Shown in pieces: positions 1 to 42,282 of a stretch of 42,282 nucleotides of DNA (position 1 is its first letter; each line of letters begins with the position of its first letter). The notes under the pieces are model-generated. The model ran no database searches, had not been told where the DNA came from, and saw only the letters and a program-made list of their open reading frames with translations. Location of the stretch: the NCBI GenBank assembly GCA_963656615.1, contig CAVKJF010000001.1, forward strand, positions 1 through 42,282, read 5' to 3'. The DNA comes from a bacterium (GTDB lineage Bacteria > Bacillota_I > Bacilli_A > RF39 > UBA660). The position numbers and the translations under genes were made by a program.

Positions 1-17
1 TAATTTCTGATTGCCAT
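1..17 (-). CDS. rplB: 50S ribosomal protein L2, first 5 codons only (gene runs off the left edge)
   Basis: Reverse complement of 1-17 reads ATG GCA ATC AGA AAT (MAIRN). A GGAGGAG SD lies at 31-25, 7 nt upstream. Its position directly after rplW matches the conserved S10-operon order. Confidence 0.5.
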
Positions 18-31
18 AATTTTTCTCCTCC

Positions 32-316
32 TTAACCAAGATCAATTGTTTGTCCGTCTGCAAGAGTAACAATTGCTTTCTTTGAACGATTTGTTAATCC
101 TGTGTAACGACCAACTCTTCTTTTCTTAGGTTTTACATTCATTGTTTTTACTGATGTAACCTTTACTTTAAAGATTTTTTCAATTGCATCTTTTATTTCT
201 AACTTTGTAGCTTTAGGATCTACTTTAAAAGTATATTTTCCTTCAGATTTTGCAATTTGTGATTTTTCAGTAATAACTGGTGCTTTGATTATTTCTAAAT
301 ATTTAGTGTCTTTCAT
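32..316 (-). CDS. rplW: 50S ribosomal protein L23
   Basis: 94-aa ORF with the KAPVITEKS motif. It lies between rplD and the rplB start, and its ATG is at 314-316. Confidence 0.93.
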
Positions 317-942
317 TATTTAAGCACCTCCTCAACTGTTTTTAATGCTTCTTCTGTGATTAGCATTACATCTGTACTAACTAAATCTAATACGTTGATT
401 TCTTCTGCTAATATTAATACTACATTTTGTAGATTACGAGAAGCTAAAATTAAGTTGTCATCGAATTCTTTAACTACCATTAATACTTTCTTATCAGCTA
501 GTTTTAATGTTTCAAGTAAGTTAACCATTTCTTTAGTCTTTGGTGTTGCTAAAGAGATGTTTTCAACAACTATAATTGATTTTTCAATAGCTTTGTCGCT
601 TAATGCTGATTTTAAAGCTAATTGTCTTTCTTTTCTGTTTTGTTTTTTGCTGTAATCTCTAGGTACTGGAGTTCCATAATTTCCTCCGCCTACCCATTGA
701 ACAGCTCTAATTGATCCTTGACGAGCACGTCCTGTTCCTTTTTGTCTCCATGGCTTTCTTCCTCCACCAGAAACTTCTGAACGATTTTTAGTTTTATGTG
801 TTCCTTGTCTTAAAGATGCCATTGTTAAGATGATTGCATCTTTTAAAACAGCTTTGTTTGGGGTAATTCCAAATATTTCTTCGTTTAAATTAATGTCCTT
901 TACTTTTTCACCTTTTAGATTTAAAAGTTCTACTTTTTTCAT
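316..942 (-). CDS. rplD: 50S ribosomal protein L4
   Basis: [21 protein letters not shown] motif typical of uL4. The stop overlaps the rplW start by 1 nt. Confidence 0.95.
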
Positions 943-1009
943 CTACGATTCCTCCTTTCATCACTTATATTTTTAATTTTCTTTCTTTATTATATATAGC
1001 GTGATGATT

Positions 1010-1750
1010 TTATTCAGCTGATGTTTCTTGATTTTCTTCAGTTTCTACTACTGTTTCTTCAACAACTTCTTCTACTGTAACCGGAGAAGCATATGTTATT
1101 AAATCAGCAGCTTCTAACTTAACATTAGGTTTCTTTACTGCAGTACGAATCATAACAAATGATTTCTTTGGACCTGGAACATTACCTTTTACTAAAATTA
1201 CATTGTTTTCAGTATCAACTGAAATTACCTCTAAATTTTGAACAGTTCTTTGAACGTTACCCATTTGACCTGGCATCTTCTTACCTTTTAATACGTGCAT
1301 TGGTAACATTGTACCTAATGAACCAACACCTCTATGGTATTGAGAACCATGTCCCATAGGACCTCTTGTTTGATTATGACGTTTGATAACACCTTGGAAA
1401 CCTTTTCCTTTGCTAGTTCCTGTAACATCTACCATTTCGCCAGCTTCGAAAACGTCAACGTTAACAGTTTGTCCTAGTGTGTAATCATTAACGTTTACCC
1501 CTCTAATTTCCTTTAAGAAGCGCTTAGGTGTTGTGTTAGCTTTGTCTGTATGACCCTTTTTTGGTTTGTTGCTTAAACTTTCTCTTACTGTATCAGTAGC
1601 AAGTTGGATAGCATCGTAACCATCTTTTTCAACTGTTTTGATTTGAGTAACTACATTTGGTTCTACTTCAATAACAGTAACCGGAATCAATTTACCATCT
1701 TTAGTAAATGTTTGAGTCATTCCGATTTTTTTACCTAAGATTCCTTTCAT
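1010..1750 (-). CDS. rplC: 50S ribosomal protein L3 (with acidic C-terminal tail)
   Basis: uL3 hallmarks [13 protein letters not shown] and MGHGSQYHR. The protein is 246 aa because of an extra Glu/Val-rich tail ([23 protein letters not shown]). Confidence 0.95.
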
Positions 1751-1766
1751 TACATTTTCCTCCTAA

Positions 1767-2078
1767 TTATTTTGTTTTGATTTCAATATCTACTCCGCTT
1801 GGTAAATCTAAGTGAGCTAATGCATCAATAGTTTCCTTGCTAGGATTCTTGATATCAATAAGTCTTTTGTGTGTACGCATTTCAAATTGCTCACGAGAGT
1901 CTTTGTATTTGTGTACAGCTCTTAAGATTGTATACTTTTCAATTTCAGTTGGTAATGGTACCGGACCTGAAATTTCACCACCTGTTCTTTTAACAGTTTC
2001 AACAATTTTCTTAGCTGCATTATCAAGTACTCTGTGATCATATGCCTTAATTCTGATGCGAATCTTTTCTGTTGACAT
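1767..2078 (-). CDS. rpsJ: 30S ribosomal protein S10
   Basis: 103 aa with [15 protein letters not shown], typical of uS10. It is the first gene of the S10 operon. Confidence 0.96.
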
Positions 2079-2246
2079 TTTAAATCCTCCCTTCGCCTAT
2101 ATCTAGTATAGACTTGCTCCGTGCAAATAACCCGACCTGTCCAAATTTAAGTTTTTTATCAAAATCTATTTTTATCTTAGAAATTAATTAACAACTTATC
2201 CTGGAGTGTCGACAACCTCGCACATCTAAGCAGTCACACGTAGTTA

Positions 2247-2275
2247 ATTATAACAGTTATGTGTTTTTTTTGCAA
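2247..2275 (-). promoter_or_regulatory. sigma-A type promoter of the S10 operon
   Basis: Read on the minus strand: TTGCAA (2275-2270), 17-nt spacer, TATAAT (2252-2247). This leaves a ~160-nt leader before the rpsJ ATG. Confidence 0.55.
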
Positions 2276-2362
2276 GCGTTTTTTGTATAATTTTGTTATT
2301 TTTCAACGTAATTGACGTGTTATTGCTTCTTTTGATTAATATTTTTATATTCTTTCATAATT

Positions 2363-2410
2363 AAAATGAGCACTAATTTTTATTTTTTTTAATTAACTTG
2401 TGCTCATTTT
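2363..2410 (-). terminator. hairpin terminator of dinB (large AT loop)
   Basis: AAAATGAGCAC (2363-2373) pairs with GTGCTCATTTT (2400-2410). The loop is 26 nt, the arm overlaps the dinB stop codon, and a U-rich tail follows on the minus strand. Confidence 0.45.
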
Positions 2411-3615
2411 TCTTTAGATTTTTTTGATATTAATTTAATTGAAGCCGGTGCTACTATAGATTTTCCAAACTTTTTGTTTATGTTATCAATAGTTGTTTGA
2501 ACTGTATCAGATGATGTCTTTACTTCTTCTTGGTCAAATAATGACATTTGATAATCATTTTGTTCTGTTAAGTCAGCCAATCTAAAACCTAGTAGTCTAA
2601 TAGGATCTTTTTTATAATTTTTTCTAAATATTGAAATAGCTATTTTATATATTTCGGTAATGTTGTTACTGGGCCTTTCTAATTTTTCTTGGGCTGAATA
2701 AGTTTCAAATTTATTATTTTTAAAAATTACAGCAATAGTTTTAGCGTATTGTTTTTTAGATCTTAATGTCCTAGTTGTTTTTTCTACAAAGGTAAAAAGA
2801 AGTTCTTCTAATTTATCTTCATTTGTACAGTCATATACTAGAGTTTCTGATACACTGATGCTTTTACTTTTGGTCTTCTTTTCTTCTAATCTACTTTCGT
2901 CGATACCATAAGATGCATTTTTTAAATATTCAGCTTGTCCTTTAAAATGCTTTTTTAATACTTTAATATCAGTTTTTGCTAAATCTTCTACTGTATATAC
3001 ATTTAATTTATTTAATACTTCTTTTGTCTTTCGACCAATGAATAACAAGTCTCCTACATCTAGAGGCCATAATTTTTGAACTATTTCATCTTTTAATAAG
3101 GTGTGAACTTTATCTGGCTTTTCAAAATCTGAAGCCATCTTGGCACAAAGCTTATTATTACCAATGCCAATGTTTACGGTGTAACCAAATTTTGTTTTTA
3201 TATCATCTTTTATATAATACGCTAACTCTAAATAGTTTTTATATAAATATTTAGTTCCTGTCATATCTATAAAACATTCATCTATAGAAAACTGTTCCAT
3301 ACTTGGTGAATATTGTGATAGATATGTGAATAACTCTTTTGATTTTTCTATATACCATTTATAATCTGGAGCAAAAACTTTTAGACCAGGACATTTCTTT
3401 CGTGCTTGATAAAGGGTTTCGGCAGTTACAATATTATATTTTTTCGCAACAGGTGACTTAGCTAAAACAATACCTTTTCTTTCTTTTTCGTTTCCACCTA
3501 TTACTGCTGGTATTTTTCGAATGTCTTCTTTGTAGCCTTCTTTAAGCAGTTTGACTGCTGTCCATGATAAAAAGGCATTATTAACATCTATATGAAAAAT
3601 AATTCTTTCTTTCAT
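2404..3615 (-). CDS. dinB: DNA polymerase IV (Y-family translesion polymerase)
   Basis: N-terminal IFHIDVNNAF and SIDECFIDMTG catalytic-acid motifs of Y-family polymerases. 403 aa, with a GGAGGG SD upstream. Confidence 0.88.
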   Translation of the reverse strand: MKERIIFHIDVNNAFLSWTAVKLLKEGYKEDIRKIPAVIGGNEKERKGIVLAKSPVAKKYNIVTAETLYQARKKCPGLKVFAPDYKWYIEKSKELFTYLSQYSPSMEQFSIDECFIDMTGTKYLYKNYLELAYYIKDDIKTKFGYTVNIGIGNNKLCAKMASDFEKPDKVHTLLKDEIVQKLWPLDVGDLLFIGRKTKEVLNKLNVYTVEDLAKTDIKVLKKHFKGQAEYLKNASYGIDESRLEEKKTKSKSISVSETLVYDCTNEDKLEELLFTFVEKTTRTLRSKKQYAKTIAVIFKNNKFETYSAQEKLERPSNNITEIYKIAISIFRKNYKKDPIRLLGFRLADLTEQNDYQMSLFDQEEVKTSSDTVQTTIDNINKKFGKSIVAPASIKLISKKSKEK

Positions 3616-3632
3616 GGTATCCCTCCAAAACC

Positions 3633-3661
3633 ATTATAGAACATTTTTTCGACTTTTTCAA
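3633..3661 (-). promoter_or_regulatory. dinB promoter with a LexA/DinR-box-like sequence in the spacer
   Basis: Minus strand: TTGAAA (3661-3656), 17 nt, TATAAT (3638-3633). The spacer holds GAAC-ATTT-TTTC (plus 3639-3650). This resembles the Firmicute SOS box CGAAC-N4-GTTCG with one degenerate half-site. Confidence 0.45.
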
Positions 3662-3745
3662 TCGGACTTCAGTTTTTCTGTGTACATTTATAGTTTACAT
3701 ATTATTTTTGAGATTTAGTACATAATAAAACTAGATGGTGATATT

Positions 3746-3997
3746 ATGAATAAATATGAAGTTAATATTTATGAACAAATTGCACGAAATATTAAAAAGT
3801 ATAGACATGAGGCGGGAATTACGCAAGCTGTCTTAGCTGAACGTGTTGGTGTTTCACATGAATTCATCAGGCGAATTGAGTCGAAAAAAGGTGTTAAAAC
3901 TTTTTCAGTCGATACAATTTGGAAAATATCTCTAGCTTTAAACATTGAAGTTGGAAAATTATTTGAAATAGATATAGATGAAGTAGTAAATTCATAA
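3746..3997 (+). CDS. XRE-family helix-turn-helix transcriptional regulator (HTH domain only)
   Basis: 83 aa. IKKYRHEAGITQAVLAERVGVSHEFIRRIESKK is a typical Cro/C1-type HTH. A GGTGA SD lies 5 nt upstream. The gene is divergent from dinB. Confidence 0.8.
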   Translation: MNKYEVNIYEQIARNIKKYRHEAGITQAVLAERVGVSHEFIRRIESKKGVKTFSVDTIWKISLALNIEVGKLFEIDIDEVVNS

Positions 3998-4039
3998 ATA
4001 GTACTTAAGAGCAGTTAAGTAAAGCTGCTTTTTAATTTT

Positions 4040-4081
4040 AAAAACCTTTAAGGTCATTTAGACTTTAAAGGTTTTGTTTTT
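4040..4081. terminator. bidirectional intrinsic terminator between the XRE gene and gpmA
   Basis: 13-bp stem: AACCTTTAAGGTC (4043-4055) pairs with GACTTTAAAGGTT (4061-4073), with one G-U. An A-run lies on the left and a T-run on the right. A weaker hairpin with T5 lies at 4010-4034. Confidence 0.75.
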
Positions 4082-4777
4082 TTAATTATCTTTTAAATAA
4101 TAGTGTCTTATTGGTTTTAGATTTTCATCTAATTCGTAACAAATTGGATTTCCAGTTTCTATTTCTAATTTCATTACTTCTTCATCAGATAAGTTATCTA
4201 AATACTTAATTAATCCTCGTAAACTGTTTCCATGAGCAACTATTATTACTTTTTTATTTTCTAACAAATCTTTTTTAATATCAGTATCCCAGTACTTTAT
4301 GACTCTTTCAACTGTATCTAGTAGGTTTTCAGTTGTAGGTATATCTTCTTTTGATAGATTTTTATATTTAGGATCATTGCCAGGATATCTTTCATCTGTA
4401 ACTTCTAAGGCAGGAGGTCTAACATCAGCACTACGTCTCCATAAACGAACTTGTTCTTCACCATATTTTTTTCTGGTATCATCTTTGTTTAATCCTTGTA
4501 AAGCTCCATAATGTCTTTCATTTAAACGCCAACTATATTTTATTGGAATGTTCTTTTCATTTAGTTCTTCTAATATATAGTCCAAAGTATCATTAGCTCT
4601 TTTTAAATATGATGTATAAGCTACATCAAACGTATAGCCTAATTCTTTTAATTTTTGTCCAGCTTCTTTTGCTTCTTTTATACCTTGTTCTGATAAACCA
4701 ACATCTGTCCAGCCAGTAAATCTATTTTCTAAATTCCAAATACTTTGACCATGTCTTACTAATATTAACTTTATCAT
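4082..4777 (-). CDS. gpmA: 2,3-bisphosphoglycerate-dependent phosphoglycerate mutase
   Basis: [18 protein letters not shown] and ERHYGALQG motifs of dPGM. The start is set at the internal ATG (4777) because AGGAGG lies 6 nt upstream; the ORF-track start at 4804 has no SD. Confidence 0.9.
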
Positions 4778-4787
4778 TATTTTCCTC

Positions 4788-6065
4788 CTATATTTTCTTA
4801 TCATTTAAGCAGAATACAGCATATACAGGTATATATCTAACTTCTTTCTTTGTAGAAAAGTTATTCTCTGTTATACGGTATGCTTGCTGTGTTATATACT
4901 TCTTTATAAATACTGATAATGATTTAGCTTTAGACATACTTTTTGTTGCTATTTCAATTGGAATAATTTGACCTAGTCTATTTTGAATTACAAAGTTAAC
5001 TTCTGCTTTTCCTTCAGACTGATAGTAATATAATGAATATCCTGCTTCTACTAATGTTTTAGCAATATGATTTTCATATAATGTCTCTTTTATTTTCTCG
5101 TCTGAGGCAAATCGTTTTAAATTTAAATGTAGCATAGTAAATAGTAGACCATCATCTGGTAAGTATAATTTAAAGCTATCTGTTTCACGGCAACTACTTA
5201 ATGGTGATTTCACGTTTTTAATTTTGTAACTACGATATACTAATTGATTATTTACTAAGTAATTTATAGCAGTCTCATATTCTTTAGCTCTTTTTCCTGG
5301 ACCGATGCAACCATATTGAAATTTTTTATTTTCTTTTTTCAATTGATTAGGTATAGAGTTAATTACTTCTATGCCTCTTGGTATGTCAATTAAAACTTTA
5401 TTAAGACTTATTTCCTTTTTATATATATCAATTACTTTTTGTTTTATAGCGTCTATTTCATAAATTGTTTTGCCATCCAGATCGGCTTGAACTACTTCTG
5501 GTAGACCTCCAGTCATTAAATATTCTTGGAATAAATCTAAAGCAACTTTATGGAAAGGACATAATTTGTGTTTTGTATAAGACTCTCTTATTAGTTCTGC
5601 CAAGCTCTTTTCGCCTTTTGCCCAAAGATATTCTTCAAAGTCCATTTCGTTCATACCTTTAAATTGTAATTCTTCGCCTTTAAATTCATTTAGTCTTTCT
5701 CGACGTGATGTTATTGCAATAATATGATACTTACTGCGTTCACTTCCAAATAATTTTAAACCTTTAACTATGTCTAAGTTATCTAAGTTATCTAAAATAA
5801 TTAAAGTATCTTCTTTTAATATTGTTTCACCAGAGGTTAAAGATAAATTTAAGATGATTTTATCGATATTTTTTTCCTTGGCAAATAGTTCTATTATTTC
5901 ACCATTATTTTCTGTATTGAAATAAACTAAGTTTTTATATTCTTTTTTTCCAAAATTTAATACAGTAAATGTTTTACCAATTTGCTTAGGTCCATATAGT
6001 ATTAATGGCTTTCTTATTATATCTTTTTGCCATTTTTTAAAAAATTCTTCTATTTTTCGTTCCAT
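4788..6065 (-). CDS. AAA-family ATPase with DUF4143-type C-terminal domain
   Basis: Walker A GPKQIGKT and Walker B-like LIILDNLD. Length and layout match the AAA_14/DUF4143 (COG1373) family. A TTGACT-17-TATACT promoter lies at about 6100-6128 (minus strand). Confidence 0.75.
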
Positions 6066-6162
6066 AAATTGTTACCTCCGCACATATTTTATAAATTAAG
6101 TATACTTTTTTATTTTAGTTTAGTCAAGGTTTTAGAAATGAAAAAAGCCCTACAAATAGGAC

Positions 6163-6939
6163 TTAATTGTTTGTTGCTACTTTATTAAATTCTAAACGTA
6201 GTTTATCAGCTACGGTAACTATAAATTCTGAATTTGTTGGTTTAGCTTTATCAATATCTACGCTATGTCCGAAGATATCTTCCATTAGTTGCCAGTTACC
6301 TCTGTTCCAACTAACTTCGATAGCATGTCTTATTGCTCTTTCAACTCTAGATACTGTTGTTTCATATCTACCAGCAATTTCTGGATATAACTCTTTTGTT
6401 ATTCCACCTACTAATTCTGGCTTTTCATATACTAAAGTTATTCCTTCACGAATATATTGATAACCTTTTATATGAGATGGTACACCTAATTCGTGTAATG
6501 TATTAGTAATTGATTTTTGTAAGTTATTGTGATACAAATCAATACTTTTGCCTGCAAACTTTGTTCCCTCTCTTAATTCAATTATTCTTTTCTCTAGGTC
6601 AGCTAATTCAAATGGTTTTAAGATAAAATAACTTACTCCCATTTCTGATACTTTTCTAATCATATCTTGTGTATTATATGAAGTTAGGACTATAACATCT
6701 TTATCTATTTCCTTCTTTTTCATATGTTCTAATACAGCTATTCCATCTTTAACAGGCATAATCAAATCTAATAATATTATGTCGTACTCGTCTTTCTTTT
6801 TATCGGCTAACAGCATTCCTTCTGCTCCGTCGTATGCTGTTAAAGTTACATTTATATCAGCGTTATCACTGAAATATTCCTTAATCATTTCTACTAAGCT
6901 CTTGTTATCGTCAATGATTAATAAACGTGTTCTCTCCAT
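6163..6939 (-). CDS. spo0A: sporulation master regulator Spo0A
   Basis: Receiver domain (LLIIDDN...ILLDLIMP) plus the diagnostic Spo0A C-terminal domain ([37 protein letters not shown]). The start is at the 6th codon of the track ORF, where GAGGAG is 5 nt upstream. Confidence 0.92.
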
Positions 6940-7021
6940 CTTTTCTCCTCTCATATACTACCACGCATTTTAATTATATAACATAGTTCGATAAATTGAT
7001 AGAAAAAAAAAGGACAACTTT

Positions 7022-7028
7022 TGTCGAA
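7022..7028 (+). promoter_or_regulatory. perfect 0A-box heptamer TGTCGAA upstream of spo0A
   Basis: TGTCGAA lies at 7022-7028, about 85 nt upstream of the spo0A ATG. A one-mismatch copy (TATCGAA on minus, 6993-6987) lies next to a TATAAT. The site also overlaps a weak tpiA terminator hairpin. Confidence 0.3.
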
Positions 7029-7042
7029 AGTGTCTATTTTGT

Positions 7043-7735
7043 CTATTTTTCTATTTTATTAATAAGAAGTTGTATTTTGTCTAAATGAAGACTTAGGGCA
7101 CCGATAAGATATCCATCAACGATATTTTCTTTATCTAGTGTTTCAATATTTTCATCATTAACGCTGCCACCATATAAAATTAAATTGTTTGGATAGTACT
7201 CTTTTATATGATTAACTACTTCTTTTATCTCTTGACCTGATGGTATTATACCTGTACCAATGGACCAGGTTGGTTCATAAGCAATAATTATTTTTTCAAT
7301 GTTTTCAGGTGTTAAATTAGTAAATGCTTCTTTTAAATCATTTATAATAACATCTGATGCAACATTTGACTTTTCATTTTCACCAACACATAGTATTGGT
7401 GTAATGTCATTAGCTAATAATTGAGATATTTTTCTATTTGCATCTTGAGACGTTTCACAAAATAAATTTCTTCTTTCACTATGACCTACAAGAGAGTATT
7501 TAACATCAAGTGACTTTAGTTGTTCTGCAGATACTTCTCCTGTATATGAGCCTTTACCATAAGCACTAACATTTTGACTACCAAGTAGTATTCCTTCTAT
7601 ACTATTAGATAAATAAATATTGGAAGGAAATAAAATTATCTTAGTATCTTTATGTTGTAGATTTTTTAATTGTTCTTTGTATAAAGTAAATTCATCTTTT
7701 GTTAAATGACATTTATTATTAAGTGCTACTATCAT
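7043..7735 (-). CDS. tpiA: triosephosphate isomerase
   Basis: VGHSERR (catalytic His) and AYEPTWSIGTG (catalytic Glu). N-terminal ALNNK preserves the Asn/Lys pair. The start is at ATG 7735 (AAGGTGA SD 5 nt upstream); the track start at 7744 is a GTG inside that SD. Confidence 0.88.
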   Translation of the reverse strand: MIVALNNKCHLTKDEFTLYKEQLKNLQHKDTKIILFPSNIYLSNSIEGILLGSQNVSAYGKGSYTGEVSAEQLKSLDVKYSLVGHSERRNLFCETSQDANRKISQLLANDITPILCVGENEKSNVASDVIINDLKEAFTNLTPENIEKIIIAYEPTWSIGTGIIPSGQEIKEVVNHIKEYYPNNLILYGGSVNDENIETLDKENIVDGYLIGALSLHLDKIQLLINKIEK

Positions 7736-7736
7736 A

Positions 7737-8966
7737 TTATTCACCTTTTATTTTCTTTGTTATCATGGATATTATGCCAAATCTATCCTCATTCTCTTTA
7801 TCAATAAGAGCTCTTTTATATACTTCAAGAACTCTTTCAGCATAGCTTGCAGAACTACAATGTTCAGCTTGGATTCTAGCTTGATTATCATATTTTTCTA
7901 ACATAGATCTATCAGTATATAACATTAGTACTTTTTCAATGTATTCTTTTTCTGTTTCAAATATAAGACCATTCAATTCATTGGTAACTGTTCCTAGAAA
8001 TGATTCATCATTTATACATAATGGCACAACACTTGCAGCCATGGCTTCTATAACAGTTAGGCCTTGAGTTTCGGTAGTTGAGGCTGTTGCGAAAACATCG
8101 GCGCAATGGTAATAGAATGGCATTTCTTCCCAAGCTGCTTTTCCAGTAAATATAACATTTTTGCTTATACCTAAGTCAGTAGCAAGTTGTTCATAGTTTT
8201 CTTTATCTGGACCGTCTCCTACAATAACTAATTTTATATTAGAATGTTTTTCAACTATTTTTTTGTGGGCATTTAGTAAAAACTCAACGTTTTTTTCAGA
8301 AGCTAACCTTCCAACAAATAGTATGACAAAGTCTTTTTTCTGAAGATTTAATCTTTTCTTTAATGTTTGGACATAACTTTTATCCACATTTTCTGTGTAA
8401 AAACGTTCTACTTCTATTCCGGTTGGCACTATATGAATATTTTTTGTAAACTCGTATTTTTCTTTAAACAGTTTGTATATTTTGTTTGTTGGAACTATTA
8501 ATTCATGAGCTGTCTTATCACAATAGAATTTTGTTAAATACTCAACTATCTTTTTACTTGATTTATCAAAGTAACCATGAGTTATATAGTGAGTGTAGTC
8601 TTCATATAAAGTGTGATAAGTGTGGACTAATGGTATATCAAATTGTTTAGCTAATAAACGCGCAAGGATACCTATACCAAATTCGGTATGAGAATGAATT
8701 ACATCTAATTTCCAATTTTTCATAGTATTAATCATTGATAAAGGATAGATTCTACTAAGACGATAGTCATAAATACCAATAGGAATTCCGGGGACTCTTA
8801 CAATTCTTTCTTCTTCATCGTACTCATATTTTAAGGCGTTATCACTAACAGTAACAACATAAACAATGTGTCCCTTTTTTTCTAATGCTTTTTTAAGCAT
8901 CGCTACACTTGTTGATACTCCATTTATATATGGAGGATATGAATCTGTAAATAAACCTATTCGCAT
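7737..8966 (-). CDS. GT4-family glycosyltransferase, diacylglycerol glucosyltransferase-like (glycolipid synthase type)
   Basis: N-terminal MRIGLFTDSYPPYINGVSTSV and C-terminal TETQGLTVIEAMA (E-x7-E region) are typical of GT4 enzymes of the alMGS/CpoA type. Confidence 0.75.
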   Translation of the reverse strand: MRIGLFTDSYPPYINGVSTSVAMLKKALEKKGHIVYVVTVSDNALKYEYDEEERIVRVPGIPIGIYDYRLSRIYPLSMINTMKNWKLDVIHSHTEFGIGILARLLAKQFDIPLVHTYHTLYEDYTHYITHGYFDKSSKKIVEYLTKFYCDKTAHELIVPTNKIYKLFKEKYEFTKNIHIVPTGIEVERFYTENVDKSYVQTLKKRLNLQKKDFVILFVGRLASEKNVEFLLNAHKKIVEKHSNIKLVIVGDGPDKENYEQLATDLGISKNVIFTGKAAWEEMPFYYHCADVFATASTTETQGLTVIEAMAASVVPLCINDESFLGTVTNELNGLIFETEKEYIEKVLMLYTDRSMLEKYDNQARIQAEHCSSASYAERVLEVYKRALIDKENEDRFGIISMITKKIKGE

Positions 8967-8968
8967 AT

Positions 8969-9979
8969 TTAATCACTTTCCTTTTCAGTACTAAATAAGA
9001 AGCCACCTAAAATCATACCAAAATAGTATGTTATAAAACGCCAAACAATTAGTAAAGCATTTAGTAATACTGTTGGCATAAAATTACCAAAGAATTTTAC
9101 GAAACTATATTCTATTCCACCCGAAGCACCAGGAATTGGTACAAATGAGCCAACTAACAATACATAAGCTGATGAAGTTATAGCAGTCATTGGATTTAAA
9201 CTGGTGAAGTCATGAAGACCATACATAATAAATAATGGAATTATATATAGGCAAGTTAAGCCAATGAAGTTTATTAGCACTCCAAAGATAAATATTTTTC
9301 TTTTTCCTAATAAATCTTTAGAAACATCGTGAAATTCCTCTAGTTTTTCATTCCAGTATGCTTTGGCCTTTGGAATATTTTTTATAATTTTAATTTTTCC
9401 TAAGAAGGTAATTACCCAATTAGATACTTTACCAGTTATAGTTTTAGATAGCATTATAACGTATAAAGCTATAGCTACAATTACGTTGATTATAAAGCCT
9501 AGTAGTACTAAGTGTTGAAGTAAGGCTACTTTAGGGAATAGATTAAAAGTCCAATTGCAAGCTACCGCTATAACACCATAGATAACTAGAGCAGTTTGAT
9601 AAAATATGAAATTTTCGATGGTAACACTGGTTGCTTTGCTTACTTTTATTCCATGTTCAGCAATCATATATACTTCCATTGGTTGTCCGCCTGTAGAAAA
9701 TGGAGTTATACCATTAAAAAACTGAGTTATTATATTATGTTTTATAGCCTCTTTAAATGTTAATTTGTCTTTTTCATTTACACTTCTATATATTATATAA
9801 GCTTTTGAAACAATATATATAAAATATAATAGTATGGCTATTAAAAGATAAAAGAGATTTATTTTTGATAGTGTAACAACTATACTTCCAAGATTATCTT
9901 TTAAAAGAAAAAAGAGTACTATTATAGTAATTATTAATAAAATTATACTGTTTCTCTTAATACTTTTTATTGTTTCCAT
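8969..9979 (-). CDS. polytopic membrane protein, LPG-synthase-TM / flippase-like (UPF0104) family
   Basis: Multiple TM helices. FFNGITPFSTGGQPMEVYMI and PIPGASGGIEYSF resemble the conserved loops of the MprF flippase-like domain family. Confidence 0.55.
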   Translation of the reverse strand: METIKSIKRNSIILLIITIIVLFFLLKDNLGSIVVTLSKINLFYLLIAILLYFIYIVSKAYIIYRSVNEKDKLTFKEAIKHNIITQFFNGITPFSTGGQPMEVYMIAEHGIKVSKATSVTIENFIFYQTALVIYGVIAVACNWTFNLFPKVALLQHLVLLGFIINVIVAIALYVIMLSKTITGKVSNWVITFLGKIKIIKNIPKAKAYWNEKLEEFHDVSKDLLGKRKIFIFGVLINFIGLTCLYIIPLFIMYGLHDFTSLNPMTAITSSAYVLLVGSFVPIPGASGGIEYSFVKFFGNFMPTVLLNALLIVWRFITYYFGMILGGFLFSTEKESD

Positions 9980-10475
9980 CTAATAGTCCTTCCTTAGCAA
10001 GATAGCTATCTTTATCAACTAGATAAATATTAGTGCCATTATCTTCGCCTAGGTCTTCAAAGCCTGATTCTAGTACTGTTAGGGATGTTCTAGTATCAGA
10101 ACTACTAATATTTATAAATACTTCTTCCATTCCTAAACCTTTTATGGCATATGATGTTGCTGATTGTAACATTAATTTTTTAGCACTCTCATTCTTCGAA
10201 GGAAGAAGTGTTAAATAGCAAGACTTTATGTCTTTATAACAATCAAGCATACAACCGGATATTAGAGCAGAACTTTCTTCAAGAAATAAGAATTGTTCTA
10301 CTTCATTTGAAGTCCTTATATAATCATTATAACCAGATTCTGTATACTTATCCTTGGTAGCTTTTAGAGCGTGTGATACTCCAAGGTCTTGAAATGAGTC
10401 AGCTTCATAATTTTTGATAAGTTCAGTATGTCTGTTATCATAAGGATTTGCTATTAAAAGGCTTTTATTTGCCAT
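9957..10475 (-). CDS. hypothetical cytoplasmic protein (possibly acyltransferase/GNAT-like fold)
   Basis: 172-aa ORF with an AGGTGA SD 6 nt upstream, packed 10 nt after pgk. Its end overlaps the next gene by 23 nt. The fold guess rests only on the C-terminal pattern (AIKGLGMEEVFINI...LESGFEDLG). Confidence 0.4.
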   Translation of the reverse strand: MANKSLLIANPYDNRHTELIKNYEADSFQDLGVSHALKATKDKYTESGYNDYIRTSNEVEQFLFLEESSALISGCMLDCYKDIKSCYLTLLPSKNESAKKLMLQSATSYAIKGLGMEEVFINISSSDTRTSLTVLESGFEDLGEDNGTNIYLVDKDSYLAKEGLLDGNNKKY

Positions 10476-10485
10476 AAGAAGTCAC

Positions 10486-11664
10486 CTACTTTATTACTTC
10501 AATTCCTGGTAATTTCTTTCCTTCTAGATATTCAAGAGTTGCTCCTCCTCCAGTAGAGGCATGATATACTTTATCTTTATATCCAAGAGTTGCTGCAGCG
10601 GCTACAATATCACCACCACCTAAAATAGCTTTTATATTATTATCAACAAGGTATTTTAAAATTTCTTTTGTTCCTTCTTGATAATTTTCAAATTCATAGA
10701 CACCTAAAGGTCCATTCCATACTACTATTTTAGCATCTTTTAAGTAATTTTCATATAGTTCTGTTGTTTTTGGACCAATGTCTAGACCTAATTCATTATA
10801 TTCAAGTTCAGTTATGTCCTTAATTTTAATTGGTGTATCATTTGAATATTCTGTTGTTGCTTTAACATCAACTGGTAAAACTAGTTTTTCAGAATGGTTC
10901 TTTAACATTTCTGAACAGAAGTCTAGGCTTTCTTGATCAACTATTGAGTTTCCAACTTCGTATCCTTCAGCTTTTAAGAATGTAAATGCCATTCCACCAG
11001 CAATTAATATTTTATCAGCTTTAGTAACTAGGTTTTCAATCACACCTATTTTATCAGCAACTTTTGCACCACCTAATATTACAATAAATGGGTGTTCAGG
11101 ACTATTTAATTCACTTAAAGCATTTAATTCTTCTTCAATTAAGAAACCTATTGCTGATGTTTCTGGTAGATTAGTTGCTATACCAACATTTGAAGCATGA
11201 GCTCTATGTATTGTACCAAAGGCATCGTTAATAAATACGTCGCCAAGAGAAGCCCAGTATTTACCAAGTTCTTCATCATTAGAACTTTCCTTTTTACCGT
11301 CTAAATCTTCATATCTAGTGTTTTGAAGTAGAACAATATCTTTTTCTTTCATATTAGAAATAGCTTCTTCTACAGCTTGACCTGTCGTAACAGGAACAAA
11401 TGTTACTTTCTTATCTAATAATTCACTTAGACGAGTCGCAACTGGAGCTAAGTCATTTTTCTTTAAATCTTCCTCTTCTTTTACTCTACCAAGGTGTGAT
11501 AAAAGTATGACCTTAGCGTTATGTTCAAGGCAATAATTAATAGTTTTTAAACTAGCTTTGATTCTAGTATCGTCAATTATTTTTCCATCTTTAATAGGTA
11601 CATTAAAATCACATCTAATTATTACTTTCTTTCCTTCTATATTAATATCTTTTATAGTTTTCAT
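10486..11664 (-). CDS. pgk: phosphoglycerate kinase
   Basis: VIIRCDFNVP, LLSHLGR and GGGDIVAA motifs. 392 aa. Confidence 0.95.
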   Translation of the reverse strand: MKTIKDINIEGKKVIIRCDFNVPIKDGKIIDDTRIKASLKTINYCLEHNAKVILLSHLGRVKEEEDLKKNDLAPVATRLSELLDKKVTFVPVTTGQAVEEAISNMKEKDIVLLQNTRYEDLDGKKESSNDEELGKYWASLGDVFINDAFGTIHRAHASNVGIATNLPETSAIGFLIEEELNALSELNSPEHPFIVILGGAKVADKIGVIENLVTKADKILIAGGMAFTFLKAEGYEVGNSIVDQESLDFCSEMLKNHSEKLVLPVDVKATTEYSNDTPIKIKDITELEYNELGLDIGPKTTELYENYLKDAKIVVWNGPLGVYEFENYQEGTKEILKYLVDNNIKAILGGGDIVAAAATLGYKDKVYHASTGGGATLEYLEGKKLPGIEVIK

Positions 11665-11709
11665 AGGCTAATCCTCCTTATTCATATAAAGTATAGCATT
11701 TTTCATTGT

Positions 11710-11785
11710 AAAAAAAAAGAAATAGAACTGATTTGATAAATATATATACGAAATTAAAAATGTGTTGCCTTTTATAATCAGTTCT
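11710..11785 (-). terminator. terminator/attenuator hairpin between gap and pgk
   Basis: 10-bp stem: AGAACTGATT (11724-11733) pairs with AATCAGTTCT (11776-11785). The loop is 42 nt and AT-rich. A U9 run follows on the minus strand (plus A-run 11710-11718). Confidence 0.5.
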
Positions 11786-11797
11786 TTATTCATTTTT

Positions 11798-12802
11798 CTA
11801 CTTTTCCATTAAGTATTTAGCTGTTCTTACCATTTGAGCAGTGTAGCCCATTTCATTATCATACCAAGCTACTACTTTTAGTAATTGTTTTCCGTCTACT
11901 TCTAATATGTTAGTAGATAAACCATCTACTACTGAACCAGCTCTTCTGCCGATAACGTCACTTGATACAATAGGATCATCTGTATATTCAAGAGTTTCAT
12001 TAGTAGCAGCTTTTAAAGCTTTGTTTACTTCTTCTACAGTTGTATTCTTCTTTAATTCTAATACTAAGTCTACTACTGAACCTGTTGTGACAGGAACTCT
12101 CATCGCAACACCAGCTAGTTTTCCTTCTAGACTTGGACATACTTTTCCAATAGCTGAAGCTGCTCCAGTTGATGCTGGAACAATGTTTGCTCCGCAGGCT
12201 CTCCCACGACGAGCTTTTATTCCTTTTTTGTGAGCTACATCTAAAGTAGCTTGATCATTAGTATAGGCATGAACTGTTGTCATATAACCTTTTTCTATAC
12301 CGAAAACTTTGTCAATAACGTTTACTACTGGGGCTAAACAGTTTGTAGTACAGCTTGCTGCTGAAATTATTTGTTCATCTCCTGTTAATATTTCATGGTT
12401 AACGTTGTATACAATTGTTTTAACGTCTCCTTTTGCCGGTGCAGAAATAATTACTTTTTTAGCTCCAGCATTGATATGAGCCATAGCCTTTTCTTCTGAT
12501 GTAAATAAACCAGTACATTCAAGTACTACATCAATATCTAAATCTTTCCATGGTAACATAGCAGGATCTTTTTCAGCATAAACTCTTACTTTTCTTCCTC
12601 CTACTACAATGTAGTCTCCTTCAAATGTTATTTCATTGATACGATAATTTCCATGATTAGTATCATATTTTAATAGATAAGCTAATTGTTCAGCATCAGT
12701 TAAATCATTTATAGCGACTACTTCATAATCACTACTTTCTTCCATTAAACGAAATGCTAGACGTCCAATTCTTCCGAATCCATTTATTGCGACTTTAATC
12801 AT
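11798..12802 (-). CDS. gap: glyceraldehyde-3-phosphate dehydrogenase
   Basis: INGFGRIGR NAD-binding motif and ASCTTNCLAP catalytic Cys motif. 334 aa. Confidence 0.96.
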   Translation of the reverse strand: MIKVAINGFGRIGRLAFRLMEESSDYEVVAINDLTDAEQLAYLLKYDTNHGNYRINEITFEGDYIVVGGRKVRVYAEKDPAMLPWKDLDIDVVLECTGLFTSEEKAMAHINAGAKKVIISAPAKGDVKTIVYNVNHEILTGDEQIISAASCTTNCLAPVVNVIDKVFGIEKGYMTTVHAYTNDQATLDVAHKKGIKARRGRACGANIVPASTGAASAIGKVCPSLEGKLAGVAMRVPVTTGSVVDLVLELKKNTTVEEVNKALKAATNETLEYTDDPIVSSDVIGRRAGSVVDGLSTNILEVDGKQLLKVVAWYDNEMGYTAQMVRTAKYLMEK

Positions 12803-12824
12803 TGTTAATCCTCCTTATATTTTC

Positions 12825-12853
12825 ATTATATAGTTTTACTTTTTTTGTTTCAA
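12825..12853 (-). promoter_or_regulatory. consensus sigma-A promoter of the gap operon
   Basis: Minus strand: TTGAAA (12853-12848), 17 nt, TATAAT (12830-12825). An AAGGAGG SD follows. No cggR-like repressor gene lies upstream. Confidence 0.6.
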
Positions 12854-12920
12854 TATATTCCATTTTTTTTGACACTTTTAGTTGTAAAAAAATATCCATA
12901 CACAATATGGATATTAATCT

Positions 12921-14576
12921 TTAATCATGGAAACAACCATTTCCAATAAATTCTCTTAATATTGAATCTGCTGGTATGTCATCTGCTGGTATTGGTAAGA
13001 AAAGTCTTAGGAAATTTATTAATCTTTTTGCTTCTTCATAATATGGAGAATTATTTGGAACTGAATATAGTAATGGCTCAACATATGTTTTTAAAACACC
13101 TATTTCATATATTAGAGCTGAATTTATAGTATAATCAGCTTCATCTTGAAATGGGAAGATATATTTTTCTTCACCAGATCTTACACTTGGCCAAGAACGT
13201 AATGTATGTTCAACGTCATATCCTCTTGTTCTATTATCACGGATTATTCTTCTTAATAATCTATTATCTGTTGTTGAAACACGATTATGTTCATCCATAT
13301 TAAGTTCTGTTAAAGCTGAAATATATATTTTAAATTTATTTTCTCTTGGAATATTAGTCAATATTTTTGGATCAATAGCGTGAATTCCTTCTATAACAAT
13401 GATATCATCGGCACCTAATTTTAACTTGTTGCGATATTCTTTTTTACCTAACGCAAAGTTAAATGTTGGTATAGTTACTTCTTTTCCTTCAAGTAATGAG
13501 CCAAGTTGACTATCAAATAGTTTTAAGTCTATTGCTTCTAAACATTCATAATCTGGATTACCATTTTCATCTTTAGGATTATCTTCTCTTTCTACAAAGT
13601 AGTCATCCATTGATAATACTTTAGGTTGTAATCCAAAACTTTGTAGGAACATGCATAGTTTTCTTGAAGTTGTTGTTTTTCCAGATGATGATGGGCCGGC
13701 TAATAGGACTATTCTTATTTTTTTCTTATTATCATTTATACGTTTAGCTAACATTAGTAATTTATTACTTTGTAATGTTTCATCAATTCTTATTAAGTCA
13801 CTTATTTTTCCTCTTGATATGACTTCATTTAACTCAACTGAGTTTTCTACCTTCATAATTTTTGCCCAGTCACGATATTCTTGGAATACCTCAAACATAC
13901 CAGGATGTGGTTCATATTCTTTTATTTTATCTGGGATATAGGTAGTAGGAAATCTTAATAGGAAACCATCTTCTTTTATATAAGTTAAGTCAAATGCACC
14001 TAGTTTTCCAGTTGAAGTTGGCATTAGATTATAAAAATAATCATAGTAATTACCTAATCTATATAGTGTTATATAAGTATTTGTGTTATAACGCATTACG
14101 CCTGCTTTAACATGTTCTTTTATTTTTTCATAGTACTCGATAGCTTCTAATCTATCAATAGTCATTTTTGATATTGGCATGTCTAAAGAAACAATTCTGT
14201 TCATTTCTTCTTTTATGGCAGTTAATTTACTTGAAGTTAAACGGAAGTTTGTTTCTATATAAATACCTTTATCTAGAGAATGTTGTACGACAACATTGGC
14301 ACTCTTTCCATATAATTTCTTTATAGCGTACACCAAAATAAAAGTCAAACCCGAAATATGAGTTCTATTACCTTCTCGTGAAGTTAGATCTAAAAACTCT
14401 ATATTCGACTTATCTGTTATTGGTGCGGTTAACTCTTTTAAAATATTATTTACTTTTGCTAAAAGTATTGGATATTTATATTTGCCTTGGAATTGACTAG
14501 CTATTTCTTCTAGTGTTATGCCTTTACTTACTTGATATTTATGCTTTCCAATTGTTATTTCAAATGTATCTATCAT
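12921..14576 (-). CDS. uridine kinase/phosphoribulokinase-family nucleoside kinase with N-terminal TGS-like domain
   Basis: P-loop LLAGPSSSGKTTTSRKL in the C-terminal half and IIVIEGIH Walker-B-like motif. The N-terminal ~270 aa resemble the TGS plus ThrRS second-additional-domain region. Confidence 0.7.
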   Translation of the reverse strand: MIDTFEITIGKHKYQVSKGITLEEIASQFQGKYKYPILLAKVNNILKELTAPITDKSNIEFLDLTSREGNRTHISGLTFILVYAIKKLYGKSANVVVQHSLDKGIYIETNFRLTSSKLTAIKEEMNRIVSLDMPISKMTIDRLEAIEYYEKIKEHVKAGVMRYNTNTYITLYRLGNYYDYFYNLMPTSTGKLGAFDLTYIKEDGFLLRFPTTYIPDKIKEYEPHPGMFEVFQEYRDWAKIMKVENSVELNEVISRGKISDLIRIDETLQSNKLLMLAKRINDNKKKIRIVLLAGPSSSGKTTTSRKLCMFLQSFGLQPKVLSMDDYFVEREDNPKDENGNPDYECLEAIDLKLFDSQLGSLLEGKEVTIPTFNFALGKKEYRNKLKLGADDIIVIEGIHAIDPKILTNIPRENKFKIYISALTELNMDEHNRVSTTDNRLLRRIIRDNRTRGYDVEHTLRSWPSVRSGEEKYIFPFQDEADYTINSALIYEIGVLKTYVEPLLYSVPNNSPYYEEAKRLINFLRLFLPIPADDIPADSILREFIGNGCFHD

Positions 14577-14679
14577 ATAATCACCCTTTTTACCTTTATA
14601 ATATTATAACATGATTTATTCCATTATTATATGCATATTTTATTTTTTTTACACTATACTATGTATAGGTGATATTATA

Positions 14680-15270
14680 ATGAATTTAGTTCCGATGGTT
14701 GTTGAAAAAGAATTTAATGGTGAAAGAAGTTATGATATATTTTCAAGATTATTAAAAGATAGAATTGTATTTATTTCAGGAGAAATTGATGATAATTTAG
14801 CAAACAGAGTAATTGCTGAACTTTTATATTTGGATTCTACAGGAAATGAAGACATTAATATTTATATTAATTCTCCAGGCGGATCCGTTTCTGCTGGAAT
14901 GGCAATATATGATACGATGAATTTTGTAAAAAGTGATGTTTCAACTACTTGCTTGGGTATTGCGGCTAGTATGGCAGCTTTTTTACTGTCATCTGGTAAG
15001 AAAGGAAAACGTTATATCTTACCTAATGCTGATGTTATGATTCATCAACCATTGGGTGGCGCGCAAGGACAAGCTACAGATATTAAGATAGCATCTGACA
15101 GAATTATTGATTTAAGGAAAAGATTAAATAGGATACTTTCTAAAAATACTAGTCAGTCCTTAAAGAGAATTGAAAAAGATACAGAAAGAGATAATTACTT
15201 GAGTGCGAAAGAAGCTTTTGGATATGGACTTGTCGATAAAATCATTACAGAAAAAAGTTCTAGAATTTAA
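14680..15270 (+). CDS. clpP: ATP-dependent Clp protease proteolytic subunit
   Basis: [12 protein letters not shown], catalytic GIAASMAAF (Ser) and MIHQPLGG (His). The start is at ATG 14680 (GGTGA SD). The 23-codon hydrophobic extension in the ORF track has no SD. Confidence 0.93.
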
Positions 15271-15275
15271 GATAT

Positions 15276-15314
15276 CAAAAAGAGAAAAGTAAATTAGTTA
15301 CCTTTCTCTTTTTG
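15276..15314. terminator. bidirectional terminator shared by clpP and whiA
   Basis: CAAAAAGAGAAAAG (15276-15289) pairs with CCTTTCTCTTTTTG (15301-15314), about 13 bp. The right arm lies inside the last codons of whiA. Confidence 0.7.
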
Positions 15315-16244
15315 TGTTAATTTTTCTAGTCTTTCAGCTAATTCTTTTATTTTTCTGAAACGATGGTTTAAACCTGATTTAGTAATTGGTTTACCTGTTT
15401 CTAAAGTAATTATTTCACTTAATTCTTTTAGCGAAGACTCTGGATATTTTTTACGATAGTCAAAAGCTTGTTTTGTTTTTTCGTCTAATAATGTATAACC
15501 AGATGCTTCTTCAATAATTTTAATTTGTTCTAATTGCTTTTCAGCAGTTAAGAATACTTTATCCATATTTGCTTGTTCACAATTATTTAGTCTATTAGTT
15601 TGATTCTTTTTTTCTCTATAAATTCTAGCATTTTCAAAGAATAAAACAGCTTTATTAGCGCCTAGTATTTTTATATAGTCGCTGATTTTTTCAGCTTCTT
15701 TTATGTATATCATATATCCTTTTTCTCTATTTAGTATTTTGGCGTTTAAGTCAAAGATATTTAATAGTTTTTGGATAAAGACTGCCTCCCCTGGCTTTGA
15801 TATTAATAATTCCATATGATATCTAGAAGTTTGTGGATTATTTATACTACCAGTACATAGGAAGCTTCCTCTAAGGTAAGCTCTTATTTCTTCATTAGCA
15901 CCAACGATATAAGTTGGTGGTGTATCTAAGTAATTATTATTTCCATCATAGTATCCAAGGTCTTTTAAAATTGTAGGTAGCTTTTGATTTAATGATAGTA
16001 AATAAAGATTTTTTTTATTGAAATTTAAATTGTCTTTAATTTCTACGTTTAAGTCAACTTCATATAGTTTTTGAAAGAAACTTTGTAATCTGTCTATTGT
16101 AAATTCATTTTCTGTTGTTAGAAAAAGAGTGTCATTATTTATGTAGGCATTATTTCTAACAAAGCCAGATAATTCCGCTATCATTTCAGAATTTGTAGTT
16201 GGTAAAGAAGATATTTCTTGTTTTATTTCTACTGTGTATGACAT
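15294..16244 (-). CDS. whiA: DNA-binding protein WhiA
   Basis: 316 aa. LAGLIDADG-like middle region (AYLRGSFLCTGSINNP) and a C-terminal HTH (ITKSGLNHRFRKI). Conserved position downstream of yvcK. Confidence 0.88.
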   Translation of the reverse strand: MSYTVEIKQEISSLPTTNSEMIAELSGFVRNNAYINNDTLFLTTENEFTIDRLQSFFQKLYEVDLNVEIKDNLNFNKKNLYLLSLNQKLPTILKDLGYYDGNNNYLDTPPTYIVGANEEIRAYLRGSFLCTGSINNPQTSRYHMELLISKPGEAVFIQKLLNIFDLNAKILNREKGYMIYIKEAEKISDYIKILGANKAVLFFENARIYREKKNQTNRLNNCEQANMDKVFLTAEKQLEQIKIIEEASGYTLLDEKTKQAFDYRKKYPESSLKELSEIITLETGKPITKSGLNHRFRKIKELAERLEKLTQKEKGN

Positions 16245-16245
16245 G

Positions 16246-17199
16246 TTACTTCCTCATTAAATATGAAAATATTAGGGAACTAAGTTTTAAACTATTGTGT
16301 CTTAGAATGTTATCTTCTAGAACTATTAAGTCATCTTCAATTAATTCAACACCTAATTTTTCTATGTTTTCATAGTCTATTTTTACTGGTTCTTTTTGTT
16401 CCGCTGTTGAATATCTTTCCGCAACACTTTTATTTATTTTTGTATTGCTTGCAATGACAACATCTATTTTCTTTTTATTTAAATATTTGTTTAATAAGGT
16501 AATATGATCACTTACTGTATAGCCATCTGTCTCACCTGGTTGAGTTACAAAGTTACATAAATACATTATTGGCGCTTTGGTATTATCTAATACTTCTTGC
16601 ACTTCTTTACAAATAATGTTAGGTAAAATTGAAGTATATAAACTTCCCATACTAAATATTATTAGGTCTGCTTCTTTTAAAGCATCTAATACTTCGTCTA
16701 ATACCTTTGGTTCCTCTTTATAATAAATTCTTTCAAATTTTCTATTTGATTTTGTAATTTGGGCTTCACCTTCAATAATATTTCCATCTACATCTTGACC
16801 CATAAGAGTTAGTTGAGAATCTTCTGATATTGGAAGAACTTTATGTTTAACATCTAATAATTTACTTAAACTGGCAATTGAATCCTTTAAAGAACCTGTT
16901 ATATCAAGCATAGCTGTTAGGATTAAGTTTCCTAAAGCATGTCCATCTAAGTCACTAGATGTATTAAAACGATATTCCATCATTTTCTTTATTGGTTCAT
17001 CTATTCCAGAAAGCGAAGTGATAACTCTTCTGATATCACCTACTGCTGGAGTATGAAATTCTTCTCTTAATTTACCTGTAGAACGTCCATTATCTGATAC
17101 TGTTATTACAGCTGTTATATCTATTGGGAATTCTTTTAGACCTCTTAGTAGATAGGAAATTCCTGTTCCACCACCTAACACTACTACTTTTTTATACAT
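16246..17199 (-). CDS. yvcK: gluconeogenesis factor YvcK (CofD-like, UPF0052)
   Basis: VVVLGGGTGISYLLRGLK and GPGSLYTSILPN-like (SMGSLYTSILPN) motifs. The start is at ATG 17199 (GAGGTGA SD); the track start is a GTG inside the SD. Confidence 0.88.
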   Translation of the reverse strand: MYKKVVVLGGGTGISYLLRGLKEFPIDITAVITVSDNGRSTGKLREEFHTPAVGDIRRVITSLSGIDEPIKKMMEYRFNTSSDLDGHALGNLILTAMLDITGSLKDSIASLSKLLDVKHKVLPISEDSQLTLMGQDVDGNIIEGEAQITKSNRKFERIYYKEEPKVLDEVLDALKEADLIIFSMGSLYTSILPNIICKEVQEVLDNTKAPIMYLCNFVTQPGETDGYTVSDHITLLNKYLNKKKIDVVIASNTKINKSVAERYSTAEQKEPVKIDYENIEKLGVELIEDDLIVLEDNILRHNSLKLSSLIFSYLMRK

Positions 17200-18052
17200 A
17201 ATGATCACCTCGTTTCCGATAATACTTTATGGCACTTTCTTCTTCTTTTTTTGCCATATCTTCGCTATATAATCTTTTATCGTTTTCGGAACTTTTAAAT
17301 ATATTGTAAACAAATAGGAATATACCTACTATAACAAAAATTACTGATACTATTTGGGCTACTTTTATAGAACCTATCATTAGTGAGTCTGTTCTCATAG
17401 CCTCTATAAAGAATCTTCCTGTTCCATACCAAAATAAATAGAATCCCGTTAATTGTCCTCTTTTTAAATATTTGAACTTTCTTAATATTAACATAGCAAT
17501 GAATCCAGATAAACACCAAGTAGATTCATAGAAGAAAGCTGGCTCTCTATATTCTCCTAAGATGTACATATTTTTAATTATAAATTCTGGTACACCTTGA
17601 GATTGTAACTCTTTAAATGTAGTTATATGTCCATAGGCCTCACCATTTACAAAGTTTCCCCAACGACCAATGGCTTGGGCGATAATTAATCCTACTACAA
17701 TTATATCTAACATTTGAATATAATTTACCTTATTCTTTTTACAATAGAATATTATAAATATTAGGGCAGCAAAAATACCACCATGAATAGCTAGACCGCC
17801 GTTCCATATTGCAAAAATCTCTATAGGATTTGCTAGATAATATTGAAGATTAAAAATTACATAGTAAAGTCTAGCGCCGATTAAGCCAATTATTATTGTA
17901 TTAAAAATTAAGTTTACAAGGAAATCTTCATCTAATTTTTTCTTTCTTGCTTCTTTAAAAATTAATATACTGGCAACTAACATACCTATAAATATAATAA
18001 TTGAATACCAGTATATTTGTATTGGACCTAAATCAACAGCTACTCTATCCAT
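17192..18052 (-). CDS. lgt: prolipoprotein diacylglyceryl transferase
   Basis: GGLAIHGG and GRWGNFVNGEAYG motifs in a polytopic membrane protein. Confidence 0.9.
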   Translation of the reverse strand: MDRVAVDLGPIQIYWYSIIIFIGMLVASILIFKEARKKKLDEDFLVNLIFNTIIIGLIGARLYYVIFNLQYYLANPIEIFAIWNGGLAIHGGIFAALIFIIFYCKKNKVNYIQMLDIIVVGLIIAQAIGRWGNFVNGEAYGHITTFKELQSQGVPEFIIKNMYILGEYREPAFFYESTWCLSGFIAMLILRKFKYLKRGQLTGFYLFWYGTGRFFIEAMRTDSLMIGSIKVAQIVSVIFVIVGIFLFVYNIFKSSENDKRLYSEDMAKKEEESAIKYYRKRGDHYV

Positions 18053-18470
18053 GAATTTTTACCCTCTTTACTATTTTTTTAATTATTTCTTCCATTATGA
18101 AGTTCATTATTGATAATAATATTGCTACAAAAAAAGCGATAAAGATATTAGTTAAATCAAAGTGAGAACCAAGTATCCAGTCAGCTAGTTTTAAGATGAA
18201 TAAGTTTATGAATGGATAAAATAGTCCTAGTGTTATACCAATAATAGGTATAGTTATAGTAAATAGTATTGGTTTTAAGACTTTATTTAATATGTATATA
18301 ACAAATACGATTAAAATTGAATATAAGAAGAAATGGTTTTGATCGATATGAACACTTTTAAACAGTGTACTCACAAGGATAAATACTATTATATAACCAA
18401 TCATATAAAGTAGCCATTCTATAAATTTATTTAATCTTACTACATTTTTCTCTTTGATAACTAATCGCAA
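18045..18470 (-). CDS. membrane protein of the phage-holin-IV-like (YvlD/PF04020-like) family
   Basis: Four TM helices. KPILFTITIPIIGITLGLFYPFINLFILKL matches the family pattern. The likely start is TTG 18470, 5 nt after a GAGGTGA SD. An internal ATG (MIGYII) is an alternative start. Confidence 0.55.
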   Translation of the reverse strand: MRLVIKEKNVVRLNKFIEWLLYMIGYIIVFILVSTLFKSVHIDQNHFFLYSILIVFVIYILNKVLKPILFTITIPIIGITLGLFYPFINLFILKLADWILGSHFDLTNIFIAFFVAILLSIMNFIMEEIIKKIVKRVKIHG

Positions 18471-18481
18471 CTTTATCACCT

Positions 18482-21295
18482 CTACAGTATCTTCGCTAAA
18501 AATTGACCTGTATATGATTTAGGATTTTTGGCAATATGCTCTGGTGTACCTTTATCTACAATGGTTCCACCTTCGTCTCCACCCTCTGGTCCTAAATCTA
18601 TTATGTAATCAGCAACTTTTATGACGTCTAAGTTATGTTCAATAACTACCACTGTATCCTTATTATCTACTATTTTTTGTAAAATTGCAAGTAAGCGCTT
18701 GATATCATCTGTATGTAATCCTGTTGTTGGTTCATCTAAGACAAATAATGTTTTACCGGTTGCTCTTTTTTGAAGTTCTTTGGCTAGTTTTACTCTTTCG
18801 GCCTCACCACCGGATAATGTTGGTGCACTTTGTCCTAATTTAATGTATCCTAGTCCAACGTCTTCTAGTACTTGTAATTTATTTTTTATTTTAGGAATAT
18901 TGTCAAAGAATTCTAGAGCTTCGCTTACACGCATATCTAGTACTTCAGCAATATTTTTATTTTTATATTTTATGTTTAGAGTTTCTCTATTATACCTTGT
19001 ACCATGGCATACTTCACATGGAACATATACATCTGGTAAGAAGTGCATTTCTATTTTCTTTACACCATCTCCACGGCAGGCTTCACAACGTCCACCTTTT
19101 ACATTGAAAGAAAATCTGTTCTTTTCAAAGCCATACATTTTAGATTCTTTTGTTGTTGTGAAAAGAGTTCTGATATCATCAAATACACCAGTATATGTTG
19201 CTGGATTTGATCTTGGAGTTCTGCCTATTGGATTTTGAGATATAGCGACTAATTTATCTATATTGTCCATTCCTAATATTTTTTTGTAGTCTCCAGGTTT
19301 TTCTTTTGAATGATATAACTTGTTAGATACAGCCTTACATAATATTTCATTTATAAGGGTACTCTTTCCAGAACCAGAAACTCCAGTTATACATGTAAGT
19401 GTTCCTAGAGGGATATCTACATCAATATCTTTTAGGTTATTCTCACTGGCTCCTCTAATTTTTAAATATTTTCCAGTGCCTTTTCTTCTTTTTTCAGGTA
19501 TTTCGATACACTTTTTTCCTGATAAGTACTGTCCAGTAATGCTGTTTTCATTTTTCATTACTTCTTCTGGAGTACCGGCTGCAATAACATGTCCACCTTT
19601 ATCTCCAGCGCCTGGTCCGATGTCTACTAAATAGTCTGCTGCTAACATTGTATCAGTATCGTGTTCAACAACAATAAGAGTATTTCCTAAATCACGCATT
19701 TCTTTCATAGAATTAATTAATTTCTCATTGTCTCTTTGATGAAGTCCAATACTTGGTTCATCTAAAACATATAATACGCCAGTTAGATGTGAACCAATTT
19801 GTGTTGCTAATCTGATACGTTGGGCTTCACCACCGGATAATGTTCCAGCACTTCTACTTAATGTTAAGTATCCTAAGCCAACATTTGATAAGAAAGCTAA
19901 TCTTTCGTTTATTTCTTTTAGAATTAAGCTAGCTATTTGTTTTTCCGACTCTGTTAATTTTAGATTTTTAAAGAAATCTACTAACTGTTTAATACTCATA
20001 CATGTTACTTCATAAATATTTTTCTTAGCTATTTTTACAGATAAGACATTATCATTTAATCTAGCACCTTTACAAGTATCGCATTCATACTCAACCATGT
20101 AGTTTTCTAGCCATTCTCTAATCCATGAAGAACTTGTTTCCATATAACGTCTTTCTAAGTTATCAATTATTCCTTCATAATAATCAATAGAATTCATTAT
20201 ATTTCCTGACTTTGTAGCGTAATTAAAACGGATAGGCTCAGTTGAGCCATGTAGTACTATTTGTTGCTCTTCTTTTTTTAGTTTTCCGAATGGTTTATCC
20301 ATATCTATTTTATAGTGTTTACATACACATTCTAATTTTTTATAGTAAATTCCGTCTTGATCATCACTTAAAGTTTTGATGCAGCCTTCATTAATACTTA
20401 GAGTTTTATCTGGTATAACTAAGTCTTCATCTATTTGTAATTTAATTCCTAGACCTTTACAGTCTGGACAAGCACCATATGGGGCATTGAAACTAAATAC
20501 CCTTGGTTCTAATTCTGGTAATGAGAACTCACAATGTGGACATGCAAATTGTTCTGAGAAGACTAGTTCTTTAGCATTTTCACCTAGTATTTGTACAACG
20601 GCTTTTCCTTCGGCTAATTTTGTTGCTATTTCTAAAGCTTCAAACACTCTACTTCTAGAATCTTCTTTTAAAACTATCCTATCTACAACAACATCAATGG
20701 AATCTTTTTTGTTTTTTTCTAAAGTAATGTCATCACTAAGGTCTAACATTTCACCATTGACACGTACTCTTACAAATCCTTCTTTACGAAGTTTTTCAAA
20801 TAATTCTTTATGCGTTCCTTTTTCACCATGAACTACTGGAGACATTATAATAATTTTAGTTCCTTCTTTGTATTCCAAAACTTTATTAGTCATTTCTTCA
20901 ACACTTTGTGAAGTTATAGGAATATTATGATTAGGACAGTATGGTACACCTATTCTTGCGAATAATAGTCTTAAATAATCATATATTTCTGTTACGGTAC
21001 CAACTGTTGATCTTGGGTTGTTTGATGTTGTTTTTTGGTCAATACTAATAGCAGGAGATAATCCTTCTATACTATCAACATCTGGCTTTTCAGAATTACC
21101 TAAAAATTGTCTAGCATAGGCAGAAAGACTTTCAACATATCTTCTTTGTCCTTCAGCATAAATAGTATCAAATGCTAAACTACTTTTTCCAGAACCTGAT
21201 AAACCTGTCATAACAATAAGTTTATTTTTTGGTAGTTCTATATCTATATTTTTTAAATTATTTTCTCTTGCACCTTTAACAATAATTTTATCCAT
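18482..21295 (-). CDS. uvrA: excinuclease ABC subunit A
   Basis: [18 protein letters not shown]-terminus, [35 protein letters not shown], two ABC signatures and zinc-finger Cys clusters. The start is at ATG 21295 (AGGTGA SD), not the track start at 21367. Confidence 0.96.
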
Positions 21296-21464
21296 GTAAA
21301 TCACCTGTTTCATATTATAGCATATTTTTAGTGTTTTATTTCGACTAATTTCTGGTTTTGAGACCAAAAAATACCAGATTTGTAATATCCTGGTATTTAA
21401 TTTATTTTTTCAACAGAAAACTGTTGAAAAAAGTTTTTTGAATTTATGTTTTCCACAATAATTG

Positions 21465-23414
21465 TTAATTACTTTTCATTTCAAAAAGTATGTCTCTTAA
21501 TTCCATAGCTCTTTCAAAGTCAAGATTTCTAGCAGCTTCACGCATTTCTTCTTCAACTGATTCCATAAGTAAAGCTTGTTCTTTCTTACTTGGCTTTTTA
21601 GTCTTTTTGCCTTTTACAGTATCAACATTACTAATTACTTCACGTATTTCTTTTTTAATAGTAGTTGGTGTAATATTGTGTTCTTCATTATATTTTTCTT
21701 GTATCGCTCTACGTCTAGCAGTTTCTGATATGGCTTGTTCCATAGAATCTGTAATTTTATCTCCATACATGATAACATGACCAGAGGCATTACGAGCACA
21801 TCGTCCTATTGTTTGAATAAGACTTCTAGTACTTCTTAGGAATCCTTCTTTATCAGCATCAAGGATAGCAATAAGTGAAACTTCTGGAATATCAATTCCT
21901 TCTCTTAATAGGTTTATACCAACTATAACGTCATATTTTCCAGCTCTTAAGTCGTGAATAATTTGCATTCTTTCTAGGGTTTTGACTTCAGAGTGTAAAT
22001 ATGCCACTTTTATATCTAGTTCTTTTAAATAGTTTGTTAGTTCTTCAGACATTCTAATAGTTAAGGTTGTTACTAAAACTCTTTCGTCTTTTGCAATTCG
22101 TGTTCTGATTTCACCGACCAAGTCATCTATTTGTCCTTCTGTTTTTCTAACTTCAACAGTTGGGTCAAGTAGTCCAGTTGGTCTAATAATTTGTTCAACA
22201 TAATGATTATTTGTATGTTCTAATTCTAAGTCACCTGGTGTTGCGGAAACATATATTACTTGATTTAGTTTCTTTTCAAACTCATCATATTTTAATGGTC
22301 TATTGTCAAGTGCACTAGGTAGACGGAAGCCATATTCTACAAGGTTCATCTTTCTAGCTCTATCTCCATTATACATTCCTCTAACTTGAGGAAGTGTTAC
22401 ATGAGATTCATCTACTACTAATAAGTAATCATCTGGGAAGAAGTCCATTAAGGTAACTGGTGTTTCTCCTCTTTTTCTACCAGCCATTGGTGCAGAATAA
22501 TTTTCTATTCCAGAACAAAATCCGGTTTCTTCTAACATTTCTATATCGTAATTAGTTCTTTGTTCTAGTCGTTCGGCCGCTACTAATTTATTTTCTTTTT
22601 TCAACTCTATAAGGCGTTCTTTTAATTCTTCTTTTATTCTTTCTATCGCAGCATGTAGTTTTTCATCAGAAACGACGAAGTGACTTGCTGGAAAGATACT
22701 GATATTTTTCTTATTACTGATAATGGCACCTGTTAGAGTATCAATTTCACTAATTCTATCTATTTCATCACCAAAGAATTCTATTCTAAAGCCGGTTGTA
22801 TTCTGGTTTGCTGGAATTATTTCTAATGTATCTCCTCTAACTCTGAAGGTACCACGTTTAAAATCTAAGTCATTACGTTCATATAGCATATCGACTAATT
22901 TTGTTAATACTTGATTTCTTTCGGTTTTATCGCCAACTGATAATGTTAACATTTTATTTTTATATTCTTCTACTTCACCAATACCATAAATACAAGAAAC
23001 TGACGCAACTACAATGACGTCTCTTCTTGATAGTAAAGCTGAAGTTGCAGCATGACGTAATTCATCTATTTCATCATTAATAGATGAGTCTTTTTCGATA
23101 TATGTATCAGTTGATGGTACGTAAGCCTCTGGTTGATAATAATCGTAGTATGATACGAAGTATTCTACTTTATTTTCAGGGAATAATTCTTTTAATTCGG
23201 AATAAAGTTGGCCAGCTAGAGTTTTATTATGAGCTAGTACTAGTGTTGGCTTATTTACTTTGGCAATAACGTTAGCTACAGTGAAAGTTTTTCCAGTACC
23301 GGTTGCGCCTAAAAGTACTTGTTCTTTTTTACCTTCATTTAGTCCTTTGACTAGTTCATTTATTGCATTTGGTTGATCTCCAGATGGTTTGTATTTTGAA
23401 ACTAGTTTAAACAT
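21465..23414 (-). CDS. uvrB: excinuclease ABC subunit B
   Basis: [15 protein letters not shown] helicase motif I, DESH box and a C-terminal UVR domain ([19 protein letters not shown]). Confidence 0.96.
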
Positions 23415-23623
23415 AAAGAATCACTCTCCTTATTAAAGCTATATATAAATGAATTTCTTTTATTATTATGCTTGATATTTCTTTATTAATTCCTATATAA
23501 ACTTGTATATGTTATTTTAGCACTTTTTATATAGGAAAACAACTTTCTCCTTTCTTTAACTCGTGTCTTTCATACAGTCGCATTAGAGGTTGTAACATAT
23601 ATTATTTTAGGAGGATGATATGA

Positions 23624-24187
23624 ATGTGTGATGATAATTGTGGTAAAAGACATTTACAAGGTTCTAGAGTTTGCTACATAGCAGGGCCGACTGGGCCAAC
23701 TGGTTTGACTGGACCAACTGGACCGACTGGACCAACTGGGCCAACGGGACCGACTGGGCCTTCCGGTGTTGAGAATAGTTCGTTTGGTAGAAAATATGAC
23801 AACTCTGAAAGTACAATTACCTTAGAGGCTAATATTGCTAATACTGTTCCTTTAGGTAGTACAGGTCCAGCATCTAATGTGGCTACTGGTACACAAAATG
23901 CATTAACAATAACAGAAGCCGGTAATTATAAAGTTGATTATTACTTTTCTGGATCTACTAGTGCTAATGCAAATGTAACTGTTGAAATAAAACAAAACGC
24001 TACACCAATTGGAAGCACTACAATCACAAAGGATACTATAGCTAATCAAGAAGTAGACTTTGTTGGTAGTTCTATAAATGCTTTTGCAGCAGGTGACAAC
24101 ATAAGTATAGGAATAGAGGCTGATACCGCTGTTACTGTTACTCCAGCAACTGGTACTGGTGCTTATTTAAATATTGTTAAACTATAA
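23624..24187 (+). CDS. collagen-like triple-helix repeat protein, BclA-like (exosporium/spore-surface type)
   Basis: Cys-containing N-terminus, then nine G-x-T/S triplets ([12 protein letters not shown] x5 GPS), then a ~135-aa beta-rich C-terminal domain as in BclA. AGGAGG SD 9 nt upstream. Confidence 0.75.
23684..23764 (+). repeat. 9-bp coding tandem repeat (GGN CCN ACN) x9 encoding the collagen-like region
   Basis: Direct reading: gggccgact gggccaact ggtttgact ggaccaact ... gggccttcc. Confidence 0.9.
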
Positions 24188-24199
24188 TTCCATAATAAA

Positions 24200-24235
24200 A
24201 GCAGTTCTTCTTCAATAAGAAAACTGCTATTTTTT
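24200..24235. terminator. bidirectional terminator after the collagen-like gene
   Basis: AGCAGTT (24200-24206) pairs with AACTGCT (24222-24228). A T6 run follows on plus and an A-run precedes the stem. Confidence 0.6.
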
Positions 24236-24238
24236 ATG

Positions 24239-24757
24239 TTAATATTTCTTTGTAAAAAGTTTCTTTATAAATAATATTATTTTACTTAAACTAGTTATAA
24301 TTAATAGTATTACAAATATTACACCTAGTGATAGTAAGAATCCTTTTAATGTTCTTAAGAACAAAATATATTTTCCAATCTTTGCTATTTTAAATTCATA
24401 TGTACCAAGTACATCTGAATTTTTAATTGTTGATGTTTCATTTTCACCTACTATATCAATAGTTTTATTTTCAATGTCAGTACTTTTCACTTTTCCATAA
24501 GCTATTTTATTTTCATCTGTAGTATAAATTATTAAAGAATCTTCTTTTAAATCTGTGTCAATATTTTGATTTATGATTATTAAGTCATCTTTTTTTATTT
24601 GTTTTTCTTCATAGCTTTTATCAGTTATTAAGAATCTGTGATTCTCTATTGTAAATGGCTTTCCATTATAGAATACATTTTGTAGAAAAATCACTAGAAT
24701 TATAACACTTATTATAGCTAGAAAGATGCTGATAATTTTAACTAATGTATCTCGCAT
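24239..24757 (-). CDS. bitopic membrane protein with SipW-type signal-peptidase-like layout but no recognisable catalytic Ser/His
   Basis: N- and C-terminal TM helices. Its spacing resembles SipW (..DDLIIINQ.., ..DSLIIYTT..AYGKV.., ..VGENE..VLGTYEFKIAKIGKY). ITDKSY occupies the position of SGSMEP. AAGGAG SD upstream. Confidence 0.4.
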   Translation of the reverse strand: MRDTLVKIISIFLAIISVIILVIFLQNVFYNGKPFTIENHRFLITDKSYEEKQIKKDDLIIINQNIDTDLKEDSLIIYTTDENKIAYGKVKSTDIENKTIDIVGENETSTIKNSDVLGTYEFKIAKIGKYILFLRTLKGFLLSLGVIFVILLIITSLSKIILFIKKLFTKKY

Positions 24758-24851
24758 AATATTATCTCCTTATATACTTATTATTATATTATAGATATAT
24801 CACATTATGGAAATCATGTCAAAAAAAGTATCTATTATGATACTTTATTTT

Positions 24852-25271
24852 TTACTTAAATATACCAGAAAATTTATCCTTGATTCTGTTATAAAGACTT
24901 TTTAAATTTGTTCCAAGATTTGAATCAGTTACTTTATCTAATCTATCAAAACCTTTATTCCAGTTGTCTTCTAGATATTCTTTTCCTTCTTCAAAATGAT
25001 CTTCGAAGTATTCTTTTCCTTCTTCAGCGTGATCTTTTAAATATTCTTTTCCTTCTTCTAAGTGATCTTCGAAGAATTCTTCTCCTTCACTTGCATTTTT
25101 TTCTAAATACTCTTTACCTTTTTCTAAATGATCATTAAAGTATTTAATTCCTTCTTCAACTTTTTCTTGAACCATAGAGTTATGGTCTTCAATCTTTGAT
25201 GAAATTTGATTATTAAGTGCTACATTACCATTGATAGTACCAATAGCTAAAGCAGTAACTAAAAAATTCAT
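24852..25271 (-). CDS. small His/Glu-rich protein with six 11-aa tandem repeats and a hydrophobic N-terminus
   Basis: The start is at ATG 25271 (GAAGGAGG SD 5 nt upstream); the track start at 25304 is a TTG without an SD. Repeats follow x-E-E-G-K-E-Y-L/F-x-D-H. Confidence 0.65.
   Translation of the reverse strand: MNFLVTALAIGTINGNVALNNQISSKIEDHNSMVQEKVEEGIKYFNDHLEKGKEYLEKNASEGEEFFEDHLEEGKEYLKDHAEEGKEYFEDHFEEGKEYLEDNWNKGFDRLDKVTDSNLGTNLKSLYNRIKDKFSGIFK
24963..25160 (-). repeat. 33-bp coding tandem repeat x6
   Basis: VEEGIKYFNDH LEKGKEYLEKN ASEGEEFFEDH LEEGKEYLKDH AEEGKEYFEDH FEEGKEYLEDN. The repeated atattcttttccttcttc is visible on the plus strand. Confidence 0.85.
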
Positions 25272-25509
25272 AATTTCCTCCTTCAATATTCGTTTTTTTG
25301 ACAAATAACATACAAATGATAGTCATCTGTCTGATATATATTATCATATTCATGCTCTTTTAGCAAGTTTTGGCTAATTAGTTATTTTTTTTGTCACTTT
25401 TATTGACAGAAAGACTGATAAAATAATTTACCAGTCTTATCTATTATATTCTTTAGTTTTTTATTTTGTTACTATTGATGTACCTATAAAAATTATATTG
25501 TTGATAATA

Positions 25510-27264
25510 CTAAATTATAGATGCTTGTTCTATTGAATTTGAAGTTTCATTTGAGTAGAGCGTTTGATATACTTTTGATTTCTTTAGTAACTCATCATGA
25601 GTGCCAAATGATTCTAGTTTACCTTTATCGATTATATTTATAACATCAGCATCTACAATTGTTGATAATCTATGGGCTACAATGATTATTGTATGATCTT
25701 TTACTAAATCATCTATAGTTTTCTTTATATATTCTTGAGACTCATTATCTAATGCAGAGGTTGCTTCATCAAATAGAATTATTTTAGTATTTAACATAAG
25801 CGTTCTAGCAATTGCTAAACGTTGTTTTTGTCCACCAGATAAATTAATTCCACCTTCTCCTATTACGGTGTCATATTTCTTTGGTAAGGACATTATATAA
25901 TCATCGATATAAGCTCTTTTACAGTATTCTCTTACTTCTTTTAAAGTTACATCTTTCTTTACTAGTTTGAAGTTATCAATAATTGATAAGTTAAATAGGA
26001 ATGGTGCTTGCCTTATAATTGAAATATTGTTTCTTAAAGATTCTTCGGTTAAGTCTTTTATATTTACACCATCTATTAATATTTCTCCTTTGGTTGTATC
26101 AAAGTATCTTAATAATAAGTTGAAAATAGTGGATTTACCATTACCTGATTTTCCTACTATAGCTATCTTTTTGTTTGGTAATAGTTTTAAATTTAGACCA
26201 GTTAATGTATAGTCCTCTTCTTCGGAATACTTGAATTTTACATTTTTAAATTCTATTACTCCTTTGTTGTTAACTAAAACTTTGCTGCCAAACTTTTCAT
26301 CTTCATACAATTTATTATCAATTATTTCTCCTATACGTTTTAGAGAAACTGTTACTTTATTGTAGCTAACACCAAATTCTGAAATACTTTCCACAACTTC
26401 ATCAATACGCCAGATATACATTTCTAGCATAATAAATGTAGCGTATGTTATCTTACCTTGTATAAAATAATATCCGGCAGTAAATAGGATTATTAATTGT
26501 AGTATGAAGTAGCTTAAATTATTTAAACTGTAATACCAAGCCTCATAGTTTTTAATTTTTTTAGTACTTGCAAATAAGCCTGATAGTTGATTTTTAATAT
26601 TTTCTTCAATATTTTTCTTTATACCTAAAGATTTTATTTCTCTGATACCTGTAATGTTTTCGGTTGCGACTTTAACATAAGCATCAGACTGTTTTTTTAT
26701 TTCTTCTTGGGTCTTTTTAATTCTAGGGAAATACTTAGTTGAAATGAATCCCATGACAAATCCAAAAACTATCACTTCTATACCTATAACAAAAGATATA
26801 GAGAACGCTAAAAATAAGATAATTACAACAGCTAAACTTTTACAAGTTAGCTTTATTAGTTTCGCTAAAAGTTCCATTACTCTATCTGGATCGTTATAAA
26901 GTCTATTAATAAACTCGCCAACTCCTATGTCTTCAAAAGCCTTTGCTGGTAATGAATCAATTTTTTTGTATAAATCCATGCTAACATTTTGAATAAATTT
27001 TATTTCTAAATAATTATATAACTTATTGGTTGGTACTTGTAATATAGAAAATACTAATATGTAGATACCTTCCCAAGAAATTAAATATTTAGCAAAATTA
27101 TAAACGTCCTTTAAAATAAGAAACTCCAACGCTTTTCCCCAGAAATATGCCGCAAATAATACTGGTAAATAGGTACATAGTACTAGTAATATATAAATGA
27201 TTAATTTAATTTTATCTTCTTTTAAATATCGCCATAATATTCTAAAATTACTTGCTTTTTTCAT
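25510..27264 (-). CDS. ABC exporter, fused permease/ATPase half-transporter (type I exporter)
   Basis: Six-TM N-terminal domain, Walker A GKSGNGKST, signature LSGGQKQRLAIARTL and Walker B IILFDEATSALD. The likely start is ATG 27264 (AAAGGA SD). The track start at 27285 lies inside the U-tract of the upstream terminator. Confidence 0.88.
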   Translation of the reverse strand: MKKASNFRILWRYLKEDKIKLIIYILLVLCTYLPVLFAAYFWGKALEFLILKDVYNFAKYLISWEGIYILVFSILQVPTNKLYNYLEIKFIQNVSMDLYKKIDSLPAKAFEDIGVGEFINRLYNDPDRVMELLAKLIKLTCKSLAVVIILFLAFSISFVIGIEVIVFGFVMGFISTKYFPRIKKTQEEIKKQSDAYVKVATENITGIREIKSLGIKKNIEENIKNQLSGLFASTKKIKNYEAWYYSLNNLSYFILQLIILFTAGYYFIQGKITYATFIMLEMYIWRIDEVVESISEFGVSYNKVTVSLKRIGEIIDNKLYEDEKFGSKVLVNNKGVIEFKNVKFKYSEEEDYTLTGLNLKLLPNKKIAIVGKSGNGKSTIFNLLLRYFDTTKGEILIDGVNIKDLTEESLRNNISIIRQAPFLFNLSIIDNFKLVKKDVTLKEVREYCKRAYIDDYIMSLPKKYDTVIGEGGINLSGGQKQRLAIARTLMLNTKIILFDEATSALDNESQEYIKKTIDDLVKDHTIIIVAHRLSTIVDADVINIIDKGKLESFGTHDELLKKSKVYQTLYSNETSNSIEQASII

Positions 27265-27283
27265 TATATCCATCCTTTCTTGC

Positions 27284-27309
27284 ATAATAAAAGAGACCTA
27301 ATGGCCTCT
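27284..27309 (-). terminator. intrinsic terminator/attenuator directly upstream of the ABC exporter start
   Basis: Minus-strand RNA AGAGGCC-auua-GGUCUCU (7 bp including one G-U) followed by UUUAUUAU. On the plus strand the same pair would be an A-C mismatch, so the hairpin favours the minus strand. Confidence 0.5.
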
Positions 27310-27322
27310 TGATTTTTATATA

Positions 27323-27409
27323 TTAAAAACAAGTGAGAATACATTTATTCCCAAATCGGCCATTATTACTTCTAATTTTTTTCATTTTGCTTGTTGCTCT
27401 TATAACCAT
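27323..27409 (-). CDS. 28-codon leader ORF (MVIRATSKMKKIRSNNGRFGNKCILTCF)
   Basis: ATG 27409-27407 preceded by a GAGAGGAG SD, with TAA at 27325-27323. It lies between a TTGACA-17-TACCAT promoter and the terminator. It is too short for the ORF track. Confidence 0.35.
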   Translation of the reverse strand: MVIRATSKMKKIRSNNGRFGNKCILTCF

Positions 27410-27441
27410 ATTCTCACTCCTCTCTCTTCAAATTCAATTTC

Positions 27442-27470
27442 ATGGTATCATATTATTTTATGTCTGTCAA
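27442..27470 (-). promoter_or_regulatory. putative promoter of the leader ORF / ABC exporter transcript
   Basis: Minus strand: TTGACA (27470-27465), 17 nt ending in TGa, then TACCAT (27447-27442). Confidence 0.4.
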
Positions 27471-27486
27471 CCTTTTTTTGATAACA

Positions 27487-27891
27487 TTATTTTATTTCGT
27501 TTAAATTACCATTTAGGATAATTGGATTAAATCCTATAATTTCATCTTTTAATAAACCTTCTGGAATATCATTCATCATGTAAATTTTCTTTCCCAATCT
27601 GAAAGCGTCATACATTTCTAAGAATGTTGCCCCTCCAATATAATTATCAATGCCATTTTTTGTATAATTTAGAACTAAAACACTATCTACCTTTGAAATA
27701 ACTTCTTCACTATGCTTAATCATACCTGCTTTCCAGTCAGCATGTTTGTTAGTTCCACGATATTTAGCCTCTGTTTCTGGAGCATCATAACAATTAGGTA
27801 AAGTTACAATATGACCTGATTTTTCTAATTCCTTTTTTATAGCTGGGATTTTGTTGTAAAAGGCTTTACTACAAATTATAAATATTTTCAT
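27487..27891 (-). CDS. nucleoside 2-deoxyribosyltransferase-superfamily protein
   Basis: 134 aa. Flavodoxin-like start MKIFIICS and a C-terminal IGGATFLEMYDAFRLGKKIY matching the GT-x-fE-x-G...GKP pattern of this superfamily. It has its own TTGCAA-17-TATAAT promoter and a GGTGA SD. Confidence 0.55.
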   Translation of the reverse strand: MKIFIICSKAFYNKIPAIKKELEKSGHIVTLPNCYDAPETEAKYRGTNKHADWKAGMIKHSEEVISKVDSVLVLNYTKNGIDNYIGGATFLEMYDAFRLGKKIYMMNDIPEGLLKDEIIGFNPIILNGNLNEIK

Positions 27892-27948
27892 TTCTTATCA
27901 CCAAGGTAATTATATTATATATAAGTATATGTTGCAAATCAAAAAGAA

Positions 27949-27974
27949 AAAAGTATATATTTCTATATACTTTT
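27949..27974 (-). terminator. terminator of the ftsEX-M23 operon
   Basis: AAAAGTATATA (27949-27959) pairs with TATATACTTTT (27964-27974). A T-rich tail follows on the minus strand, and the arm overlaps the stop codon. Confidence 0.65.
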
Positions 27975-29199
27975 AACGGTTATTCCATTTAGATGGGAAG
28001 TTAACATATCTTGTTGGATTAATTGTATTCTTTTTATATTCTTCCCAAGTACAACCTCCACCTCTATTCCAATCACAATTAGTAATTTCTAAATGTAAAT
28101 GCGGCCCGGTTGAGCATCCGGTTGAGCCCATGTAGCCGATAATAGTAAATGGTGTTACTACTTGACCTTCTGATATAGCTCCAAAACTTCTTAAGTGAGC
28201 GTATGTTGAATATATGTATTTTCCACCAATATTATGTCTTATTTTAACAACAAGTGCCCTACCGTTACATCCATAACTACAGTTTCCACCATTGCGCCAG
28301 TCACCTGACTTACAATTATCATAGTAAATCTTAAATACAGTACCCGTTGCGATAGGATAAACCGCAATAGCTTTGTCTGAACTAGAAAGGTCCATTCCTA
28401 AGTGACCACCATAGCCATAATATCCTTGAGTAATGTATCCATATTGCATTGGTCTATAGAAACCATTTGCACTAGGAGTTGATCCACCGCCTGTAGATTG
28501 TTCAATTCTATATTGACAAGCTCGAATATCTTCATTTGCTCCACAACCTAGTTTTTTATAATATGCAACATTTGCTTGAGCAGCTTTAATCTGTTCTTCT
28601 ATAGTTGGCATTGTTTCTCTTATAGCCATAGAATCAGCCGCAATTTTAGCTCTTTCACTTTCTAAGCTTTCTTTAAGTGAATTTAGTTCTACTTTTTTCT
28701 GAGCTAATTCTTTTTGTTGAGATTTGTTTTTTTCAATTAATTCTTCTAACTCTTTAATTAAATTATCATTATACTCAGTTAATTGTTCTACAACTGATAA
28801 TCTATAAATCATATCTGTGATATCTGTTGCGCCAAAGGCATACTCTAAGTAAGCATTATCACCATTGGATATTTGATAATATTCTATTATCCTTTTACTT
28901 TCTTCACCTTTTTCTTTTATCTCTTCATTACTTTTTTCTATTTCATCTTGTAAACTATTAATTTCTTCTTCTGCCGATGCTATTTGCTTTTCAATACTAG
29001 ATATTTTACTTCTTATTTGTGCGATTTCAGCATCGTTTTTGGCTAAATTATCTTTTTTATCTTGAAGTTCTTTAGTATACTTTGCAACTTCATCTTCAAA
29101 TTGCTTTATTGTTTTAGCACTTGTATTAATTGGTAGTGCTACAAGTGTCATTAAAAGAGCAATTATTACTGTTACTGATACTATCTTTGTCTTTTTCAT
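27973..29199 (-). CDS. secreted coiled-coil / M23 (LytM) peptidoglycan hydrolase, FtsEX-associated type
   Basis: Signal peptide, ~200 aa of heptad-like coiled coil, then an M23 domain (GHLGMDL, GSTGCSTGPHLHLEI). Placement after ftsEX parallels EnvC and PcsB. Confidence 0.85.
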   Translation of the reverse strand: MKKTKIVSVTVIIALLMTLVALPINTSAKTIKQFEDEVAKYTKELQDKKDNLAKNDAEIAQIRSKISSIEKQIASAEEEINSLQDEIEKSNEEIKEKGEESKRIIEYYQISNGDNAYLEYAFGATDITDMIYRLSVVEQLTEYNDNLIKELEELIEKNKSQQKELAQKKVELNSLKESLESERAKIAADSMAIRETMPTIEEQIKAAQANVAYYKKLGCGANEDIRACQYRIEQSTGGGSTPSANGFYRPMQYGYITQGYYGYGGHLGMDLSSSDKAIAVYPIATGTVFKIYYDNCKSGDWRNGGNCSYGCNGRALVVKIRHNIGGKYIYSTYAHLRSFGAISEGQVVTPFTIIGYMGSTGCSTGPHLHLEITNCDWNRGGGCTWEEYKKNTINPTRYVNFPSKWNNR

Positions 29200-30098
29200 T
29201 ATATCTTTAAATATTTCTTAACAGCACTCGCACTACCGATCATACCTACTAAGATTCCTATTATTATAACCATTAGAGAAGTTGTATATATAAATGGCTC
29301 TGGTTTTATTAAGACTATTAATTTTGAAAATAAGTATCCATCAAAATGTTTATAAAATGCCATGTAACCATATGTAGTGAATATTATTGGTATTATAGAA
29401 CCTAGCACACCAAGTATCATACCTTCAATTATAAATGGGGTTTTAATAGTAAAGTTACTTGCTCCTACTAATCTCATGATACCAATTTCTCTTTTTCTAG
29501 CTGATATTGTTAATTTTATAGTATTAACAATTAGGAATACGGTAACTACTATTAGGGCAATTACTACTCCATAAGTAACATTTTTTATTGAAGTAAAAGC
29601 AGATACTAGTTTTTCTACCATTCCTTCTCCATAACGTACAACTGATACTGAATCAATTTTTTTTATTCTATCAGCTGTTGTTTTTATTTTTTCTATTTCT
29701 TTTACTTTTACTTGATAAGTATCTTTTAAAGGGCTTTCTCCTTCATCGTAACCGTCTAATACTTTAGCAAATACTTCTGACTCTTCTCTCATTTGTTCTT
29801 TTACTTGATCTTTTGAAATAAAGGTTATTTTCTCGACATTTGATATTTTATCTAATTCTTTTTTTACATCCTTTATGTCATTTGCGTCAGCGTCCCTATC
29901 TAAGAAAACAACTATTGTTAGATCTTTTTCTATTTCATCTGTAAAATTATTAATATTTAAAGAGGCCATTATAGCAATCGCTACAATAATTAAAGTTATT
30001 GTAATACAAGAAATGGAAGCTAGTGATAAACTAAAATTTCTAATTACACTTTTAAAGGCATCTCTAAAACTTCTACCTAACATTCTAAATAGCTTCAT
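29199..30098 (-). CDS. ftsX: cell-division ABC transporter permease FtsX
   Basis: Four-TM FtsX layout with a large first extracellular loop. REIGIMRLVGASNFTI motif. The start is at the second ATG (30098), which has better SD spacing. Confidence 0.85.
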   Translation of the reverse strand: MKLFRMLGRSFRDAFKSVIRNFSLSLASISCITITLIIVAIAIMASLNINNFTDEIEKDLTIVVFLDRDADANDIKDVKKELDKISNVEKITFISKDQVKEQMREESEVFAKVLDGYDEGESPLKDTYQVKVKEIEKIKTTADRIKKIDSVSVVRYGEGMVEKLVSAFTSIKNVTYGVVIALIVVTVFLIVNTIKLTISARKREIGIMRLVGASNFTIKTPFIIEGMILGVLGSIIPIIFTTYGYMAFYKHFDGYLFSKLIVLIKPEPFIYTTSLMVIIIGILVGMIGSASAVKKYLKI

Positions 30099-30783
30099 TA
30101 TCATAGACTCCCTTCTCTTTAAAGTTAACTAAATGTCCATCTTTTAATATTAAAACTTGCTTTTTCATTTTATTAACGATGTCTTTATCATGAGTTGCCA
30201 TTATAATCGTTGTTCCTCTTGATTTATTAATGTCATCTAACACTTTCATTATTTCCATACTTTTTTCTGGATCAAGATTTCCGGTAGGTTCATCACATAA
30301 TAATAATTTTGGGTTATTTACTATGGCTCTTGCTATCGCAACACGTTGTTGCTCACCACCGGATAACTGATCTGGATAGTTATGTATTTTATTTTTTAGA
30401 CCTACATCTTCTAAAGCCTTTAGTACTTTTACTCTTATTTCATCTTTTCTAGCACCTATTACTTCTAGGGCAAAAGCAACATTTTCATATACTGTTAGTT
30501 TAGGAAGAAGTCGATAGTCTTGGAAAACTATTCCTAACTTTCTTCTTAGCTTGTATACCTTCTTATTTCTTAGCTTAGCAACATCTAGACCACCAACAAT
30601 AATTTGTCCTTTCGTGGGCTTTTCTTCGCGATATAGCATCTTTATTAATGTACTTTTTCCGGAACCAGAGCCGCCGATAACAAAGACAAATGAGCCTTTT
30701 TCTATTGCTAAATTTAAATCATAAATGGCGGTAACACCATTTTTATATTTCTTTTCAACATGTTTAATTCTGATTAAATCCAT
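30085..30783 (-). CDS. ftsE: cell-division ATP-binding protein FtsE
   Basis: [30 protein letters not shown] and LLLCDEPTGNLD motifs. The start is probably MDLIRIKHV (30783). The track start at 30828 has no SD. Confidence 0.9.
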   Translation of the reverse strand: MDLIRIKHVEKKYKNGVTAIYDLNLAIEKGSFVFVIGGSGSGKSTLIKMLYREEKPTKGQIIVGGLDVAKLRNKKVYKLRRKLGIVFQDYRLLPKLTVYENVAFALEVIGARKDEIRVKVLKALEDVGLKNKIHNYPDQLSGGEQQRVAIARAIVNNPKLLLCDEPTGNLDPEKSMEIMKVLDDINKSRGTTIIMATHDKDIVNKMKKQVLILKDGHLVNFKEKGVYDNEAI

Positions 30784-30868
30784 ATTATCAACCATCCTAA
30801 CTACTTTAGTATAACATAGTTTTAACAAGAAAAAAAGAGAGGATAGTTACCTTTCTTTTCCATTTACA

Positions 30869-31726
30869 TTATTTACCGCCTACTACTTCGTATGCATCAG
30901 TTACCACGAAAAAGGCATCTTTATCAATTATTTTTATACCTTCTGTTACTCGATAATATTCACTACTTGGTACTACAGTTAAAACCACCTTATTCTTTTT
31001 ATTTAAGAATCCACCCTTAACGTCAAAAACTGTTACACTGTGACCTAGTGTTCTAATGATATAGTCTTTGATTTGAGCTTCTTCTGATGTAATTATATAG
31101 AAAGCTTTGTTATTAGATATTCCGAGCAATACTTTATTAATAATTATACTATTTAAGTAGATTAAAATAATGGCATACATAACATTAGTAGAACCAAAGA
31201 ATATTCCGCCAATTAATACTACTGTTATATTTATAACGGCACTAGTTTTGGCAATTGGTATTTTGCAATACTTCTCTAGTATTTGACTTATTACAGGTAA
31301 TCCACCATTATTGTAGCCAGTTTTATACATGAGACCATTGGCAATTCCATTTAAGACACCAGCAAACAAAGTTATTGTAAACATATCACTATAATCCATT
31401 TGAATTATATCTGTTAATGGTTCAGTTATTTTTACAAAAAATGGATAAAGAACACTAGCTAATATGGTGACTGCTGTTACTTCTGGTCCTAAGTACATAA
31501 GACTTAAAAGAGCACATATGATTGATACTATTAATATCATTAGAGCTGGATCTATTCCATAAACATAATTTGTTATTGTAGCAATACCACCAGCACCTCC
31601 AGTTACTAAATTAACTGGTAATAGAAAAAGATTATATACTATTGCACTAAAGAATAATGATACGACTAGCATAGTGATTCTTTTTCCGACTTTTTTCTTT
31701 TTTAATTTTCCTATTACATCATCCAT
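30869..31726 (-). CDS. YitT-family membrane protein (DUF2179 C-terminal domain)
   Basis: Five TM helices with GGAGGIA/GYNNGG motifs and a C-terminal soluble domain (VTVFDVKGGF...FFVVTDAYEVVGG). The start is at ATG 31726 (GGAGGAG SD). Confidence 0.8.
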   Translation of the reverse strand: MDDVIGKLKKKKVGKRITMLVVSLFFSAIVYNLFLLPVNLVTGGAGGIATITNYVYGIDPALMILIVSIICALLSLMYLGPEVTAVTILASVLYPFFVKITEPLTDIIQMDYSDMFTITLFAGVLNGIANGLMYKTGYNNGGLPVISQILEKYCKIPIAKTSAVINITVVLIGGIFFGSTNVMYAIILIYLNSIIINKVLLGISNNKAFYIITSEEAQIKDYIIRTLGHSVTVFDVKGGFLNKKNKVVLTVVPSSEYYRVTEGIKIIDKDAFFVVTDAYEVVGGK

Positions 31727-31727
31727 A

Positions 31728-32609
31728 TCATTCTCCTCCGAATACTTCGTAAGCATCTGTTACTACAAAGAATGCATCTGGATCAATTTCAGATATTCCT
31801 TCTTTTAATCTGTAATAATCTTTAGTAGGTAATACACACATTAATACTGTTTGTTTTTCTTTGGCAAAGCCACCTTTAGCATTGAATACGGTAACACCAT
31901 GGTTTAAATATTTTAAGATATACTCTTTAATAGCTTGTTCTTCATCAGTTACGATATAGAATGCTTTACTGTCTGAGATACCTAAAATTACACGATCTGA
32001 TATTAAACTAATTATATAAAGGGTAATAATGGCATATAGTAATTTGTTTGTACCAAAGACAAACGAAGATAAAACTACAATTGTCCCATCTGTACATAGA
32101 ATACTTTTTCCAATACTTAATTTTAAATACTTATTTATTAATTGACTAAGCACATCTGTTCCGCCACCGGTATATCCTGCTTTAAAAATCATACCAGCTC
32201 CAAAACCATATAGGACACCACCAAAGACTGCTGATAACAATAACTGTGAGTTATCTATATCTATATAGGTTCCTATATCTGAAGTTAGTTTTACACATAT
32301 TGGAAAAACTAATGATCCAAGTATTGAACCTCTTGTTTTTTCTTTACCTAAAAATATATAACTAATTATTAATAAAATAATATTTCCAATTAAAATCACA
32401 GTAGAATAGTCGAATTTGAATAATTCATTTAGAATAATGGCAATACCACCTACACCACCGGCAACAATGTCGTTTGGCGCAAGAAATAAGTTATACGCTA
32501 TGGCAACCAAAAAACAGCCGATAATAAATCTGACTAATCTTTTGTATTTAGATTTTTCTCTTATTTCTTCTAATATTCTAAAATTTTTTTTCTGTGAAAA
32601 AATTCTCAT
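31728..32609 (-). CDS. YitT-family membrane protein (DUF2179), tandem paralogue
   Basis: Same architecture and motifs as its neighbour (GGVGGIAI, GYTGGGTD, VTVFNAKGGF...FFVVTDAYEVFGG). It starts 1 nt after the prfB stop. Confidence 0.8.
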   Translation of the reverse strand: MRIFSQKKNFRILEEIREKSKYKRLVRFIIGCFLVAIAYNLFLAPNDIVAGGVGGIAIILNELFKFDYSTVILIGNIILLIISYIFLGKEKTRGSILGSLVFPICVKLTSDIGTYIDIDNSQLLLSAVFGGVLYGFGAGMIFKAGYTGGGTDVLSQLINKYLKLSIGKSILCTDGTIVVLSSFVFGTNKLLYAIITLYIISLISDRVILGISDSKAFYIVTDEEQAIKEYILKYLNHGVTVFNAKGGFAKEKQTVLMCVLPTKDYYRLKEGISEIDPDAFFVVTDAYEVFGGE

Positions 32610-32610
32610 A

Positions 32611-33709
32611 TTATAACCCTCTTTTTAAACTTGCTTCAATAAAATCATCTAAATCTCCATCTAATACTTTAGAAACATTACTTGTTTCATAATTAGTACG
32701 GTGATCTTTTACTAGTGAATATGGATGCATTACATAACTTCTAATTTGTGAGCCAAACTCAATATTCATCTGGTCACCTTTTATTTGTTTTAATTCCTTT
32801 TCTTGTTCCTCATATTTTTTTAGTAATAATTTATTTCTTAAAACTTTCATCGCTTGTTCTTTATTTTGAATTTGACTACGTTCATTTTGACATGTTACTA
32901 CTATTTTAGTAGGTAAATGTGTTATTCTTACGGCTGAGTCTGTTGTATTTACTCCTTGTCCTCCACAACCTGATGAACGATAAACATCTATTTTTAAATC
33001 TTTTTCATCTATTTCTAGACTATTATCTTGTTCTATTTCTGGAGTTACTTCAATGGACGCAAAAGATGTATGTCGACGATTGTTAGAGTCGAATGGAGAT
33101 AATCTTACTAAACGATGAACTCCTTTTTCATTTTTTAAATATCCATAAGCATTCAAACCTTTTATAAGAAGTGAAGCACTTTTTATACCAGCTTCATCTC
33201 CTGCTTGATAATCTAATATTTCTATTTTATAGTTTTTCTTTTCACACCAGCGAGTATACATTCTATAAAGCATTAAAGCCCAGTCACATGCTTCTGTACC
33301 TCCGGCTCCAGAATGGATATCCATAATACAATTATTTTTGTCATACGGTCCCGATAATAGTAGAAGCATATTTAATTTTTCTAGCCTTTCTGGCATACCA
33401 ACAATAGATTCTTCTATTTGTTCAACTATTTCTTGATCAAAATCCAGTTTCATTAGTTCAATGAGTTCTAAATTTTCTTTAATACTATTAGCTATTTCTT
33501 CTATATTATCTATTTTTTCTTTGACACTAGAAATTTCTGATAAAACCTGATCTTTTCTTTCACGATCAGTCCAAAAAGATGGATCTTCAGTTTCTTTCTG
33601 AAGTTCTTTCAAATGTTCTTTTTCTTTATCGATGTCAAAGTGACCTCCATAAACTATTAACTTCTGATAAATATTTATTTAATGCTTGTTCCATTTCTTT
33701 TATTTCCAT
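32611..33709 (-). CDS. prfB: peptide chain release factor 2, expressed through programmed +1 frameshift
   Basis: Frame 0: ATG 33709, MEIKEMEQALNKYLSEVNSLWRSL, then in-frame TGA. The +1 frame continues DIDKEKEHLKELQKETEDP... into the 333-aa track ORF. That ORF carries the SPF (RLSPFD) and GGQ (SGCGGQGVN) motifs. Confidence 0.93.
33634..33648 (-). promoter_or_regulatory. prfB +1 frameshift site (internal SD GGAGG + CUU UGA C)
   Basis: Minus strand reads tGGAGGtcaCTTTGAC. GGAGG is at 33648-33644, CTT at 33640-33638 and TGA at 33637-33635. Confidence 0.9.
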
Positions 33710-33858
33710 TTTTATCTTCCTTATTATATTGTTTATTTTTTCCTCGTTTTATACTTATTGTATATAGTATTATGTTAACATATTTTTTTATTTAAGACAA
33801 TTATTCATATTTTAAAAATTTTTGTATAGATTATTTATTTTCTGCATATATTATTAGT

Positions 33859-33926
33859 GAGGAAGGTTCACTATATAGTGTGAAGATCCTCTGTTAATAG
33901 ATGGAGTCATTATTGGCTCCTTTTTT
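33859..33926 (+). ncRNA. candidate small RNA: two hairpins, the second a plus-strand-specific terminator
   Basis: Hairpin 1 is GAGGA-agg-TTCAC / GTGAA-ga-TCCTC (33859-33891). Hairpin 2 is GGAGTC/GGCTCC plus T6 (33903-26). A possible TTGTAT-18-(TGc)ATATAT promoter lies at 33822-33851. No SD-led ORF is present. Confidence 0.25.
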
Positions 33927-33942
33927 AATTGCTTAAATGCGT

Positions 33943-33968
33943 AAAAGAGGATTTTTAATCCTCTTTTT
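33943..33968. terminator. bidirectional terminator closing the WYL-linked cassette
   Basis: AAAAGAGGAT-tttta-ATCCTCTTTTT. It lies 19 nt downstream of the stop of the 177-aa gene. Confidence 0.75.
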
Positions 33969-33986
33969 GTTAGTTAAGACGTTTAT

Positions 33987-34520
33987 TTAAAGTTTATAAT
34001 CATCAGTCATTTTTTCACCAAGGTACATGGCATTTATATAAAACTGATCGCAGTTAACTCTAAATAATGGTTTTTTATAAGCATAGAACTCCAACTTTTC
34101 TTTATCAAAATCATTTGTTTTAATAAATTTATGAAAATTATTTCTAATATCATCAAATAATTCTTTGATACTGTTGTAACTTCTTAGTCCTTTCATATCA
34201 CTCCAAGATGCTTCAAACCAAGTATACTTGTCTTTATCTTTATATATTAAGAATGAATGTCCTGGTTTACTCTTGCCATTGTTTAGGACTACAAATACAG
34301 TTCTAAATGGATAATCATGTTTTTTGAAGAAGTCTCTTTCTACTTCACAGAGTTCCCAGCATATAGCGTGATCATTTTGTTTCATTTGTTTTAATGTTGG
34401 CATTTTATAATATTTTTTAAAGGCTTCTTTATCTAGTTTTTCATGAGTAGTATTGTTTTTATCATGCCATCCATAAGATATTTCTGATAGTTCTTTATTA
34501 AATTTCTCAATTTCTGTCAT
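33987..34520 (-). CDS. hypothetical protein, possible papain/transglutaminase-like Cys-His fold
   Basis: 177 aa. Candidate nucleophile in HAICWELCEVERDFF, a downstream His in KPGHSFLIY and an acidic/aromatic WFEASW. It overlaps the upstream gene by 14 nt. Confidence 0.35.
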   Translation of the reverse strand: MTEIEKFNKELSEISYGWHDKNNTTHEKLDKEAFKKYYKMPTLKQMKQNDHAICWELCEVERDFFKKHDYPFRTVFVVLNNGKSKPGHSFLIYKDKDKYTWFEASWSDMKGLRSYNSIKELFDDIRNNFHKFIKTNDFDKEKLEFYAYKKPLFRVNCDQFYINAMYLGEKMTDDYKL

Positions 34521-35805
34521 TTACTTCATCTCTTTCTATTAATAATTTACTACAGTTAATTACCTTATCTATTATATCTTTATTTTTATATTTTTGTAAA
34601 TCTTTACTTGCTCCTAAAATTTTATATATTATTTGGCGTTCTTCTAAGTATTTAATATTAGATAATTCTTGATAGTATTTTTTTACGTAAGTAAAGATAT
34701 TTTTATAGTCTTTTGGCTTTTGATATGGATCCATAACAATATCAGCCCAGCGCCATGGTTCTTGTTGCATCTGATAAATAATTCTAAATTCATAGTCAAT
34801 TGGCGCAATTAGGGTATCGTTAAAGTCTATTATTTTTACTTCCTCATTATTGTATAAGATATTATCAAAGTGTAAGTCATTATGCAGTAGCACATATTGA
34901 ACATCTTCTGATAGATATTTATCATATAGATTAAGAGATTCTTGAATCATGTTGTATTCTTTTACAGTAAATAATTGGCTTACATTTTCTAAATTTTTGG
35001 CAACAGTACTTTTAATTTCTTTTAGCCAAGTAGAAGTTGAATTTGTATTTACCTGATATGTATTTTTATGAAGTTCTTTTACTACTTCTACTATTTTTTT
35101 AATAGTATTTTCTTTTTCTTTTTCAGTCATTTTATAGTAATAGTAATATAGAGTTTTTCCAGGTAGCTGTTCCATTATTTCATAGACATAAGGCACATGT
35201 TCTTTACTGTTATCATATTTATATAATTTAGGAATGAACTTGTTATCTTTATTTTTTGTGTAGAATTCATACTCTTTATCAAATGTATTTTCTTTATCCT
35301 TATTAGTACATACTTTTATAATATATTTATTATTTACACTGAACAAAGTATTATTAAAACCAGCGTTAACTTCGTATATATTTTTTATTATTGGTCCAAA
35401 AATATCTTCATTTTTACTCGCTATTAAAGTACCTAGCTGTAATCTTTCTTGAACTAAGTTTCTTGTTACCTCAAATATTTCAAAGATAATCTCTGTTTCA
35501 TCATTAAATTCTTTGTAAAAACTTTTAAAAAATTCAGTATGGACATTTTTCCAATAAGTAAGTGACAAATCGCCTTCACCTTCAAGTTTAGCTAACTCTT
35601 CTGTCATATCTTTAAATTTTAAAACATGATACTCTTTGGTCTTTACAATACAAGCATCTTTTTCATTATCAAAGTGAATTATCGATTCTTCACCTATTGC
35701 AGGAATATTTTCTTCATTATATAGATATGTTGTTGCAACTTTTTTACCTGCTAGGACTAGGTTTACTAAATTGTCGTTGTCCATTCCAAAACTCCAGTTT
35801 TCCAT
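34507..35805 (-). CDS. ASCH-domain / aminoglycoside-phosphotransferase-like (protein-kinase-like fold) kinase fusion
   Basis: The N-terminal ~110 aa show the ASCH pattern (LVLAGKKVATT...EGEGDLSLTYWKNVH). The C-terminal part has LLHNDLHFDNILYNNEEVKIIDFND, i.e. the HxDxxxxN...IDxxD catalytic/Mg loop of APH/choline-kinase-type kinases. AAGGAG SD upstream. Confidence 0.7.
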   Translation of the reverse strand: MENWSFGMDNDNLVNLVLAGKKVATTYLYNEENIPAIGEESIIHFDNEKDACIVKTKEYHVLKFKDMTEELAKLEGEGDLSLTYWKNVHTEFFKSFYKEFNDETEIIFEIFEVTRNLVQERLQLGTLIASKNEDIFGPIIKNIYEVNAGFNNTLFSVNNKYIIKVCTNKDKENTFDKEYEFYTKNKDNKFIPKLYKYDNSKEHVPYVYEIMEQLPGKTLYYYYYKMTEKEKENTIKKIVEVVKELHKNTYQVNTNSTSTWLKEIKSTVAKNLENVSQLFTVKEYNMIQESLNLYDKYLSEDVQYVLLHNDLHFDNILYNNEEVKIIDFNDTLIAPIDYEFRIIYQMQQEPWRWADIVMDPYQKPKDYKNIFTYVKKYYQELSNIKYLEERQIIYKILGASKDLQKYKNKDIIDKVINCSKLLIERDEVNDRN

Positions 35806-35806
35806 T

Positions 35807-36607
35807 TTATTCTCCTTTTATTTTGCTCTGTTGCATTTGTTTTGTGTATACTTTGTAGCTATCGTCAGGCTCTACAACACCATAGTCATGAATATTTTCA
35901 GCCAGTGCACCATTTAAGTCATAGAAAGTTGGCCAAGCAGCAGGACTAGTAGCAATTTTTATAGAAAGATCTGTATTACATCTTCTAGTGATATAGCCAT
36001 TTATTGCTTGATATGACGCTAAAGGCATTCTTTTGTCTATTTCAAATATTAGTCCATAATAAGAATCTATGTTTAGTGCTTTTTTCGTTTTTGTTGCTAA
36101 ATCAACAGCATTTATAAAGGGAATTTTTAGGCTGTCAGGATCAAACCAAGACTGATCACCCTGTAAGTATTCAACATAATAATTTGAATACATTTTCCTT
36201 GATTCTTCTAGAATACTTTTAAGTTCTTCTAATGACCTAGCTTGTGTATGCTGTTTATGTCCGTATAATCTATTTATTCTTTCTAGCAAATCATTTATTT
36301 TTGACATTGAAGTATTTAATTTTCCTTGTTCTAATATTCTTCTAATAATACTTTCTGAAATGGAAAAGTCTAAAAATTCATTTGCAATTAGTCTAACAGT
36401 TCCAGAATTAATATTTTCATTTATTGGTTTACTTAAAGGTAGAGAAAAGTCTTCCATGTAGATGGCAACTGGCGAAGCAGAATCTGTTAATATTGGATAT
36501 GCCCTTTCTAAATCTTTTAAAAACCTATGTCTACCTTCAGTATTATAACCATAGATAAACTGATGGCGGTTTTCTTCCATAATTTGTTTTCTTGTATATT
36601 CGTTCAT
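35807..36607 (-). CDS. hypothetical protein (possibly a degenerate P-loop NTPase-like fold lacking Walker A)
   Basis: 266 aa with no recognisable catalytic motif. YYGLIFEIDKRMP resembles a Walker-B strand, but no GxxxxGK[ST] is present. The stop overlaps the SD of the next gene. Confidence 0.3.
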   Translation of the reverse strand: MNEYTRKQIMEENRHQFIYGYNTEGRHRFLKDLERAYPILTDSASPVAIYMEDFSLPLSKPINENINSGTVRLIANEFLDFSISESIIRRILEQGKLNTSMSKINDLLERINRLYGHKQHTQARSLEELKSILEESRKMYSNYYVEYLQGDQSWFDPDSLKIPFINAVDLATKTKKALNIDSYYGLIFEIDKRMPLASYQAINGYITRRCNTDLSIKIATSPAAWPTFYDLNGALAENIHDYGVVEPDDSYKVYTKQMQQSKIKGE

Positions 36608-36683
36608 AACCTCACCCAGGAATTAGTATACCATGCATAGTCTTAAATATAAAGTTTTCAATATTATAATTTTATGTTTTTCT

Positions 36684-37604
36684 TTAAATTTGTCCGGAAT
36701 ATTTATATAATTTCTTGTTTACTGGTGAATATTCTACTTTTGATAAGTCTTTTGACTGTTTTGCTGCCAAAGACCTTGTTAGATACATTGCTTGAACAAG
36801 CATTTGAAAATCATCTATAACTTGATCTGTTGATTTTGATTCAATAACTATTACATCTTGGTAGTATTGTTTTAATTCTTCTAACATTATCTTATCAAAT
36901 TCAGTTCCTCTATTGAAATAGATGGCATTACTTTGTTGAACGGTAGATAAAGTCGAACGACCATGGCAGTATGAATACTTATCATGTACTATAGGTATAC
37001 CTATGCCTGACTCTACTAATGTTGACTCTAAATACTTGGCAGCAGTTTTTGTATCGTAGCCTGAAAATATTTCATAAATGTTGCTTGGCTCAAATGAAAA
37101 ATCTTTTTCTATAATTAGGTCTAATAATTTATTATCTTCTCCTTCTAAATAATAGTCCATTAAAATACTAATTGGAATTAGAGTTGCTCCTAAAGATATA
37201 AAACTTCTTTCTTTATCTATTGTTGTTTGATATTGCAGATTTACTACGTCTTCAGATGGTGATGGATTATTAGATAATAAATACTTTTTTAAGTAATTAT
37301 TAAATGATAACTCAACACCATAGTTATTTCCAGAATAACTACAAGAAATGACATTTTTAAAACCAGAAGTTCCTCGATATAAGAAATCTCTTGGTTCACA
37401 GTTGATACTTATTATGCCATTTTTTTGATTTAGCACTTTACTGCCAAATTCACTTACAACACTAGATCCACCTACACCAGATATGATACTGGCATCTTTT
37501 ATTTTTAGAAGTTCACTTCTTATGAACTCTAAATCCGTTTTGTCCAACGCATCTTCTACTCTCCTTTTCAAATATTCAAAATTAATTTTCATGTTCTTTT
37601 CCAT
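36684..37604 (-). CDS. double SIS (sugar isomerase/phosphosugar-binding) domain-like protein
   Basis: First half: IISGVGGSSVVSEF and ISCSYSGNNYGVE (SIS G-x-G-x-S and S-x-SG-x-T/N patterns). Second half: IFSGYD...AAKYLESTLVESG...HDKYSYCHGRSTL, resembling the second SIS of the GlmS/AgaS/FrlB type. Confidence 0.5.
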   Translation of the reverse strand: MEKNMKINFEYLKRRVEDALDKTDLEFIRSELLKIKDASIISGVGGSSVVSEFGSKVLNQKNGIISINCEPRDFLYRGTSGFKNVISCSYSGNNYGVELSFNNYLKKYLLSNNPSPSEDVVNLQYQTTIDKERSFISLGATLIPISILMDYYLEGEDNKLLDLIIEKDFSFEPSNIYEIFSGYDTKTAAKYLESTLVESGIGIPIVHDKYSYCHGRSTLSTVQQSNAIYFNRGTEFDKIMLEELKQYYQDVIVIESKSTDQVIDDFQMLVQAMYLTRSLAAKQSKDLSKVEYSPVNKKLYKYSGQI

Positions 37605-37645
37605 AAAAAAATCCTCCTCAAGTTCAATATAACTTGAGAGGAGGA
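37605..37645 (-). terminator. strong intrinsic terminator whose 3' arm contains the SD of the next gene
   Basis: Minus RNA: UCCUCCUCUCAAGUU-auauug-AACUUGAGGAGGA, 13 bp with one bulge, followed by U7 (37611-37605) and then directly the ATG at 37604. Confidence 0.75.
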
Positions 37646-37655
37646 AATATTTCGT

Positions 37656-38258
37656 CTACTCATACTTTTCATTTAACAATTCGTAAGTTATAATTCTTTT
37701 CAATTCAAAATGCCTAATGTCTTGTTTCTTTTCACAGAAGGCGGCGCAGTACCAACCGTTTTGAAACAAAAACATTTCTGCAGGATCAATTACTCTTTCG
37801 TTTTCTCCCTTGTTGTAAGAATAATAACGAATCTTTACTTTTCTTTTTTCTTTTATGGCTCTTGTTAGTAAATTAAATTTCTTTTGAGTTTCATCTTCTA
37901 ATTTAAATTTATTTGTATCTTGTTTTGAGCCAATGTAGATTCCTTTTATTTTTTCTTGAAGATTTAGAAGTTTTTCTTTTTGTTTTGGATTAGTTTCATA
38001 TTCAATATAGCTATCTAGCATTTTATAGTCGTCTTCTTTAAATTTTCTAATAGGTACTTTAACTGGTTTTCTTAAAAAGTAACCACCATATGGTCCTAAT
38101 ATAGACTCAATATATATACCTGCTTTTTCTAAGTCCTCTTTATATACTCTAATCATTCTTTCGGAAACTTCCAAAATATCGGATAATTCATTGATACTAT
38201 ACTTACGTCCAGAGTTCAATAATTCTAATAAAGTTATGGCATTAGATACTTTTGACAT
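37656..38258 (-). CDS. HTH + WYL-domain transcriptional regulator (YafY/BrxR/CapW-like, short form)
   Basis: N-terminal wHTH (YSINELSDILEVSERMIRVYKEDLEKAG). C-terminal WYL domain (KVKIRYYSYNKGENERVIDPAEMFLFQNGWYCAAFC...IRHFELKRI). Confidence 0.85.
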   Translation of the reverse strand: MSKVSNAITLLELLNSGRKYSINELSDILEVSERMIRVYKEDLEKAGIYIESILGPYGGYFLRKPVKVPIRKFKEDDYKMLDSYIEYETNPKQKEKLLNLQEKIKGIYIGSKQDTNKFKLEDETQKKFNLLTRAIKEKRKVKIRYYSYNKGENERVIDPAEMFLFQNGWYCAAFCEKKQDIRHFELKRIITYELLNEKYE

Positions 38259-38266
38259 AATTATAC

Positions 38267-38512
38267 TTATTTTATAACACTTTCTATTTTTTGTAGTTCA
38301 AAACGATATTTTTGTTTTATATCTGGATACTTTTCATGATCTACTTCACTTAAAAACATATCCATAGGTCTTACCCATAGGTCATTGCTTCCATATAGAG
38401 CTCTATAGACAACACACTCTTCGCCAGTCTCTGAATATTTAGCAGTATCAACAACTAAGTAATAGTTTCCTTTAAAGTGTTTATATATGCCATTTATTTT
38501 TACTTTATTCAT
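38267..38512 (-). CDS. DUF1653-family small protein
   Basis: 81 aa. [14 protein letters not shown]...[28 protein letters not shown] matches the DUF1653 pattern from memory. Confidence 0.7.
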
Positions 38513-38686
38513 CTTATCACGCCTTTCTAATTATATTATAGCAGAAAAAACATGATTGCTTTCAATTTTTTACCTACGGAACAAAAAGTTATTATTAAGG
38601 TTTTTAATCAAAGTGTTTACTTTATTTTTGGTATTCTAAACTAGTTGGTAATTAGTAATTTTAGACTTTTAGTTATAGATAAGCAA

Positions 38687-38714
38687 AAGACGAATCGGAA
38701 TTCGTCTTGTTTTT
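38687..38714. terminator. terminator closing the SPASM operon
   Basis: AAGACGAAT (38687-38695), loop cgga, ATTCGTCTT (38700-38708), then GTTTTT. It lies 24 nt downstream of the deacetylase stop. Confidence 0.7.
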
Positions 38715-38737
38715 GTTCTATTTTTTTCTTTTATAGT

Positions 38738-39490
38738 TTAATATGGTAATAATAATCTAATTTTAAATTTCCAGAATGGCATAGATGATGATATGTTTAA
38801 TCTTGGAATATGATATTTATCATCTGTTTGTTTTGCTTTGCGATGTTCTTTATTAGGGCCAAAGGTAAATGCTAGACGATAGTTATTTTCTTTTAAAGCC
38901 TGTTCTAAATTTTTACTGACATGACCATATGGATATGCAAAATATTTGGTTTTGAGAGTTCCTGCTTGTTTTTTGAAATCCGCATTTATTTTATCATAAT
39001 CTAATAAATAATCTTCTTCATGATGTAGGTCATAAGAATGTGAAGCAAATTCTATATTAGGATATTCCTTTTTTGATTTTTCTATTATTTCTTTATCCAT
39101 ATAATTCTTGTTTCCACCATTATAATTTACTCCCATGTAAAAGACTACTGCATTAAAATTATATTTCTTCAAGATTGGAAAAGCTAGTTCATAATTAGAA
39201 TAATAGCCATCATCCATAGTTATTAGTATTGACTTTCTTGGTAGATGACATGTTTTATTTATGAAACACTCCATTTCTTTTAGAGTTATTGTTTTATAAT
39301 GATGCCTTTTTAAATATTTCATTTGTTGTTCGAAGTTGGTTATTTCCATTTGCATTTCATTGGTTGACTCACTATTAGTAAAATCATGATATCCTAGAAC
39401 GGTTACAGTTTGTTTCTTATAAATTATAATTAAAGTTATTGTCACTACTAAAAATAGTAACAATATTGATATTATTAATCTTTTTTTCAT
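38738..39490 (-). CDS. membrane-anchored polysaccharide deacetylase (NodB homology / CE4)
   Basis: N-terminal TM helix, ILITMDDGYYSNY (TFDDG-type motif 1), FASHSYDLH (H-S-x-x-H motif 2) and RLAFTF. The start is at ATG 39490 (GGAG SD 6 nt upstream); ATG 39502 has no SD. Confidence 0.85.
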   Translation of the reverse strand: MKKRLIISILLLFLVVTITLIIIYKKQTVTVLGYHDFTNSESTNEMQMEITNFEQQMKYLKRHHYKTITLKEMECFINKTCHLPRKSILITMDDGYYSNYELAFPILKKYNFNAVVFYMGVNYNGGNKNYMDKEIIEKSKKEYPNIEFASHSYDLHHEEDYLLDYDKINADFKKQAGTLKTKYFAYPYGHVSKNLEQALKENNYRLAFTFGPNKEHRKAKQTDDKYHIPRLNISSSMPFWKFKIRLLLPY

Positions 39491-39501
39491 AATTTTCTCC
39501 A

Positions 39502-40521
39502 TTAATTATTGTCTTCTAAAATCCATTCTTGAAAATATTTGATTTTTGTATGGCAATAAGAACATTCGCCATCAGCAATATTTATTGATGCACCACAGTT
39601 ATGGCACTTTATAAGATGTTCTTTGTCATTAAGTTTTAATGGTTCAGTATTAAGTTTTTTCATTAAATATTTCTGGTTCATAGTTTTTGATATTATTCTA
39701 TTATTTTCGTAGTAGACAATTCTTACATCAGCAACTACTTCAACATATAAGTTGTTATTTTTAGTTGATTCTTGAAAACTTATGTAATCTAGAACATCAT
39801 AGTCTATTACATTTGCTTCGCTATAGTATTTTTTTCTTACTTCATAATTGAAATTATTGAAGAATTTTTTCTTATCTATTTTTGTTCTGTTCCAAAAATC
39901 AATTTGTTTTTGATTTTGTTTATCTTTATATATTTTTATTGGTGTTAAGACTATGTAGGCATCTACTATATAAAATAGATAATATAAAATGGCCGCTAGA
40001 ATTAGACCATAGATAAATATTTTGGAAATATCATAACTGTTGAATGTTCTACCAGTTGTTTTTATAAATACATAACTTAGTATAAAACTAACTATTAAAT
40101 CTATTATGGCTGTTACTATTCTATAGGTATTACTTTTTAATACTCTATCATAATGGTATTTACTTCCTAAATCTTTATTTGTATAGTCAATGTTGTAGTA
40201 AGTTCGACAATATGGACAACCTTCTAAAAAGTCTTTTAGTTTAGAATGCATTCCACAATTGTGACAGGTATATTCGGTATTTTCAGCATCTTTTGAGATG
40301 AAAGTGTACTCGATTCTGGAGTCAAAGTTTTTTTCAACATGTAATAATTGATTATTTATGTAGTAATCTTTTTCACATCTTATACCATTAGAAATATCAT
40401 CATTATTGGAGTTATCTGTATTACGTTCTAGTATTGTGTTGCCAACAATGTATTTAGTTTTAATATTAATTCCATATTTATTTAGTTTTTTAATATGATA
40501 ATTGTCAGATAATAATGGCAT
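39502..40521 (-). CDS. two-TM membrane protein with two CxxC...CxxC zinc-ribbon motifs
   Basis: CHNCGMHSKLKDFLEGCPYC and CHNCGASINIADGECSYC, with two hydrophobic helices between them. The start is at ATG 40521 (GGAG SD 8 nt upstream). The 38-codon His/Thr/Ile-rich extension in the ORF track overlaps the upstream gene. Confidence 0.7.
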   Translation of the reverse strand: MPLLSDNYHIKKLNKYGINIKTKYIVGNTILERNTDNSNNDDISNGIRCEKDYYINNQLLHVEKNFDSRIEYTFISKDAENTEYTCHNCGMHSKLKDFLEGCPYCRTYYNIDYTNKDLGSKYHYDRVLKSNTYRIVTAIIDLIVSFILSYVFIKTTGRTFNSYDISKIFIYGLILAAILYYLFYIVDAYIVLTPIKIYKDKQNQKQIDFWNRTKIDKKKFFNNFNYEVRKKYYSEANVIDYDVLDYISFQESTKNNNLYVEVVADVRIVYYENNRIISKTMNQKYLMKKLNTEPLKLNDKEHLIKCHNCGASINIADGECSYCHTKIKYFQEWILEDNN

Positions 40522-40531
40522 ACTTATTCTC

Positions 40532-40885
40532 CTATCTATTATTATTGTTATTGTTGTTATTGTTATTATTATTGTTTGATGATGATCCACCATATGATGA
40601 ACCTGAAGATGATGGTGTATAGTGCAAAATAACATTAAAAATCGTATTAGACATTATGATTCCATCAATAGCACTGTTTATACAATTTAAATTGAGCATA
40701 GTAATGTTACTTCCGGAAATAAGTTTTATAAGATTTCCTGAACAGTTAACTTCTCCAGTTGGATTATTAGCTAGAAATTGATAAATTTGTTCTAATTCTT
40801 CACCAGTTAAGTTATAGTATCTTGTTAAATCTACGCATCTTTTTTGCCTTATCAATTCTTCATATGTTTCTGGTTCTTTATTCAT
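40532..40885 (-). CDS. 117-aa protein with Ser/Gly/Tyr-rich, poly-Asn C-terminal tail; translationally coupled to the SPASM enzyme
   Basis: AAGGAG SD 8 nt upstream. Its ATG overlaps the upstream stop (ATGAATAA). Three Cys (C17, C48, C68). Tail: TPSSSGSSYGGSSS-N13-R. Confidence 0.65.
   Translation of the reverse strand: MNKEPETYEELIRQKRCVDLTRYYNLTGEELEQIYQFLANNPTGEVNCSGNLIKLISGSNITMLNLNCINSAIDGIIMSNTIFNVILHYTPSSSGSSYGGSSSNNNNNNNNNNNNNR
40538..40576 (-). repeat. (AAY)13 trinucleotide tract encoding poly-Asn
   Basis: Plus strand reads att att att gtt att gtt gtt att gtt att att att gtt. Confidence 0.9.
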
Positions 40886-42282
40886 TTTTTAACTCCTTAT
40901 CTATATAGTAGAATTCTATATTTTGAAATGGTAAATTTATAGCTTGTATGTGATAGTAGGCATTTTCTTTTTGTTTTAAATAATGATAATCTCTTAAAGC
41001 TGAAGTTGTAAAGAAAATATTATTTGTATTATCCTTGGAAAAGCTATTTTTATATTCTTTAAAAAGATTGGTGATGTCATATGAATAATAATCTTTTTTT
41101 ATTGATTTTTGTTCATCTAAAACGCCTTTATATACTTGAAGTGTTGCGATATGTCGTTGCTTAGTTCTATTTTCATCTCCATATGTGACCAAGTTTCCTG
41201 ATAGTAACATGATATATAAAGAATTATTTTCTGGATAATCGCATTGTTCTTGGATGATATTTTTTTTCATATAAATTGTTACTTTACTTTTTGGTGTTAT
41301 GTAGATTATATCATTAATTTTCTTTGTTATTTGAGATGATAACTTATACTCTATACCATCTAATTCAAGAATAAAAGCATGATTACTATAAATATATTTT
41401 AGCTTTTCATCATTTGAAATTATTTCTTCTAATGATGGATAATTAGTTAATTTCCTATTAGGAATATACTTAGTTATGTCAGTTATACGCATTTTCAAAA
41501 GATAATTGTAGACAGTTTCATCATTATACTCATCCTTTTGATAGTTACGGTCTTTATATAGTTCTTGTTGAAGCTTACAAGTATAACTTTTATTAGAATT
41601 ATAAGTGTTTTTAACAAATGGACAACCAGTTTTACATAGGTATAAGTATTGACATTTTTCACATTCGTCATTGAATGGTAACCTGTTGTGATTTAGAAAT
41701 ATTTTGTTTTTAGCAGTTAATAATATTTTTTCCACAGAATCTGTGTATATGTTGCCATAATAATAGTCTTTATTTTTTTGTCCTCTTACACAAGAATATA
41801 TATCTCCATTTTTTTCTAGTAAAAAGAACTTTTCTCCACAGTTATCACAGTTAGTACAGTACTCTGGGCCAAATTCATCGAACCAAGGTCCAGAAACTCC
41901 AAAATCTAAGTCAGTACCATCAAATTCTTCATGCATTCTTTTATAGAATTTTACTTGTTCTTCTTCAGTCATATGGTGCAGAATACCATTAGAATTATAG
42001 TCAAAGCCTATCATAAAATTAAAATCATTCATATCTAGGCAAGTATTTTTATGAAGATATTTAATGTCTTTTATAATTTCATCAATATGATTATAGTGTT
42101 CTTTAAATATGGTTGAGGAAACTTTCTTCTTATTTGGTATGTCCTTCATAAGATTAATGTTTTCAAGTATTTTATTTAATGTTTTTTGATTTCCTTTCGT
42201 AACACGATATTCATCATGTAATATAAATGGTAAATCTAGACTTCCTGAAACTGATACATTGAATTCTTTAATAGTATCAATG
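40878..42282 (-). CDS. SPASM-domain enzyme (presumably radical SAM; N-terminus outside the window) with ~230-aa unknown C-terminal extension
   Basis: The frame stays open from 42149 to the window edge (IDTIKEFNVSVSGSLDLPFILHDEYRVTKGNQKTLNKILENINL-MKD...). The canonical SPASM spacing is present: NGDIYSC (G-x4-C), CEKCQYLYLCKTGC (C-x2-C-x5-C-x3-C) and a trailing SYTC. Confidence 0.75.
   Translation of the reverse strand, partial: IDTIKEFNVSVSGSLDLPFILHDEYRVTKGNQKTLNKILENINLMKDIPNKKKVSSTIFKEHYNHIDEIIKDIKYLHKNTCLDMNDFNFMIGFDYNSNGILHHMTEEEQVKFYKRMHEEFDGTDLDFGVSGPWFDEFGPEYCTNCDNCGEKFFLLEKNGDIYSCVRGQKNKDYYYGNIYTDSVEKILLTAKNKIFLNHNRLPFNDECEKCQYLYLCKTGCPFVKNTYNSNKSYTCKLQQELYKDRNYQKDEYNDETVYNYLLKMRITDITKYIPNRKLTNYPSLEEIISNDEKLKYIYSNHAFILELDGIEYKLSSQITKKINDIIYITPKSKVTIYMKKNIIQEQCDYPENNSLYIMLLSGNLVTYGDENRTKQRHIATLQVYKGVLDEQKSIKKDYYSYDITNLFKEYKNSFSKDNTNNIFFTTSALRDYHYLKQKENAYYHIQAINLPFQNIEFYYIDKELKNE

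Follow-up and report, generated by a model that had tools for sequence, protein, structure and literature searches.

The question raised by this locus is whether a WYL-domain regulator and the genes around it, six in all on the minus strand of a bacterial DNA stretch of 42,282 nucleotides (the window), form one functional system. In the list of open reading frames (ORFs), a DUF1653 gene (38512-38267, 81 aa) is followed after 8 nt by a gene encoding an HTH-WYL protein (38258-37656, 200 aa), then by g1 (37604-36684, 306 aa), which encodes a double-SIS protein, g2 (36607-35807, 266 aa), g3 (35805-34507, 432 aa), which starts 1 nt after g2, and g4 (34520-33987, 177 aa), which overlaps with g3 by 14 nt. 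A first-pass annotation had described the six co-oriented genes with these spacings, and the exact coordinates were confirmed, as were its DUF1653, HTH-WYL and ASCH plus APH domain assignments (all matched in Pfam) and its terminators at both ends and after the WYL gene, which were recovered by a terminator scan of the region (7 hairpins versus 1.5 expected). The first terminator-like hairpin (38687-38708, minus strand; scan and sequence) closes an upstream polysaccharide-deacetylase gene, which matches Polysacc_deac_1, and delimits the transcription unit on its upstream side; the second (37616-37639, minus strand) lies in the spacer between the WYL gene and g1; and the third (33943-33967, minus strand; scan and sequence), 20 nt past the g4 stop codon, marks the downstream limit, ahead of prfB. 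Two minus-strand sites are promoter-like, both by resemblance to the consensus only: one, read from the sequence upstream of DUF1653 (38535-38565), has TTGAAA, a 19-nt spacer and the extended -10 element TGCTATAAT, while the other, from a promoter scan and the sequence (36625-36653), has TTTATA, a 17-nt spacer and TATACT with a preceding TG, and sits in the 76-nt spacer between g1 and g2. As described previously, no tRNA gene was found in the window and no integrase among the neighbors scanned. The co-orientation of the six genes is uninformative, because the minus strand carries 38 of the window's 45 ORFs with a length of 100 aa or more, and among the seven plus-strand ORFs five are nested within longer minus-strand ones.

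The composition of the locus was compared across 80 species-level genomes by a synteny survey anchored on g1, whose relatives are encoded on 91 genome stretches, with 80 loci retained. The HTH-WYL gene is adjacent to g1 in 76 of the 80 species, whereas g2 occurs in nine, ASCH-APH (g3) together with g4 in five, and DUF1653 beside WYL in nine. The latter genes are restricted to the closest relatives, and the complete six-gene order is retained in the nearest of these (loci L001, L009-13, L090 and L114; g2 identity 62-84%). DUF1653 (Pfam match, E 6e-26) immediately precedes WYL only in L001, L009-13 and L016-18/L021, lies downstream of g1 in L015, and is about 7 kb away on the opposite strand in L085; it is an accessory neighbor gene rather than a conserved WYL partner. 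The regions on either side of WYL-g1 are hypervariable and carry mixed cargo, including Fic, RhuM, UDG-like, NUDIX, NTP-transferase, thioredoxin and HD proteins. Compared with RF2, the WYL protein is more conserved in 81% and g1 in 60% of genome pairs, and the conservation of the two is about that of RF2. The conserved unit is the HTH-WYL gene, a 64-nt leader and the double-SIS gene, which spans an order-level lineage of uncultured, small-genome gut Bacilli (~76 species), while DUF1653, g2, g3 and g4 are recent neighbors that are separable from WYL-g1. The region is probably a mosaic of two unrelated units, namely a WYL-gated g1 module (unit A) and the accessory genes g2-g3-g4 (unit B).

Both proteins of unit A can be placed by their domains. 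The WYL protein matches HTH_11 (4e-8) and WYL (3.7e-19) in Pfam and, near full length, the CRISPR-associated WYL profile of PADLOC (2e-31), and its WYL domain matches the structures of PafBC, CapW and BrxR; the protein stops right after this domain and lacks a WCX domain at its C-terminus. Searching the literature for WYL domains together with SIS domains returned nothing. The double-SIS character of g1, suspected previously, is borne out by the PGI/PMI model TIGR02128 and by Foldseek, while Pfam gave no match for g1, SIS included, a search for PDB sequence matches (profile search included) found none, and hhalign against E. coli GlmS found nothing. TIGR02128 is matched by 22 of 23 g1 family members (best E 1e-7), with scores of 15-31 bits that lie far under the curated cut-off of 213.9 bits, and the match spans only residues ~20-94 of g1. 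All 36 Foldseek matches at E<=1e-3 are double-SIS enzymes (isomerases or deglycases), obtained with a poor g1 model (pLDDT 54). Conserved motifs are GVGGS (43-47), SYSGxN (89-94) and HDKYxxCHGRS (207-217), and the spacing of the conserved Glu198, His214 and Lys297 resembles that of the Glu/His/Lys catalytic set of double-SIS enzymes. The family comprises 1571 homologs, some with an extra Cys-rich N-terminal domain of ~118 aa. g1 is a predicted distant relative of bifunctional PGI/PMI and the putative conserved target gene of the module.

The leader contains a near-invariant 16-bp dyad box, GACGAAAT|ATTTCCTC (37641-37656, minus strand), the first G of which is the final base of the WYL stop codon. 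The box columns are 90-100% conserved, compared with 50-80% in the coding flanks (67 unique sequences), and the box is found once in the window, with no second copy upstream of WYL. It is dyad-symmetric at 7 of 8 positions, which is only modestly unlikely by chance in AT-rich sequence (an estimated ~1e-3 per position), and its right half is constrained regardless, because it is also the anti-Shine-Dalgarno arm of a hairpin. Box and WYL co-occur perfectly, both being present in 76 loci and neither in 4, and the box is a candidate operator for the WYL protein or else the unpaired 5' portion of an RNA element. The hairpin and its U-run (37605-37644, minus strand) consist of a stem-loop (37644-37613; 5' arm CCTCCTCTCAAGTT, 6-nt loop, 3' arm AACTTGAGGAGG), the 3' arm of which contains the g1 Shine-Dalgarno (SD) sequence, and a run of seven U (37611-37605) that is followed by the g1 ATG (37604), so that the element looks like both a terminator and a translation block. 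In the alignment, 97.6% of cells pair (42-70% in slid controls) and changes on both sides are seen at 9 of 11 pairs, the observed values being reached by none of 500 shuffles; the free energy averages -17.7 kcal/mol, and all but one of the 57 unique leaders (56 of 57) have a fully paired SD. A covariance model of the leader found exactly one copy per locus in the 1.4 Mb searched, always 5' of g1 and none elsewhere, and the leader is near-invariant although the g1 proteins are only 52-70% identical to that of the window. In the 4 WYL-less loci the leader is missing and g1 is preceded by a plain ribosome-binding site, while in L071, where three genes lie between WYL and g1, the leader remains with g1.

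The best reading of unit A (37602-38258, plus g1 to 36684) is that a WYL factor senses a ligand and thereby gates a core phosphosugar enzyme via the leader element. A dimer of the WYL protein would bind the 16-bp dyad located between the end of the WYL gene and g1. The right half of this dyad doubles as the anti-SD arm of a stable hairpin (~-18 kcal/mol), which masks the ribosome-binding site of g1 and, together with the U-run, is terminator-like; g1 would hence be off by default, until a ligand sensed by the WYL domain alters box occupancy and permits transcription and translation of g1. The ligand may be a phosphosugar, a sugar nucleotide or, as with other WYL factors, a single-stranded nucleic acid, and g1 would isomerize, deaminate or deglycate a phosphosugar. 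No convincing g1 promoter can be read beside the box, hence a DNA operator would have to act as a roadblock or on a weak internal promoter, for which a hexamer in the middle of the dyad (AATATT or TATACT) is a possible candidate.

The missing promoter also means that the box is probably transcribed from upstream, which counts for an alternative that we consider unlikely but the strongest of its kind, namely that the leader acts as RNA. The single-stranded box, GUAGACGAAAUAUUU, and the SD-sequestering terminator hairpin would then be a new cis-regulatory RNA, and binding of the leader by the WYL domain, which is Sm-like, or, in the manner of a small riboswitch, by a metabolite would choose between termination or sequestration and g1 expression. 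The clear covariation of the hairpin, the almost universal pairing of the SD with a U-run next to it, and a loop length that varies between 6 and 10 nt, which fits RNA better than the spacing of protein half-sites, all favor such an element, and at 11 of 14 positions the box can form a weak pairing with the anti-SD arm, a possible alternative structure; this pairing, however, falls far short of the SD hairpin in strength and is essentially loopless, and pairing of the invariant box gives no covariation signal. Because the box never varies, covariation favors neither the DNA nor the RNA reading. WYL1, an accessory protein of Cas13d, binds ssRNA. DriD and CapW bind ssDNA, hence binding of single-stranded nucleic acids is known for WYL domains (PMC10853764, PMC11662680), but the HTH of the WYL protein is canonical and typical of DNA binders. 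Rfam has no family that matches the leader, and the conserved part of ~50 nt leaves scant space for a ligand pocket.

Less probable again is that the leader is a translational-coupling and attenuation device only, in which the hairpin would be melted by ribosomes that finish translating the upstream ORF, making the g1 SD accessible, with the box conserved for reasons apart from WYL binding, e.g., as stop-codon context or processing site. The upstream ORF always ends 11-40 nt ahead of the hairpin, and in most loci the WYL stop codon is 11 nt from the stem and thus reachable by a terminating ribosome. However, the stop-stem distance varies while the box is constant: in one class the UAA is 15 nt upstream, in L018 and L021 the distance is ~37 nt with the box unchanged, L071 has a different upstream gene and the same box, and in L085 a separate terminator intervenes between WYL and box. 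Loss of WYL moreover coincides with loss of box and hairpin, though g1 still follows another gene, and WYL-dependent gating of g1 remains our preferred reading.

Unit B is a clade-specific, tightly packed set that probably has its own promoter and would have been inserted into the hypervariable secA-prfB interval. It combines a P-loop protein with a degenerate motif, an ASCH-kinase fusion that is catalytically intact and a transglutaminase-like protein of the Cys-His-Glu kind. For g2, previously noted to have no recognizable motif, the sole profile match is indeed a sub-threshold ORC-CDC6-like one (22 bits, under the 27-bit cut-off), and only 15 homologs were found; the AF2 model (pLDDT 80.5, pTM 0.84) gave weak Foldseek matches only, to HslU, RdrA, ABC ATPases and TrwB, and g2 is a lineage-restricted protein of P-loop-NTPase-like fold with a degenerate Walker A motif (GYNTEGRH). 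g3 matches ASCH (3e-17) and APH (4e-16) in Pfam, and in the PDB the ASCH structures 1T62 and 3S9X as well as spectinomycin phosphotransferase, and its kinase motifs are intact (K164, E178, H308-x-D310-x4-N315, D327; invariant columns). Characterized ASCH enzymes hydrolyze N4-acylcytidines (PMC6972931; bioRxiv 10.64898/2026.02.27.708502), but the g3 domain is of the YhfF/1T62 type (motif GKKVAT) and not of the YqfB GKTR/GKER type, hence this activity is not implied. The suspected Cys-His papain/transglutaminase-like site of g4 is backed by its homologs (618 representative clusters), which match transglutaminase-like DUF553 and Transglut_core, and by the Cys54-His88-Glu103 triad, which is 97-100% conserved in 69 family members, making g4 a candidate transglutaminase-like (papain-fold) thiol-enzyme.

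Outside the clade of the window, the association of the three genes is loose and rests on few independent lineages: the orientation is convergent in one case, and in others the genes are 2.5-4 kb apart. A g2-like gene adjoins the kinase in an independent lineage (L102, L116), and g4-like genes lie within 2.5-4 kb of the kinase in L003/L005 and L096. At least 414 homologs of g3 exist, mainly stand-alone, with fusions to GNAT or peptidase S51 in some; ASCH-APH is a solitary gene in L002, L003 and most of L089-L128, has unrelated neighborhoods at <=60% identity, and its neighbors elsewhere include three different NUDIX proteins and one HIT protein. g2-g4 are most likely a clade-specific trio of accessory enzymes that possibly act on nucleosides, nucleotides or similar small molecules. 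Small-molecule modification, one of the two roles first proposed, remains plausible for g3, and perhaps for g2 and g4, as loosely associated accessory enzymes and not as a WYL-gated cassette. It is highly improbable that DUF1653-WYL and the four genes form one WYL-switched, uncharacterized phage-defense or small-molecule-modification system, as the first-pass annotation had proposed from the co-oriented genes between terminator-like hairpins, and to which the retained order in the nearest relatives, the frequent position of WYL regulators at the head of defense islands (PMC9122601), the weak similarity of g2 to RdrA of the RADAR system and a sub-threshold PADLOC mad3 match of the kinase could be added: the synteny test largely refutes it, since order breaks down past the nearest clade (absent synteny being what that annotation had itself named as refuting), the conserved cis element of the regulator lies only before g1, a promoter-like site separates g1 from g2, ASCH-APH, g2-like and g4-like genes occur elsewhere without WYL or g1, WYL and g1 evolve, unlike defense genes, as slowly as RF2, none of g1, g2 and g3 was found on viral contigs, co-orientation is the rule across the window, and PADLOC found no system and detected only the WYL protein. 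The last result agrees with the earlier statement that the combination matches no described system, and nothing in the analysis points to phage defense.

Among known systems, g3 resembles APH/aminoglycoside-type kinases in its APH fold and intact catalytic loop, and YhfF-type ASCH proteins in its match to PDB 1T62 (3e-11), while the fusion of both domains is uncharacterized. It differs from resistance kinases in that it reaches no NCBIfam model (APH(3'), 23 bits versus a 205-bit cut-off), and from resistance cassettes in that the neighbors of g3-type genes are NUDIX, HIT and GNAT proteins. g1 equals bifunctional PGI/PMI (TIGR02128; P. aerophilum PGI/PMI, PDB 1TZB) in length, with 306 aa versus a 308-position profile, and its match is colinear with the first SIS phosphate-binding region, including GVGGS and SYSGxN; its Foldseek list consists exclusively of double-SIS enzymes such as the GlmS isomerase domain, NagB-II, FraB/FrlB and PGI/PMI, yet the g1 family has its own invariant HDKYSYCHGRS motif. 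With the wHTH-WYL-WCX regulators BrxR, CapW, PafBC and DriD, the WYL protein shares the N-terminal HTH and WYL domain, a gene directly 5' of the apparent target gene and a candidate binding site with dyad symmetry. In contrast to these regulators, it has 200 aa and lacks the WCX dimerization domain, its conserved partner is a SIS enzyme and not a defense or DNA-damage operon, its candidate site is downstream of the regulator gene, where it is fused to a hairpin that sequesters the SD, and not in the promoter of the regulator, and it evolves slowly, like RF2. The leader is like SD-sequestering leaders, terminators and small riboswitches in terminator stems in having a stable stem, the SD in the 3' arm, a U-run and the start codon, with a conserved segment 5' of the stem; it differs in that it matches no Rfam family, in that the conserved segment has only ~16 nt and makes up a DNA dyad together with the stem's 5' arm, and in that its presence tracks a protein regulator.

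Comparison across species reduces the six-gene block to three elements: a minimal WYL regulator, a leader of unusual design with a putative operator and a hairpin, and a highly conserved, uncharacterised candidate SIS enzyme. The first-pass annotation had described a DUF1653 gene and a WYL regulator followed by a four-gene cassette, and an ORF check bore out the six minus-strand ORFs and their spacings exactly: DUF1653 (38512-38267, 81 aa), HTH-WYL (38258-37656, 200 aa, 8 nt further on), g1 for a double-SIS-like protein (37604-36684, 306 aa, after a 51-nt spacer), g2 (36607-35807, 266 aa, after a 76-nt spacer), g3 for an ASCH-APH kinase fusion (35805-34507, 432 aa, 1 nt from g2) and g4 (34520-33987, 177 aa, overlapping g3 by 14 nt). 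The domains DUF1653, HTH_11 plus WYL, and ASCH plus APH were recovered by Pfam, terminator-like hairpins are present at 38687-38708, 37616-37639 and 33943-33967 (a terminator scan of the region found seven hairpins vs 1.5 expected), and the window holds no tRNA gene. The shared orientation of the six genes is little informative, since the minus strand carries 38/45 of the window ORFs of ≥100 aa, and of those on the plus strand the majority are nested within longer ORFs of the minus strand.

Core genes make up the wider surroundings: on the 3' side are prfB, which has a programmed frameshift, a pair of YitT paralogues, ftsE and ftsX, and a gene for a PcsB-like M23 peptidase, and on the 5' side is a polysaccharide deacetylase gene. 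In prfB (32611-33706, minus strand) the frameshift is the classical +1 event of release factor 2 (RF2), with a short first frame from the ATG at 33706 to GGAGG TCA CTT TGA C near 33640 and a main frame running to 32611; the YitT/DUF2179 membrane-protein paralogues stand in tandem between prfB and ftsE (30869-32609, minus strand). Upstream of the deacetylase, a 377-aa ORF (39502-40635, minus strand) has an odd, His-rich N-terminus with Ile/Thr repeats (MLFCTIHHHLQVHHMVDHHQTIIITITTITIII) and zinc-ribbon-like CxxC pairs in its C-terminal part; it overlaps the preceding 117-aa ORF by ~100 nt, so that its true start is probably further downstream.

A synteny survey anchored on g1 covered 80 species of uncultured gut Bacilli with one locus each, including records named Mycoplasma sp. 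CAG:877, Clostridium sp. CAG:594 and Candidatus Coprovivens; these are probably RF39-like. The HTH-WYL gene stands directly upstream of g1 on the same strand in 76/80 loci, while g2 follows g1 in 9/80, g3 and g4 occur in 5/80, and DUF1653 directly precedes WYL in 9/80; three related metagenome contigs (L001, L090 and L114) likewise preserve all six genes in order. Homologues of the ASCH-APH fusion are common (at least 414), in some cases with GNAT or peptidase S51 fused on, and at ≤60% identity they are found in unrelated neighbourhoods. Taken with the synteny counts, this means that the four-gene cassette is not a conserved unit, and the idea of a four-gene WYL-gated system is not supported; genes that are co-oriented and tightly packed beside a WYL regulator need not form a single system. 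Both flanks of the WYL-g1 pair are hypervariable, between secA and prfB, and the interval has a mixed cargo (Fic, RhuM, UDG-like, NUDIX, NTP-transferase, thioredoxin and HD proteins). An AAA_23/AAA_15/AAA_21 ATPase also occurs there, and within ~5 kb on each side of g1 (loci L009-L088) small co-oriented accessory genes are found, many of them unique to one locus.

WYL regulators are known as switches of phage-defence and DNA-damage genes, and the block had been proposed as a candidate defence or small-molecule-modification system. In PADLOC (PADLOC-DB 2.0), no defence system was recognised: the WYL protein matches generic WYL accessory models, the g3 kinase weakly matches mad3 (E 7e-5), and g1, g2, g4 and DUF1653 match nothing in that database. 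In PHROGs, DUF1653 and WYL match only families of unknown function, scans of viral contigs gave no match to g1, g2 or g3, and a literature search for WYL combined with SIS returned nothing relevant. With RF2 as a yardstick, WYL is the more conserved protein in 81% of the genome pairs, while for g1 the figure is 60%, and this RF2-like conservation indicates a core function rather than defence. A mobile or defence pair was therefore rejected as an account of WYL-g1, given also its fixed position between secA and prfB.

For g1, the presumed target in the pair, the call as double-SIS-like is supported by matches to TIGR02128 (bifunctional PGI/PMI), SIS motifs and the Foldseek list. Neither g1 nor its individual family members match Pfam beyond chance level, and nothing was found when the g1 profile, with a shallow or a diverse alignment, was compared with PDB sequences, or by hhalign with E. 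coli GlmS. TIGR02128 is matched by 22/23 family members (best E 1e-7), always colinearly over the first SIS phosphate-binding region (profile positions 8-79 only), at 15-31 bits against a cut-off of 213.9, so that the score of the curated PGI/PMI family is not reached. As in double-SIS phosphosugar enzymes, both phosphate-binding loops, GxGxS and SxSGxT/N, are present: in an alignment of 23 sequences with 53-90% identity to the window protein, the motifs GVGGS and SYSGxN and the family-specific HDKYSYCHGRS are invariant (G43, V44, G45, G46, S47, S89, Y90, G92 and N94, with Ser or Gly at position 91). E198 and H214 are also invariant and K297 nearly so, and by sequence these three are candidates for the catalytic Glu/His/Lys set of double-SIS enzymes. 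The 36 Foldseek matches with E ≤ 1e-3 are without exception double-SIS enzymes (isomerases or deglycases), with TM-scores of ~0.3 for a poor AF2 model of pLDDT 54 that was built from homologues of ≥69% identity. The g1 family is probably new within the double-SIS fold and is not a PGI/PMI equivalog; that it is simply the housekeeping pgi gene was rejected. Some g1 proteins are N-terminally extended, by ~118 Cys-rich residues (the L034-L045 class, L046, L053 and L019, e.g., L034:9647-10918, L046:671-1957 and L019:~2690-3963) or by ~38 residues (L070 and L083, e.g., L070:4203-5225).

Between regulator and enzyme, the 51-nt spacer is nearly invariant across species whose g1 is only 52-70% identical to the window protein. 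The 64-nt leader contains a 16-bp dyad box (37656-37641, minus strand; GACGAAATAYTTCCTC, as a duplex GACGAAATATTTCCTC), symmetrical at 7/8 positions (GACGAAAT and ATTTCCTC), with columns conserved at 90-100% vs 50-80% in the coding flanks. Its second part is a hairpin (37644-37613, minus strand), whose 3' arm is the Shine-Dalgarno sequence (SD) of g1, followed by a U-run and the ATG. The leaders fold with a mean of -17.7 kcal/mol, the SD is fully paired in 56/57 unique leaders, and with a stem of 12-14 bp and a U-run of median 6 the hairpin has the pattern of a putative intrinsic (rho-independent) terminator. In the hairpin alignment, 97.6% of cells pair, compared to 42-70% in slid controls, both sides change in 9/11 pairs and 0/500 shuffles reach the observed values, figures that lean towards structure because the alignment was fitted to the model. 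RNAalifold predicted no pairs on a MAFFT alignment of the leaders, in which the hairpin arms are misaligned. Searching 1.4 Mb with a covariance model that was seeded with gap-free sequences gave exactly one leader at each locus, invariably on the 5' side of g1, and no further copies. Rfam gave no match at gathering score in the window and only chance-level matches around the leader (E ≥ 3).

The box is present in 76/76 loci with WYL, and box and hairpin are absent in 4/4 loci without it (L019, L057, L061 and L065, probably by two independent losses), where g1 has a plain ribosome-binding site. Where g1 is N-terminally extended, the leader precedes the ATG of the extension. In one locus (L071), three genes stand between WYL and g1 and the leader remains with g1, and in another (L085) a separate terminator divides WYL from the box, so that g1 there should need its own promoter. 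Together with the co-occurrence, these two loci argue that the leader is part of the g1 gene and follows the presence of WYL in trans. The L085 hairpin (~9830-10003) is intrinsic-terminator-like and is located past the stop codon of WYL, ahead of the box; the hexamer at the dyad centre is TATACT in this locus and AATATT or AATACT in other species.

The most likely reading, which we hold with moderate confidence, is that the HTH-WYL protein binds the dyad and that dyad-bound protein and hairpin jointly control production of the SIS enzyme, depending on a ligand that the WYL domain senses; conservation, co-occurrence and RNA pairing are observed here, and the binding, the ligand, the sign of the control and the enzyme reaction are inferred. 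No second copy of the dyad was found upstream of WYL (best match with at least four mismatches) or elsewhere in the window, and the search for a shared motif upstream of WYL gave only AT-rich k-mers. By eye, nothing convincing as a sigma-70 promoter for g1 was seen around the box, and this lack of a readable promoter leaves room for the main rival, in which the box acts as RNA, as a new small cis-regulatory element bound by a Sm-like WYL domain or by a metabolite; we regard it as rather unlikely. Less likely again is a more far-reaching version, according to which box and covarying, SD-sequestering terminator hairpin would form a cis-regulatory RNA of a new class, recognised by a Sm-like WYL domain, with WYL as an RNA-binding regulator of termination or translation and g1 as an unrecognised, essential-grade phosphosugar enzyme in an uncultured order of gut Bacilli. 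In that version, amino-sugar or hexose-phosphate metabolism might have a gap for g1 to fill; genes of UDP-GlcNAc synthesis are reported missing in some RF39 genomes (PMC7301438). Pure translational coupling between WYL and g1 is unlikely, as the box stays the same although stop codon and stem are spaced differently between loci.

The g2-g3-g4 genes are tightly packed in the window, 3' of a promoter-like site with an extended -10 detected in a promoter scan. For g2, only 15 homologues were found and an exact-sequence look-up returned no record; it scores 22 bits against the ORC/Cdc6-like PF24389, below the gathering score of 27 bits, and where ORC/Cdc6-like AAA+ ATPases have the Walker A motif GxxxxGK[ST], g2 has a degenerate equivalent, GYNTEGRH. 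Its AF2 model is good (pLDDT 80.5) and weakly resembles P-loop NTPases in Foldseek, with nothing at E ≤ 1e-3 and P-loop NTPase matches at E ≥ 3.7e-3. The g3 kinase domain (PF01636, E 4e-16) has all the hallmarks of APH/protein-kinase-like phosphotransferases, namely the beta-3 Lys, the alpha-C Glu, the HxDxxxxN loop and the metal-binding Asp, and K164, E178, H308, D310, N315 and D327 are invariant in 20 sequences with 48-80% identity to the window protein. Lys22 of its ASCH domain is likewise invariant in the 20 sequences. Several homologues of ~600-640 aa (P0040, P0119, P0105, P0108 and P0109) have a further domain, either GNAT acetyltransferase or peptidase S51; nothing relevant on ASCH-phosphotransferase fusions was found in the literature. 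The g4 family is large (618 representative clusters), with C54/H88/E103, a candidate for the Cys-His-Asp/Glu triad of transglutaminase-like or papain-fold thiol enzymes, conserved at 97-100%; g4 itself matches no model, and its homologues match transglutaminase-like DUF553 at or near threshold. Proteins of 800-1669 aa with GNAT and Transglut_core (P0285-P0306 and others) contain the g4 domain too, in some cases as two copies, and it is also fused to an HD domain (P0290).

Outside the clade of the window, the association of g2, g3 and g4 is loose but recurrent: a g2-like gene adjoins ASCH-APH in convergent orientation (L102, L116), g4-like genes lie 2.5-4 kb or less from ASCH-APH (L003/L005, L096), and a g2 homologue stands beside separate peptidase S51, GNAT and amidoligase genes (L008), the first two being families that are also fused to ASCH-APH. 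The ASCH-APH kinase often has NUDIX or HIT genes nearby, and a NUDIX gene follows g2 in L016-L021. Since characterised ASCH enzymes hydrolyse N4-acylcytidines (PMC6972931), nucleoside or nucleotide salvage or detoxification is a reasonable but weak guess for g2-g3-g4. The g3 ASCH domain is of a different subgroup: YqfB-type N4-acylcytidine amidohydrolases carry a GKTR/GKER octapeptide with catalytic Lys and Thr/Glu (bioRxiv 10.64898/2026.02.27.708502), whereas g3 reads GKKVAT, the 1T62/YhfF type.

In at least 76 species of an uncultured gut lineage, a minimal HTH-WYL gene is thus tied to a sugar-phosphate-enzyme-like gene via a near-invariant cis element, regulator and target both being about as conserved as RF2. 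If the link between WYL and g1 is true, it would place core metabolism under the control of a WYL regulator, offer an experimentally tractable triplet of regulator, site and target, and flag a conserved enzyme family that has no Pfam model. The regulator has an N-terminal HTH_11 domain (E 4e-8, residues 9-60, Pfam) and a WYL domain (PF13280, E 3.7e-19, residues 128-192) that matches the WYL domains in the structures of PafBC, CapW and BrxR, and this combination is what it shares with the wHTH-WYL-WCX regulators (BrxR, CapW, PafBC and DriD). However, these are proteins of ~290-330 aa with a C-terminal WCX domain, whereas the window protein is without WCX and ends at residue 200, 8 residues past its WYL domain (homologues 194-214 aa). 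They also control an adjacent phage-defence or DNA-damage operon, while the sole conserved neighbour of the window regulator is g1. As it has neither a WCX domain nor a defence or DNA-damage target, the WYL-g1 module is outside the wHTH-WYL-WCX class on these two features, yet it resembles a WYL-regulated operon.

Follow-up and report, generated by a model that had tools for sequence, protein, structure and literature searches.

A radical SAM/SPASM enzyme family with its own C-terminal domain is paired with proteins ending in an asparagine run

At the edge of the window, by which we mean the whole stretch of bacterial DNA analyzed here (42,282 nt, 29% GC), lies a minus-strand operon whose first visible gene encodes a radical SAM/SPASM enzyme with a long C-terminal extension. 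This raises the question of which substrate such an enzyme acts on and whether its neighbors belong to the same system. The window is a piece of housekeeping chromosome with prfB, uvrA, uvrB and pgk; this enzyme copy is chromosomal and not phage-borne. The following features were assigned, all on the minus strand.

40878..42282, minus strand: radical SAM/SPASM enzyme gene, 3′ 1.4 kb (467 of ~583 residues), from the open frame and the orthologue P0001
41574..41861, minus strand: SPASM auxiliary Fe-S cluster domain, window residues ~141-236, from TIGR04085 and PF13186 profile scores
40881..41561, minus strand: C-terminal domain of the enzyme, ~227 aa, no known fold matched in sequence, profile and structure searches
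40532..40885, minus strand: 117-aa partner and proposed substrate, with N-terminal domain, Ser/Gly linker, poly-Asn and terminal Arg, from sequence and AF2
40538..40576, minus strand: 13 Asn codons (interspersed AAC/AAT), then AGA (Arg) and TAG, read directly
39502..40521, minus strand: 339-aa membrane protein with two zinc ribbons and a two-helix hairpin, from CxxC pairs and hydrophobic spans
38738..39502, minus strand: 254-aa membrane-anchored NodB/CE4-type deacetylase, from PF01522
38687..38708, minus strand: intrinsic terminator with a 9-bp stem, bidirectional, ending the operon, from a terminator scan

Read from the window sequence, the enzyme frame runs without a stop over 468 codons from 42281 to the TAA at 40878-40880. 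As the initial annotation had stated, the frame is open up to the window edge and the Met at 42149 is therefore internal; with the gene truncated there, its CxxxCxxC motif, which binds the SAM-cleaving 4Fe-4S cluster, lies outside the window. The full-length orthologue P0001 (583 aa, 96% identical to the window enzyme) has this motif as CNMCCKYC at residues 18-25 (C18-x3-C22-x2-C25) and scores 36.1 bits against PF04055 (cut-off 29.5), placing it in the radical SAM superfamily. The motif that had been expected beyond the edge is thus present in this orthologue, and its cysteines are invariant in the family alignment A3. The SPASM signature described earlier, with the motifs YCTNCDNC...NGDIYSC, CEKCQYLYLCKTGC and SYTC, was recovered by profile searches of the window protein (TIGR04085, 44.3 bits, cut-off 27; PF13186, 23.4 bits, cut-off 21.5). 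Its cysteines follow the pattern C-x9-15-G-x4-C ... C-x2-C-x5-C-x3-C ... C for two auxiliary clusters. They are invariant at P0001 positions 258, 264, 280, 323, 326, 332, 336 and 351 in 10 sequences of 30-88% identity. In a search of PDB sequences, the nearest solved relative is the anaerobic sulfatase maturase anSME (4k36), which covers only profile positions 18-373 (E 3e-13). A PqqD-like leader-recognition domain (RRE) was not detected, with no PqqD match in any operon protein, and since the radical SAM motif begins at residue 18 there is no room for an N-terminal RRE.

The region behind the SPASM domain, previously given as about 230 aa that could not be assigned, kept this status when structure searches were included. 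Its last ~227 residues match no family in Pfam, NCBIfam, PADLOC or the PDB sequences, and a Foldseek search of the PDB with the AF2 model (pLDDT 84.6, pTM 0.77) gave no match (best E 6.7e-3, TM ≤0.32). Nor did Foldseek match an RRE-like fold with this domain or with the small partner protein. Among 1.84 billion proteins, only 103 representatives match the C-terminal domain, and all full-length matches are fusions of ~590-616 aa with radical SAM/SPASM. The window protein has all invariant polar residues of the domain (YGD..R.KQ.H and NN...TT..R..HY...N..YH.Q..NLPF) and thus the complete radical SAM, SPASM and C-domain architecture of the family.

The 117-aa partner ends in SSSGSSYGGSSSN13R, a tail that lacks Cys and any universally conserved aromatic residue. 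According to AF2, residues 1-90 are folded (pLDDT >90) and the tail is disordered. The protein belongs to no family in Pfam or NCBIfam, and 149 of 149 homologues bear the name ‘hypothetical’. The same layout is found in relatives of 105-150 aa, which consist of a folded domain of ~90 residues, then a linker and 9-15 Asn, and close with a single R or G. When the profile was built without the Asn run, 94 of the 120 retrieved homologues nonetheless ended in it, followed directly by R in 38 and by G in another 38; the 26 homologues without the run are mostly fragments. AAT and AAC codons are mixed within the run in genomes of 22-71% GC, alternating even at 69-71% GC. Because the run-free profile recovers the run and its codons are mixed even at high GC, it is selected and not compositional. 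Judged from these comparisons, the Asn run is conserved at the protein level.

The association with the enzyme is equally close. We screened 60 family loci, with 1514 ORFs of at least 70 aa, for runs of three or more Asn within the last 16 residues. Such a run occurs in 55 ORFs, and all but one of them (54 of 55) are encoded close to the enzyme gene and on its strand, adjoining it in cellular loci and at most two genes upstream in phage loci. In every cellular locus, the next gene downstream of the enzyme encodes a homologue of the 117-aa partner, and a same-strand neighbor with a C-terminal Asn run was found in the window (N13-R) and in all family loci for which sequence was available. This pairing was seen in gut Bacilli, Lachnospiraceae, Erysipelotrichaceae and Bacteroidales, as well as in Gamma-, Beta- and Epsilonproteobacteria and in Archangium (Myxococcota). 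The closest genome records come from gut MAGs labelled ‘uncultured Bacilli’ and from Clostridium sp. CAG:465. Human-gut Bacilli, including those in Hadza gut samples, carry the enzyme family in abundance (hundreds of near-identical clusters), and it occurs in environmental Proteobacteria and Campylobacter phages as well. Neither a protease nor an exporter lies beside the pair in the loci examined, and we found no curated family or paper describing the enzyme together with an Asn-tailed protein. The initial annotation had recognized no precursor and regarded the tail of the 117-aa protein as mere low complexity; this has to be revised, as the poly-Asn tail recurs across phyla on the one universal partner of the enzyme.

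In Campylobacter/Helicobacter phages, the enzyme gene belongs to the tail module; phage CAM-P21 and prophages have it between the tail fibre and sheath genes. The small Asn-tailed protein is absent from phage loci; there, the tail-fibre protein ends in N(2-5) followed by Y/F. Endings read in these loci are ...STNNNNY, ...GNNF and ...CNNNNGG. A profile-profile comparison of the small protein with the phage fibre C-termini gave no homology (probability 2%), leaving the Asn run as their sole common feature. The PHROGs cluster phrog_1802 matches the enzyme over its full length, including the C-terminal domain (E 3.6e-39 for P0001 and 2.4e-80 for the Campylobacter copy). Phage protein clusters thus already include the family, though without annotation, and it comprises phrog_1802 plus some 100 representative clusters.

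The window operon is tightly coupled at the level of translation, in line with the earlier description. The enzyme stop overlaps the start of the 117-aa gene (ATGAATAA at 40878-40885), a gap of 10 nt (GAGAATAAGT, preceded by an AGGAG) separates the latter from the next start at 40521, and the third and fourth genes have one base in common (TAATG at 39502). The stem-loop at 38687-38708 closes the operon; the scan yielded 4 terminator-like sites in the region, compared with 0.6 expected from shuffles. The third gene product, correctly described before as a double zinc-ribbon protein with two transmembrane segments, has its ribbons at C86/C89/C102/C105 and C306/C309/C320/C323 and two hydrophobic spans, and gave only weak zinc-ribbon/HypA profile matches. 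It is kept with the enzyme in Firmicutes only, where synteny extends down to locus L020 (enzyme 53% identical). The fourth product is a NodB deacetylase as annotated (PF01522, 59.2 bits, cut-off 23.1); assignments as PgaB or IcaB equivalog were rejected (99.5 bits vs 321.9 and 70.4 vs 248). It is present only in the window and in loci L010 and L090, and elsewhere other genes take its place. By this neighborhood survey, the deacetylase is a lineage-specific passenger of the operon and not a conserved part, so the proposed four-gene unit does not hold beyond three close lineages. Nor does the enzyme head the operon, as had been assumed: an LRR_5/zinc-ribbon membrane protein gene (305-728 aa) ends 8 nt before the radical SAM start in all Firmicute relatives with upstream sequence, including L090, whose enzyme is 96% identical. 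Bacteroidales, Proteobacteria, Myxococcota and phages lack these LRR_5 and zinc-ribbon proteins. Of the trio thought to accompany the enzyme, the Asn-tailed protein does so in all cellular loci and the zinc-ribbon protein in Firmicutes only, while the deacetylase drops out. A WYL regulator and an ORC/CDC6-like gene are located near the operon in the window, and the downstream WYL block is syntenic in close relatives.

We suggest that the enzyme and the 117-aa protein probably form an enzyme-substrate pair in which the C-terminal Asn run is modified, a reading we favor with moderate confidence. A 5′-deoxyadenosyl radical generated by the radical SAM/SPASM enzyme would modify the Asn run of the co-encoded protein. 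As the enzyme has no N-terminal RRE, we propose its ~227-residue C-terminal domain as the putative substrate dock, from which the flexible Ser/Gly linker could feed the Asn run, the presumed site of modification, into the active site, possibly in repeated rounds. Candidate chemistries are hydrogen abstraction at the Asn Cα (epimerization to D-Asn) or at Cβ (cross-link or oxidation). In the phage branch, the same type of enzyme would act on the short Asn run closing the tail-fibre protein. In Firmicute gut lineages, the LRR_5/zinc-ribbon and double-zinc-ribbon membrane proteins may put the modified product to use at the envelope or anchor it there, and the deacetylase would be a local add-on. 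Several points speak against this reading: a tail with neither Cys nor a universal aromatic residue means that the known SPASM cross-link chemistries do not map directly, and a partner that is a folded protein of ~90 residues and not a short leader could be an accessory factor instead of the substrate. In addition, the small protein and the phage fibre C-termini have nothing in common but the Asn run, which in phages is short (2-5 residues), and the pair comes with neither a protease nor an exporter. More tentatively, and with a little less than even confidence, the family might represent a new class of protein modification with its own docking domain and repeated radical chemistry on poly-Asn, spanning at least five phyla (on a carrier of ~100-150 aa) and phages (at the fibre tip). 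Its modified poly-Asn product, for example a D/L-alternating or cross-linked ladder, might then have a structural or adhesive role.

If the Asn-tailed protein were instead an accessory factor, such as a chaperone, scaffold or regulator, the substrate could be the LRR_5 protein, the zinc-ribbon membrane protein or a non-protein metabolite. The small protein is well folded, unlike typical leader peptides, two further proteins are always present in the Firmicute operon, and a separate helper is plausible because the enzyme has no recognizable RRE. We still regard this as unlikely, since the Asn-tailed protein persists in Bacteroidales, Proteobacteria and Myxococcota, where the LRR and zinc-ribbon proteins are absent, and since phages do without the small protein, yet have an Asn run on the adjoining tail fibre; the run as target fits this better than the small domain as helper. 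Quite improbable is an anti-phage defence, abortive-infection or mobile conflict system with the radical SAM enzyme and the membrane proteins as sensor and effector. A patchy distribution across phyla, small modules with membrane proteins, the nearby WYL regulator and ORC/CDC6-like gene, and an HNH nuclease and a methyltransferase adjoining the Psychromonas copy are the features pointing this way. However, a search of PADLOC-DB 2.0 with the four operon proteins returned only noise (E about 6e-3, two proteins), the WYL match lies outside the operon in a block that is merely syntenic in close relatives, the surroundings are housekeeping chromosome, and a family branch inside a phage structural tail module does not suggest host defence.

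The earlier idea of an anSME-type or envelope-modifying enzyme, acting jointly with the deacetylase on a component of the cell wall or spore, draws on anSME being the best NCBIfam and PDB match and on the translational coupling of the NodB deacetylase in the window. With anSME model scores of 60-82 bits against a cut-off of 349, no sulfatase gene in the loci read and a deacetylase confined to three closely related loci, we consider it highly improbable. Finally, Asn runs are common in AT-rich proteomes, and at 29% GC the run in the window could be meaningless low complexity that adjoins the enzyme by coincidence. We give this reading practically no credence: it is contradicted by the profile that excludes the run and still recovers it, by mixed codons that persist at 57-71% GC, and by the neighbor counts, according to which Asn-ended ORFs are essentially exclusive to the vicinity of the enzyme (54 of 55).

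Unusual cross-links and stereo-inversions in ribosomal peptides come mainly from radical SAM/SPASM enzymes, and to our knowledge every new SPASM enzyme-substrate pairing so far has revealed new chemistry. We know of no previous case that combines a homopolymeric Asn core, a folded carrier domain instead of a leader and a fused docking domain without a PDB fold. If the phage enzyme modifies the fibre tip, this would be a rare instance in which a virion protein undergoes radical chemistry after translation, and host recognition or fibre stability would be affected. Two genes and mass spectrometry would suffice for a direct test of the enzyme-substrate hypothesis.

Among known systems, phrog_1802 (‘radical SAM domain-containing protein’, category ‘other’) corresponds to the enzyme over its full length, but PHROGs assigns it no function and no link to an Asn-tailed neighbor, and the window copy is chromosomal. 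With anSME (PDB 4k36; TIGR03942), which also acts on a protein substrate, the family shares the radical SAM core and the full two-cluster SPASM domain. In contrast, anSME stops after SPASM (363-370 residues), where the family here adds ~227, and the partner described here has no C/S-x-P/A-x-R motif. Identity with anSME was rejected at 59.7 bits for the window fragment and 81.9 for P0001 in TIGR03942 (cut-off 349.45) and at 60 versus 484 in NF010308, with NF010321 likewise below its cut-off, and no sulfatase gene was found among the called neighbors in loci L001-L008 and L090 or in the distant loci examined. The enzyme thus falls outside this characterized clade.

In mycofactocin (MftC/MftA) and PQQ (PqqE/PqqA) biosynthesis, a SPASM enzyme likewise acts on a small co-encoded protein whose only role is that of a precursor, and modifies it at its very C-terminal end or at a defined motif. 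Those systems differ in needing a separate PqqD/MftB helper and a peptidase and in targeting Val-Tyr or Glu/Tyr, not Asn runs; the mycofactocin maturase model matched weakly (E 6e-7, 29 bits vs 265). Closer in arrangement are the RiPP SPASM maturases (PapB/ranthipeptides, DynA/dynobactin, DarE/darobactin and GrrM/YhhB cyclophane), whose genes adjoin that of a ribosomal substrate with a modified C-terminal core, and HMM similarity to them is weak but significant (E 1e-13 to 1e-23). Here, however, the core is a homopolymer of 9-15 Asn with no Cys-rich or aromatic-x-x sequence, the ‘leader’ is a folded domain of ~90 residues, protease and exporter are lacking, and an extra C-terminal domain replaces the N-terminal RRE. 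No equivalog model comes near its cut-off, and a sactipeptide, ranthipeptide or SCIFF maturase was rejected on the tail without Cys and on scores of 71 bits versus 340 for PapB and 40 versus 855 for the ScfB-related model, in agreement with the initial view that this is no standard cluster of these types. DynA and the three-residue cyclophane enzymes functionalize the β-carbon of Asn among other residues. The proteusin epimerases PoyD/OspD and the epipeptide epimerase YydG use NHLP/Nif11-leader precursors in a gene context that differs from the one here, and their families gave no NCBIfam/Pfam match to the enzyme. They abstract Cα hydrogens repeatedly along a peptide, and in the Asn-rich polytheonamide precursors Asn becomes D-Asn; by this resemblance, they might serve as a precedent for chemistry repeated along a run of Asn.

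The reading frame of the radical SAM/SPASM enzyme runs on the minus strand from 42281 to a TAA at 40878–40880 without a stop, so that the gene is truncated by the window edge, as the initial annotation had stated. Its description of tightly coupled genes followed by a terminator was likewise confirmed by the following features.

42281 to 40878–40880, minus strand: 3′ part of the enzyme reading frame, open to the window edge and ending in TAA
40878–40885, minus strand: overlap of the enzyme stop with the start of the small-protein gene (117 aa), reading ATGAATAA
40521, minus strand: start of the zinc-ribbon gene (339 aa), separated from the 117-aa gene by 10 nt and AGGAG
39502, minus strand: TAATG, with one base common to the 339-aa gene and the gene of a NodB-type deacetylase (254 aa), a junction read from the sequence
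38687–38708, minus strand: terminator with a 9-bp stem, from a terminator scan

The mechanically called ORF of the zinc-ribbon gene starts 38 codons too early (40522–40635, minus strand). This extension, MLFCTIHHH...TIIITITTITIII, consists of poly-Asn codons read in another frame; the gene truly begins with the ATG at 40521, which follows AGGAG. ORF calls at two other loci of the family (L024 and L029) are lengthened by the same out-of-frame reading.

Within the visible 467 residues of the enzyme, the SPASM domain noted initially exceeds the curated cut-offs of two models (TIGR04085, 44.3 bits versus 27; PF13186, 23.4 bits versus 21.5), and models resembling anaerobic sulfatase maturases match from about model position 105 onward. 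Full-length relatives are 577–592 amino acids long. The radical SAM motif, expected upstream of the window edge, was found in the nearest of them, P0001, which is 96% identical across the entire visible part and carries CNMCCKYC (CxxxCxxC) at residues 18–25. No NCBIfam equivalog came near its cut-off with full-length P0001; rejected were membership in anSME (82 bits versus 349), DynA (81 versus 450), PapB (71 versus 340) and the mycofactocin maturase MftC (29 versus 265), as well as in DarE and the cyclophane formers, whose scores fell far under the curated cut-offs. The one library family spanning the full enzyme length was phrog_1802 (E 3.6e-39), labeled as a phage "radical SAM domain-containing protein" without function.

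A search with just the last 227 residues, covering 1.84 billion representative proteins, gave only 103 matches. All full-length matches are 588–616 amino acids long with the domain at the C-terminus, the shorter ones were taken to be gene fragments, and in this search the domain was seen only fused to this radical SAM/SPASM core. Its invariant polar residues, in an alignment spanning 30–88% identity, are YGD..R.K..H, TT, HY and N..YH.Q..N.P. An AlphaFold2 model based on a 72-sequence alignment (pLDDT 84.6, pTM 0.77) is mostly beta with flanking helices. A Foldseek search of this model against the PDB yielded no match (TM no higher than 0.32; lowest E 6.7e-3), which agrees with the initial view of a large C-terminal part that could not be assigned, and a profile search of PDB sequences with the enzyme matched the anSME part and nothing in the C-terminal domain. 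Because the radical SAM motif begins at residue 18, there is no N-terminal RRE, and we infer that substrate recognition has been taken over by the C-terminal domain.

The tail of the 117-aa protein, dismissed in the initial annotation as low complexity, turned out to be the most constant feature beside the enzyme. In every cellular locus the enzyme is neighbored by a protein of 105–150 amino acids that ends in 9–15 Asn plus one residue. Most Firmicutes have R as this final residue, whereas Proteobacteria, Bacteroidales and Archangium have G. The gene of the small protein directly follows that of the enzyme; only in L034 is it found elsewhere, two genes upstream. When the Asn run was cut from the small proteins before a profile was built, the search still retrieved 149 homologs, all named "hypothetical". 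Among the 120 listed, 94 bear a run of at least 5 Asn, followed immediately by R in 38 and by G in another 38, and most of the other 26 are fragments. Irregular alternation of AAT and AAC was seen in each of the 30 distinct loci, whose GC contents range from 22% to 71%, and even the Archangium and Rhodocyclaceae genes (69–71% GC) contain 4–5 AAT codons; this pattern indicates selection at the peptide level together with avoidance of slippage-prone repeats. We also determined a background rate, counting ORFs of at least 70 amino acids with at least 3 consecutive Asn in their last 16 residues. In 60 family loci, 55 of 1514 ORFs had such an end; 54 of these were the same-strand neighbor of the enzyme, and the remaining one was part of the enzyme gene itself, displaced by a frameshift. 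The run-free profile, the codon usage and the background rate thus show that the Asn run is not an artifact of AT-richness. AlphaFold2 predicted residues 1–90 of the small protein as a compact domain of two helices and five strands (pLDDT above 90) and the Ser/Gly linker and Asn run as disordered. The model of the folded domain had no structural match in the PDB or among the BFVD viral structures.

Gene neighborhoods were collected by exact-protein look-ups and a scan of one genome per species, and analyzed by phmmer on ORFs that we called ourselves. In gut "uncultured Bacilli", Clostridium sp. CAG:465, Erysipelotrichaceae and Lachnospiraceae we read the same order, namely an LRR_5/zinc-ribbon membrane protein, a gap of 8 nt, the enzyme, the small protein and a double-zinc-ribbon membrane protein, kept down to 53% enzyme identity (L020). 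At L090, whose enzyme is 96% identical to that of the window, a 190-nt gap precedes the LRR gene. The first gene of the operon is therefore almost certainly that of the LRR protein, just beyond the window edge, and the enzyme does not head it as originally proposed. The suggested set of four genes is not what is conserved: the order of enzyme, small protein and zinc-ribbon protein is kept in Firmicutes, whereas the deacetylase is confined to the window, L090 and L010, its position being taken elsewhere by a 321-aa protein without known function or an HTH protein on the opposite strand.

Two further loci carry this operon in an unusual state or setting. At L037 (6300–11100 of the locus; from CP091739.1, a MAG chromosome of 1.53 Mb) the whole LRR/enzyme/small protein/zinc-ribbon operon is present at ~87% identity and split into many short ORFs, reflecting either frameshifts of long-read assembly or a decaying operon. 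L092 (IMGVR_UViG_3300029664_000120, 44.9 kb) has a gut-type operon of LRR, enzyme (65% identity), Asn-tailed protein and zinc-ribbon protein on a contig classed as viral by IMG/VR; the operon may be cargo of a prophage, or the contig may be a piece of chromosome that was classed wrongly.

Loci of Bacteroidales, Gamma-, Beta- and Epsilonproteobacteria and Archangium lack the LRR and zinc-ribbon proteins, and their wider neighbors vary. Conserved further partners in Proteobacteria were rejected, as the neighbors differ (GGDEF/EAL proteins, S9 peptidases, a kinase, GNAT); only small membrane proteins without a Pfam family (clusters c3 and c8) recur. They often accompany the enzyme/Asn-tail pair and are of two kinds, one of ~150–200 amino acids with an N-terminal two-helix hairpin, encoded upstream of the enzyme, and one of ~250–277 amino acids with one TM helix at each end. 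These proteins may be functional analogs of the Firmicute zinc-ribbon membrane proteins.

L025 7431–7937, L028 7537–7998, L030 7412–8011: Proteobacterial small membrane proteins
L027 10221–10964, L034 7177–7986, L024 10042–10860, L029 4403–5236: Proteobacterial small membrane proteins

A separate branch of the family belongs to phages. Enzymes from Campylobacter and Helicobacter, with 32–35% identity including the C-terminal domain, are encoded by tail-module genes of Mu/P2-like prophages and Campylobacter phage CAM-P21. The CAM-P21 enzyme carries no annotation beyond "hypothetical protein". The order is baseplate, tail fiber (PF12571 N-terminus), a 210-aa protein without assigned function, enzyme, DUF1353, a second fiber-like protein and sheath.

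L033, L035, L038, L041, L089 (MW462221.2, 28053–29810) and L093–L106: phage-branch loci, enzyme between tail-fiber and sheath genes
L098 5260–5514, L102 5208–5534, L103 5205–5534: protein of 84–109 amino acids just upstream of the enzyme, on large viral contigs

The small Asn-tailed protein is absent from the prophage and CAM-P21 tail-module loci, and the tail fibers themselves end in a short Asn run plus Y, F or G (...APSGSTNNNNY, ...GSSNNNNY, ...STGNNF, ...SMGNNF or ...SCNNNNGG). The 84–109-aa proteins on the IMG/VR contigs (94–258 kb), which may be Campylobacter jumbo-type phages, end in ...NNNGNNNNSCSGGW or ...SNNNNNN(N)LAGNV. A protein of up to 1000 amino acids ahead of the one in L102 and a 127-aa ORF in L103 have the C-terminus ...HGNNNS. 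Since neighbors of the enzyme end in Asn runs in every branch, the C-terminal Asn run is the common denominator. A "hydrophobic-[DN]-G ... aromatic" hairpin ahead of the tail looks alike by eye in the small protein and the fiber C-terminus; hhalign gave this homology a probability of 2%, so we do not claim it, and the Asn tail alone is common to both. Phages CP220 and CPt10 were reported with 11–12 radical SAM genes, in a paper that only remarks on their many unexplained copies (PMC2853527).

The window itself is ordinary chromosome and not prophage. Its genes include prfB with a programmed frameshift, uvrA, uvrB, pgk, a PcsB-like hydrolase gene and dinB-like genes, and the nearest genome records are gut MAGs labeled uncultured Bacilli, Clostridium sp. 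CAG:465 and a "Clostridium sp." MAG chromosome.

33634–33715, minus strand: prfB programmed +1 frameshift region, a classic signal read from the sequence
35807–38512, minus strand: block downstream of the operon, also present in L001, L002 and L005 (enzyme identity 79–89%)

The short prfB ORF begins with ATG at 33707 and ends at CTT TGA C (33634–33640), preceded by an SD-like GGAGG (33644–33648). The frameshift explains the TTG start of the called ORF 32611–33612 and shows that this organism uses TGA as a stop codon. The downstream block encodes a DUF1653 protein (81 aa), an HTH-WYL regulator (200 aa) matching PADLOC WYL (E 2e-31), a 306-aa protein without family, a 266-aa protein weakly resembling ORC/CDC6 and an ASCH-APH fusion (432 aa); together these may form a defense-like module of regulator and effector.

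We consider it reasonably probable that the enzyme and the small protein are an enzyme–substrate pair. The enzyme has the complete catalytic apparatus of radical SAM/SPASM proteins and an extra domain specific to the family, and the carrier is folded with a flexible tail. The Asn-tailed protein strictly co-occurs and is translationally coupled with the enzyme, and its Asn run is under protein-level selection. The small protein might instead be a helper for some other substrate, as its folded domain would allow; this seems rather unlikely, because all other partners are lost outside Firmicutes and because the phages carry the Asn run on the tail fiber. The patchy distribution, the membrane proteins of the module and the WYL neighbor would fit a defense module, which we regard as improbable given that the PADLOC scan gave no usable match and part of the family resides in phage structural modules. 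The earlier idea of a sulfatase maturase or envelope modification has become very improbable, with scores so far below the family cut-offs and a deacetylase that is not conserved. That the Asn run is chance low complexity is scarcely credible: it is contradicted by the run in 94 of 120 listed homologs found with a profile lacking it, by mixed codons up to 71% GC and by the 54 neighbors among 55 Asn-ended ORFs.

If the two proteins are enzyme and substrate, the enzyme would dock the carrier via its C-terminal domain, and the 5′-deoxyadenosyl radical would abstract hydrogen from Asn residues of the tail, possibly repeatedly. As the tail has no Cys, thioether links are excluded, and cyclophane or Trp links are unlikely to be the general reaction, since no aromatic residue of the tail is universally conserved. 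Abstraction at C-alpha could produce D-Asn; D-residue formation by this route is known from proteusin and epipeptide epimerases. Abstraction at C-beta could lead to a cross-link or an oxidation; beta-carbons are the site of action of DynA, PapB and anSME. In phages, the modified Asn run would form part of the fiber tip. For gut Firmicutes, the coupling to LRR_5 surface and zinc-ribbon membrane proteins suggests an envelope-associated role.

Neither the enzyme nor the small protein has a named curated family in Pfam 2025, NCBIfam release 20 or PADLOC; PHROGs clusters the enzyme only, without function, and databases call such proteins "radical SAM protein", "SPASM domain-containing protein" or "hypothetical protein". 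In the full-text literature open without subscription, we found no description of this system. By sequence, the only solved relative is anSME 4k36, which covers profile positions 18–373 of the enzyme and not its C-terminal domain. A SPASM maturase beside its ribosomal substrate is well known in general; what is new in this family is that the core is an Asn homopolymer, that the carrier is folded, that a novel domain is fused to the enzyme and that phages have a tail-fiber version. The chance that the chemistry, too, is new is substantial.
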